Part shown: positions 1-6,692 of the stretch, piece by piece
Layout of the letters: the number at the start of each line of letters is the position of its first letter
Position numbering within the stretch: the first letter of the stretch is position 1
IMG/VR virus record: IMGVR_UViG_3300001493_000033
Origin: a virus
Taxonomy: Duplodnaviria > Heunggongvirae > Uroviricota > Caudoviricetes
Strand: one strand, 5' to 3'
DNA: 6,692 nucleotides
Notes under the pieces: generated by a model
Database searches by the model: none
Told to the model about the DNA's origin: nothing
What the model saw: only the letters and a program-made list of their open reading frames with translations
Position numbers and translations under genes: made by a program

Positions 1-10
1 GTGAATAATG

Positions 11-221
11 GGTGAAGGGTGAACATTCGATTCTTCACCTCCGGCATTCTGCCGGTGTGACTCATACCGGTGATTAATCCNCCGNACTGAAAATCACNCA
101 GGGAGAAAAAAGTTTTTTTTTGATTTGATTGTTCACACTGTTCACCTTTCATTTTTCTCTTTAAATTTCAGTGTGATAACGGGTGAATATACGGTGAAGG
201 GTGAACAGTGGATTGTTCACC
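11..221. repeat. Iteron cluster, crr-like (cis replication region) downstream of alpha
   Basis: Exact TGTTCACC at 139-146 and 214-221 and GGTGAACAG at 200-208; one-mismatch copies at 18-25, 32-39, 130-137, 182-189, 193-200; both orientations. Matches the octamer I recall as the P4 alpha-binding type I iteron. Confidence 0.6.
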
Positions 222-239
222 TTCGGGGAATTCAGGGAT

Positions 240-264
240 AAAAAAAGACCGGCAGATGCCGGTC
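240..264 (-). terminator. Intrinsic terminator of the alpha operon
   Basis: Inverted repeat gaccggca/tgccggtc at 247-264 (7-8 bp stem, GC-rich), followed on the minus strand by a 7-U run (A-run 240-246 on plus); begins 8 nt after the alpha stop codon (272-274). Confidence 0.6.
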
Positions 265-271
265 AGGTGGG

Positions 272-2605
272 TCAGGCTGTCGCAGGGTCGTCACATTTTG
301 GCAGCCAGTCGCCGTAGCTTTCCTCTTTCAGCGTCAGGTTGGTCTGTATCCCCTGTTTGGTATGGCGCTTCTCGTAATTCAGTCCGTATTCCTTCAGCAT
401 CACCGGCAGCCCCAGCCCGAACATTTTCAGACTGAGTACATTCCGGTAGCCGTTTGCCTCCATGTAGGCCAGATAGGCGTGATAGAGGTATTTACAGTAA
501 TTACGCGGGATGATACTGGCGTTCCCCATATACATGCCGCTGGTCTGCGGCAGGGTTTCCAGATAGCCGATAAAATCAAACGTCGGGTCGGCATCCCGTT
601 TGATGTTCAGTGCCTCGTCTGAGTTCTGCTGGGACTGAAGCAGTGACCGGGCGAGCATCGGGTCGCTGAATTTCTGCATCAGGTGACGCACGATGACCGC
701 CAGCTCGCGGGTGATTTTGTCCTTAAGCTGCGGGTCGCGCTCCTGCGGGGCTATCTGTTCCGGGAAGTGAATAATCACCCGCCGGCGTGACACGCCGCCG
801 CTGCGGTCGGTGAAGCGCATCGGGTTATTGTTCACGGCCAGAATNACCGCCGGNATATGCGTGGAGTACGCATCCCGGTATTTCGGGTCCACGGACACCG
901 CATCGCCGCCGGTGATGGCCTTGAGTCCGGCACCGTCGCCGCTCCATTTTTCCTGNTCCGGCAGGCGTATCAGTGAGAAGCCAGTTAACGCGGCACGTTC
1001 ACGCGGGGATTCCAGCGTCTCNATGGTGGCCGACGTGGCGTTATCCTCNCCNGCCAGCAGGGTGGCTATTTCGGCCATGATACTTTTGCCGCTGCCGCCG
1101 GGACCGGTCACCTCCAGAAAGAGCTGCCAGTCGTAGCGGTTTGCCAGCACCATAAACAGTGCNGCCAGAATCACGTCGCGTTTTTCCGCACGNCCACCGG
1201 CGGCACGGTCAAGCCAGCGCCAGAACGCGGGNGCGTGGGTTTCCAGCGTTTCACCNTCCACCGGCGGGGTGAAATCCACATCGCACAGGGTGCGCATCCA
1301 GTGTGACGGACTGTGCGGGTGGAACGTGCCGTTCTGCGTGTCGAGCACGCCGTTACGAAAGCCAATCAGGCGGCGGGAGGGGGCTTCCTGCTGCGGAATA
1401 ATCAGCTTCAGGGTGTCCACCACGGAGGCCACCTTCCCGGAGGAGAACGGCGCGCGCAGACGCTGAAACAGCCCGGCCACATCCCGGGCAAAGTCCTGTG
1501 GTGGCAGCACCTTCCAGACACCATTTTCATAACGGGACAGAAGCTGGCCGTTGGCATCAACCGCGAGCGCCTCGCCGTAATGCTCATAGATACGCATGGC
1601 CTTTTCGCTGGTACTCATGGCGGAAAACTCCGCTTCGCTCATGGTGTCGAACGGGCTTTCAGCCGGTGGCCGGATGGCATCGTAAATGGCCTTACGGGNG
1701 GCCTCCCCGCCGTACTGCGTGAAGGCATCATTCCAGTCACCGAAGACCGGCGGCAGGGCAACAACGCCCTCACACGCATCTGCGGCTGCGGCGGCTTTTT
1801 TCTGGCCGTCACCGCTGAGGTCACGGTCTGCGGCAAGGACAATCTGACAGGCCGGATGCTTCTGCCGGGCAAGGCTGGCCAGAGAAAGGAGGTTCACGGA
1901 AGAAAGCGCCACCATCACCGTTTCACCGGTCAGGTGATGTACGGTAAGTGCGGTCGCGTATCCCTCCGCTATCCACAGACGTTTTCCGGCCTGATTCTGT
2001 CCTTCAAGGNTGTGACAGGTGCCCCTGACCTGNCCGCCTTTCAGGGTGCGCTTACGGCCGTCAGCACTGATTAACTGAAGGTTAACCAGTTCGCCGCTGT
2101 CGTCATACAGTGGCACCACAAGGTCACCGGCGCGCCAGCTCACGCCACCGGCTCTGTGTGTGCCGGTCAGCATCCGGCATTCCCGGCCGGGAAAGCCCTT
2201 GCGGGTCAGGTAGGCGTTACCGGTTCCGGGACGGGTTTTCGCCATCAGGGTTTGTGCCAGTGCGGCGGCGTTCTTCCGGGCAGCGTCTGTTTCAGCACCG
2301 GCGGCNGCCGTCACTGCCGGGTCAGCCGGGGGCAGGCTGCCGGTCACGGCAGCCACCTTTGNGGCCGCGTCGGACGGGGAAACACCAAACACCTTTTCAA
2401 CCAGTTTCAGGCCGTCACCGGCACCACACTGATTGCAGTACCAGGTGCCGCGCCCCTCCCTGTCATCAAAACGGAANCGGTCACTCCCGCCACAGACCGG
2501 ACAGGGCTGATGACGGTTNTTCAGCACCTGAATCCCCAGCGCCGGGAGAATACGCGGCCAGTGGCCGAGCGCATGGCTGACGGTGGCGGTTACGTTNATT
2601 TTCAT
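272..2605 (-). CDS. alpha: P4 alpha-like multifunctional replication protein (zinc-binding primase N-terminus, TOPRIM, SF3/D5-type helicase), 777 aa
   Basis: N-terminal zinc motif CPVCGG...CNQCG; TOPRIM-like LWIAEGYATA...AADRDLSGDG; Walker A GPGGSGKS; RBS AAGGAG 9 nt before ATG at 2605-2603. Several X residues come from ambiguous bases but the frame stays open. Confidence 0.9.
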   Translation of the reverse strand: MKXNVTATVSHALGHWPRILPALGIQVLXNRHQPCPVCGGSDXFRFDDREGRGTWYCNQCGAGDGLKLVEKVFGVSPSDAAXKVAAVTGSLPPADPAVTXAAGAETDAARKNAAALAQTLMAKTRPGTGNAYLTRKGFPGRECRMLTGTHRAGGVSWRAGDLVVPLYDDSGELVNLQLISADGRKRTLKGXQVRGTCHXLEGQNQAGKRLWIAEGYATALTVHHLTGETVMVALSSVNLLSLASLARQKHPACQIVLAADRDLSGDGQKKAAAAADACEGVVALPPVFGDWNDAFTQYGGEAXRKAIYDAIRPPAESPFDTMSEAEFSAMSTSEKAMRIYEHYGEALAVDANGQLLSRYENGVWKVLPPQDFARDVAGLFQRLRAPFSSGKVASVVDTLKLIIPQQEAPSRRLIGFRNGVLDTQNGTFHPHSPSHWMRTLCDVDFTPPVXGETLETHXPAFWRWLDRAAGXRAEKRDVILXALFMVLANRYDWQLFLEVTGPGGSGKSIMAEIATLLXXEDNATSATXETLESPRERAALTGFSLIRLPXQEKWSGDGAGLKAITGGDAVSVDPKYRDAYSTHXPAXILAVNNNPMRFTDRSGGVSRRRVIIHFPEQIAPQERDPQLKDKITRELAVIVRHLMQKFSDPMLARSLLQSQQNSDEALNIKRDADPTFDFIGYLETLPQTSGMYMGNASIIPRNYCKYLYHAYLAYMEANGYRNVLSLKMFGLGLPVMLKEYGLNYEKRHTKQGIQTNLTLKEESYGDWLPKCDDPATA

Positions 2606-2619
2606 GGTGTTGTTCTCCT

Positions 2620-2940
2620 TCAGTGCAGTACCGGCGCTTTTATGTGACGGGCACAGAGTTCATCCNTCACAACCAGCCCGAGAAAGGACAGCGACGGCGC
2701 GGCCTTCAGGGGGCCGGATTCCATTAAATCTTCCAGCAGGGCACAGGCTATCTGACGCCCTTTTTCCTCACCGTGCTGGCGCAGATAAAAGCCTTCCAGC
2801 TCAGCGGCGATGGCCGCCTCCAGTGACTCAAGGGTGAGATGCGGGTAGCGGTGCTGACGTTCGCACACGGTCAGCCAGGCACAGGCGACAGCGCGACGGT
2901 AAAGGGCAGCGCGTAAGACGGGCGGTAAGGGTGTTTTCAT
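2620..2940 (-). CDS. Hypothetical protein, 106 aa, immediately upstream of and coupled to alpha
   Basis: ORF with RBS GGGAGG upstream of ATG at 2940; its TGA stop (2622-2620) overlaps the alpha RBS. No domain recognised by eye. Confidence 0.7.
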
Positions 2941-3075
2941 TTGCTTTCCTCCCTGTGACAGATGACTGCATTCCGTGCCGGTTGCATTAACTGATAAGGC
3001 ATATCTGCGTCTCCTGAAGACGTGCGTATCCCTGCGCGAATACGCACATTTAATTTTTCGGGTGTCGTTTTTTAA

Positions 3076-3704
3076 TTACAGATAATTGCGGTAACTGTTA
3101 TCCGGGGTGGTTTCCGGGTCAGGCTCCGTGCGGGGAATTTCCCGCCATTCCCGCGCTACCGGTGCTGCCCGGCTGACCGGAACAGGGTCCTGCGGGTAAA
3201 TATCCAGATATTTCTCCCGCCATTTCTGTAATTCCGGGTCTCCGGCCATTTCTTTCAGTACCGCATGCCGGTTTACGGAGCTGCGTTTAAACAGGTCAGG
3301 ACGGTCACAGGTAAATTCCCGCAGAAAACGCCCCAGCGGGATGTCTGTGGTGCGCCCGTCGGCGAGGATACGCACAAGGATACTGAATTTACGGCGGTAC
3401 GGATTCCAGACAATGTCCGGGCAGCGGTACGGCATTTCCCANNNNNNNNNNGGCTGCGTTTAAACAGGTCAGGGCGGTCACAGGTAAATTCCCGCAGAAA
3501 ACGCCCCAGCGGGATGTCTGTGGTGCGCCCGTCAGCGAGGATACGCACAAGGATACTGAATTTACGGCGGTACGGATTCCAGACAATGTCCGGGCAGCGG
3601 TACGGCATTTCCCACGGAATACCGTCTTCCAGAATGCCGACCACGGCCACATCGGGAAAACCGGCAGAACGGTAAATCTCACCGGGCTGGGGAAAATCAA
3701 ACAT
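3076..3704 (-). CDS. Hypothetical protein, P4 orf151-like; 151 aa once the gap-flanking duplication is collapsed
   Basis: The 143-aa and 119-aa ORF fragments overlap through a 162-bp duplicated segment either side of the N run; merging at MPYRCPDIVW gives 32 + 119 = 151 aa. RBS GGGAG 9 nt before ATG (3704-3702), which overlaps the upstream gene stop (ATGTTTGA). Confidence 0.65.
3280..3614. repeat. Duplicated 162-bp segment on both sides of a 10-N scaffold gap (3280-3441 and 3453-3614); probable assembly artifact
   Basis: Near-identical sequence (2 mismatches) directly flanking nnnnnnnnnn at 3442-3451; collapsing it restores a single in-frame 151-aa ORF. Confidence 0.6.
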
Positions 3705-3984
3705 GCGTCCTGTCTCCCCGGTCTTTCTGCTGGGCGAGAAAATCGCGGCACAGGCCTTTGGCTTTCAGCTCATTCAGCACAAAATCAATATCTTCATTCA
3801 GGTAACTGAAAATATGCGGAATGTAGAGCTGATGCAGGCCGGAGAGTTCACGGTGAATCAAATCACCCCCAACAAACTGGGATACGGCGCTGGCGCGGTT
3901 GAGCTTATGGTAAGCCTCAATGCTGAGGTGTTCACGGGCGTCATGACGTGCTGAGACGGTCTGAGGGGCTTTTTTATTACGCAC
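3697..3984 (-). CDS. Epsilon-position protein, 95 aa, GTG start
   Basis: Open frame ending in TGA at 3699-3697, overlapping the next start codon; in-frame GTG at 3984-3982 preceded by GGAGGU with 5-nt spacing; overlaps the stop of the upstream small ORF. Assignment is by position and size only. Confidence 0.5.
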
Positions 3985-4174
3985 GGGACACCTCCACCAC
4001 CGGCAGACGGGCAGCAAGGGAGAGCACATAGTCACGGACAAGGGAACGGCGGGCGCTGCGTTCATCACCGGCGACGGTGCGAAGCATGCAGATACGGGGA
4101 TGACGGTCTGCGCGACGGACAGCCGCAAACACAAAGACAAATTCAGGGTGTGAGGGGGTAAGGGTTGTAGCCAT
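3977..4174 (-). CDS. Small protein, 65 aa, Kil-position (possible host cell division inhibitor Icd/Kil-like)
   Basis: ATG at 4174-4172 with RBS GGAGG (4186-4182) 7 nt upstream; product [21 protein letters not shown]...; identical copy at 5969-6166. Function inferred from position in the P4 operon, not from sequence recognition. Confidence 0.55.
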
Positions 4175-4181
4175 GATGGCA

Positions 4182-4296
4182 GCCTCCTTGAAGTAACAGT
4201 TACAGCTACCACTGGAGTTCCTACGCTCATGGGTGGTAGCCCGGACGGGGGTAGGAATACCGGCCTTCAAGGAAACCGGCCAGCCCGAAGGCTGCC
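4182..4296 (-). ncRNA. P4-type immunity leader RNA region (CI-like): seqB-like element plus seqC-like target overlapping the Kil-like RBS
   Basis: Plus-strand cttcaagg (4265-4272) and gtaggaa (4251-4257) are complementary to ccttgaag/gttcctac at 4186-4226 and again at 4408-4433; local hairpin gctaccac/gtggtagc (4205-4212/4233-4240); CAGCC-UUCG-GGCUG tetraloop hairpin (4281-4294). RNA boundaries not determinable from sequence. Confidence 0.5.
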
Positions 4297-4377
4297 CCGC
4301 CCGGACCACCATTATCTGACAGAGGCTACGGTTTAAAAACCACAGCCAGAAAAACAGGTGTGCCGAAGCAACGACGT

Positions 4378-4399
4378 AAAAAAAGACGCATGGCGCGTC
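4378..4399 (-). terminator. Intrinsic terminator between the upstream seqA-like site and the seqB element
   Basis: Minus-strand GACGCGCCAUGCGUC (6-bp stem incl. one GU, 3-nt loop) followed by U7 (A-run 4378-4384 on plus); conserved in the second copy at 6406-6427. Confidence 0.55.
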
Positions 4400-4407
4400 A
4401 TATGTCG

Positions 4408-4433
4408 CCTTGAAGTAACTCGGGTTCCTACGC
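4408..4433 (-). promoter_or_regulatory. seqA-like upstream target site (direct repeat of the seqC-like site)
   Basis: ccttgaagtaac (4408-4419) and gttcctacgc (4424-4433) repeat the motifs at 4186-4197 and 4217-4226; both are complementary to the seqB element. Confidence 0.5.
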
Positions 4434-4462
4434 CCGGCTGCCGATTTTGCGGCAGCGGAGAA

Positions 4463-4492
4463 ACTATATCCGCAAATGCCGGAAAAAGGCAA
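4463..4492 (-). promoter_or_regulatory. Candidate sigma-70 promoter (PLE-like) reading toward the immunity region
   Basis: On the minus strand, -35 TTGCCT (4492-4487), 18-bp spacer, -10 TATAGT (4468-4463); conserved in copy 2 (-35 at 6515-6520, -10 at 6491-6496). Prediction by eye only. Confidence 0.35.
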
Positions 4493-4527
4493 GCCAGAAA
4501 AAGGGACTTTTTGCAGAGCGGGCATCA

Positions 4528-4794
4528 TCATGCGTCGTACCCCCGTTTGCGTCCGGCAATGCGCCCGGCCATCCATGCGGTGATTTCAGAGTGCAGCCAG
4601 GCCACATTTTTACCGCCAAGACTCACCTGCGGCGGAAATTCCCCCTTACGGATGAGTTCATAGATGGTCGAGCGTGACAGGCCGCACAGGTGCATCACTT
4701 CCGGCAGACGTAAAAAACGCTCCTGCGTGATGTCCGGCAGCGGCATCAGTGGCGTCACAGGGGCGGGAGACGGGGAAGAAAAAACAGCTTGCAT
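4528..4794 (-). CDS. alpA: AlpA/Vis-family phage transcriptional regulator (excision/integrase regulator), 88 aa
   Basis: Product contains the AlpA-type helix-turn-helix region [27 protein letters not shown]; RBS GAGGU 6 nt before ATG (4794-4792); same size as P4 orf88/Vis. Confidence 0.88.
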
Positions 4795-4896
4795 CGGGCT
4801 ACCTCGTTAATGTCCATACAGCACCGGATAAGTCCGTCCGGCTTCGGGTAGCGCTTTATTTTGTGAATATTTTTGGCAGACGCAACAGGGGGGATT

Positions 4897-4914
4897 TGTT
4901 CCGGNAGCCTTACA
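4897..4914. promoter_or_regulatory. TGT-N12-ACA dyad, candidate Ogr/Delta-type activator site for the leftward late promoter (PLL-like)
   Basis: TGT (4897-4899), 12 nt, ACA (4912-4914); centre about 55 bp from a plausible leftward start near 4850, upstream of the regulator ATG at 4794. Confidence 0.4.
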
Positions 4915-4940
4915 ATGACTGTGTGTTTTTTGTTCATTCC

Positions 4941-4970
4941 CACTTAAAGTCATTTAAAGCCACTTAAAGC
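4941..4970. repeat. Three tandem 10-bp direct repeats (cacttaaagt / catttaaagc / cacttaaagc)
   Basis: Perfectly phased decamers at 4941-4950, 4951-4960, 4961-4970, between the leftward dyad and the ori-like iterons. Function unknown. Confidence 0.5.
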
Positions 4971-5073
4971 AATTCGTAATTTTTATAGTGAAATACAAAT
5001 CGTTTCTTCTTATTCATTCACAGCGAATTAATAAAAACAAACAGTAGTAAACAGCACAAAAAGTCCATGAGCG

Positions 5074-5178
5074 GGTGAACAGTGGTGAACAGACGGTGAA
5101 CAGTCATTACTGCGATTGTTCACCCNTTAACTTACTGTATTACTTATCTTTTTTCTTATGGTGAACAGAGGTGAACAG
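5074..5178. repeat. Iteron cluster, ori-like
   Basis: GGTGAACAG at 5074-5082, 5084-5092, 5095-5103 (about 10.5-bp phasing), 5160-5168, 5170-5178, and inverted TGTTCACC at 5117-5124; flanked by AT-rich sequence (4970-5070, 5180-5200). Confidence 0.6.
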
Positions 5179-5256
5179 TAAAATATAAAAAAACAAACAG
5201 TAAGCCGGTTTTTCCTGCGACCTTTTCCTGGCTTGCCGGTCTGAGGATGAGTCTCC

Positions 5257-5274
5257 TGTGTCAGGACTGGCACA
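5257..5274. promoter_or_regulatory. TGT-N12-ACA dyad, candidate Ogr/Delta-type activator site for the rightward late promoter (Psid-like)
   Basis: TGT (5257-5259), 12 nt, ACA (5272-5274); centre about 55 bp upstream of a predicted start near 5320, with the ATG at 5347. Confidence 0.45.
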
Positions 5275-5346
5275 TCTGCAATGCGTCGTGTTGTTGTCCG
5301 GTGTACGTCACAATTTTCTTAACCTGAAGTGACGAGGAGCCGGAAA

Positions 5347-5931
5347 ATGTCTGACAACACCATCCCTGAATATCTGCAACCCGCACTGGCACAACTGGAA
5401 AAGGCCAGAGCCGCTCATCTTGAGAACGCCCGACTGATGGATGAGACCGTCAAGGCCATTGAACGGGCAGAGCAGGAAAAAAATGCGCTGGCGCAGGCCG
5501 ACGGAAATGACGCTGATGACTGGCGCACAGCCTTTCGTGCAGCCGGTGGTGTCCTGAGCGACGAGCTGAAACAGCGCCACATTGAGCGCGTGGCACGCCG
5601 GGAGCTGGTACAGGAATATGNCAATCTGGCCGTGGTGCTGANTTTTGAACGTGAACGCCTGAAAGGGGCGTGTGACAGCACGGCCACCGCCTACCGGAAG
5701 GCACATCATCACCTTCTGAGTCTGTATGCAGAGCATGAGCTGGAACACGCCCTGAATGAAACCTGTGAGGCGCTTGTCCGGGCAATGCATCTGAGTATCC
5801 TGGTACAGGAAAATCCGCTCGCCAACACCACCGGCCATCAGGGCTACGTCGCACCCGATAAAGCTGTCATGCAGCAGGTGAAATCATCGCTGGAACAGAA
5901 AATTAAACAGATGCAAATCAGCCTCACCGGC
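5347..5931 (+). CDS. Sid/Psu-family late-operon protein, 3-prime end lost in the scaffold gap (at least 195 aa)
   Basis: ATG at 5347 with RBS GAGGAG 6 nt upstream (ORF track begins at an upstream in-frame GTG, 5329); charged, coiled-coil-like product; first gene downstream of the divergent dyad promoter. Position and length fit Sid better than Psu, but this is not resolved. Confidence 0.55.
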
Positions 5932-5968
5932 NNNNNNNNNNGCTGAGACGGTCTGAGGGGCTTTTTTA

Positions 5969-6166
5969 TTACGCACGGGACACCTCCACCACCGGCAGAC
6001 GGGCAGCAAGGGAGAGCACATAGTCTCGGACAAGGGAACGGCGGGCGCTGCGTTCATCACCGGCGACGGTGCGAAGCATGCAGATACGGGGATGACGGTC
6101 TGCGCGACGGACAGCCGCAAACACAAAGACAAATTCAGGGTGTGAGGGGGTAAGGGTTGTAGCCAT
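5969..6166 (-). CDS. Second copy of the Kil-position small protein (65 aa)
   Basis: Same ATG and RBS context as 3977-4174; the coding region lies entirely within the near-identical duplicated segment. Confidence 0.5.
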
Positions 6167-6173
6167 GATGGCA

Positions 6174-6461
6174 GCCTCCGTTAGATAGCAGGTTACGCTA
6201 TCGCCGGAGTTCTCACGCTCGATGGCGATAGCCCAGACGGGGGTGAGAATACCGGCTCTAACGGATACCGGCCAGCCCGGAGGCTGCCCCGCCTGAGCTA
6301 CCATTGACTCAGTGGCATAACATGCGATTGCAAACAGGATCATACCTGCACGGCAAACCACACGCCACACCATAATCTGGCGCTCTGTGGCGTTGATTGC
6401 GACACAAAAAAAGACGCATGGCGCGTCATATGTCGCCGTTAGATTGCTCGGGTTCTCACGC
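6174..6461 (-). ncRNA. Variant P4-type immunity region (seqA-, seqB-, seqC-like sites with altered but mutually complementary sequences)
   Basis: seqC-like ccgttagatagc (6178-6189) and gttctcacgc (6209-6218); seqB-like gtgagaa (6243-6249) and tctaacgg (6257-6264); seqA-like 6436-6461; hairpin gctatcgcc/ggcgatagc (6197-6205/6224-6232); UCCG-loop hairpin 6273-6286; terminator 6406-6427. Confidence 0.5.
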
Positions 6462-6555
6462 CCGGCTGCCGATTTTGCGGCAGCGGAAAAACTATATCCG
6501 CAAATGCCGGAAAAAGGCAAGCCAGAAAAAGGGAGTTTTTGCAGAACAGGCATCA

Positions 6556-6692
6556 TCATGCGTCGTACCCCCGTTTGCGTCCGGCGATGCGCCCGGCCAT
6601 CCATGCAGTGACTTCAGAGTGCAGCCAGGCCACATTTTTACCGCCAAGACTCACCTGCGGCGGAAATTCCCCCTTACGGATGAGTTCATAGA
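6556..6692 (-). CDS. alpA: AlpA/Vis-family regulator, second copy, C-terminal part only (5-prime end beyond window)
   Basis: Near-identical to 4528-4664; stop codon at 6558-6556. Confidence 0.75.

Follow-up and report, generated by a model that had tools for sequence, protein, structure and literature searches.

An octamer array beside the alpha gene of a P4-like scaffold, very probably the alpha-bound cis half of a bipartite replication origin

The window analyzed in this study is a 6,692-nucleotide stretch of the viral record IMGVR_UViG_3300001493_000033 (Caudoviricetes). Comparison with phage records by megablast identified the window as closely related to the satellite phage P4, with an overall identity of 96.9%. 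Window bases 1-3441 are colinear with bases 4367-7805 of the P4 record X51522 at 98.0% identity, with Ns counted. All features are collected in Table 1. The alpha gene was recognized by its open reading frame and Pfam domains. A Zn ribbon, a Toprim primase domain, D5_N and Pox_D5/SF3 helicase domains, and a C-terminal winged-helix origin-binding domain were found within the protein. Residues 671-770 of alpha are identical at 99 of 100 positions to PDB 1KA8, the structure of the origin-binding winged-helix domain of P4 alpha. The terminator of the alpha operon corresponds to 'talpha' of P4 (P4 4604-4628, ahead of the alpha CDS). An array of octamers is found at the start of the window. It is located in non-coding sequence directly downstream of alpha and its terminator and, as read from P4 and the IMG/VR relatives, on the side of att and int. 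The GC content of the array region is 41%, compared with 56% for the window. An Rfam scan of window bases 1-270 found no RNA family.

Table 1 Features of the window, with the corresponding P4 positions where available (P4 coordinates as in X51522).
Feature	Window position	Strand	Remarks
crr direct repeat unit 1, last 44 nt	1-44		P4 4367-4410; first 76 nt lie off the window
Type I iteron, clipped by one base at the window edge	1-7	-	GTGAATA; P4 4366-4373 reads GGTGAATA / TATTCACC
Type I iteron	18-25	-	exact TGTTCACC
Type I iteron TCTTCACC	32-39	+	1 mismatch, as in P4
Spacer between crr units, ~60 bp	45-105		octamer-free
crr direct repeat unit 2, complete	106-226		P4 4471-4590; 121 nt, one extra T
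A6-G-T9 tract, start of unit 2	106-121		majority fraction 0.85 in relatives
Type I iteron TGTTCACA	130-137	+	1 mismatch
Type I iteron	139-146	+	exact; tandem with 130-137, 9-bp period
Type I iteron TATTCACC	182-189	-	1 mismatch
Type I iteron	200-207	-	exact; left palindrome arm
Type I iteron	214-221	+	exact; right palindrome arm
Rho-independent terminator of the alpha operon	240-264	-	stem-loop 264..247, T-run 246-240
alpha, primase-helicase gene	272-2605	-	777 aa; ORF and Pfam domains
ORF106 / cnr (DUF5375), P4 copy-number regulator gene	2620-2940	-	upstream of alpha
Rfam RNA matches, immunity copy 1	4229-4316, 4379-4469	-	
ori iteron cluster	5074-5177	five -, one +	six exact TGTTCACC; P4 9310-9413 'ori type 1 repeat'
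Rfam RNA matches, immunity copy 2	6221-6308, 6407-6497	-	

The octamer TGTTCACC was searched on both strands of the window, with up to one mismatch allowed. Seven complete octamers were found within bases 1-221, four of them exact, and both orientations are represented. The preliminary description had counted eight exact or one-mismatch octamers in both orientations. Seven of these are whole, and the eighth is the copy clipped at bases 1-7. Two more octamers, with two mismatches (GGTGAAGG), are found at 11-18 and 193-200. The two exact iterons at the right end of the array form the palindrome GGTGAACA-N6-TGTTCACC. For comparison, bases 1-221 were shuffled 20,000 times at matched composition. 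The shuffled sequences held a mean of 0.14 copies and a maximum of 3, compared with the 7 observed. For exact copies, the mean was 0.005 and the maximum was 1, compared with the 4 observed. In the 6341 nt of the window outside crr and ori, 4 one-mismatch octamers and no exact octamers were found.

The crr of P4 (X51522 4291-4590) is composed of direct repeats of 120 bp at 4291-4410 and at 4471-4590, and five annotated 'ori type 1 repeats' are located in each. The same stretch is annotated as 'direct repeat 1 cis replication region (crr)' in X05623, and crr is also annotated in X51522. The alignment of window bases 1-226 with P4 4367-4590 contains 4 substitutions, 3 N, and 2 one-base indels, and the identity over the aligned 224 nt is about 97%. 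The two indels sit in homopolymer runs, and no difference falls inside any octamer. All eight octamer positions coincide with the annotated 'ori type 1 repeats' of P4. Five iterons are located in unit 2, and three, including the clipped one, are located in the visible part of unit 1. This visible part shares 84% identity with the corresponding stretch of unit 2. The array had been called crr-like, and the alignment of bases 1-226 with the annotated P4 crr, with all octamer positions matching, bears this out. Judged from its sequence, the array is more than crr-like: it is the crr of an element of the P4 family, and every feature that defines crr at this level is found in it.

The placement of the array given in the preliminary description also holds. 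The array was said to lie directly beyond the alpha terminator, and the nearest octamer ends 18 nt past the T-run. The window was said to start inside the array, and it starts 76 nt into the 300-bp crr, with two octamers and one base missing. The octamers do not belong to an unrelated repeat family, since exact octamers in the whole P4 genome are found only in crr (5) and ori (6), with an expected number of 0.37. Within the first 275 nt, differences from P4 are densest at window bases 226-236, in the interval from crr to the terminator. The sequence here is GGGGAATTCAGGG in the window, with an EcoRI site, and GGGGGATATCGGG in P4, with an EcoRV site.

The distribution of the array was determined in bacterial genomes. 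Of 5426 complete E. coli genomes, 1081 (about 20%) carry the array region, in every case on the chromosome. In RefSeq, the array is without annotation, and the alpha CDS is the sole feature given at the match. The comparison set contained 80 loci with alpha homologues across Enterobacterales. Loci with an alpha of about 80-99% identity have the same arrangement downstream of the gene, with five octamers in each unit. Downstream of alpha homologues of 57-70% identity, the P4 octamer is rare, which indicates that the array as defined belongs to the closer P4 group. When other iteron types were sought downstream of the same homologues through 7-mers de novo, the signals obtained were weak and inconsistent (for example, CTTCACC and AGTGAAG). 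The number of crr units varies between elements: some P4-like elements carry one 120-bp unit with five octamers, and others carry two, like P4. One 120-bp crr unit suffices in P4, and the single-unit elements are consistent with this.

For the conservation analysis, 32 distinct regions downstream of alpha from Enterobacterales were aligned. The mean majority fraction over the 32 sequences was 0.93 for the octamers, 0.93 for the terminator, 0.85 for the A/T tract, and 0.71 for the spacers. The difference in conservation between octamers and spacers was verified by permutation (p = 5e-5). Octamer positions 1-7 (TGTTCAC) are nearly invariant in the 32 sequences, and position 8 varies. Octamers that are kept while the spacers drift are, at the level of this alignment, the signature of protein-binding sites under selection. 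An origin of the array as a chance cluster, or as a low-complexity artefact of an AT-rich intergenic region, would fit the low GC content of the region and the low quality of the scaffold, which contains 46 N. However, none of the 20,000 shuffles reached the observed count, and P4, the 1081 E. coli genomes, and other genera all conserve the same positions. The chance cluster was rejected on the basis of the shuffles and the conservation across relatives, and its probability is considered negligible.

The sequence to the left of the window was read on proxies, namely P4 and its relatives. The window is expected to continue leftward with the remaining 76 nt of unit 1 (AAAAAATTTTTTTTCGAAAGAACTGTTCACACTGTTCACC...). 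The 47 IMG/VR contigs that contain the first 70 nt of the window exactly were chosen for this analysis. In 46 of the 47, the 76 nt to the left of the shared stretch match the P4 crr with 0-7 mismatches. In P4, the sequence to the left of crr, which ends at 4291, contains an attP arm repeat (4151-4174), the attP core (4078-4097), and int (2607-3926). The leftward check proposed in the preliminary description thus finds both attP and int just left of crr in P4. An Int homologue is located 420-560 nt to the left of the array in 10 of the contigs and 9-11 kb to the right of the array in 15. These two arrangements are as expected for episomal or tandem forms and for integrated forms, respectively. 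The expectation of an integrase beyond the left boundary is therefore correct for P4 and the circular form and incorrect for integrated copies, in which int is found at the far end. Since attP is split on integration, the left neighbour of crr in such copies is a host junction and not int.

Among complete genomes, E. coli prophages come closest, with 99.2% identity over window bases 1-600. In the prophage of E. coli SMS-3-5, which shows this identity, the first base of crr is precisely where the P4 homology sets in. To its left lies unrelated sequence, and then come a rhuM remnant and host genes. In a prophage, the conserved features end with crr, and the junction comes next. A tRNA search of the 18.6-kb SMS-3-5 locus found none, and the tRNA/int end of the prophage lies outside that stretch. 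A SIR2-family gene is located after psu and the cos end of the same prophage (15974-18599 of the 18.6-kb locus). Its position fits the defence hotspot described for P4-like satellites (PMC8628076). A perfect match to the DnaA-box consensus, TTATCCACA, is located at P4 X51522 4281-4289, one base to the left of crr. This box is absent at the corresponding place in the SMS-3-5 relative, and its occurrence in P4 is therefore probably due to chance.

The short distance between crr and att in P4 bears on a second explanation, in which the octamers are arm-type integrase sites of the adjoining att recombination site. In P4, crr and the attP arm repeats are about 200 bp or less apart, and the array had been tied to an integrase and an att site in the preliminary description. 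However, the arm repeats of P4 (3915-3926, 3942-3965, and 4151-4174) read TGCCCCC, which is nothing like TGTTCACC. The octamer is found again at ori, at a distance of 4.9 kb, but not around attP. The SMS-3-5 prophage keeps its crr next to leftward sequence unrelated to P4, and relatives were found with an int only 34-58% identical to P4 Int beside an identical crr. Arm-type integrase sites were rejected since TGCCCCC is unrelated to TGTTCACC and the octamers do not flank the att core; this explanation is regarded as highly improbable. The crr array is a non-coding region of two repeats of about 120 bp, each with five type I iterons (core TGTTCAC), between the alpha terminator and att.

The second cluster of the octamer in the window is ori, at a distance of about 4.9 kb from crr. 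In P4, alpha binds the type I iterons in ori and crr and can bridge or loop the two. The orientation and distance of crr can be varied in P4. The oriI replicon (ori1 and crr) and the oriII replicon (ori2 and crr) have crr in common. Cnr raises the affinity of alpha for ori and crr, as a negative control. This mechanism of the P4 crr is reportedly described by Flensburg & Calendar 1987, Ziegelin et al. 1993, 1995, and 1997, and Tocchetti et al. 1999.

Based on the features above, window bases 1-226 very probably represent the right three quarters of crr from a P4-type satellite/phage-plasmid, that is, the alpha-bound cis half of a bipartite origin. The alpha protein, with its primase, SF3 helicase, and winged-helix domains, binds the P4 origin repeats and then unwinds and primes (PMC4234260; PMC2777425). 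The crr has been described as essential, or required in cis, for P4 replication (bioRxiv 10.64898/2026.03.30.715334; GenBank X51522 annotation). From the identical iterons and the near-identical binding domain, we infer that alpha would also bind the array in the window. In the proposed mechanism, the element's own alpha would bind the same octamer at crr and ori, 4.9 kb apart. Only when both sites are occupied on one molecule would alpha open ori, prime, and start replication. Cnr, the product of the neighbouring gene, would modulate the binding of alpha at crr and ori and control the copy number, and crr may have a secondary role in this control.

Copy-number control could also be the main purpose of the array. 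It would then act as a bank of negative-control iterons, which limits copy number by titrating alpha or by Cnr-stabilised 'handcuffing' with ori. The crr iterons are the same as those at ori, and cnr is located immediately upstream of alpha, as this explanation would have it. It also agrees with the increase of alpha affinity by Cnr and with the general use of such pairing in plasmid iteron systems. However, GenBank and later users call crr required in cis, which is a positive role. A mainly negative role is considered unlikely. It is compatible with the positive one, as a second function more than a true alternative to the role of crr as the cis half of the origin.

The iterons of crr and ori were compared between P4-like elements together with the winged-helix domain of alpha. 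For ori, IMG/VR contigs were used, and the 2500-nt alpha flanks of the genome loci mostly stop short of ori. Two iteron flavours were found. The P4 flavour, to which P4 and the window belong, has GGTGAACAGTGGATTGTTCACC in crr, and all 212 of the 212 ori iterons in its 37 contigs read TGTTCACC. The second flavour has AGTGAACACTTTACTGTTCACT in crr, and its ori iterons in 29 contigs read TGTTCACT in 61 cases and TGTTCACC in 80 cases. T-type iterons (TGTTCACT) at ori account for 0 of 212 in the P4 flavour, compared with 61 of 142 in the second flavour. The identity of the alpha winged-helix to that of P4 is 0.81-0.92 in the P4 flavour and 0.69-0.76 in the second flavour, in which the rest of alpha is 0.81-0.86 identical to P4. 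Both groups have kept the layout of ori.

The comparison suggests that the binding domain of alpha has co-varied with the iterons at both crr and ori. Physical linkage could explain the co-variation for crr, but not for ori. The comparison also lends modest support to the idea that one protein reads both ori and crr. P4-like satellites might fall into replicon-specificity classes, in which the alpha winged-helix and the iterons of ori and crr have changed together (TGTTCACC or TGTTCACT); this is put forward as a tentative proposal that is less likely to be right than wrong. If true, such specificity classes could allow the coexistence of several P4-like elements within a single genome, free of replication cross-talk or incompatibility.

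The window is not a single colinear piece of genome but a stitched scaffold. N10 gaps are located at 3442-3451 and 5932-5941, and 26 single Ns are scattered in the window. No viral contig was found to carry the window sequence across the N10 gaps. A 162-nt duplication extends across the first gap, with 3280-3441 and 3453-3614 being 98.8% identical. After the second gap, a second epsilon-cI-ORF88 immunity region is found, in which 5942-6692 is 86% identical to 3950-4664. This second copy is probably derived from another P4-like element. The Rfam families C4 antisense RNA (the CI immunity RNA of P4), isrK, and c4-a1b1 were each matched twice on the minus strand. The two immunity copies differ in sequence and may therefore have different immunity specificities. 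Window bases 4314-4371 (about 58 nt), between P4-homologous blocks, do not align with P4, in which the corresponding gap is about 103 nt (8505-8607). This stretch is a local replacement beside the CI RNA gene.

The crr is a long-known site; its sequence and name date from 1987, and the P4 GenBank records carry its annotation. For annotation, the octamer array is useful as a marker of the end of P4-like satellites on the side of alpha. Delivery vectors based on P4 must also retain the array.

Among known systems, the P4 crr is the closest. The likeness lies in the place just after the alpha terminator, the 120-bp units, and the eight iterons at the same positions and in the same orientations. 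The differences are trivial, and the window edge cuts off the first 76 nt. The element itself is a natural relative of P4 and not P4, as the overall identity of 96.9% indicates. When crr is compared with the P4 ori (ori1), the octamer is common to both, and the binding protein is presumably common as well. The ori contains six exact iterons spaced near the helical repeat (offsets 0, 10, 21, 43, 86, and 96), mostly in one orientation. The crr, in contrast, contains ten looser copies in two 120-bp units and in mixed orientation, with one palindromic pair and one 9-bp tandem pair.

A classical plasmid iteron origin contains direct iterons of about 17-22 bp in helical phase, a DnaA box, and an AT-rich unwinding element. 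No DnaA box was found within the crr of the window; unit 2 begins with an A/T tract. The octamers are in mixed orientation with irregular spacing, and a classical origin of this kind, with Rep, DnaA box, and AT-rich element, was rejected for the array. Theta plasmids with distant auxiliary iteron sites, such as R6K with the gamma ori and the alpha/beta sites, can also be compared. In both systems, an initiator acts at repeated short sites in two separated loci of the same molecule. In both, the distant locus works in cis, probably through looping, and copy-number control can make use of the same sites. The initiator of the P4-type system, however, is a fused primase-helicase with a winged-helix and not a protein of the Rep/pi type. 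The P4-type iterons are 8 bp long and are found in both orientations, whereas those of theta plasmids are about 20 bp long, and P4 replication is DnaA-independent.

Follow-up and report, generated by a model that had tools for sequence, protein, structure and literature searches.

An Icd-like kil gene and divergent CI immunity RNAs in contigs of P4-type satellite prophages

INTRODUCTION

The stretch of viral DNA analyzed here, 6,692 nucleotides long and referred to below as the window, contains the same small open reading frame (ORF) of 65 codons twice, each time next to an apparent regulatory RNA that differs between the two copies. The locus raises the question of what this ORF encodes and of how its constancy is to be understood when the RNA beside it varies. 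A sequence-only reading of the window had proposed that the ORF is a toxic or host-targeting cargo whose expression is gated by the variable RNA. Here, we report a computational analysis of the ORF, the RNA, their counterparts in related elements, and the assembly of the window itself. All positions are those of the window, and features lie on the minus strand unless the plus strand is stated.

RESULTS

The 65-aa ORF is almost certainly P4 kil

The two ORFs are located at 3977-4174 (copy 1; ATG at 4174-4172 and TAA at 3979-3977) and at 5969-6166 (copy 2), and each consists of 65 codons followed by TAA. The observation that the ORF is the same in both copies held up, since the two proteins are identical and 197 of 198 nucleotides match, with a synonymous CGT/CGA exchange in an arginine codon (4033 versus 6025) as the sole change. 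The ATG, an 8-nt spacer, and the GGAGG (4183-4187 and 6175-6179) are also the same in the two copies.

When the ORF product was compared with phage P4 by tblastn, we found 100% amino acid identity over 65 aa to the translation of P4 positions 8171 to 8365, and the kil sequences of P4, copy 1, and copy 2 have three nucleotide differences in total, all of them synonymous. The protein also matches the NCBIfam model NF033153, "host cell division inhibitor Icd-like", with a score of 76.1 bits (E = 1.6e-21; profile positions 1 to 48 of 48) against a curated cutoff of 25 bits, and its RefSeq label is Icd-like protein (WP_000246261.1). The Icd-like family is common across the Enterobacteriaceae, with 239 clusters at 90% identity and 286 representatives at 50% identity, and its NF033153-type members span P4, P1, N15, and PY54. 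P1 Icd scores 52.6 bits on the same model. Because BLASTP of Kil against P1 Icd gives no alignment while the shared hidden Markov model (HMM) does, the homology between Kil and Icd is detectable at the profile level only. A Pfam search with the 65-aa protein, as had been suggested, found no match at E ≤ 1, and the family is covered by NCBIfam and PHROGs only.

An AF2 model of Kil, of moderate confidence (pLDDT, 75), consists of a beta-hairpin and an amphipathic helix, fold searches with this model returned no informative structural neighbor and no functional clue, and a PDB sequence-profile search with Kil returned nothing under E = 0.4. The Kil sequence is arginine-rich.

We considered and rejected several other assignments. 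The label "transcriptional repressor" (PHROGs phrog_6928 and phrog_1743, and old GenBank records) was rejected as a function because it derives from a superseded 137-aa P4 "cI" ORF: in old P4 records, the kil stretch falls within either "put. ash gene" or "cI gene product (AA 1-137)", the latter being the last 137 codons of eta. The P4 "cI protein" annotation predates the demonstration that the immunity factor is an RNA. These labels therefore do not represent homology to a non-toxic protein, which had been named as the kind of result that would speak against a toxic product. The ORF does not belong with lambda Kil or Rac KilR, in that the Pfam search described above placed it in no family at E ≤ 1. 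It also differs from type I toxin-antitoxin systems, in that Kil is arginine-rich and not a hydrophobic membrane peptide and in that kil and the CI RNA lie on one strand and in one transcript, from which the CI RNA is processed.

We conclude that the ORF is almost certainly the kil gene of a P4-type satellite prophage, the first gene of the PLE (left, early) operon to be translated, and that it encodes a 65-aa Icd-like protein. It agrees with P4 kil in its identity and length of 65 codons, in having its own ribosome-binding site inside seqC downstream of PLE and CI, and in its nesting within the 3' part of eta, and it agrees with Icd-like ORFs in its HMM score above the cutoff, in the C4-type RNA directly upstream whose target lies over the ribosome-binding site, and in its overlap with the next gene. 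The gene is already described and annotated, and the elements that carry it here are not a new element class; what distinguishes the two is their RNA immunity specificity. In P4, the PLE transcript is translated into Kil, a truncated Eta that kills cells (PMC10111431, citing Forti et al. 1999). Overexpression of P4 kil is lethal.

kil shares its frame with eta

The kil frame extends upstream into a longer gene, eta. In copy 1, eta spans 3977-4531 (184 aa), starts with ATGATGATG (4531-4523), and overlaps the alpA stop, and in copy 2 it spans 5969-6559 (196 aa), also starting with ATGATGATG (6559-6551). When P4 eta is read from its three consecutive ATGs (MMM), it is 199, 198, or 197 aa long, which agrees with the published size; P4 kil is reportedly 65 aa and eta 197 to 199 aa long. 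The model PF10554 (Phage_ASH) matches the N-terminal part of copy 1 eta. In 85 of 87 loci, no stop interrupts the eta frame over at least 118 codons before kil, compared to means of 5.9 and 2.6 stops in the two alternative frames, and the P value for an open eta frame in shuffled sequence is 0.013. Both copies likewise have no stop in eta across the divergent RNA region, in which a 36-nt indel is in frame. Previous work described eta as a long gene that is translationally coupled to alpA and whose translation prevents termination (PMC10111431).

The flanking genes are those of P4. An alpA/vis homolog (P4 ORF88; 4528-4794; PF05930, E = 3.9e-21) occupies the same position as in P4, and epsilon, which encodes the helper derepression protein of 95 aa, is found at 3697-3984 (PF25738, E = 7.7e-51), its P4 counterpart being at 7888-8175 of the P4 record. 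The epsilon GTG (3984-3982) overlaps the kil stop within GTGCGTAA (3984-3977).

Among 40 distinct 65-codon alleles of kil, 33 of the 50 polymorphic sites are at codon position 3, and comparison with diverged homologs (from Kosakonia, Enterobacter, Phytobacter, Kluyvera, Mixta, and one divergent IMG/VR element) gave pN/pS values of 0.10 to 0.34 at pS values of 0.41 to 0.69, so purifying selection acts on the amino acid sequence. One frame serves both kil and eta, so that selection on free Kil is inseparable from selection on the C terminus of Eta. It could be that the Eta C terminus is what is selected, that the internal ATG and Shine-Dalgarno sequence are mainly a ribosome-loading device for antitermination, and that free Kil has no role. 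Besides the frame that kil shares with an eta ORF open in nearly all loci, many of the 286 Icd-like matches in the 50%-identity library point in this direction, as they are located at the extreme C terminus of proteins of 200 to 630 aa, several of which have a Phage_ASH region just upstream of the Icd-like part. However, the ATG and GGAGG are kept in nearly all loci, stand-alone versions of 64 to 73 aa occur in P1, N15, and many Klebsiella and Salmonella elements, and P4 Kil alone is reported to kill cells (PMC10111431). We consider it unlikely that kil has no role apart from eta.

The kil ribosome-binding site is part of the CI RNA target

The order of elements read from the sequence is promoter, seqA, CI, seqC with the ribosome-binding site, kil, and epsilon, with the ribosome-binding site embedded in the CI target. 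A PLE-like sigma-70 promoter (4463-4492; TTGCCT, 18 nt, TATAGT) is predicted closely upstream of position 4456, where the isrK model starts, and a promoter scan of 3600-5400 found no other promoter-like site. In copy 1, this promoter is followed by a seqA/isrK-like leader (4379-4456; a1 at 4408-4415 and b1 at 4425-4431; RF01394, 73.4 bits; RF03163, c4-a1b1, 50.1 bits), which contains a hairpin at 4385-4399 and then a U7 run, a terminator-like site. A variable spacer (4317-4378), kept open in the eta frame, separates the leader from the CI RNA (Rfam C4; 4229-4316; RF01695, 86.1 bits, E = 1.5e-16), which has its a' loop at 4264-4275 and its b' junction at 4251-4259. In copy 2, the seqA/isrK-like leader is at 6407-6484 (a1 at 6436-6443 and b1 at 6453-6459; RF01394, 72 bits; RF03163, 49.5 bits) and the CI RNA at 6221-6308 (a' loop at 6256-6267 and b' junction at 6243-6251; RF01695, 74.5 bits, E = 1.1e-13). 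The C4, isrK, and c4-a1b1 matches are all above their gathering thresholds in both copies, the gathering score of RF01695 being 45. The isrK and C4 families correspond to seqA and the CI RNA of P4 (PMC3632133, PMC4825925).

We found that the CI hairpin-2 loop of copy 1, UUUCCUUGAAGG (4275-4264), complements both CUUCAAGG in seqA (4415-4408) and CUUCAAGGAGG in seqC (a2, 4193-4183), the latter of which includes the kil Shine-Dalgarno sequence. The copy 1 junction, UAUUCCUAC (4259-4251), complements GUAGGAA in seqA and in seqC, where the b2 site (4218-4224) is its exact complement. In copy 2, the a2 site with the Shine-Dalgarno sequence (6175-6185; RNA UCUAACGGAGG) complements the loop at 6256-6267, the b2 site is at 6210-6216, and all six elements are altered jointly, to UCUAACGG and GUGAGAA. 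The resulting specificities are CUUCAAGG/GUAGGAA for copy 1, UCUAACGG/GUGAGAA for copy 2, and UUCACAGG/GUGAGAA for P4. In both copies, the kil Shine-Dalgarno sequence is within a 9- to 11-nt complement of the CI loop, and this complement changes with the loop.

The start of the kil mRNA (4137-4176) is C-rich and G-poor (40% C and 10% G), as in rut sites, and the 5' 40 nt of kil have the highest C/G ratio within the PLE transcript. From this composition, the kil start may be a Rho loading site.

A model for control of kil and the downstream operon

The P4 and P1 literature suggests how these elements would work together. In an immune prophage, the processed CI RNA would pair through its a' loop and b' junction with seqA and seqC, and this pairing would occlude the kil ribosome-binding site and block kil translation. 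The untranslated, C-rich kil mRNA would then be open to Rho, and transcription would end at timm and so not reach epsilon, orf151, orf106, or the alpha primase gene. If the CI RNA were absent or noncognate, translation of kil from PLE would prevent termination and the operon would be expressed, and when transcription comes from the late promoter, ribosomes on alpA and eta would run through the region, again preventing termination. An excess of Kil would be expected to harm the host; its P1 homolog Icd blocks cell division. Termination of the transcript from the internal constitutive promoter through CI/seqA interactions has been described (PMC10111431). For the elements in the window, Kil toxicity, Rho dependence, and CI-mediated repression are proposed by analogy with P4 and P1.

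Because kil translation would decide whether epsilon and alpha are transcribed downstream, Kil is better regarded as a core part of the immunity circuit than as cargo. Of the original proposal, the idea of a toxic or host-targeting product gated by a variable RNA is supported by the identity to P4 kil, by the Icd-like family, and by a ribosome-binding site inside a co-varying CI target, with toxicity itself taken from the P4 and P1 homologs, whereas the term "cargo" does not fit. In essence, the supported part is what has already been published on P4 kil and on C4/Icd immunity.

The combination of a small toxic protein with an abundant and stable antisense RNA, made from the same locus and blocking translation of the protein, could also be viewed as an addiction or abortive-infection module, in which an RNA antitoxin and a protein toxin stabilize the element or kill the cell on superinfection. 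In keeping with this, a TraDIS experiment showed that Salmonella Typhi needs the IsrK-like leaders of P4-like prophages in order to grow (PMC3632133), but that requirement is equally explained by derepression of alpha and epsilon, and the beta-hairpin and helix predicted for Kil are unlike the hydrophobic membrane toxins of type I systems. We regard an addiction module as quite improbable. It is very unlikely, too, that kil is a leader ORF only, in which the act of translation matters through Rho exclusion and coupling to epsilon, the peptide is irrelevant, and toxicity is an artifact of overexpression. Such a role would suit the rut-like kil start, the overlap of the kil stop with the epsilon GTG, and the label of the P1 icd record, "apparently required for expression of ant", but a pure leader would not show the low pN/pS found here at such pS, nor would it retain its peptide sequence across an HMM family that reaches from P4 to P1, N15, and PY54.

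The copies diverge in specificity patches within a conserved backbone

The RNA next to kil does diverge between the copies, as had been noted, with 29 to 90% identity across the leader. Identity is 66% in seqC (4188-4228), 77% in the C4 RNA (4229-4316), 29% in the spacer, which contains the 36-nt indel (4317-4378), and 90% in seqA/isrK (4379-4456), and it returns to 94 to 98% toward alpA. Divergence had been placed as beginning 4 nt upstream of the GGAGG; the first diverging base is in fact 1 nt upstream, directly adjoining it (T at 4188 versus G at 6180).

To place this contrast in a wider set, we used 76 aligned IMG/VR loci. Nucleotide diversity is approximately 0.016 in kil, approximately 0.01 in epsilon, and 0.01 to 0.02 in alpA, the kil value being biased low because the loci were chosen by Kil similarity, although the unselected flanks are equally uniform. 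Diversity of 0.1 to 0.36 is confined to patches of the 310 nt upstream of kil, namely seqA, the spacer, the CI loop, and seqC. We therefore rejected the view that kil is exceptionally conserved, as the epsilon and alpA flanks are just as conserved, and the identity of kil between the copies reflects a backbone that is near-identical in general. Judged from these alignments, the contrast between the ORF and the RNA is not due to chance, but neither is it specific to kil: hypervariable specificity patches are set in a near-invariant backbone.

Loop and junction sites co-vary with their targets in related loci

Comparative loci were taken from an IMG/VR scan, and a pattern scan of genome contigs gave at least 5 loci. 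Across 85 related loci, we found 14 combinations of loop and junction, that is, 14 specificity types. Exact complementarity of at least 7 nt to the cognate loop is present in seqC in 83 of these loci and in seqA in 81, while the junction has a 7-nt complement in seqC in all 85 and in seqA in 84. The exact complements are 7 to 9 nt long, compared to a median of 4 to 5 nt for noncognate pairs.

In a 12-by-12 matrix of RNAduplex energies, the cognate pair has the lowest energy in all rows but one, and the exceptional row, that of copy 1, is a tie with a locus bearing the same loop. The predicted energy of the copy 1 CI RNA is -32.4 kcal/mol on its own seqC and -21.6 kcal/mol on the seqC of copy 2, and that of the copy 2 CI RNA is -36.4 kcal/mol on its own seqC and -15.9 kcal/mol on the seqC of copy 1. 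Given the co-varying sites and the cognate duplex energies, the two elements are therefore predicted to be heteroimmune. Two pairs of IMG/VR loci each come from the same genome, and the members of one pair have the same immunity type while those of the other pair have different types (L030/L031 and L009/L079).

It is quite possible, though we stop just short of expecting it, that the P4-type satellites of Escherichia coli have a two-site combinatorial immunity code, with no fewer than 5 alleles of the CI loop and 3 of the junction, all with matching sites in seqA and seqC, shuffled onto a backbone of approximately 98 to 99% identity that always gives the same Kil/Icd-like output. If so, such a code would imply that selection for heteroimmunity is diversifying and frequency-dependent among satellites that reside together, such as the two types found here in one assembly.

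The two copies derive from contigs of two P4-type elements

The window as a whole is DNA of a P4-type satellite prophage, with 93 to 98% identity to phage P4 (NC_001609) by BLASTN in four segments: window 1-3441 aligns to P4 4367-7805 (98.0% identity), 3452-4313 to 7643-8504 (95.7%), 4372-5931 to 8608-10167 (96.6%), and 5942-6692 to 8141-8900 (92.9%). Its gene order is identical to that of P4 and includes, in addition to the genes described above, alpha primase (272-2605), ORF106/DUF5375 (2620-2940), ORF151, which is interrupted by the first run of N's, and, on the plus strand, sid (from 5347).

The window is, however, a draft scaffold, with 46 ambiguous bases and N10 gaps at 3442-3451 and 5932-5941. 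Copy 2 is on a separate contig of 751 nt (5942-6692) that starts right at the second gap and covers again the region from the start of epsilon to alpA, and 162 nt flanking the first gap (3442) are present twice, with 2 single-nucleotide polymorphisms (SNPs) between them. In view of the gaps, the re-covered stretch, and the duplication with SNPs, the scaffold therefore mixes contigs of at least two P4-type elements and, given the SNPs, possibly of a third, and we rejected the view that the copies are a tandem feature of one molecule, given that copy 2 is on its own contig beyond a gap.

These same irregularities would be expected if the second copy were the same locus assembled twice and the contrast between ORF and RNA were not biological, but this is highly improbable. 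The loop, junction, seqA, and seqC shift jointly to another specificity that is consistent in itself, over its full 751 nt copy 2 is 99.7% identical to an independent contig of IMG/VR (L019), and complete E. coli assemblies carry up to 4 P4-type elements per genome. Coherent co-variation and independent matches exclude an assembly artifact. Copy 1, in turn, has a counterpart of 99.2% identity in a complete E. coli chromosome (L088). By these matches, both alleles are genuine, though their placement in the scaffold is artificial. We are highly confident of the explanation as a whole, in which the two copies are contigs of two P4-type elements, predicted to be heteroimmune, whose backbone is approximately 98 to 100% identical outside the divergent leader.

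DISCUSSION

The annotation of this locus is settled by the analysis: P4 kil, an Icd-like gene, accounts for the ORF, and what had looked like a neighboring "switch" is the CI/C4 immunity RNA together with seqA and seqC, its targets. The names "transcriptional repressor", "CI repressor", and "Ash family protein", which are applied to this ORF or to the frame that precedes it, should be read with caution, as they are legacy names for translations of the region of an RNA gene.

If anything here goes beyond earlier descriptions, it is the picture across the population and not kil itself. The lead is a modest one and consists of 14 co-varying types on an invariant backbone, together with an eta frame that is open across a hypervariable RNA gene. 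It bears on how heteroimmunity evolves among satellites and on how one stretch of DNA can be a structured RNA, an antisense target, and an open reading frame.

Among known systems, lambda Kil and Rac KilR, which are FtsZ inhibitors, share with P4 Kil the name and the character of a small prophage protein that harms cell division, but they are not homologous to it. The IsrK, orf45, and anrP region of Salmonella Gifsy-1 is related through its RNA, as the leader at 4379-4456 matches the Rfam isrK model. IsrK has been called a structural homolog of P4 seqA, and the downstream genes are likewise controlled through translation of a small ORF (PMC4825925); Gifsy-1 IsrK differs in that it acts in trans, as an activator, on its own long isoform.

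The secondary immunity regions of N15 and PY54 (cA RNA and gene 32/icd) contain the closest stand-alone phage homologs of Kil, with 44 to 50% amino acid identity, annotated as icd or "secondary immunity repressor". N15 and PY54 are linear plasmid-prophages and not satellites, and their downstream genes differ.

The P4 immunity region (Forti et al. 1999, J Bacteriol 181:5225; Sabbattini et al. 1995) belongs to the same type of element, with the same gene order and a Kil protein that is 100% identical. The nesting in eta, the overlap with the alpA stop, and the fold of the CI RNA are also as in P4, and copy 2 has the P4 b-site, GUGAGAA. In contrast to P4, with its UUCACAGG target, the a' loop targets CUUCAAGG in copy 1 and UCUAACGG in copy 2, and copy 1 has a different b-site and a shorter spacer, resulting in an eta of 184 aa compared to 199 aa in P4.

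The immI region of P1 and P7 (c4, icd, and ant) has the same layout, with a1 and b1, then C4, then a2 and b2 over the ribosome-binding site of an Icd-family ORF that overlaps ant. The P1 record labels icd [quoted passage not shown], and in both systems the gene after the Icd-like ORF counteracts a repressor, this gene being ant in P1 and epsilon (Pfam "Derepression") in P4. The downstream gene here is epsilon, directed against the P2 repressor and followed by replication genes, and not ant, and P4 has, beyond the P1 arrangement, a nested eta frame and another promoter upstream. The heteroimmunity of P1 and P7 arises from changed RNA recognition sequences (PMC12197685), the same principle that would set apart the two copies in the window.

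The eta reading frame across the antisense RNA region

The 65-codon Icd-like ORF kil forms the 3' end of a long ORF in the same frame, eta, and in both copies of the locus (3977-4531 and 5969-6559, minus strand) we found this frame to be free of stops through seqA (the isrK-like target in the leader), the spacer, the C4 antisense RNA gene, and the DNA of seqC, the target over the kil Shine-Dalgarno sequence. It stays open despite considerable divergence, since the two copies share only 29 to 77% identity over the seqA-to-seqC stretch of eta and differ there by a 36-nt in-frame indel. Among 87 related loci, 85 keep the eta frame uninterrupted, with an average of 2.6 to 5.9 stops in the other two frames. 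An open frame in the face of such divergence, with stops in the alternatives, shows that one stretch of DNA is constrained at the same time as a structured RNA, as an antisense target, and as an ORF. The frame is broken in the IMG/VR elements L065, L076, and L082, where stops occur 43 to 57 codons before kil. In L076 the whole C4 region is missing, and the codon at the kil start position is not ATG. These three are probably decaying or rearranged elements.

Several database names have been attached to this frame. Residues 37 to 146 of the 199-aa ORF at 3977-4576 match Pfam PF10554 (Phage_ASH, "Ash protein family"; E=3e-34), and the matching segment (4137-4421, minus strand) coincides exactly with the stretch of eta that overlies seqA, the spacer, and the C4 RNA gene. 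RefSeq labels this part a partial "ash family protein" pseudogene, and PHROGs and old GenBank records give the same frame as "transcriptional repressor" or "cI." These names are legacy labels over an RNA gene region.

In a library of representative proteins at 50% identity, the Kil/Icd-like domain very often lies at the extreme C terminus of proteins of 200 to 630 aa (P0158 to P0266), and thus eta-like long forms seem, judging from these sequences, to be common outside P4. Some of these proteins have a Phage_ASH region directly upstream of the domain and a further 130 to 210 aa of unassigned N-terminal sequence.

Immunity types and candidate termination signals

Among E. coli elements, there are about 5 to 6 alleles of the CI RNA loop (a') and 3 of its junction (b'), and we counted 14 a'/b' combinations in 85 loci (4175-4456 and 6167-6484 in the window). 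Every combination has matching seqA and seqC sites, and the remaining backbone is about 98 to 99% identical. Immunity specificity appears to be combinatorial.

The first 40 nt of the kil mRNA, CAUGGCUACAACCCUUACCCCCUCACACCCUGAAUUUGU (4137-4176, minus strand), have a C content of 40% and a G content of 10%; no other window of the transcript from the early promoter PLE is as rich in C and poor in G. This stretch looks like a Rho loading (rut) site at a position that a ribosome would occupy. Directly 3' of seqA, a GC-rich hairpin is followed by U7 (4379-4399 and 6407-6427, minus strand); the element falls at the 3'-terminal edge of the isrK match, within the leader and 5' of the CI RNA, and resembles an intrinsic terminator or attenuator.

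Scaffold composition and replication repeats

The window contains 46 ambiguous bases and two N10 gaps (3442-3451 and 5932-5941), and it is a chimeric draft scaffold. A 162-nt repeat flanks the first gap (3280-3441 versus 3453-3614), with 2 SNPs between its copies (3301/3474 and 3361/3534). This imperfect duplication across a gap shows that two or more P4-type elements contributed the contigs and that their order within the scaffold is not biological. The octamer GGTGAACAG / TGTTCACC is clustered at 1-240 and 5070-5180, and these clusters match the alpha-binding "ori type 1 repeats" of P4, found in crr (P4 4291-4590) and ori (P4 9310-9413).

What the first reader, a model, noticed from the sequence alone, without database searches (positions are those of the whole stretch)
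4182..4433. RNA-only immunity triad (seqA / seqB / seqC) with the Kil-like RBS buried in the seqC target
A central element (plus-strand gtaggaa 4251-4257 and cttcaagg 4265-4272) is complementary to two direct-repeat sites, one upstream (4408-4433) and one downstream (4186-4226). The downstream site ends in ...CUUCAAGGAGG, so pairing would cover the Shine-Dalgarno of the 65-aa Kil-like ORF. This is the architecture of P4 CI-RNA immunity, where a small RNA rather than a repressor protein shuts off the replication operon. No protein repressor ORF is present in this interval.
Basis: partly seen in the sequence, partly recalled or inferred. Interest (0 to 1): 0.8.

Follow-up and report, generated by a model that had tools for sequence, protein, structure and literature searches.

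The report
P4 satellite-phage antisense RNA immunity switch
This is the well-known RNA-based immunity region of a P4-type satellite prophage of E. coli, in which a small processed RNA pairs with two sites on its own transcript to shut off the replication genes; it is real and well supported, but it is not new.

Summary
On the minus-strand RNA, UUCCUAC (4257-4251) and CCUUGAAG (4272-4265) are exactly complementary to GUAGGAA/CUUCAAGG upstream (4431-4425, 4415-4408) and downstream (4224-4218, 4193-4186). The downstream site runs into the AAGGAGG ribosome-binding site of a 65-aa Kil/Icd-like ORF.

The region is about 94% identical to phage P4 and 99.9% identical to E. coli P4-like prophages. Rfam places C4 (= P4 CI RNA), isrK (= seqA leader) and c4-a1b1 on it, all above their gathering scores.

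Across 125 distinct related leaders there are 19 b-keys and 8 a-keys in 41 combinations. The three sites change together: 100% (seqA:seqB) and 97% (seqB:seqC) of cells are paired, and 12 pairs in each interaction carry double compensatory changes.

The window itself carries a second copy with a different b-key and a-key (6221-6497), predicted to be heteroimmune.

One correction is needed. The interval is not ORF-free: it lies wholly inside eta (199 aa, Pfam Phage_ASH), of which kil is the nested C-terminal part.

The parts
4463..4492 (-). PLE-type constitutive sigma-70 promoter (TTGCCT, 18-nt spacer, TATAGT), internal to eta
   Evidence: The only promoter-like site found in 3900-5000. It aligns with the conserved block in P4 and in copy 2. 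The P4 record marks a '-10 consensus' at the homologous place. Function is inferred by homology.
4379..4456 (-). seqA leader (isrK-like RNA): 5' hairpin, small hairpin presenting a1 in its loop, single-stranded b1, then terminator t1
   Evidence: Rfam isrK RF01394 scores 73.4 bits against a gathering score of 50. c4-a1b1 RF03163 scores 50.1 against 46.7 at 4417-4469. The a1-presenting hairpin is paired in 100% of 34 alleles.
4425..4431 (-). a1 (GUAGGAA), upstream target of the CI bulge
   Evidence: helix 18-24/114-120 is 100% paired and 6 of 7 pairs carry double changes.
4408..4415 (-). b1 (CUUCAAGG), upstream target of the CI loop
   Evidence: helix 34-41/99-106 is 100% paired and 6 of 8 pairs carry double changes.
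4378..4399 (-). Intrinsic terminator t1 (GACGCGCCAUGCGUC followed by U7), 8 nt after b1
   Evidence: The only terminator-like site in 3900-5000. It is conserved in P4 and in copy 2. Its position matches P4 t1, which I place between PLE and cI from memory of Briani 2000.
4229..4316 (-). CI RNA (Rfam C4 family); the stem-bounded RNA is 4311-4234 (78 nt). It has a 17-bp closing stem, two hairpins and an 8-nt bulge
   Evidence: Rfam C4 RF01695 scores 86.1 bits, E=1.5e-16. The MFE is -53.3 kcal/mol with z=-5.0. The 27 internal pairs are 100% paired in 34 alleles against 29-52% when slid.
4265..4272 (-). b' (CCUUGAAG) in the loop of CI hairpin 2, part of seqB
   Evidence: The opening cost is 2.6 kcal/mol.
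4251..4257 (-). a' (UUCCUAC) in the single-stranded bulge of CI, part of seqB
   Evidence: The opening cost is 0.0 kcal/mol.
4218..4224 (-). a2 (GUAGGAA), downstream target (seqC)
   Evidence: helix 114-120/147-153 is 100% paired and 6 of 7 pairs carry double changes.
4186..4193 (-). b2 (CUUCAAGG), downstream target (seqC), overlapping the ribosome-binding site
   Evidence: helix 98-106/179-187 is 94.8% paired and 6 of 9 pairs carry double changes. The best loop-binding 12-mer is ACUUCAAGGAGG at -14.8 kcal/mol.
4183..4189 (-). Shine-Dalgarno AAGGAGG of kil; the AUG is at 4174-4172
   Evidence: Read directly from the sequence.
3977..4174 (-). kil, a 65-aa Icd-like cell-division inhibitor and the first translated gene after the promoter. 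Its first 40 nt (4170-4131) are C 40% / G 8%, which is rut-like
   Evidence: NCBIfam NF033153 phage_ICD_like, E=1.6e-21. PGAP gives the same name in the 99.9% identical E. coli locus.
3977..4576 (-). eta (199 aa), an ORF that contains the promoter, seqA, CI, seqC and kil; translatable only from an upstream (PLL-type) transcript
   Evidence: Pfam PF10554 Phage_ASH, E=3e-34. The frame is kept open in most relatives, and the spacer length classes 76/82/112/121/196/202 nt are all 1 mod 3. PMC10111431 describes P4 eta in exactly this way.
3697..3984 (-). epsilon (helper derepression protein). Its GTG start overlaps the kil stop
   Evidence: Pfam PF25738 Derepression, E=7.7e-51, covering 1-95 of 95. 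The P4 annotation agrees. The overlap is read.
4528..4794 (-). vis/orf88 (AlpA-family HTH), upstream of eta and overlapping its start
   Evidence: Pfam PF05930 Phage_AlpA, E=3.9e-21. It corresponds to P4 ORF88.
6221..6497 (-). Second copy of CI (6308-6221) and the seqA leader (6484-6407), with different a and b sequences from copy 1 and so predicted heteroimmune. Its seqC, SD and kil follow downstream, to about 5969
   Evidence: Rfam C4 74.5 bits, isrK 72.0 and c4-a1b1 49.5. The alignment is and the cross-duplex matrix. It is 99.9% identical to E. coli A27.

Best explanation
This is the immunity region of a P4-family satellite prophage.

A constitutive promoter inside the eta reading frame (4492-4463, minus strand) transcribes a leader that contains, in order:
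- seqA (a1 and b1)
- the intrinsic terminator t1
- a spacer
- the CI RNA precursor
- seqC (a2 and b2)
- the ribosome-binding site of kil

CI RNA is cut out of this transcript and accumulates. In P4 the cutting is done by RNase P and PNPase.

CI has two exposed elements: b' (CCUUGAAG) in a hairpin loop and a' (UUCCUAC) in a bulge. They pair with a1/b1 just before t1, which strengthens termination there and so autoregulates CI. They also pair with a2/b2, and that duplex covers the kil ribosome-binding site.

Untranslated kil RNA is C-rich and G-poor at its 5' end, so it is then terminated. As a result epsilon (whose start overlaps the kil stop), the downstream ORFs and the alpha primase-helicase are not expressed. 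This maintains lysogeny and blocks superinfecting satellites that carry the same a/b keys.

Transcripts from the upstream late promoter are translated through vis and eta across the whole region, which overrides the RNA control.

Basis of each step:
- Shown here: homology, the RNA fold, complementarity, concerted covariation of all three sites, overlap with the ribosome-binding site, and the gene context.
- Taken from P4 literature or inferred: processing, termination at t1, t4 and timm, and the immunity phenotype.
For: Homology:
- 94% identity to P4 and 99.9% to E. coli prophages with the P4 gene order int, alpha, DUF5375, orf151, epsilon, kil, vis, sid, delta, psu.
- Three Rfam families score above their gathering thresholds.

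Structure:
- The CI fold is -53.3 kcal/mol with z=-5, and b' and a' are unpaired.
- All 27 internal pairs are kept in 34 alleles.

Pairing:
- Self duplexes score -11.4 and -14.8 (b) and -8.5 (a) kcal/mol, against -0.7 to -7.6 for copy 1 CI on copy 2 or P4 targets.
- Accessibility-corrected net energies are -4.7 to -7.6 per helix.

Covariation:
- 125 unique leaders carry 19 b-keys, 8 a-keys and 41 combinations.
- Each locus's own exact complement is present in 88/119, 93/119, 122/125 and 125/125 cases, against 0.2-0.8% for non-self keys. Most misses are G.U wobbles at the same positions.
- seqA:seqB is 100% paired over 510 cells, with 12 of 15 pairs doubly changed and 38-52% paired when slid.
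- seqB:seqC is 97.1% paired over 544 cells, with 12 of 16 pairs doubly changed.
- P4 and copy 2 differ by four substitutions at matching positions in each of b1, b' and b2.

Downstream genes:
- kil is Icd-like, E=1.6e-21.
- The kil 5' end is rut-like, and the kil stop overlaps the epsilon start.

Literature: PMC4825925, PMC3632133 and PMC10111431 describe CI, seqA, seqC, eta and kil in P4.
Against: - No expression data are available for this allele, so the promoter, processing, termination and immunity are all inferred by homology.
- A nested-only cofold predicts no intermolecular pairs. This is a limit of the model for loop and bulge contacts.
- In copy 2 the isolated seqC segment hides b2 in a local hairpin with an opening cost of 10.5 kcal/mol, so binding there may have to occur during transcription.
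- The hairpin between a2 and b2 is only moderately conserved, at 78% paired.
- One related locus, L207, has a CI loop that does not match its own b targets.
Confidence: 0.93

Rival explanations
1. The short promoter-to-t1 transcript (4456-4379, isrK-like) is itself a trans-acting small RNA, as IsrK is in Salmonella Gifsy-1. Because it carries a1 and b1, it could titrate CI or remodel the long transcript to activate translation of the downstream ORF. This would be an added layer rather than a replacement for CI immunity.
For: - Rfam isrK scores 73.4 bits.
- A complete promoter, hairpins and an intrinsic terminator would yield a discrete RNA of about 78 nt.
- PMC4825925 shows a dual sRNA/mRNA function for IsrK and calls P4 seqA its structural homologue.
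- PMC3632133 reports that IsrK-like elements of P4-like prophages are required in S. Typhi TraDIS.
Against: - The genes downstream of Gifsy-1 isrK (orf45, anrP, isrJ) are absent here. Downstream are kil, epsilon and alpha.
- The covariation fits seqA as a CI target equally well, so nothing here singles out a trans function.
Confidence: 0.15
2. It is a P1/P7/N15-type anti-immunity module (c4 RNA controlling icd and an antirepressor). In that case the element's primary repressor would be a protein encoded elsewhere, and this RNA would only gate an antirepressor.
For: - The RNA belongs to the same Rfam family and clan as P1/P7 c4.
- The first ORF is Icd-like.
- Distant DNA hits include P1-like D6 and N15-like phiKO2 at their icd regions.
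- Epsilon is functionally an antirepressor of the helper phage.
Against: - There is no P1-type ant gene and no repressor gene anywhere in the 99.9% identical complete prophage.
- The gene order and 94-97% DNA identity are those of P4, where CI RNA is the immunity factor (PMC4825925, PMC10111431).
Confidence: 0.04
3. The immunity factor is a protein translated from the long ORF across the interval (the old 'cI/ash' ORF of the P4 records), and the complementarities are incidental.
For: - The ORF is open (199 aa), matches Pfam Phage_ASH and keeps its frame across indels.
- It was annotated as 'cI gene product' or 'put. ash gene' in the 1980s-1990 P4 records.
Against: - Concerted replacement at three separate sites that always restores Watson-Crick complementarity cannot come from protein constraint.
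- The promoter lies inside the ORF, so the constitutive transcript cannot encode it.
- The literature assigns immunity to the RNA and gives eta an anti-termination role (PMC10111431).
Confidence: 0.02
4. The complementarity is a chance or low-complexity artefact.
For: None. The 7-8 nt elements are short when taken one at a time.
Against: The shuffle controls, the Rfam scores and covariation in 125 leaders all argue against chance.
Confidence: 0.005

Closest known systems
Phage-plasmid P4 immunity: CI RNA (seqB) with targets seqA and seqC in the leader of the left operon. Sources: Ghisotti 1992; Sabbattini 1995; Briani 2000; Forti 1999 and 2002 (titles as cited in PMC4825925, PMC3632133 and PMC10111431; details of Briani 2000 from memory).
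   Same: Everything structural is the same. This covers the promoter, the seqA hairpins, terminator t1, the CI fold, seqC over the kil ribosome-binding site, nesting in eta, vis upstream, and epsilon and alpha downstream. DNA identity is 94-97%.
   Different: The specificity keys differ: a' is UUCCUAC here against UUCUCAC in P4, and b' is CCUUGAAG against CCUGUGAA, with matching changes in both targets. Cross-duplexes are therefore weak, which predicts heteroimmunity. The t1-to-CI spacer is 45 nt shorter and divergent.
P4-like retronphage phiR73, a heteroimmune relative of P4 (Sabbattini et al. 1996, Virology 216:389; title as cited in PMC7567579).
   Same: It sets the precedent that P4-family members share the CI/seqA/seqC design but differ in specificity determinants.
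   Different: The phiR73 sequence was not compared here, so I cannot say whether this allele equals the phiR73 allele.
P1/P7 c4 antisense RNA with a1/b1 and a2/b2 targets controlling icd-ant, and the N15 processed RNA controlling icd-antA (Ravin 1999, cited in PMC7567579; P1/P7 details from general knowledge).
   Same: The RNA family and clan are the same (Rfam C4 and c4-a1b1). The two-element a'/b' recognition is the same, the downstream target also covers the ribosome-binding site of an Icd-like ORF, and there is polarity on the next gene.
   Different: The gene under control there is a phage antirepressor, and a separate protein repressor exists. Here the controlled genes are epsilon and the alpha replication genes, and no protein repressor is present.
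Salmonella Gifsy-1 IsrK and STnc1160 (PMC4825925).
   Same: The isrK-family leader ends at an intrinsic terminator and is followed by a processed C4-like RNA that shares complementarity with it.
   Different: The downstream cargo there is orf45, anrP and isrJ, and the demonstrated role is translational activation. Neither applies here.

Membership tests
P4-type CI RNA immunity (Rfam C4 RF01695 / isrK RF01394 / c4-a1b1 RF03163) | Covariance-model score above each family's curated gathering threshold | tested here: met
   C4 scores 86.1 against 45, isrK 73.4 against 50 and c4-a1b1 50.1 against 46.7. The second copy scores 74.5, 72.0 and 49.5.
P4-type CI RNA immunity | CI fold: a long closing stem and two hairpins, with the recognition sequences exposed in a loop (b') and a bulge (a') | tested here: met
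   The MFE is -53.3 kcal/mol with z=-5. All 27 pairs are 100% paired in 34 alleles. Opening costs are 0.0 and 2.6 kcal/mol.
P4-type CI RNA immunity | Two cis targets, one upstream (seqA) and one downstream (seqC) of CI on the same transcript, each complementary to seqB | tested here: met
   Exact complements are shown, energies and the transcript scan, and covariation.
P4-type CI RNA immunity | The downstream target overlaps the translation-initiation region of kil, the first translated gene | tested here: met
   b2 at 4193-4186 overlaps AAGGAGG at 4189-4183, and the AUG is at 4174. kil is Icd-like.
P4-type CI RNA immunity | Intrinsic terminator t1 between the promoter/seqA and CI | tested here: met
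   GACGCGCCAUGCGUC followed by U7 at 4399-4378, conserved in P4. Dependence of termination on CI was not tested.
P4-type CI RNA immunity | Located in the left (replication) operon of a P4-like satellite: vis, then eta/kil, epsilon and alpha, nested in eta | tested here: met
   PMC10111431.
P4-type CI RNA immunity | CI is released by processing (RNase P, PNPase) and accumulates as a small stable RNA | not testable with these tools
   Needs a Northern blot or RNA-seq in wild-type, rnpA-ts and pnp backgrounds.
P4-type CI RNA immunity | It confers superinfection immunity and prevents replication-gene expression in the lysogen | not testable with these tools
   Needs genetics. Only the prediction of allele-specific pairing is available.
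P1/P7/N15 c4-icd-ant anti-immunity module | c4-family RNA with a1/b1 and a2/b2 targets and an Icd-like first ORF | tested here: met
P1/P7/N15 c4-icd-ant anti-immunity module | An antirepressor gene (ant/antA) downstream of icd, and a separate protein repressor in the element | tested here: not met
   Downstream are epsilon (PF25738), orf151, DUF5375 and the alpha primase. No ant and no repressor appears in the complete 99.9% identical prophage.
Gifsy-1 IsrK locus | isrK followed by orf45, anrP and isrJ in a lambdoid prophage | tested here: not met
   The isrK model matches, but the context is a P4 satellite.

The most novel reading that the evidence does not exclude
The most novel reading not excluded concerns the family rather than this locus. 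P4-family immunity would be a two-key combinatorial code. At least 19 b-keys and 8 a-keys occur in at least 41 combinations among 125 leaders.

Each switch requires concerted replacement at three separated sites (order a1-b1 ... b'-a' ... a2-b2), all inside the eta coding frame. No single crossover can produce that arrangement.

The window's scaffold captures two such heteroimmune alleles from one sample. The large open-access survey of P4-like satellites (PMC8628076) does not mention the immunity RNA at all, so this diversity may not have been catalogued.
Probability: 0.4. Interest if true: 0.35.

Novelty: already known. Interest (0 to 1): 0.15.

Why it matters
For the scan, this shows that the first-stage reader can recognise a real RNA regulatory triad from raw sequence. 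The biology was established for P4 decades ago and is captured by three Rfam families.

The practical value is in annotation. RefSeq/PGAP labels this RNA region only as a partial 'ash family protein' pseudogene plus an Icd-like CDS. As a result, the immunity determinant of a mobile element matched in about a third of the complete E. coli genomes searched (1,799 of 5,426) goes unannotated.

The allele table could also be used to predict which co-resident or incoming P4-like satellites exclude one another.

Tried and rejected
The stricter pattern against viral contigs supplied the useful loci.
2. My first regex anchors for seqA and seqC failed on 78 of 125 leaders. I replaced them with fixed-core tests and a composite alignment.
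3. RNAcofold of full-length CI with each target gave no intermolecular pairs. I rejected this as a limit of nested-only models for loop and bulge contacts and used hybrid energy plus opening energy instead.
4. The P4 CI ends I remembered (8486-8418) do not coincide with the stem boundaries, so I do not use them. I give only the Rfam and stem-bounded coordinates.
5. The primary P4 papers PMC176756 and PMC94026 are not held. Mechanistic details of t1, t4 and timm therefore rest on secondary open-access descriptions and on memory.
6. The hairpin between a2 and b2, as a candidate t4 element, has only moderate support at 78% paired. No claim is made for it.
7. The L207 key mismatch was not found in complete E. 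coli genomes, where the best match is 95.9%. It remains unresolved.

Full report
WHAT IS THERE

Read as minus-strand RNA, the region runs in this order:
- a sigma-70-type promoter, TTGCCT-18 nt-TATAGT, at 4492-4463
- a 5' hairpin
- a small hairpin whose loop carries GUAGGAA (a1, 4431-4425)
- single-stranded CUUCAAGG (b1, 4415-4408)
- an intrinsic terminator, GACGCGCCAUGCGUC plus U7, at 4399-4378
- a spacer of about 60 nt
- a highly structured 88-nt RNA at 4316-4229
- GUAGGAA again (a2, 4224-4218)
- a weak hairpin
- CUUCAAGG again (b2, 4193-4186), running directly into GGAGG (4187-4183)
- the AUG at 4174 of a 65-codon ORF

The structured RNA exposes CCUUGAAG (b', 4272-4265) in a hairpin loop and UUCCUAC (a', 4257-4251) in a bulge. 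These are exact complements of b1/b2 and a1/a2.

IS IT MORE THAN CHANCE?

Yes.
- CTTCAAGG occurs 4 times against 0.24 expected, and three of those four are the triad.
- GCGTAGGAAC occurs only at the two targets, against 0.01 expected.
- Scanning 820 nt of the transcript with the loop and the bulge returns seqC and seqA as the top sites. Energies are -14.8 and -11.8 kcal/mol for the loop and -8.5 for the bulge. Shuffled targets give -1.6 to -3.3.
- After charging the cost of opening each site, every helix remains favourable for this allele, at -4.7 to -7.6 kcal/mol.

WHAT IT IS

The region is about 94% identical to phage P4 (X51522 8141-9036) and 99.9% identical to chromosomal prophages of E. 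coli. Of 5,426 complete E. coli genomes, 1,799 have a match.

The complete 99.9% identical prophage has the P4 gene order: integrase, alpha primase-helicase, DUF5375, orf151, epsilon, Icd-like/kil, vis (AlpA family), sid, delta, psu. The window's 4800-5931 is the P4 ori plus sid at 96.9% identity.

Rfam places three families on the interval, all above their gathering scores. C4 scores 86.1 bits at 4316-4229, isrK 73.4 at 4456-4379 and c4-a1b1 50.1 at 4469-4417. Two open-access papers state that C4 and isrK are what the P4 literature calls CI RNA and seqA (PMC3632133, PMC4825925). The 65-aa ORF is Icd-like (NF033153, E=1.6e-21), which corresponds to P4 kil. So this is a homologue of the P4 immunity region, not merely something built like it.

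COVARIATION

The window contains its own control. After a 10-N scaffold gap, a second copy of the region (5942-6692) is 93-94% identical to the first but carries different keys:

| Allele | b' | b1 / b2 | a' | a1 / a2 |
|---|---|---|---|---|
| P4 | CCUGUGAA | UUCACAGG | UUCUCAC | GUGAGAA |
| Window copy 2 | CCGUUAGA | UCUAACGG | UUCUCAC | GUGAGAA |
| Window copy 1 | CCUUGAAG | CUUCAAGG | UUCCUAC | GUAGGAA |

Between P4 and copy 2, 12 of the 21 substitutions outside the variable spacer fall in the three 8-nt b sites. Four fall at matching positions in each site. Predicted cross-pairing between alleles is weak.

I then collected loci with the exact CI core from viral and genome contigs.
- The 125 distinct leaders carry 19 b-keys and 8 a-keys in 41 combinations.
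- A locus's own exact complement is present at seqA and seqC in 88/119 and 93/119 cases for b, and in 122/125 and 125/125 cases for a.
- Non-self keys match in only 0.2-0.8% of cases.
- Nearly all misses are G.U wobbles at the same fixed offsets.

I also ran the pair-counting tool on a composite alignment of 34 alleles, which were chosen to differ in their keys.
- seqA:seqB is 100% paired over 510 cells, and 12 of 15 pairs show double compensatory changes.
- seqB:seqC is 97.1% paired over 544 cells, and 12 of 16 pairs show double changes.
- Slid controls pair only 38-52% of cells in both cases.
- CI's own 27 pairs are 100% kept.

Two caveats apply. The two short hairpin stems could not vary, because the search pattern fixed them. 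The rows were also selected to be diverse.

A NEEDED CORRECTION

The interval is not free of ORFs. A 199-codon frame (3977-4576, minus strand) runs through the promoter, seqA, CI and seqC and ends as kil.
- It matches Pfam Phage_ASH at E=3e-34.
- It stays open in most relatives.
- The six main spacer length classes are all 1 mod 3.

This ORF is P4 eta. PMC10111431 describes the arrangement as follows:
- The constitutive promoter is internal to eta.
- Its transcript is quickly terminated through the CI and seqA interactions and is processed to give CI.
- Kil is the truncated form, translated on read-through.
- Full-length Eta is made only from the upstream late promoter, coupled to the alpA homologue.
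- Translation of eta prevents termination.

The old P4 GenBank records, and PGAP today, label part of this frame 'cI gene product' or 'ash'. So the statement 'no repressor protein' is right, while 'no ORF' is wrong.

HOW IT MOST LIKELY WORKS

Shown here:
- the RNA fold
- exposed a' and b'
- two cognate targets that co-evolve with them
- b2 overlapping the kil ribosome-binding site, with the best loop-binding 12-mer being ACUUCAAGGAGG
- b1 lying 8 nt before an intrinsic terminator
- a C-rich, G-poor start of kil (C 40%, G 8% at 4170-4131)
- the kil stop overlapping the epsilon GTG start

Inferred from P4:
- CI is processed from the leader.
- Pairing at seqA enhances termination at t1, which autoregulates CI.
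- Pairing at seqC blocks kil translation. The untranslated RNA is then terminated before epsilon and alpha, giving lysogeny maintenance and key-specific superinfection immunity.
- Transcription from the late promoter, with eta translation, bypasses the control.

RIVALS

- An IsrK-like trans function for the short promoter-to-t1 RNA is plausible as an extra layer (about 0.15). Nothing here demands it.
- A P1/N15-type anti-immunity reading fails on gene content, because there is no ant and no protein repressor.
- A protein repressor from the long ORF cannot explain complementarity-restoring changes at three sites.
- Chance is excluded.

NOVELTY AND SCORE

The system is already known. It was characterised in P4 (Ghisotti 1992; Sabbattini 1995; Forti 1999 and 2002; Briani 2000). 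Heteroimmune relatives have been described (phiR73; Sabbattini 1996, as cited in PMC7567579). Three Rfam families represent it.

This allele differs from P4 in both keys and is common in E. coli, with 92 complete-genome records at 99% identity or more. Interest is 0.15.

The only mildly novel angle is at family level. The a and b keys form a combinatorial code, and each switch needs concerted changes at three sites inside a coding frame. The main open-access survey of P4-like satellites does not discuss the immunity RNA.

Noticed in passing
window 3442-3451, 5932-5941, and 26 single N positions: The window is a scaffold rather than contiguous genome. There are two 10-N gaps. The 162 nt before the first gap (3280-3441) repeat after it (3453-3614, 99%). 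The piece after the second gap restarts in the epsilon/kil region of a different P4-like prophage. The single Ns look like collapsed polymorphisms from co-assembled P4-like copies.
   Followed up: partly
window 5942-6692 (minus strand): This is a second eta/kil-CI-seqA copy, 93-94% identical to the first. It has a different b-key (CCGUUAGA/UCUAACGG) and a different a-key (UUCUCAC/GUGAGAA, the same as P4). It is 99.9% identical to E. coli A27 and is predicted to be heteroimmune to both copy 1 and P4.
   Followed up: yes
alignment A1 (window 4120-4520, window 6112-6548, and L001 780-1220): Between P4 and copy 2, 12 of the 21 substitutions outside the variable spacer lie in the three 8-nt b sites, four at matching positions in each. 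This is a concerted triple replacement that switches specificity.
   Followed up: yes
loci L004-L243 (125 unique leaders): The a and b keys assort combinatorially: 19 b-keys, 8 a-keys and 41 combinations. Their order on the RNA (a1-b1 ... b'-a' ... a2-b2) means no single crossover can exchange one key at all three sites.
   Followed up: partly
L207 about 1650-2040: This is a natural mismatch. The CI loop is CCAATAAG, but both of the locus's own targets read CTTCAAGG, so the b-key is broken while the a-key is intact. No identical combination occurs in complete E. coli genomes (best 95.9%). It may be a recombinant with weakened self-immunity or a chimeric assembly.
   Followed up: partly
window 3977-4576 (minus strand); the t1-to-CI spacer at 4317-4377: The spacer between t1 and CI is the most variable part of the leader, with length classes of 76, 82, 112, 121, 196 and 202 nt. 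All of these main classes are 1 mod 3, so the eta reading frame is preserved across indels. RNA elements and a protein frame are therefore under joint constraint.
   Followed up: partly
window 4335-4354 and 4483-4502: The block around the promoter -35 (RNA sense UUUUUCUGGCUUGCCUUUUU) recurs at 80% identity in the spacer just upstream of CI (UUUUUCUGGCUGUGGUUUUU). The repeat scan lists no such repeat in copy 2's longer spacer. Its significance is unknown.
   Followed up: no
window 3977-3984 and 4131-4170: The kil stop codon overlaps the GTG start of epsilon, which suggests translational coupling. The first 40 nt of kil are C 40% / G 8%, a Rho-utilisation-like signature that fits the Rho-dependent terminator reported for P4.
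   Followed up: partly
window 1-226: Direct repeats containing GGTGAACA / TGTTCACC-like units lie downstream of the alpha gene. They resemble P4 type-1 ori/crr iterons. I did not compare them with the annotated P4 repeats.
   Followed up: no
L003 7250-7627 (E. coli Ec-FL1-1X, 99.9% identical): RefSeq/PGAP annotates the CI/seqA RNA region only as a partial 'ash family protein' pseudogene. No ncRNA feature is present, so the immunity determinant is unannotated in that genome.
   Followed up: yes
L029, L117, L140, L169 and others (genome contigs): The exact CI core sequence also occurs in other contigs, some with shorter loops and different keys; L029 is from a Ralstonia MAG. The other titles were not confirmed. 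The same RNA scaffold therefore appears to be used outside Enterobacterales.
   Followed up: no

Follow-up and report, generated by a model that had tools for sequence, protein, structure and literature searches.

A P4-type promoter, seqA leader and intrinsic terminator between vis and the CI RNA gene of a satellite prophage

Organization of the left-operon region

The window, by which we mean the whole stretch of 6,692 nucleotides that was analysed, covers the left-operon region of a P4-type satellite prophage, whose genes are all encoded on the minus strand; the start of sid is found on the plus strand, beyond vis. Read along the minus strand, vis (4794..4528) is followed by the leader discussed here, the CI RNA gene (4316..4229), kil, the gene of the epsilon “derepression” protein (3984..3697), orf151, the gene of a DUF5375 protein (2940..2620), and the gene of the alpha primase-helicase (2605..272). 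The vis gene is of the AlpA family (Pfam Phage_AlpA, E = 4e-21) and corresponds to ORF88 of P4, and its stop codon is located 36 nt upstream of the −35 box of the promoter described below. The leader is therefore situated between vis/alpA and the CI RNA gene, which is the gene order of a P4-type immunity leader. Positions 4100-4800 share 93% identity with phage P4, many E. coli chromosomes are 98% identical to the window over nearly its full length, and window-related sequence is present in 1929 of 5426 complete genomes.

The window is an assembly scaffold of three pieces, which are joined by runs of ten N (3442-3452 and 5932-5941). The flanks of the first run repeat one another over 162 nt with 99% identity (3280-3441 and 3453-3614), as overlapping contig ends, and this repeat at the junction breaks orf151 artificially. 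The last 750 bases (5942-6692) constitute a second copy of 3950-4664 that is 93-94% identical to the first. This second copy, termed copy 2 hereafter, most likely derives from the corresponding region of a different P4-type element in the sample, rather than from a tandem duplication. Single N are scattered throughout the window. We also note, at 1-240 and 5060-5190, GGTGAACA(G)-type repeats that are clustered on both strands. They resemble the features labelled “ori type 1 repeat” in the P4 record, and the cluster at 5060-5190, flanked by vis and sid, has the same placement as the P4 ori. The cluster past the end of the alpha gene would presumably correspond to crr.

The RNA region is also spanned by the eta reading frame (3977..4576, minus strand), which encodes 199 amino acids and contains the nested kil gene (ATG at 4174, 65 amino acids). 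The frame starts 49 nt inside vis and crosses the promoter, the leader, the terminator, the CI RNA and seqC before it enters kil. This amounts to dense dual coding, in which a single frame lies over a promoter, two regulatory RNAs and a terminator. The frame of copy 2 (5969-6604, minus strand) has 211 codons; copy 2 has 36 nt more between the terminator and the CI RNA than copy 1, a difference that stays in frame. Among 80 scorable related loci, the eta frame is open for ~370-480 nt upstream of kil in 78, and the length variants are all multiples of 3. In E. coli NZ_CP066836.1 (locus L202), the stretch 1455-1832, which corresponds to window positions ~4576..4199, carries in RefSeq an “ash family protein” pseudogene that extends over PLE, the leader, t1 and CI, and the number of RNA features listed there is zero. 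The product name that RefSeq gives for kil is “host cell division inhibitor Icd-like protein”. Since the annotation overlays the RNA switch with a pseudogene and no RNA, readers of raw sequence will keep rediscovering the switch.

Promoter, leader RNA and terminator

A candidate sigma-70 promoter is present on the minus strand at 4492..4463, with the −35 hexamer TTGCCT (4492..4487), an 18-nt spacer and the −10 hexamer TATAGT (4468..4463), as the original prediction had described. Phage P4 (X51522) possesses identical hexamers with identical spacing at the homologous place, the computed positions being 8728-8723 for the −35 box and 8704-8699 for the −10 box. At the sequence level, the predicted promoter therefore coincides with P4 PLE. 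The position of the early promoter had been regarded as unresolved in the original prediction; the answer is provided by the hexamers of P4 and by the isrK model of Rfam, which begins exactly 7 nt after the −10 hexamer, the expected place for a sigma-70 start. We infer that transcription starts at G4456, 7 nt past the −10 box, in which case the leader RNA would comprise 79 nt (4456..4378, minus strand), from this G to the end of a run of seven U.

The predicted leader begins with a 7-bp stem-loop, GCUGCCG-CAAAAU-CGGCAGC (4456..4437), the inverted repeat noticed earlier, which is followed by hairpin 2 (4436..4421), a CGGG/CCCG stem whose 8-nt loop displays the first module of seqA. The RNA ends in an intrinsic terminator (4399..4378, minus strand) composed of the hairpin GACGCG-CCA-UGCGUC (4399..4385) and U7 (4384..4378), found exactly where it had been proposed. 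P4 has the same two 5′ hairpins, with the first base of stem 1 at computed position 8692 and the terminator hairpin and T-run at 8635-8614, and its terminator differs by one loop base. For seqA of P4 the computed position is ~8667-8644, and the predicted start of transcription falls at ~8692. A 6-bp G+C-rich hairpin followed by T7 is the anatomy of a Rho-independent terminator. A bidirectional terminator was also considered and rejected, as a T-run sought on the plus strand after the hairpin was not found. All of these parts recur in copy 2, where Rfam isrK and the alignment to copy 1 place the promoter at 6520..6491 and the leader with its terminator at 6484..6406 (minus strand).

The isrK family of Rfam (RF01394) recognizes the leader of both copies above the gathering score of 50 and over the full model, with 73.4 bits in copy 1 (4456..4379, E = 9e-15, model 1-77 of 77) and 72.0 bits in copy 2 (6484..6407, E = 2e-14). 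The c4-a1b1 model (RF03163) also matches, at 4469..4417, with 50.1 bits against a gathering score of 46.7. The promoter, the 5′ stem-loop, seqA and the terminator belong together, as had been suspected, in one unit of isrK architecture, from which a sense RNA of ~79 nt that carries the target sequence of seqC is predicted.

Consensus scans of the window do not single out this unit. One promoter-like site was observed against 0.6 expected from shuffled sequences, one terminator-like site against 1.4 expected, and single-sequence folding of the 79-nt RNA gave z = −1.3 relative to shuffles. As the scans and the folding are close to shuffled sequence, it is only the comparative data that set the unit apart. 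For the comparison, 80 viral-contig loci were gathered by way of their Kil protein, so that the leader sequence played no part in the selection; 77 of them carry the leader. Genome contigs were scanned with a pattern of 15 specified bases, for which ~100 of 120 loci were chance matches in unrelated bacteria; ~18 loci were scanned with Rfam, and 12 terminator-bearing leaders from other genera were analysed. The pattern fixes GCAAAATC and GCCGGG, and the invariance of these two in the genome-contig set, which is by construction, was not counted. An isrK-type leader with a terminator, followed by C4, is present in 10 of the 18 loci from other genera according to Rfam, which corresponds to 10 of the 12 that bear a terminator.

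Across 79 E. coli-type copies, the leader varies only in the loop of hairpin 2 and in the 8-nt single-stranded block with the few bases preceding it; this block, which is module 2 of seqA, is the most variable segment of the leader. At a minor allele frequency of at least 5%, the promoter and the stems of hairpin 2 have no variable positions, and stem 1 and the terminator have one each, whereas the 40 nt past the T-run are variable throughout. Comparison of 20 distinct leaders from several genera reveals that 91% of the cells of the three helices are paired, versus 35-39% when the partners are slid, and that seven pairs change on both sides; the covariation score was reached by none of 500 shuffles. 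Of the 7 bp of stem 1, three change on both sides, with 97% of the cells paired, and compensatory changes are observed in the terminator stem in distant relatives. The arrangement TTGnnn-17/18-TAnnnT precedes stem 1 in nine of the 12 distant loci, at a distance of 6 nt in eight and 7 nt in one, and the promoter sequences of these loci are otherwise unrelated. The predicted composite of promoter, leader and terminator is far beyond chance.

The terminator is not common to all relatives. In six C4-associated relatives with both 5′ hairpins, a T-run was sought and not recognised; relatives of this kind are the genome-contig loci L026, L055, L076, L079 and L112, which have a1b1-like 5′ hairpins with no T-run terminator before C4. 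Such terminator-less relatives indicate that the intrinsic terminator marks the isrK/P4 branch, not the whole C4 system. We also note that a record titled Chryseobacterium sp. 18061 (locus L080) contains an enterobacterial-type isrK of 78 bits and a C4 of 85 bits; the presence of these RNAs in a Bacteroidota-labelled contig possibly reflects contamination or mislabelling.

The seqA modules, the CI RNA and related immunity systems

The seqA element of the leader is made of two modules on the minus strand. Module 1, GUAGGAA (4431..4425), is located in the loop of hairpin 2 and is the exact complement of UUCCUAC in the CI RNA of the same copy. Module 2, CUUCAAGG (4415..4408), is single-stranded in the predicted fold and is the exact complement of CCUUGAAG in a loop of the CI RNA; the complement of module 1 is located in an unpaired stretch. 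The CI RNA itself (seqB; 4316..4229, minus strand), the antisense immunity factor, matches the Rfam C4 model (RF01695) over its full length with 86.1 bits (gathering 45), and the match starts 62 nt past the isrK unit in copy 1 and 98 nt past it in copy 2. Both modules recur downstream in seqC (4224..4186, minus strand), as GUAGGAA at 4224..4218 and CUUCAAGG at 4193..4186, the latter overlapping the Shine-Dalgarno sequence of kil. A target that precedes its antisense RNA on one and the same strand is the arrangement of the c4-a1b1/C4 clan (CL00128). The seqA modules of copy 2, GUGAGAA and UCUAACGG, have their complements in the CI RNA of that copy (6308..6221, Rfam C4), and in both copies the complementarity of seqA to seqB is exact over 7 nt and 8 nt and the modules are repeated in seqC.

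This relation extends well beyond the window. In 76 of 83 related loci, both seqA modules are complementary to the CI RNA of the same locus and are repeated in seqC, and 14 combinations are represented, with three alleles of module 1 (GUGAGAA, GUAGGAA and GUGGAAA) and at least six of module 2. Each combination is consistent at three places, seqA, CI and seqC, all of which must change together. Duplexes of leader and CI RNA calculated for copy 1, copy 2 and P4 have ~ −34 kcal/mol when cognate, versus −18 to −27 kcal/mol when non-cognate. Copies 1 and 2 differ in both modules and should for this reason be heteroimmune, so that the window would hold parts of two heteroimmune P4-type elements. Both copies should also be heteroimmune to P4, which carries GUGAGAA and UUCACAGG, at least at module 2.

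A few loci depart from this rule. Block 2 of seqA mismatches the CI RNA of its own locus in L176, and neither block matches in L190, while seqC fits the CI RNA in both, which suggests that seqA-CI pairing is dispensable in some loci. L176 and L190 appear to be natural hybrids, in which CI-stimulated termination at t1 should be absent, and such mismatches fit the reported dispensability of t1 for lysogeny. In L135 and L180, block 2 of seqA is not an exact complement of CI, and an exact block-2 match between seqC and CI was looked for in these two loci and not found; these loci seem to be degenerate elements and not simple hybrids.

Among the closest known systems is phage P4, studied in the Deho, Ghisotti and Briani laboratories between 1992 and 2000, in which the leader occupies the same place between vis (ORF88) and cI, and in which the same CI RNA, seqC and kil/eta lie downstream; the cI region was once annotated as “cI gene product”. 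The difference lies in specificity, the module pair of P4 being that given above and copies 1 and 2 having their own.

The immI system of P1 and P7 has a c4 antisense RNA with the targets a1/b1 and a2/b2, for which both Rfam models (RF01695 and RF03163) match here. As in the window, the antisense RNA derives from a transcript that carries both target sets, one upstream and one downstream, of which the latter coincides in part with the ribosome-binding site of an icd-like gene. Unlike the leader described here, several a1b1-type relatives have no intrinsic terminator between the upstream targets and c4. C4 of P1 mainly blocks the translation of icd, and termination follows as a consequence.

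IsrK of the Salmonella Gifsy-1 prophage belongs to the same covariance model (RF01394) at full length and is a structural homologue of the P4 seqA RNA (PMC4825925, PMC3632133, PMC10111431). Like the unit described here, it is preceded by a promoter of its own, begins with two 5′ hairpins and ends at a Rho-independent terminator with partial read-through, and it is followed by a C4-like RNA, in this case STnc1160, and a small ORF (PMC4825925). In contrast to the satellite in the window, the host of IsrK is a lambdoid prophage, in which orf45-anrP (antirepressor) is found downstream instead of kil/eta-epsilon-alpha. Trans-activation of translation that leads to AntQ expression has been demonstrated for IsrK (PMC4825925) and would be a hypothetical function in P4-type elements.

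Probable attenuation at t1 and competing readings

We take the hairpin at 4399..4378 to be the P4 terminator t1. Briani, Ghisotti and Deho reportedly located t1 in 2000 “between the PLE promoter and the cI gene” and described it as a terminator of the typical Rho-independent kind, the efficiency of which is said to depend on the CI RNA and seqA. In the same work, CI is said to stimulate t1 in vitro without other factors, and deletion of t1 reportedly gave more CI expression with lysogeny retained. A terminator between seqA and seqB, which had come as a surprise in the original prediction, is thus reportedly the t1 of P4. In the comparison with the mapped P4 positions that had been suggested, the promoter has the hexamers of PLE at the same place, and the terminator and timm are different sites. 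In P4, timm is a Rho-dependent terminator that extends from the kil ATG (X51522 8365-8209; PMC3177188). This interval maps to ~4174..4018 of the window, inside kil and ~210 nt downstream of the hairpin, and the identification of the hairpin with timm was rejected on account of the coordinates (PMC3177188) and of its intrinsic-terminator anatomy.

The region is very probably the PLE-seqA-t1 leader at the head of the left (early) operon in a P4-type satellite, acting as a CI-dependent attenuator that limits read-through from PLE. The analysis itself supplies the anatomy and the homology and shows that seqA, CI and seqC covary, whereas the dependence on CI and the protection by eta come from published work. 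CI acts via pairing with seqA and seqC (PMC4825925, PMC3632133, PMC10111431). In the proposed mechanism, the constitutive sigma-70 promoter PLE would initiate at ~4456, and the 79-nt RNA would fold into the 5′ stem-loop, a hairpin that shows module 1, a single-stranded module 2 and a modest terminator t1. The CI RNA, which is cut from those transcripts of the operon that read through, would pair with both seqA modules and make t1 efficient, so that most PLE transcripts would end as an RNA of ~79 nt before cI, kil and the replication genes. Attenuation at t1 would thereby provide negative feedback on CI synthesis and a first layer of immunity, the second being the pairing of CI with seqC further downstream; in the literature, the lytic genes are blocked by this pairing in combination with timm and t4. 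Late transcripts, which start at a promoter upstream of vis, would escape, as ribosomes that translate eta cross the leader and the terminator.

A possible anti-terminator is located at 4409..4392 (minus strand), where GGCG (4409..4406) can pair with CGCC (4395..4392). As long as the 3′ arm of the terminator has yet to be transcribed, this helix gives the nascent RNA its minimum-energy fold (−5.7 kcal/mol). The first two G of GGCG are the last two bases of module 2, and CGCC lies in the 5′ arm and the loop of the terminator. We infer that pairing with CI would cover this GG and set free the 5′ arm of the terminator, and removal of the helix in this way would explain a stimulation that is independent of other factors. 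The helix recurs in P4-type and several distant leaders and is ambiguous by eye in five distant ones; it is a weak element, and this step is tentative. The anti-terminator may already be present in the primary P4 papers.

Two other accounts of the same features fare poorly against attenuation. That promoter-like and terminator-like strings came together by chance and lack a function would agree with the scans, in which each consensus match alone is no commoner than in shuffles, and with the folding z of −1.3, but it is refuted by the comparative data and has next to no probability: Rfam E-values are ~1e-14 in both copies, the promoter, the stems and the terminator are invariant against a variable background, and both the stems and the three partners seqA, CI and seqC covary. 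It is also very improbable that the hairpin and U7 form the ordinary 3′ terminator of the vis/AlpA transcript from the late promoter, a possibility that the original prediction had raised. The vis stop codon does precede the hairpin by 129 nt, and both are on one strand; a full promoter and a structured leader, however, intervene, and the same terminator follows isrK-type leaders in other genera, in flanks unrelated to those of this window. Moreover, in ~78 of 80 scorable loci no stop codon interrupts the eta frame between its beginning within vis and the hairpin, the length variants being in frame, and PMC10111431, which cites Forti 1999, states that translation of Eta from the late promoter prevents termination and that late transcripts reach the replication genes. 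With eta open and translated, the hairpin is better understood as a conditional terminator for untranslated PLE transcripts than as the end of the vis message.

A trans role of the terminated RNA of ~79 nt would supplement attenuation, not replace it. The RNA could serve as a decoy for the CI RNA, as the original prediction had suggested in terms of competition, or as an IsrK-like opener of the read-through mRNA for kil/eta translation; we consider such a role unlikely, with points on either side. The modules of the leader are the same as those of seqC, and the leader shares with many stable Hfq-bound sRNAs a hairpin at the 5′ end, a stretch rich in A and U that precedes the terminator, and a tail of U, here U7. 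Against a trans role, P4 deleted for t1 reportedly lysogenises and only over-produces CI, which attenuation alone would explain. The full-length membership in the family of IsrK favours it: the short IsrK of Salmonella has been detected experimentally, ends at the Rho-independent terminator, is a stable Hfq-binding RNA, and has a trans effect on the mRNA that results from its own read-through (PMC4825925). In the S. Typhi transposon libraries of Barquist et al., IsrK-like sequences of P4-like prophages were scored as required, and the authors did not commit themselves to a mechanism (PMC3632133). The decoy idea was raised earlier for IsrK and STnc1160 by Hershko-Shalev et al.; joint over-expression of IsrK and the C4-like STnc1160 in Salmonella, however, did not fit a simple decoy model (PMC4825925). 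A narrower version is a little more doubtful still, namely that the t1-terminated leader of 79 nt is a stable, possibly Hfq-bound sRNA whose action, either titration of the CI RNA or opening of the read-through mRNA, is specific to the immunity type. If this were true, the ratio of short leader to CI, not CI alone, would set the threshold of derepression, and P4-type satellites that reside in one host and have some of their modules in common could cross-talk via the leader. The question touched here is that of a possible trans function of the short leader in P4-type satellites, in the manner of IsrK in Salmonella.

The feature is already known, as PLE/seqA/t1 of P4 and as the IsrK/seqA family of Rfam, and is real but ordinary. 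The two puzzles of the original prediction, the terminator and the early promoter, are both answered in the P4 and IsrK literature. The annotation of the window is settled accordingly, with the early promoter at 4492..4463 and with the hairpin very probably as the CI-dependent attenuator t1 and not as timm or the end of an alpA transcript.

A minor observation concerns the P4 sequence itself. At ~8694-8691 of X51522 (L001 943-946), the 1990 record has TTTTTCGCCTGCCG, where all other relatives have TTTTTCCGCTGCCG. The latter is also present in eight viral-contig loci with the seqA allele pair of P4, five of which carry the matching P4-type CI RNA. In P4, TTTTTCGCCTGCCG breaks the first pair of stem 1, and it may be a GC/CG transposition error of the old P4 sequence.

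Follow-up and report, generated by a model that had tools for sequence, protein, structure and literature searches.

Predicted Ogr/Delta activator sites of the late promoters PLL and Psid in a P4-like satellite prophage

Introduction

The late genes of phage P2 and of its satellite P4 are switched on by two related activators. Ogr, which contacts the α-subunit of RNA polymerase, binds inverted repeats at approximately −55 in late promoters of P2 (PMC3152322), and Delta is the P4 homologue of Ogr, with both proteins activating the late genes of P2 and of P4 (PMC8628076, PMC7552001). The consensus of these late promoters is TGT-N12-ACA (PMC3931495, citing Julien and Calendar 1995). P2 also acts on P4 through its Cox protein, which binds upstream of a P4 late promoter via cox-boxes (TTAAAG/CNCA) and derepresses the P4 prophage; the boxes face away from this promoter, named PLL in the same report, and each Cox binding site contains at least six of them (PMC3936717).

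Here we analyse a stretch of 6,692 nucleotides (hereafter, the window) from the IMG/VR virus record IMGVR_UViG_3300001493_000033. An earlier note on this DNA had drawn attention to two TGT-N12-ACA dyads on either side of an array resembling a replication origin, and had interpreted them as activator sites of divergent late-type promoters. We assessed this interpretation by comparing the window with the P4 and P2 records and with related loci from genomes, metagenomes and IMG/VR.

Results

The window is collinear with P4. In megablast comparisons with phage records, the window covered P4 4367–10167 at 96.9–97.1% identity; within this range, window 4500–5930 aligned to X51522 8736–10166 at 97.1% identity, and window 4780–5360 aligned to P4 9016–9596 without any gap (coordinates were converted as P4 position = window position + 4236). 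The P4 gene context was recovered in the window, namely alpha (a 777-aa open reading frame), cnr, orf151, epsilon, the CI RNA, vis, ori and sid. The two genes that the earlier note had described as a leftward regulator and a rightward member of the Sid/Psu family are vis (orf88) and sid, respectively. The former (4528–4794, minus strand; aligning to P4 8764–9030) is an 88-aa open reading frame in which 86 of 88 residues match P4 ORF88; it encodes an excisionase/regulator of the AlpA type and comes first in the PLL transcript. The latter (5347–5930, plus strand) is represented by its 5′ 194 codons, interrupted by an N-gap at 5931–5941, and 189 of these 194 residues match P4 Sid (of the five mismatches, two are X residues that arise from Ns). 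The vis–sid intergenic region (4795–5346) corresponds to P4 9031–9582, again gaplessly, with 533 of 552 bases identical (98%); the differences comprise 17 substitutions and 2 Ns, none of which falls in any dyad arm.

By these alignments, the analysed stretch is a P4-like satellite prophage of the ordinary kind in E. coli, and its vis–ori–sid segment is an orthologous copy of the P4 control region that holds PLL (leftward) and Psid (rightward). The resemblance that the earlier note had seen to the Ogr/Delta site form of P2 and P4 late promoters was borne out by this 98% identical, gapless match: on sequence grounds, both dyads are orthologues of the P4 late-promoter activator sites, which are already characterised and not new. 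The region is also a common one. It was present in 1,006 of 5,426 complete E. coli genomes (~19%), chromosomal every time, and a contiguous copy in E. coli APEC IMT5155 was 99.7% identical to window 4780–5360, differing at the two Ns only. Another P4-like element, with a Sid 98% identical to that of the window, was encountered on a contig labelled 'uncultured Clostridiales bacterium' (URND01000141.1; L005 in our set), and is most likely E. coli DNA that was mis-binned into that metagenome-assembled genome.

Both dyads reported by the earlier note, at 4897–4914 and 5257–5274, are perfect matches to TGT-N12-ACA. The first (TGTTCCGGNAGCCTTACA; centre 4905.5; P4 9133–9150) is predicted to be the PLL activator (Ogr/Delta) dyad, and the second (TGTGTCAGGACTGGCACA; centre 5265.5, 81.5 nt from the sid ATG; P4 9493–9510) is the predicted activator dyad of Psid. 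The earlier note had not recorded the identity with P4, nor three P2 Cox boxes (see below), nor a further perfect dyad at 5295–5312 (TGTCCGGTGTACGTCACA; P4 9531–9548, identical in P4). This third dyad is located 38 bp downstream of the −55 dyad of Psid, is centred at approximately −17.5 relative to the predicted start and overlaps the Psid core promoter, including its −10-like hexamer, CACAAT. All three dyads are perfect matches in P4 too. The third is probably the second Delta site of Psid: Delta reportedly leaves a second footprint in this promoter, centred near −18, and such a site was reportedly described by Julien and Calendar in 1995. We also considered 5295–5312 as the −55 site of another, downstream promoter and rejected it, as the start would then fall at ~5359, inside sid.

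To gauge how often such dyads arise by chance, we derived expected counts from dinucleotide-preserving shuffles. Perfect TGT-N12-ACA matches numbered 5 in the 6,692 bases, against 1.28 expected (5 or more were obtained in 3 of 200 shuffles), and three of these five sit in the 552-bp vis–sid intergenic region. Dyads with one mismatch occurred at chance level (33 seen versus 26.3 expected), so only perfect sites are informative, and the one-mismatch search was set aside as a means of seeking extra Delta sites near PLL. The two perfect matches elsewhere in the window lie at 278–295, within the last alpha codons (P4 has a match there too, at 4642–4659, with a different spacer), and at 3063–3080, at the orf151 stop and upstream of cnr (not perfect in P4); these may be chance matches.

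The P2 genome provides a caution on how the motif should be read. Its four annotated activator sites all deviate from a perfect TGT-N12-ACA: the PO/PP and PF sites read TGT-N12-CCA and the PV site reads TGT-N11-ACA (AF063097 3057–3087, 10239–10266 and 17555–17583), and the five perfect matches in the 33.6-kb genome are all outside the annotated activator sites. The P4 sites are thus closer to the consensus than those of the helper. Because a search for perfect matches misses all four late promoters of P2 itself, the TGT-N12-ACA pattern by itself is weak evidence and is not diagnostic, so late-promoter calls should be based on geometry and orthology; the identification proposed here draws on orthology, geometry and conservation.

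For promoter geometry, P2 (AF063097) was used for calibration because the P4 records lack annotated starts, whereas the P2 record annotates both activator sites and transcription starts for all four late promoters. Promoters were aligned by anchoring on the dyad centre (a MAFFT alignment of eight promoter regions was uninformative). In P2, the dyad centre precedes the annotated start by 55.5 nt at PO and at PP, by 57 nt at PV and by 57.5 nt at PF, and the −10-like hexamers take the form xAxxxT, with GAAACT and TAGCCT (PO and PP) at +44 to +49 of the dyad centre and GAAAAT (PF) one base further, at +45 to +50. When the window promoters were placed in this dyad-anchored alignment, −10-like hexamers were found at +44 to +49 in both: AAAATA for PLL (4857–4862, minus strand) and CACAAT for Psid (5309–5314, plus strand). 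Transcription is predicted to start at ~4850 for PLL, with a leader of ~56 nt to the vis ATG, and at ~5321 for Psid, with a leader of 26 nt to the sid ATG. The earlier note had placed the dyads about 55 bp from plausible start points, in keeping with hexamers spaced as in P2, where centre-to-start distances are 55.5–57.5 nt. The comparison with P4 PLL and Psid and with the P2 late promoters that it had proposed thus returned a gapless match to the former and P2-like spacing for the latter.

A promoter and terminator scan of 4700–5400 detected neither a terminator nor a full sigma-70 −35/−10 consensus, the latter as expected because activator-dependent promoters lack a −35; both cores are weak, with the −10-like hexamers CACAAT and AAAATA present and a −35 consensus absent. 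The start predicted for PLL falls at P4 9086, ~396 nt from the early-promoter −10 annotated in X02534 (P4 8699–8704), a spacing consistent with the distance of about 400 nt at which PLL is said to lie upstream of PLE.

Conservation was evaluated across 165 related loci recovered via Sid-based scans of genomes (5 loci), metagenomes (80) and IMG/VR (80); most of the 160 metagenome and IMG/VR loci are at least 98% identical in Sid, and deep divergence is represented by only ~9 loci. At the Psid −55 site, the dyad arms were intact in 149 of 149 E. coli-type loci and the spacer alone varied (GTCAGGGCTGGC in 134 loci, GTCAGGACTGGC, the window's allele, in 14 and GCCAGGGCTGGC in 1), and the 5295–5312 dyad was identical in all 149. 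At PLL, the arms were intact in 145 of 148 loci, with at least eight spacer alleles; one arm reads TAT and not TGT in three loci, L058 and L114 among them, and two apparent arm exceptions are register shifts from a 1-nt indel. The PLL spacer of the window (4900–4911) concentrates 3 of the 17 intergenic substitutions relative to P4, together with one N, within 12 bases. At 4905, this N almost certainly stands for C: the sequence that results, TGTTCCGGCAGCCTTACA, is the commonest allele in the relatives (92 of 148 loci); in the PLL orientation, with the N read as G, the same commonest spacer allele (92 loci) is AAGGCTGCCGGA.

Divergent elements with Sid proteins 62–66% identical to that of the window (Mangrovibacter, Tatumella and five IMG/VR contigs) kept both the arms and the position of the sid-side dyad: in Mangrovibacter its distance to the ATG is 81.5 nt, and in the others it occupies the same column of the alignment. 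Both the Psid dyad and its spacing to the −10 were retained in these elements (L006, L009 and L166–L169), with the spacer itself changed to the TCATTTTTGC type. The dyad at 5295–5312 has no right arm in this group, because the −10 there becomes CAGAAT. Upstream of vis, the most divergent elements have no perfect N12 dyad, with N11- or N13-like arrangements only; the PLL site is thus not as widely shared as the Psid site.

The array flanked by the two dyads, which the earlier note had called ori-like, is the P4 ori. It has six type-1 repeats (TGTTCACC/GGTGAACA) at 5074–5177 (P4 annotation 9310–9413, transferred through the gapless alignment), to which the alpha primase-helicase binds. At 4944–4972 (plus strand) are three P2 Cox boxes (TTAAAG(G/C)NCA), phased at 10 bp and facing away from PLL, two of them perfect and one with a single mismatch; they coincide with the P4-annotated 'ori type 2 repeats' (window 4940–4969). 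As at least six boxes are stated for each Cox site and three are clear here, the remaining boxes must be degenerate. Among 133 E. coli-type loci, the ~35-bp segment that holds the Cox boxes occurs as three alternative cassettes of equal length (A, the P4 type, in 65 loci; C in 50; B in 17; and one indel variant of C), and the swaps leave the flanks and the dyad-to-ori distance (176–177 nt) constant.

The gene for an activator is expected just beyond the scaffold gap. A tblastn search with P4 Delta identified no delta or ogr gene in the window, in agreement with the earlier note, which had allowed for an activator gene beyond the gap. The related loci place it there: delta directly follows sid in 164 of them by the same search, and the contiguous APEC IMT5155 copy has the order sid, an ogr/Delta-like zinc-finger gene, psu, defence genes, int and tRNA-Leu. 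That delta is missing here is most likely an artefact of the scaffold and not biology, because the N-gap at 5931–5941 truncates sid. In the divergent elements, the delta homologue matches one Ogr-like half of P4 Delta only (~46–55 residues).

Other features of the scaffold also point to imperfect assembly. An N-run at 3442–3451 is flanked by overlapping, near-duplicate sequence of ~160 nt inside orf151 (3283–3612), and past the N-run at 5931–5941 the middle of sid joins a second epsilon/cI/vis copy (5942–6692, versus 3950–4700), which must derive from another P4-like prophage or a mis-join. The two immunity regions (4185–4470 versus 6177–6500) appear to be heteroimmune variants: their CI (C4-type) RNA and target blocks differ coordinately (TTGAAGTAAC... 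and GTTAGATAGC..., with TGTGAATAGC... in P4), as if the CI RNA and the upstream target repeats had changed together. Rfam searches recovered C4 antisense RNA, isrK and c4-a1b1 in both immunity copies, with the C4-type antisense (CI) RNA and its targets at 4229–4469, and gave no match in the vis–sid region. The scaffold is gapped and partly mis-joined, and the copy in the window may be incomplete or no longer transcribed.

Discussion

We conclude, with a probability of roughly 93%, that PLL and Psid, late promoters of the P4 type, have their upstream activator sites in the dyads at 4897–4914 and 5257–5274, respectively. Three other explanations were weighed. A pattern that fixes only 6 bases might yield functionless matches by chance, and several observations lean that way: one-mismatch matches do not rise above expectation, the five perfect matches in P2 all lie outside its real activator sites, and the window matches at 278–295 and 3063–3080 have no obvious promoter role. 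However, three perfect matches fall within a single intergenic region of 552 bp, 145–149 of ~149 relatives have unaltered arms while the spacers change, the sid-side dyad holds its position at 62–66% Sid identity, and the sites are orthologous to P4 promoters that have been studied experimentally. The combination of gapless P4 orthology, invariant arms in ~150 relatives and a sid-side position kept in distant elements suggests that the dyads exceed chance, and we consider a fortuitous origin extremely improbable. A part in replication, with the dyads serving as structural or alpha-protein elements of the origin and not as promoter sites, would accord with the P4 record, which labels 9086–9809, including both dyads, as 'origin of DNA replication'. 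Yet the annotated ori repeats are the type-1 sequence given above and a 10-bp type-2 repeat, not TGT-N12-ACA; the type-1 array is separated from the left dyad by 160 bp and from the right dyad by 80 bp; and the distance from each dyad to the start of the adjacent gene is fixed, with a −10-like hexamer in between at P2 late-promoter spacing, all of which makes an origin function exceedingly unlikely.

The dyads might instead be operators of another regulator encoded by the element, such as Vis (AlpA family), acting without Ogr or Delta. The vis gene is directly downstream of PLL, the 5295–5312 dyad overlaps the Psid core in a position typical of repression, and Vis is reported to regulate PLL and Psid, which would favour such a role. 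On the other hand, P2, a phage without Vis, uses the motif at equal distance in its late promoters, and published work assigns the motif to Ogr/Delta (PMC3931495, PMC3152322); we therefore regard Vis operators as very unlikely to account for these dyads. Regulation by Vis could nonetheless be true in addition to activation by Ogr/Delta, with the Vis sites elsewhere in the region.

If the dyads are the activator sites of PLL and Psid, the identity and collinearity with P4, the promoter geometry, the conserved arms and the delta genes of contiguous relatives, as observed here, can be assembled into a model of late control. PLL would be read leftward through vis/orf88 and then the immunity region into the epsilon–cnr–alpha operon, and Psid rightward through sid–delta–psu, with both acting as weak sigma-70 promoters that have a −10-like hexamer and no usable −35. 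An activator from the Ogr/Delta family of small zinc-finger proteins, supplied by a P2-like helper (Ogr) or by the element itself (Delta), would bind the dyad ~55 nt upstream of the start and recruit RNA polymerase through its α-subunit. Where transcription actually starts, that Ogr/Delta and Cox bind and how the polymerase is contacted are elements that the model borrows from established knowledge of P2 and P4. Because delta lies in the Psid operon, downstream of sid, Psid would be subject to positive feedback, self-reinforcing once triggered. PLL may receive a second helper-specific input, with P2 Cox acting on the phased boxes just upstream of the dyad to derepress the prophage.

As textbook P4 late promoters in a common E. 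coli prophage, these sites carry little weight as a discovery; the practical gain is that the window can be labelled correctly as P4-like, with PLL, the Cox boxes, ori and Psid in place. The variation around PLL raises a broader idea. The cassettes could be allelic binding sites for the Cox or Apl proteins of different helpers, and, more speculatively, the control region of PLL as a whole might form an allelic 'helper-sensing' module in which spacer alleles and Cox-box cassettes are tuned to the helper. If so, the alleles would tune which P2-like helper (through its Cox/Apl and Ogr/B/Pag proteins) wakes the satellite, and the window would combine a P4-type Cox box with a common spacer. We consider such a module rather unlikely; the spacer and cassette diversity at PLL could equally be neutral variation in unconstrained positions together with ordinary mosaicism.

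Among described systems, the closest are the P4 promoters themselves (X51522/NC_001609; PLL at about 9086 and Psid at about 9557), which share with the window the flanking vis/orf88 and sid genes with ori between them, and in which the Cox boxes, the second Psid dyad and the dyad arms are identical. The window differs from P4 in the PLL spacer (TCCGGNAGCCTT versus TCAGGCTGTCTT in P4; three substitutions and one N), in the Psid spacer (one substitution, G to A at 5266) and in the absence of delta and psu, most likely owing to the scaffold gap; both of its spacer alleles are common in E. coli prophages. In the derepression of P4 by P2 Cox, the three phased boxes of the window (4944–4972) adjoin the PLL dyad upstream and face away from it, as in P4, whereas Cox sites are described as having at least six boxes (PMC3936717) against three clear ones here, and many related prophages carry another cassette at this position. 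The Ogr-dependent P2 promoters PP, PO, PV and PF would belong with those of the window in activator family and in architecture (a dyad 55.5–57.5 nt upstream of the start in P2, matched by the predicted starts of the window, a −10-like hexamer ~44–50 nt from the centre and no −35), and the left arm of the PO site, TGTGTCAG, equals that of P4 Psid. The P2 sites are imperfect (TGT-N12-CCA or TGT-N11-ACA), whereas those of the window are perfect. PP and PO share one dyad, in contrast to the divergent promoters of the window, which have separate dyads 360 bp apart with ori between them; and where the P2 late promoters drive virion and lysis genes, those of the window would serve the regulatory and capsid-size genes of a satellite.

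Follow-up and report, generated by a model that had tools for sequence, protein, structure and literature searches.

Iteron origins of theta plasmids (such as pSC101, F, P1, and R6K) carry short direct repeats and an adjacent AT-rich unwinding tract, and are served by an initiator encoded by the element itself. In the satellite phage P4, the minimal origin, ori1, reportedly spans about 123 bp, made up of six iterons and an AT-rich region of 35 bp, and the deletion of an iteron, or the insertion of 6 or 10 bp, is said to inactivate it. The replication of P4 reportedly requires neither DnaA nor DnaG. Its alpha protein is said to bind the type I iterons at both ori and a second site, crr, with ori-bound alpha being bridged to crr by DNA looping. 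An alternative internal origin, ori2, has been mapped within alpha and is reportedly devoid of iterons. The crr is described in the literature as essential for replication, and it is annotated in the P4 record (X51522, 4291–4590) as a “cis required region for replication” consisting of two direct repeats of 120 bp. Regarding the initiator, PMC2777425 presents P4 alpha as a bacterial-type primase with an SF3 helicase and a C-terminal winged-helix domain, and PMC4234260 states, with reference to Ziegelin & Lanka 1995 and Yeo et al. 2002, that it binds the P4 origin repeats through the winged-helix domain and then unwinds and primes.

The whole stretch of DNA analysed here (6692 nucleotides, hereafter the window) showed 96.9% identity to positions 4367–10167 of P4 (X51522/NC_001609) in a megablast search against phage records. 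Positions 4800–5350 of the query fell under the P4 features “origin of DNA replication”, “ori type 1 repeat” (six copies), and “ori type 2 repeat” (three copies), with the six type 1 repeats (X51522 9310–9413) annotated inside rep_origin <9086..9809. A motif scan found six exact copies of the octamer TGTTCACC at 5074–5178, in the order three direct, one inverted, and two direct (Table 1). The gap-free alignment revealed the same six octamers as in P4, in the same orientation and with the same spacing, the only differences within the array being two substitutions and one N, all of them in the 35 bp AT-rich spacer. A preliminary description of this DNA, made by reading its raw sequence alone, had proposed six octamer copies forming a P4-type iteron array, a proposal that a different consensus of the P4 ori and crr iterons would have overturned; the octamers coincide exactly, base for base, with the annotated type 1 repeats of P4, and the consensus is identical. 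We hold with great confidence that the region 5074–5178 is the core of a P4-type replication origin (ori, ori1) in a P4-like satellite prophage. The six-octamer cluster is thus the well-characterised replication origin of phage P4, which is already known. For this window, its recognition is of value only as annotation, since it identifies the element as a P4-like satellite and locates the origin, crr, and the gene of the initiator.

Table 1. Coordinates of the origin, its partner site, and the surrounding features in the window.
Feature	Position in window	Strand	Evidence or remark
Whole window	1–6692		GC 0.56
crr (cis replication region), 5′ end cut by the window edge	1..226		Aligned to P4 4367–4590; crr annotated in X51522 and X05623
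alpha gene, 777-aa primase/SF3 helicase/origin-binding protein	272..2605	-	97% identical to P4 alpha
alpha residues 671–770, winged-helix origin-binding domain	296..595	-	phmmer E = 1e-62 to PDB 1KA8, full length
orf88/vis (AlpA family), left neighbour of ori	4528..4794	-	Pfam Phage_AlpA 3.9e-21; ORF88 in P4
Equivalent of P4 rep_origin <9086..9809	4850..5573		Gap-free alignment for 4850–5350, offset 4236; the 5573 end assumes the same offset
TGT-N12-ACA dyad between vis and the array, putative site of the Delta/Ogr activator at late promoter P_LL	4897..4914		Pattern match
Three tandem 10 bp “ori type 2 repeats” (YCAYTTAAAG)	4940..4969	+	P4 9176–9205, identical here; AT-rich left flank
Left flank of array	4975–5060		GC 0.27
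Type I iteron 1, TGTTCACC	5074..5081	-	Exact match; P4 9310–9317, “ori type 1 repeat”
Type I iteron 2	5084..5091	-	Exact match; aligned to P4 9320–9327
Type I iteron 3	5095..5102	-	Exact match; aligned to P4 9331–9338
Type I iteron 4, sole inverted copy	5117..5124	+	Exact match; aligned to P4 9353–9360
AT-rich spacer between iterons 4 and 5	5125..5159		35 bp; GC 0.21
Type I iteron 5	5160..5167	-	Exact match; aligned to P4 9396–9403
Type I iteron 6	5170..5177	-	Exact match; aligned to P4 9406–9413
Right flank of array	5179–5205		GC 0.19
TGT-N12-ACA dyad, sid side of ori, putative P_sid activator site	5257..5274		Pattern match
sid, right neighbour of ori, shortened by the N run 5932–5941	5347..5931	+	P4 sid CDS begins at 9583; phrog_6165 4.9e-92
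Immunity pairing boxes, copy 1			CTTGAAG/CTTCAAG/CTTGAAG
Immunity pairing boxes, copy 2			CGTTAGA/TCTAACG/CGTTAGA
Immunity pairing boxes, P4			CTGTGAA/TTCACAG/CTGTGAA

Across the window, the scan detected 10 exact copies of TGTTCACC against 0.24 expected from dinucleotide-preserving shuffling (about 40-fold enrichment), a number that none of the 200 shuffles reached. The exact copies were limited to two clusters, six of them in the array and the other four at the start of the window. The 9-mer GGTGAACAG fits five of the six copies of the array, the inverted one being GGTGAACAA. When one mismatch was allowed, three further copies appeared in the start cluster. Only four others arose elsewhere, two within alpha (829 and 1414), one at its start (2611), and one in the epsilon region (3929); these are scattered and at chance level.

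The centre-to-centre gaps of the six iterons are 10, 11, 22, 43, and 10 bp, close to the helical repeat or its multiples. The preliminary description had placed three copies about 10.5 bp apart on the same face of the helix; their spacing of 10 and 11 bp agrees with this, but the phasing covers all six sites. Their centres gave a circular resultant of 0.86 at a period of 10.5 bp, a value reached by 1.4% of 20,000 random placements of six sites, and of 0.98 at 10.75 bp, a period picked post hoc, reached by 0.01% of 20,000. AT-rich DNA beside the array had also been pointed out, and both flanks are indeed poor in GC; however, the clearest tract is internal to the array, separating iteron 4 from iteron 5, and it matches in length the AT-rich segment of the minimal origin. 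Its length and sequence are nearly invariant across eight P4-like elements, and it is likely the site of duplex opening. A single N base is present within the array, at 5126, just after iteron 4. No match to the DnaA box TTWTNCACA was detected on either strand of the window. The sequence agrees with the properties reported for P4 ori1, with a spacer of precisely 35 bp, phased sites, and a lack of DnaA boxes.

The cluster at the start of the window includes exact copies of TGTTCACC at 18 (-), 139 (+), 200 (-), and 214 (+), and degenerate ones at 32, 130, and 182. This region holds the end of the first 120 bp repeat of crr and the whole second repeat, and the crr-like array that had been suggested there aligns to the annotated crr of P4; a second cis site with the same iterons is present downstream of alpha. 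The preliminary description had estimated about 4.9 kb between both arrays, comparable to the separation of about 4.5 kb that it gave for P4. The gap measures 4852 bp in the window (bases 222–5073) against 4724 bp in P4 (bases 4586–9309), which upholds the comparison; nevertheless, the figure is inflated, and the true gap is about 4.68 kb instead of 4.85 kb, because 173 bp (3442–3614) correspond to an assembly duplication. A reading of raw sequence had, in this case, correctly recovered a real bipartite origin.

That duplication is one of several defects in the window, a composite scaffold of low quality in which 26 isolated Ns and two runs of N occur. Between 3280 and 3614, a 10-base N run (3442–3451) is flanked by a 162-nt direct duplicate of 99% identity, and both together split ORF151 into two ORFs. 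Since the deletion of 3442–3614 restores an intact ORF151 of 151 amino acids matching that of P4, this segment is a scaffolding artefact in which an overlap was left unmerged. The second N run (5932–5941) shortens sid, and beyond it the epsilon-end/cI/vis region appears again (5942–6692 versus 3950–4700), in a copy 93–94% identical to the first one. Both copies match prophages at 100% identity, each in different E. coli genomes. As this second, divergent copy follows the N run, the window is a chimeric join of two different types of P4-like prophages. The immunity region (4186–4425 and 6177–6450; about 8420–8700 in P4 X51522) presented three specificity types among both copies and P4, with matched changes in all three pairing boxes. 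The Rfam families C4 antisense RNA (RF01695), isrK, and c4-a1b1 matched both immunity copies. This three-way compensatory variation is consistent with heteroimmune P4-like prophages.

The alpha gene, encoded between ori and crr, is a full-length open frame whose product shares 754 of 777 residues with P4 alpha, and 17 of the 23 mismatches are X residues derived from N bases. Its Pfam matches were Zn_Ribbon_Prim, Toprim_3, D5_N, DUF5906, and Pox_D5, and its C-terminal region matched PDB 1KA8, the solved origin-binding domain of P4. The element carries, therefore, its own cognate alpha with Toprim, SF3 helicase, and C-terminal winged-helix domains. Residue 704, inside the 1KA8-type domain, is Cys (codon TGT, 494–496), whereas it is Arg in P4, in five close relatives, and in 37 distant ones, with a CGT codon in the six close sequences checked. 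This R704C change may be real, in which case it could weaken origin binding, or may be a base-call error amid the many N bases.

These observations bear on the possibility that the origin is a genuine P4-type ori but inactive here, either because the copy survives as a relic in a prophage that is defective or mis-assembled, or because an R704C alpha would be unable to bind it. The replacement of an otherwise invariant Arg and the chimeric nature of the scaffold, with its disrupted ORF151 and truncated sid, would fit such a loss of function. However, the disruption of ORF151 vanishes once the duplicated 173 bp are removed, which makes it an assembly artefact, and the six iterons, their spacing, and crr are intact, as is the reading frame of alpha. 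Moreover, R704C results from a single C-to-T change, which may be erroneous given how many bases of the sequence are ambiguous. We consider an inactive origin improbable.

Of 5426 complete E. coli genomes, 1006 carry the ori region, in every case on the chromosome; none of the RefSeq matches listed for E. coli had an annotation over it. When eight P4-like elements were aligned, neither the iteron block nor the spacers between iterons varied; the stretch of the type 2 repeats, 100–140 bp to the left of the iteron block, was heavily diverged. At positions 4932–4985, the window carries type 2 repeats identical to those of P4, and other E. coli P4-like elements carry unrelated sequences there, some of them with a CCAGA...TCTGG dyad. 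Given this strong divergence, the type 2 repeats do not belong to the conserved core of the origin, and they look like an element-specific regulatory site near P_LL.

A wider scan with alpha as the query, using one genome per species, yielded 80 loci (alpha identity 56–98%) in Enterobacter, Citrobacter, Klebsiella, Raoultella, Pantoea, Pectobacterium, Serratia, Rahnella, and other genera. Four of the hits with 96–98% identity (L009, L010, L011, and L045) were short contigs filed under MAGs of Ferruginibacter, Clostridiales, and Ruminococcus, where DNA of Enterobacterales has almost certainly been mis-binned. The relaxed core NNTTCACN was searched for in the 61 of the 80 loci with enough upstream sequence (alpha identity 56–83%). 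The densest cluster upstream of alpha was almost always arranged as “++-+++”, with offsets of 0/10/53/74–75/85–86/95–96, which is the layout of the window array read from the other strand. All six sites were present in 36 of the 61 loci, and most of the remaining ones kept five at the same offsets; the inverted orientation of iteron 4 is conserved across the family. This six-site geometry was maintained down to 56% alpha identity (loci L012–L088, about 1.6–2.6 kb upstream of alpha). A Serratia element with an alpha of 58% identity has the array between an AlpA-like gene and a sid-like gene, as in the window, and the sid-like gene is followed by an Ogr/Delta gene. The octamer itself drifts among elements, with the forms TGTTCACC, TGTTCACT, TCTTCACC, and TATTCACC. 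The geometry of the iterons is, consequently, far more conserved than their sequence or the flanking type 2 repeats, in agreement with the reported loss of replication on insertions within P4 ori. Such a rigid geometry would ease the automatic detection of origins in P4-like prophages, in which they are usually unannotated.

The drift of the octamer affects ori and crr together. The eighth base of the iteron, C or T, was compared between the ori and the crr of the same element, giving 22 C/C pairs, 9 T/T pairs, and a single discordant one (Fisher p = 4e-7, Spearman 0.80, statistics that ignore shared ancestry). This co-variation is what a single protein reading both sites would predict, and we take it as supporting, not decisive. 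The 420 bp downstream of alpha showed no crr-like cluster in many of the distant relatives. A search for a determinant in the C-terminal region of alpha that would separate C- from T-type iterons returned one column above the 80% threshold, K versus T in “SLKMFG”/“SLTMFG”; as this column has exceptions and follows the phylogeny, no specificity determinant can be claimed. It is conceivable, although we think it rather unlikely, that alpha–iteron pairs define replication-specificity groups, with several P4-like prophages co-residing in one genome without cross-initiation. No description of such groups was found in the literature searched, and the idea may be known already or trivial.

The array lies between orf88/vis and sid, as in P4. 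Both the RefSeq P4 record NC_001609 and PHROG 6165 give sid the label “polarity suppression Psu-like”; the name has been carried over from psu and could mislead automated annotation. On either side of the array, TGT-N12-ACA dyads (at 4897 and 5257) were detected, which are putative activator sites of P_LL and P_sid in view of the P2/P4 late-promoter consensus. In this vis–sid intergenic setting, and with a gene for an AlpA-family DNA-binding protein adjoining the array, the octamers could be operators for a regulator of the divergent late promoters (P_LL towards vis and P_sid towards sid) instead of replication iterons. Against this, both dyads fall outside the array, the P4 record annotates the octamers as origin repeats, alpha has a dedicated origin-binding domain, and the iteron variants of ori and crr change together. 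Above all, the same octamer is found at crr, downstream of the alpha terminator and without promoter context; because the same sites recur there, we reject a role as operators only, which is very improbable, although the octamers may have a dual role in promoter occlusion. That the repeats arose by chance or reflect low complexity in AT-rich intergenic DNA, for which only the AT-rich setting speaks, can be dismissed, given the excess of exact copies over the shuffles, the conservation of the layout across genera, and the invariance of the iteron block in the eight P4-like elements.

With the octamers read as replication iterons, the initiation of replication in this element would proceed as follows. 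The near-integral helical turns between the six iteron centres would place the binding sites on one face of the DNA, and the alpha protein of the element would recognise them through its C-terminal winged-helix domain. The crr iterons just downstream of the alpha gene would act as the second, cis-required half of a bipartite origin. Alpha at ori would open the duplex, most plausibly in the 35 bp AT-rich spacer between iterons 4 and 5, unwind it with its SF3 helicase domain, and prime with its N-terminal Toprim primase, after which the host DNA polymerase III would carry out the extension without DnaA. Alpha binding to the iterons and alpha-dependent replication from the region find support in secondary literature (PMC4234260), in the annotation given by the depositors of the P4 record, and in the co-variation of ori and crr. 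Within this scheme, the binding of alpha to the window copy, the site of melting, the looping between ori and crr, and the list of host factors are inferred.

Regarding other known systems, the locus resembles the origins of theta plasmids in its short direct repeats beside an AT-rich tract and in its element-encoded initiator. It differs from them in that its iterons are of 8 bp (8–9 bp if the 9-mer is considered) instead of about 17–22 bp, in that there is no DnaA box, in that the initiator is a primase–helicase fusion, itself helicase and primase, and not a Rep protein without these activities, and in that the origin is bipartite, with a distant cis site. The origins of Gram-negative PICIs (PMC6092414) belong to another satellite family, with pri-rep as the initiator and other iteron sequences. 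ORF904 of pRN1 (PMC2777425, PMC4234260) also combines primase, SF3 helicase, and a C-terminal winged-helix domain in one polypeptide; its primase, however, is of the prim/pol type, not Toprim, and the pRN1 origin is a stem-loop without iterons (PMC4234260). Closer to the array is the crr of P4, which has the same octamer, lies beyond the alpha terminator, and serves as the partner of ori, but consists of two 120 bp direct repeats with exact and degenerate iterons in both orientations, and not of a phased 3 + 1 + 2 array. Finally, the ori (ori1) of P4 shares with the window the same six TGTTCACC iterons in the same order, orientation, and spacing, the same three type 2 repeats, and the same flanking genes, vis and sid; the window copy differs from it at a few single positions of the flanks (overall identity about 97%) and in belonging to a prophage in a draft scaffold instead of the reference phage.

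Follow-up and report, generated by a model that had tools for sequence, protein, structure and literature searches.

The junction at 5932-5941 of the window, i.e., the whole 6,692-nt stretch analyzed here, a draft-quality scaffold of an Escherichia coli P4-like phage satellite, is very probably an artefact of scaffolding, with contigs of two apparently heteroimmune P4-like copies laid end to end. The original prediction had offered two alternatives at this point, namely tandem P4-like satellites or a chimeric join across a repeat. The chimeric join is favored by a 163-nt overlap at the other N run of the scaffold, by ambiguous bases falling at copy-variable sites and by a junction seen nowhere in the collections searched, whereas the tandem arrangement is unsupported. 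It had further suggested that the second immunity region may belong to a separate element elsewhere in the genome. That region very probably comes from another copy of the element, which could lie elsewhere in the same chromosome or in a second strain of the sample, the join being an artefact in either case.

The scaffold consists of three contigs (contig 1, 1-3441; contig 2, 3452-5931; and contig 3, 5942-6692) and, between them, two N runs, each exactly 10 nt long. The gene layout of contigs 1 and 2 was read against the annotated map of P4 (X51522 / NC_001609), and the features of the window, with its two immunity modules designated copies A and B, are as follows.

1-230: crr-like region opening contig 1, whose direct repeats are of the GGTGAACA type (P4 ori type 1) and which is placed relative to alpha as is the P4 crr.
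272-2605, minus strand: alpha primase-helicase gene in contig 1, coding for 777 aa, the length of P4 alpha.
2620-2940, minus strand: ORF106 / DUF5375 gene, recognized from the ORF list, the complete genomes and the P4 map.
3076-3704, minus strand: ORF151 homologue, split and partly duplicated artificially by the first N run.
3279-3441: last part of contig 1, whose 163 nt recur at the start of contig 2, at an offset of 173 and with 3 mismatches.
3442-3451: first 10-N run, a spacer between overlapping contigs with no gap, across which the offset to P4 changes.
3452-3614: head of contig 2, duplicating 3279-3441, with the mismatches at 3474 and 3534 at panel-polymorphic sites.
3697-3984, minus strand: epsilon (derepression protein) gene, copy A, complete (Pfam PF25738, E=7.7e-51).
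3977-4174, minus strand: kil / Icd-like gene, copy A (NCBIfam NF033153, E=1.6e-21).
4180-4228, minus strand: seqC-like target of the CI RNA, copy A (duplex with the cognate CI loop, -32.0 kcal/mol).
4229-4316, minus strand: CI immunity RNA, copy A (Rfam C4, RF01695, 86.1 bits, E=1.5e-16).
4379-4469, minus strand: early-transcript leader with the seqA-like target, copy A (isrK, RF01394, 73.4 bits; c4-a1b1, RF03163, 50.1 bits; duplex -29.8 kcal/mol).
4528-4794, minus strand: vis / AlpA gene, copy A, corresponding to P4 ORF88 (Pfam PF05930, E=3.9e-21).
About 5070-5180: ori region with GGTGAACAG-type repeats, in the same place as the annotated P4 ori.
5347-5931, plus strand: sid, of whose 244 codons contig 2 contains the first 195 before it ends (PDB 7JW1, E=2.7e-120).
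5932-5941: second 10-N run, an artificial spacer between contigs 2 and 3 and the junction examined here.
5942-5976, minus strand: second epsilon gene, first 11 codons and 2 nt, cut by the start of contig 3 and in register with 3950-3984.
5969-6166, minus strand: kil / Icd-like gene, copy B (NF033153, E=1.6e-21).
6172-6220, minus strand: seqC-like target, copy B (cognate duplex -36.0 kcal/mol).
6221-6308, minus strand: CI immunity RNA, copy B (RF01695, 74.5 bits, E=1.1e-13).
6407-6497, minus strand: leader with the seqA-like target, copy B (RF01394, 72 bits; RF03163, 49.5 bits; cognate duplex -29.7 kcal/mol).
6556-6692, minus strand: second vis/AlpA gene, C-terminal part, cut by the end of the window (PF05930, E=1.3e-10).

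Several of these genes are diagnostic of a P4-like satellite. The alpha gene is annotated as a primase-helicase in complete genomes to which it is 98% identical, a complete epsilon derepression protein is present (that of P4 has 95 aa), and PF05930 matches the AlpA/Vis protein of both copies. Neither NCBIfam nor Pfam contains a model for Sid and its identity was settled by a PDB sequence search, in which residues 1-195 align to P4 Sid (7JW1) with ~98% identity. The full-length protein has 244 aa both in P4 and in the complete genomes. The delta and psu genes and the integrase at the tRNA/att would lie beyond the end of contig 2, outside the window, and are present in every complete relative inspected. 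Contigs 1 and 2 agree with P4 in the order, lengths and orientation of their genes, and contigs 2 and 3 together are 95.5% identical to it at the DNA level; the window differs from P4 in having a 173-nt artificial insertion and a second immunity module after a truncated sid.

That insertion arises at the first N run, where both flanks carry the same 163 nt. The offset between the window and the P4 map is 4364 at alpha and 4191 at epsilon, a shift of exactly 173, i.e., the 163 shared nucleotides plus the 10 N. No sequence is missing at this join; instead, 173 nt are spurious, with 3442-3614 constituting the insertion relative to P4. The run is thus an N spacer without a matching real gap, and the scaffolder inserts 10 N regardless of the true distance or overlap. 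As the same 163 nt flank the first run, the spacers of this scaffold are placeholders rather than measured gaps, and this overlap, together with the shift in offset, means that the second spacer carries no information on adjacency or distance. The ORF list bears the mark of the same artefact: ORF151, which is a single 151-aa ORF in P4 and the complete genomes, appears there as two pieces (3076..3435 and 3273..3704, the second with XXXX), both of which are false ORFs. An exact look-up of the 119-aa ORF151 fragment specific to the artefact found none on record. At the second run, the scaffold as written contains a chimeric ORF (5329-5946), in which Sid residues 1-195 are followed by four X's and the stop comes from contig 3; an exact look-up of this truncated product in the protein collection likewise found none on record.

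The original prediction had stated that the contig after the second N run repeats 3950-4186, and this is borne out: 5942-6178 is identical to 3950-4186 at 236 of 237 positions, with contig 3 starting in register with 3950 and the sole mismatch (A at 4034, T at 6026) being synonymous in kil. This likeness is far beyond chance. The copies part strongly from 4187/6179, across the CI-RNA core (4187-4371 versus 6179-6399, with a 36-nt difference in length), and are ~94% identical again from 4372/6400 to the end of the window; the true boundaries of divergence are, hence, those between 4186 and 4187 (equivalent to 6178 and 6179) and between 4371 and 4372 (equivalent to 6399 and 6400). The further claim that contig 3 begins exactly where the identity starts is true by construction, as the contig has no sequence to the left of 5942, but there is no homology boundary at that point. 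In B-type elements the sequence leftward of the equivalent of 5942 is >99% identical to contig 2 (at most three differences over 3452-3949 in L001 and L006) and, still further left, from alpha through crr, the complete genomes are 98-99% similar. Because the homology continues leftward in this manner, 5942 is situated 237 nt inside a shared backbone, and describing the break as one at a repeat boundary is imprecise, in that contig 3 starts within this backbone and not at its edge. Similarly, the gene to the left of the gap is indeed Sid, for which, with residues 1-195 of 244 at hand and P4 Sid as the close match, the label ‘Sid/Psu-family’ was a loose one.

The ambiguous bases of the scaffold offer a view of how the copies were handled in assembly. 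There are 26 isolated n's, 22 in contig 1, four in contig 2 and none in contig 3. In an alignment of contig 1 to a panel of eight complete elements from closed genomes (L001-L008), 123 of its 3441 positions are variable, and 13 of its 22 isolated n's coincide with these panel-variable sites (odds ratio 43, Fisher p=3e-14; the n's span 81-2666). The other nine lie away from such sites, and some of the n's may simply be low-quality bases. This pattern, the one expected of a collapsed repeat in the contig neighboring the join, suggests that at least two slightly different copies were collapsed into the consensus of contig 1. As none of the four n's in contig 2 (4905, 5126, 5621 and 5642) is at a panel-variable site, the argument for collapse holds for contig 1 only.

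Both joins show a comparable relationship to copy-variable positions. The two internal mismatches between the tail of contig 1 and the head of contig 2 (3301/3474 and 3361/3534) are at sites that vary among other P4-like elements, which indicates that the tail and the head come from different copies. Owing to the mosaic nature of the elements, the haplotypes of these two ends map uncleanly onto the ‘A-type’ and ‘B-type’ members of the panel. At the second join, contig 2 ends on a panel-variable base (5931, sid nt 585, C/T), and the position immediately to the left of contig 3 (the equivalent of 3949, T/C) is likewise variable in the panel; L006, which together with one other element comes closest to contig 3, has the other allele at both. 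These coincidences, at variable-site densities of ~2-5%, suggest that the contigs were broken where the reads of the two copies disagree.

The second immunity region on contig 3 is real sequence and a distinct module with its own CI RNA. Each copy has its own Rfam matches to C4 (full-length), isrK and c4-a1b1, the C4 scores of both being above the gathering score of 45. Allele A (4170-4460) is ≥99% identical in 131 complete E. coli genomes and allele B (6162-6488) in 38; a comparison of these 38 with 60 listed of the 131 revealed no genome carrying both alleles. The CI loop of allele A reads CCUUGAAGG...UUCCUAC and that of allele B CCGUUAGAG...UUCUCAC; both differ from the P4 loop, CCUGUGAAG. 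In each copy, the upstream seqA-like and the downstream seqC-like boxes complement the copy's own CI loop, and the P4 targets match the P4 loop in like manner. The computed energies of the cognate duplexes range from -29.7 to -36.0 kcal/mol, as against -17.5 to -22.1 kcal/mol for the cross pairs. In P4, base pairing of the CI RNA with seqA and seqC, while the early transcript is still being made, leads to its premature termination. Given this mechanism and the greater stability of the cognate duplexes, copies A and B are predicted to be heteroimmune, as P4-like elements residing together usually are. As the immunity core differs between the copies, it is only there that the assembler could separate them. 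A and B represent two further specificity alleles of the P4-type RNA immunity (RF01695, RF03163 and RF01394), sharing with it a C4 RNA, a leader and two targets matching the copy's own loop, and departing from P4 itself in their loops with matching changes in the targets. The retronphage phiR73 is a heteroimmune variant of the same type of immunity. Each of the two alleles is already known from numerous complete E. coli genomes, and neither carries any mechanistic novelty.

Across the three systems, A, B and P4 (L009 ~8380-8660), the cognate duplexes are ~10-15 kcal/mol more stable than the cross pairs, and this clean natural three-way co-variation of CI loop, seqA and seqC is a mildly useful by-product of the analysis. 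In RefSeq, a 196-aa ‘Icd-like’ ORF (L001 10803-11393) and an ‘ash family’ pseudogene (L007 9030-9407) each directly overlie the CI RNA gene together with its targets, with the RNA itself left unannotated.

Mapping of the window to closed sequences provides a further view of the join. In the best complete genomes, the whole 6692-nt window covers only ~5792 nt, and contigs 2 and 3 (3241 nt) map to 2525 nt of P4; with the mapping thus shortened, contig 3 folds back onto a region already covered by contig 2. The canonical order, alpha-orf106-orf151-epsilon-kil/cI-vis-ori-sid-delta-psu-hotspot-int-tRNA, is seen in P4 and in all nine complete-genome loci inspected (eight intact elements and one with an internal deletion), among which allele B occurs at four different chromosomal integration sites and allele A at two. 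We also searched 5,426 complete E. coli genomes with a synthetic 300-nt junction query, in which the final 150 nt of contig 2 are followed directly by the first 150 nt of contig 3. The two halves came within 650 nt of each other in a single genome, GmM062, which was rejected as a match since the order there is reversed (kil, then sid), the equivalents of 4189 and 5692 having been brought together by an internal deletion. A sid-to-epsilon junction in the order of the window was, hence, found in none of the 5,426 genomes. A junction pattern allowing either exactly 10 or 0-30 bases between the two flanks, validated by its matching the window itself, also gave no match among the GTDB species representatives or the JGI metagenomes.

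These searches bear directly on the notion that the window records a genuine rearrangement, a local duplication or insertion in one element by which a truncated sid became fused, or nearly so, to a second epsilon-kil-cI module. The sequence as written has this form, and internally deleted or rearranged P4-like elements exist, GmM062 being an example. We nevertheless regard it as exceedingly improbable, in light of the absence of the junction from the complete E. coli genomes, GTDB representatives and JGI metagenomes searched, of the join itself being an N run with no sequence, of both flanks stopping at copy-variable sites and of the other N run of the scaffold being demonstrably artificial.

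Were two heteroimmune P4-like satellites truly integrated head to tail at a single attachment site, the 10 N would have to hide ~9-13 kb, as estimated from the P4 map and the complete loci, comprising the 3' end of sid, delta, psu, the hotspot, int, att, crr, alpha, orf106, orf151 and the 5' end of epsilon. The orientation of contig 3 relative to contig 2 is that which such a tandem would give, and a collapse of the second alpha into contig 1 would account for the missing intervening copy. Tandem or partially tandem P4-like elements are also mentioned for complete genomes by Moura de Sousa and Rocha 2021 (PMC8628076), and the window resembles these in presenting two core gene sets in the same orientation within one record. 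There, however, the tandems are in closed sequence, whereas adjacency in the window rests on an N spacer and the two sets have no delta, psu, int, att, crr or alpha between them. Continuity from int/att into crr/alpha is likewise absent from the window, only 10 N standing between the modules, and an equal 10-N symbol marks an overlap at the other join and so conveys neither linkage nor distance. Nothing in the window requires a tandem. None of the nine complete loci inspected, three of them from genomes with two or three elements, has a second element within 7-12 kb, and P4-like elements are described as mostly single, as never exceeding three per genome and as scattered over the chromosome (PMC8628076). 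On balance, we consider a tandem at this locus improbable.

A second synthetic query, joining the 5' end of a tRNA-Sec-type integrase to crr and thereby covering tandems of the tRNA-Sec type only, was run against the same 5,426 complete genomes. Its halves lie close together in 23 of them, always with an identical 1328-nt span. These matches were rejected as tandems: the one inspected, in ABWA45, is a crr-[deletion]-int remnant at tRNA-Sec. The 1328-nt remnant common to the 23 genomes has crr joined to a truncated integrase and, in ABWA45 (L012, NZ_CP022154.1, 14001-15328), an IS3 lies beside it.

The two copies might instead belong to two strains of a mixed population, with one P4-like element each (A or B), in which case the join would be an artefact and no second element would exist in the genome. 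The n's at variable sites, the unmerged overlapping ends with allelic differences and the fold-back mapping are all compatible with such a mixture. Moreover, 34 of the 38 complete genomes carrying allele B have a single P4-like immunity region. [quoted passage not shown] The window by itself fits either arrangement, and a mixture of strains with no second element in the genome strikes us as quite unlikely.

Returning to the reading of an artefactual join between two heteroimmune copies, we propose that the source sample contained at least two closely related P4-like satellite copies bearing the immunity alleles A and B. The near-identical stretches (crr, alpha and orf106) would have been collapsed by the assembler into contig 1, with an n where the reads disagreed, while the differing CI-RNA immunity core would have yielded one contig per copy, contig 2 for A and contig 3 for B. 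These contigs would then have been output serially with 10-N spacers and without a check for overlap. We infer that the pipeline step behind their order was most likely one using the start position on a single reference element, or else one following read-pair links confused by the repeat. Contig 3, in truth parallel to 3950-4664, would thus have ended up downstream of the truncated sid, and the B copy in the source would be expected to continue leftward into epsilon-orf151-alpha. The outcome resembles the false duplications and collapsed repeats of draft assemblies in three respects: the unmerged overlapping contig ends around a 10-N run, the ambiguous bases at copy-variable sites, and a branch contig (contig 3) laid after its homologue and not parallel to it.

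The junction is thus very probably an assembly artefact of an ordinary kind, the biology beneath it is known, and there is nothing novel in it: P4-like satellites, their interchangeable CI-RNA immunity alleles and the frequent presence of several such elements per E. coli genome are all established. Its main value is as a caution for the annotation of this scaffold, which would lead to a truncated chimeric Sid, a split ORF151 and a spurious ‘double immunity’ satellite being called and perhaps to the counting of a tandem element that is not there.

The complete loci inspected alongside the window show some variation of their own. The P4-like element of GmM062 (L011, NZ_CM183653.1, 11505-12485) lies at tRNA-Sec, with its deletion joining the start region of kil to about codon 116 of sid. 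It lacks the CI RNA, vis, ori and the 5' end of sid, has an internal stop in psu and adjoins a retron St85 RT/effector pair. The delta protein is a single Ogr/Delta unit of 81 aa in A27, Ec-U3 and GmM062 (L001 12940-13185, L002 12940-13185 and L011 12632-12877, respectively) and a double unit of 166 aa in P4 and the remaining loci (e.g., L003 and L007). The interval between psu and int, the known P4 defence hotspot, carries different cargo in almost every one of L001-L008, including a UvrD-like helicase with an ATP-dependent nuclease (interrupted by IS1), SIR2, HEPN, paired Ser/Thr kinases and a DUF87/FtsK-like ATPase.

Follow-up and report, generated by a model that had tools for sequence, protein, structure and literature searches.

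On the minus strand of the window, at positions 6162-6520, we identified what is very probably the immunity cassette of a second P4-like satellite prophage. Its RNA immunity code differs at six positions from that of the cassette found at 4170-4492 on the same strand, and every one of these differences is exactly compensated at both of the target sites. In the following, the cassette at 4170-4492 is referred to as copy 1 and that at 6162-6520 as copy 2, while the window denotes the whole stretch of DNA that was analysed (6,692 nucleotides, IMG/VR virus record IMGVR_UViG_3300001493_000033).

The window derives from a draft assembly and represents part of a P4-like satellite prophage; its minus strand encodes the alpha primase (272-2605, 777 aa, with a P4-family primase domain) and a DUF5375 protein. 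The contig that carries copy 1 encodes, also on the minus strand, the epsilon 'Derepression' protein (3697-3984; Derepression domain), an Icd/Kil-like protein of 65 aa (3977-4174; NCBIfam NF033153) and AlpA/Vis (4528-4794, 88 aa; Pfam Phage_AlpA). Alpha primase, epsilon and AlpA/Vis belong, together with sid, to the core genes of P4-like satellites, whose order is conserved and which are flanked further out by delta, psu and integrase; the presence of the first three places the window among these elements. Copy 2 itself is accompanied within the window by kil, part of epsilon and part of vis only. Its Icd/Kil-like gene (5969-6166, minus strand, 65 aa; NF033153, 76.1 bits against a cutoff of 25) heads the repressed operon, and the 3' part of its AlpA/Vis (orf88) gene (6556-6692, minus strand) is homologous to 4528-4794 and is cut by the window end. 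In the nearest complete genomes, the P4-like elements are completed by delta, psu and int. Ten TGTTCACC iterons were found in two clusters (18-221 and 5074-5177), compared to 0.24 expected; these resemble the repeats to which the alpha protein binds in the ori and crr of P4.

Covariance models of three Rfam families, C4, isrK and c4-a1b1, matched the minus strand of both copies above their gathering scores. Minus-strand positions are given throughout for the features of the two cassettes, with the plus-strand letters of the motifs in brackets. In copy 2, a PLE-type sigma-70 promoter (6491-6520; TTGCCT, an 18-nt spacer and TATAGT) precedes a leader ('seqA') RNA at 6407-6484, which was assigned to isrK (RF01394, 72.0 bits, gathering score 50) and consists of two 5' hairpins, the seqA targets and an intrinsic terminator. 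The c4-a1b1 targets (RF03163, 49.5 bits, gathering score 46.7) span 6445-6497. Within seqA, the second-element target GUGAGAA is located at 6453-6459 in the loop of the second hairpin, which has 4 bp (gttctcac, 6452-6459), and the loop target UCUAACGG at 6436-6443 (ccgttaga). The terminator (6406-6427) has the stem GACGCG/CGCGUC at 6413-6427, followed by a U run. It is separated by a 97-nt spacer from the CI RNA, a C4 antisense RNA at 6221-6308 (RF01695, 74.5 bits, gathering score 45) with a 17-bp basal stem and two hairpins. The CI RNAs of both copies cover positions 1-87 of the 87 in the RF01695 model, and a tRNA-like CCA can be read from the sequence after the basal stem. The seqB loop element CCGUUAGA (6257-6264; tctaacgg) lies in the 12-nt loop of hairpin 2, and the seqB second element UUCUCAC (6243-6249; gtgagaa) is single-stranded and located 3' of the same hairpin. 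Both targets recur downstream in seqC, with GUGAGAA at 6210-6216 (gttctcac, 6209-6216) and the loop target UCUAACGG at 6178-6185 (ccgttaga). The latter overlaps the GGAGG Shine-Dalgarno sequence (6175-6179) of the Icd/Kil-like gene, and UCUAACGGAGG is found 8 nt ahead of the AUG of this gene at 6166.

Long open reading frames cross the CI RNA in the window (3977-4576 and 5969-6604, both on the minus strand), in two further loci (L068, 7028-7618; L069, 7258-7635) and in P4 itself (L001, 485-901). In public annotation these frames appear as 'ash family protein', 'cI gene product' or an over-long 'Icd-like protein', and the RNA gene is unannotated. As the CI region is annotated as protein, such loci are invisible as RNA switches.

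Copy 1 has an anatomy like that of copy 2. Its promoter (4463-4492) carries identical hexamers and its terminator (4385-4399) an identical stem. The isrK leader spans 4379-4456 (RF01394, 72-73 bits across both copies), the c4-a1b1 targets 4417-4469 (RF03163) and the CI RNA 4229-4316 (RF01695, 86.1 bits). The seqB loop element CCUUGAAG was located at 4265-4272 (cttcaagg) and the second element UUCCUAC at 4251-4257 (gtaggaa), while the corresponding loop targets are found at 4408-4415 in seqA and 4186-4193 in seqC (ccttgaag in both), and the second-element targets at 4425-4431 in seqA (gttcctac, 4424-4431) and 4218-4224 in seqC (gttcctac, 4217-4224). The original prediction had named fourteen motif positions in the two copies and proposed that the central element and both repeat sites had changed together. 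All fourteen motifs were recovered where it had placed them, and in both copies exact 8-nt and 7-nt complementarities are kept at both targets. Counted on the two strands, CCGTTAGA occurs three times compared to 0.11 expected, a number reached by none of 200 shuffles, and TTCTCAC occurs four times compared to 0.60 expected.

Pairwise alignment of the copies likewise bore out the proposal that the flanks of the immunity region are almost unchanged. The AlpA end, the promoter and the first leader hairpin are identical at 228 of 235 positions (97.0%), and the Shine-Dalgarno sequence, the Icd/Kil-like gene and the start of epsilon at 235 of 236 (99.6%), whereas the core from seqA to seqC shows 68.9% identity with 36 gap columns. 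The immunity code comprises six variable bases in the loop element and two in the second element, and copy 2 differs from copy 1 at four of the former and both of the latter, exactly compensated at both targets. Repression by either CI RNA is therefore expected to be limited to elements of its own kind.

C4-type antisense RNAs, including the P4 CI RNA, are excised from their precursor by RNase P at the 5' end and by trimming at the 3' end, and accumulate as molecules of ~77-79 nt. In the copy 2 cassette, a constitutive PLE-type promoter would give rise to a leader RNA bearing the bipartite target seqA (GUGAGAA followed by UCUAACGG) and the intrinsic terminator. Transcripts that read through the terminator would include the CI RNA, and by analogy with P4 a C4-family antisense RNA of ~80 nt would be cut out of them. 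This RNA would expose two single-stranded elements, CCGUUAGA within the loop of a hairpin and UUCUCAC immediately 3' of the same hairpin, for pairing with seqA and with the second target copy, seqC, over the Shine-Dalgarno sequence of the Icd/Kil-like gene. Pairing would then be expected to cause premature termination and a block of translation, so that the downstream operon (kil, epsilon and the alpha primase) would be switched off in the resident element as well as in an incoming element with the same code. For copy 2, the processing of the CI RNA, the termination and the actual immunity are assumed from published work on P4, where the CI RNA arises by processing of an untranslated leader and brings about premature termination by pairing with seqA and seqC (PMC4825925). 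Complementarity of this kind has been noted in P1, P7, N15, P4 and phiR73 (PMC7567579). The anatomy, the family membership, the covariation and the orthogonality calculated from predicted pairing energies are direct results of the present comparison.

In order to sample the wider family, we used a locus pattern in which the conserved bases around seqB were fixed, the code positions were left free and the targets were ignored. A scan of one genome per species in GTDB returned 66 loci and a scan of IMG/VR 120 loci; 184 were usable, with 23 different loop codes and two second-element alleles. The exact complement of the locus's own loop 8-mer was present at seqA or seqC in 179 of the 184, and at both in 148, compared to 94 of 30,476 cross comparisons in which a given loop complement was sought in the flanks of loci of another type. 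A single mismatch or wobble at one target is tolerated in ~20% of the natural loci. In the alignment of 66 sequences, 98.4% of the seqA-seqB cells and 98.3% of the seqB-seqC cells are paired, compared to 32-54% when the partner was slid by 1-3 columns, and the pairings contain 179 and 175 double-change cells, respectively. The observed covariation score was reached by none of 500 shuffles of these aligned loci. Up to four pair types were observed at six of the eight loop pairs. The CI fold shows the same behaviour, with 99.9% of cells paired over 27 pairs, compensatory changes at ten of them and 30-52% pairing in slid controls. The claim that base pairing is under selection thus holds in the wider sample, where complementarity is kept in ~98% of cells across 23 loop codes and the code positions do not vary freely.

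Some further features of the sampled loci were observed. The loop codes CCGTTAGA, CCTGTGAA, CCAATAAG and CCTTTTGC were each found with either second-element allele, which indicates that the two parts of the code reassort. Loci of the CCAAGGTT type were never seen with a perfect match at both targets simultaneously; in several Erwinia loci among them, it is seqC that carries the mismatch. The CI-type RNA pattern with matching targets was also detected in two Pseudomonas contigs (L033 and L037) and on a 44-kb plasmid of Apirhabdus apintestini (L046). These loci fall outside the described range of P4-like satellites, which is restricted to Enterobacterales and never on plasmids.

A further helix joins the CI RNA to an arm downstream of it. 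In copy 2, the arms of this alternative hairpin (6197-6232) are gctatcgcc at 6197-6205 and ggcgatagc at 6224-6232, and in copy 1 (4205-4240) they are gctaccac at 4205-4212 and gtggtagc at 4233-4240 (plus-strand letters). That this internal hairpin covaries, as had been suggested from the two copies alone, was confirmed across the related loci, where 99% of cells are paired and six of the eight pairs show double changes. The 3' arm of the CI basal stem (6224-6232 in copy 2) doubles as the 5' arm of this hairpin, whose loop holds the second-element target of seqC. Since the CI 3' arm is common to both, the alternative hairpin and the CI basal stem are mutually exclusive. The same arrangement was also found in the P1-like RCS47 and in the N15-like phiKO2 and PY54 (loci L190, 674-709; L191, 796-835; L192, 673-710). 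The hairpin might serve to present the target, or act as a switch in the unprocessed precursor; both are guesses. Folded as a whole for minimum energy, the copy 2 leader (6162-6493, minus strand) is predicted to lack the CI fold and to prefer cis pairing between seqB and seqC, while the CI fold is kept in the corresponding prediction for copy 1. As a thermodynamic prediction, the copy 2 fold is given little weight beside the covariation.

A pair of direct repeats with one inverted repeat close to a promoter might also be read as sites acting at the DNA level, for protein binding or recombination, rather than as RNA pairing partners. This reading is scarcely credible and was rejected. The covariance models match above their gathering scores, and the downstream target overlaps a Shine-Dalgarno sequence. 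Furthermore, G-U pairs were observed on the transcribed strand only, in the antisense pairings, the CI fold and the alternative hairpin, and such pairs become A-C on the opposite strand, which argues for RNA rather than DNA-level repeats. An RNA mechanism is, in addition, published for P4 (PMC4825925). With RNA pairing as the preferred reading, the two cassettes could still be cross-immune, the changes representing neutral drift within one specificity for which partial complementarity suffices. In its favor, the second element keeps six of seven pairs between the copies (five Watson-Crick pairs and one G-U), and natural loci tolerate single mismatches at one target. However, the loop element has at most two contiguous pairs in common between the copies, and the loop duplexes have predicted energies of -1.1 to -4.1 kcal/mol between copy 1 and copy 2, compared to -11.3 to -14.8 kcal/mol for cognate duplexes. 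The predicted values for the second element are -2.4 to -5.3 kcal/mol between copies and -9.2 to -11.8 kcal/mol for cognate pairs. Among all loci, only 0.5% of the loop pairings between types reach or exceed the stability given by the 75th percentile of the cognate energies. Moreover, neutral drift would not alter three sites in step over 23 codes. Continued cross-immunity is thus highly improbable, and drift was rejected on the grounds of the in-step change of three sites and the weak predicted cross duplexes. Hetero-immunity of copy 1 and copy 2 is a sound prediction from these modelled energies, although the retained second-element pairs may allow some cross-talk. P4 and phiR73 are reportedly hetero-immune through differences of this kind.

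Both cassette types are common. A core with at least 99% identity to that of copy 2 is present in 44 complete E. coli genomes, and at least 24 of them, E. coli F11 and MS 200-1 included, match it at 100%; for the copy 1 core, 122 genomes reach 99% or more. In these genomes, the RNA region carries a protein annotation ('ash family protein' or a long Icd-like ORF). Each copy is also found, at 99.9% identity, in complete P4-like prophages, and in the nearest complete genomes the prophage gene order is integrase, hotspot genes, psu, delta, sid, vis, immunity region, icd-like gene, epsilon and alpha. The placement of both regions in one window raises the question whether copy 2 is only an assembly product, in which case the two regions would be neighbours in no genome and may derive from two cells or strains in a mixed sample. 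We regard this as doubtful, but several observations point in its direction. The window is interrupted by two scaffold gaps of 10 Ns each (3442-3451 and 5932-5941), of which the second lies between the contigs of copy 1 and copy 2. The piece carrying copy 2 is a contig of 751 bp that begins and ends within sequence common to copy 1, and the contig ends across the first gap overlap by 162 nt with two mismatches in the alignment (3280-3441 and 3453-3614). Given the two gaps and the overlapping ends, the window consists of contigs strung together rather than of one continuous sequence. Complete genomes hold each type in an ordinary single P4-like prophage, with sid followed by delta and psu, and no complete E. 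coli genome with both cores was found among the matches listed, where about one would be expected. The tandem layout of copy 1 and copy 2 is a scaffold artefact, since copy 2 lies behind 10 Ns and real elements continue from sid to delta and psu. The adjacency of the two immunity regions in the original prediction therefore does not stand, being a scaffold join through the Ns at 5932-5941 and no genomic arrangement.

The copy 2 sequence is nevertheless real, as is evident from the complete genomes that contain its core without a single difference. Single Ns occur at 22 positions within 81-2666 of the first contig and at four within 4905-5642. Six of the 22 coincide with differences between two related complete satellites, compared to a background of 1.5% (P = 6e-7). 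Such a pattern points to the collapse of two similar elements into one assembled sequence, as would be expected if both were present in one sample. The separate core contig, the overlapping ends with mismatches and the placement of the Ns all fit two similar satellites collapsed in one assembly. E. coli genomes contain up to four such regions each, and up to three P4-like elements per genome have been reported (PMC8628076). Three same-genome pairs were found in the GTDB scan, all with different codes; ~90% of random pairs differ in any case. Among the names listed for the IMG/VR loci, no two loci came from one isolate genome. Co-residence of the two satellites in one cell is plausible, and an origin from a mixed sample would fit these observations too.

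It is conceivable, though we think it unlikely, that P4-like satellites and the wider C4 family contain a large, modular and uncatalogued repertoire of RNA immunity 'barcodes' and, separately, that the hairpin shared by P4 with P1 and N15 relatives is an undescribed switch in the precursor. If true, such a repertoire could let near-identical satellites share one cell. Neither the barcode repertoire nor the hairpin switch was found in the searchable literature, a large survey of P4-like elements contains no discussion of immunity, and a catalogue of loop codes may be unreported. As a discovery, the cassette itself carries little weight, being the classical RNA immunity of satellite phage P4 with relatives in Rfam. 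Copy 2 and P4 do, however, constitute a very clean natural swap of specificity, with four loop bases changed and mirrored at both targets and the rest of the RNA unchanged. The natural orthogonal codes are possible parts for designed antisense regulators, and the set of codes can be used to ask if satellites sharing a genome avoid sharing a code.

Among known systems, P4, whose immunity was studied by Deho, Ghisotti and co-workers, shows the closest resemblance. Its gene order is like that observed here (vis/orf88, PLE, seqA, terminator, cI, seqC, kil, epsilon and further on alpha), and it aligns over the full length of the copy 2 region with 88.8% identity. The CI RNAs of P4 and copy 2 (87 nt) differ at four positions, all in the loop, and the changes are mirrored by four in seqA and four in seqC. 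The second element UUCUCAC is shared, whereas the loop code is CCUGUGAA in P4 and CCGUUAGA in copy 2. Predicted loop duplexes between copy 2 and P4 have energies of -3.3 to -5.0 kcal/mol, compared to -11.3 to -14.0 kcal/mol for the cognate ones. With a loop code unlike that of P4 and matched targets, copy 2 is thus predicted to be hetero-immune to P4 as well. The retronphage phiR73 is a P4-like satellite with an RNA immunity specificity unlike that of P4, and so parallels the case proposed here for copy 1 and copy 2; it is reported to differ from P4 in this respect (Sabbattini et al. 1996, Virology 216:389). The IsrK sRNA of Salmonella Gifsy-1 represents the family matched by the seqA leaders (RF01394, 72-73 bits), and is called a structural homologue of the P4 SeqA RNA in PMC4825925. 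Activation of the translation of its own long form has been reported for IsrK; no such role is known for the seqA leader.

The c4 RNA of P1 and P7 belongs to the same Rfam family and has the same fold and bipartite antisense elements as the CI RNAs described here. It reportedly acts as an antisense RNA on the targets a1/b1 and a2/b2 upstream of icd-ant (Citron and Schuster 1990). Phages of the c4 type also include N15, phiKO2 and PY54, and the downstream target is located at the ribosome-binding site of an icd-like gene, as in the present cassettes. RNA immunity and the switching of its specificity by compensatory changes are already known from P4 and phiR73 and from P1 and P7. In the phages with c4 RNA, control by the RNA is exerted on an antirepressor operon, and the RNA ranks second to a protein repressor, whereas in P4-like satellites the RNA controls the replication operon and is itself the primary factor of immunity.
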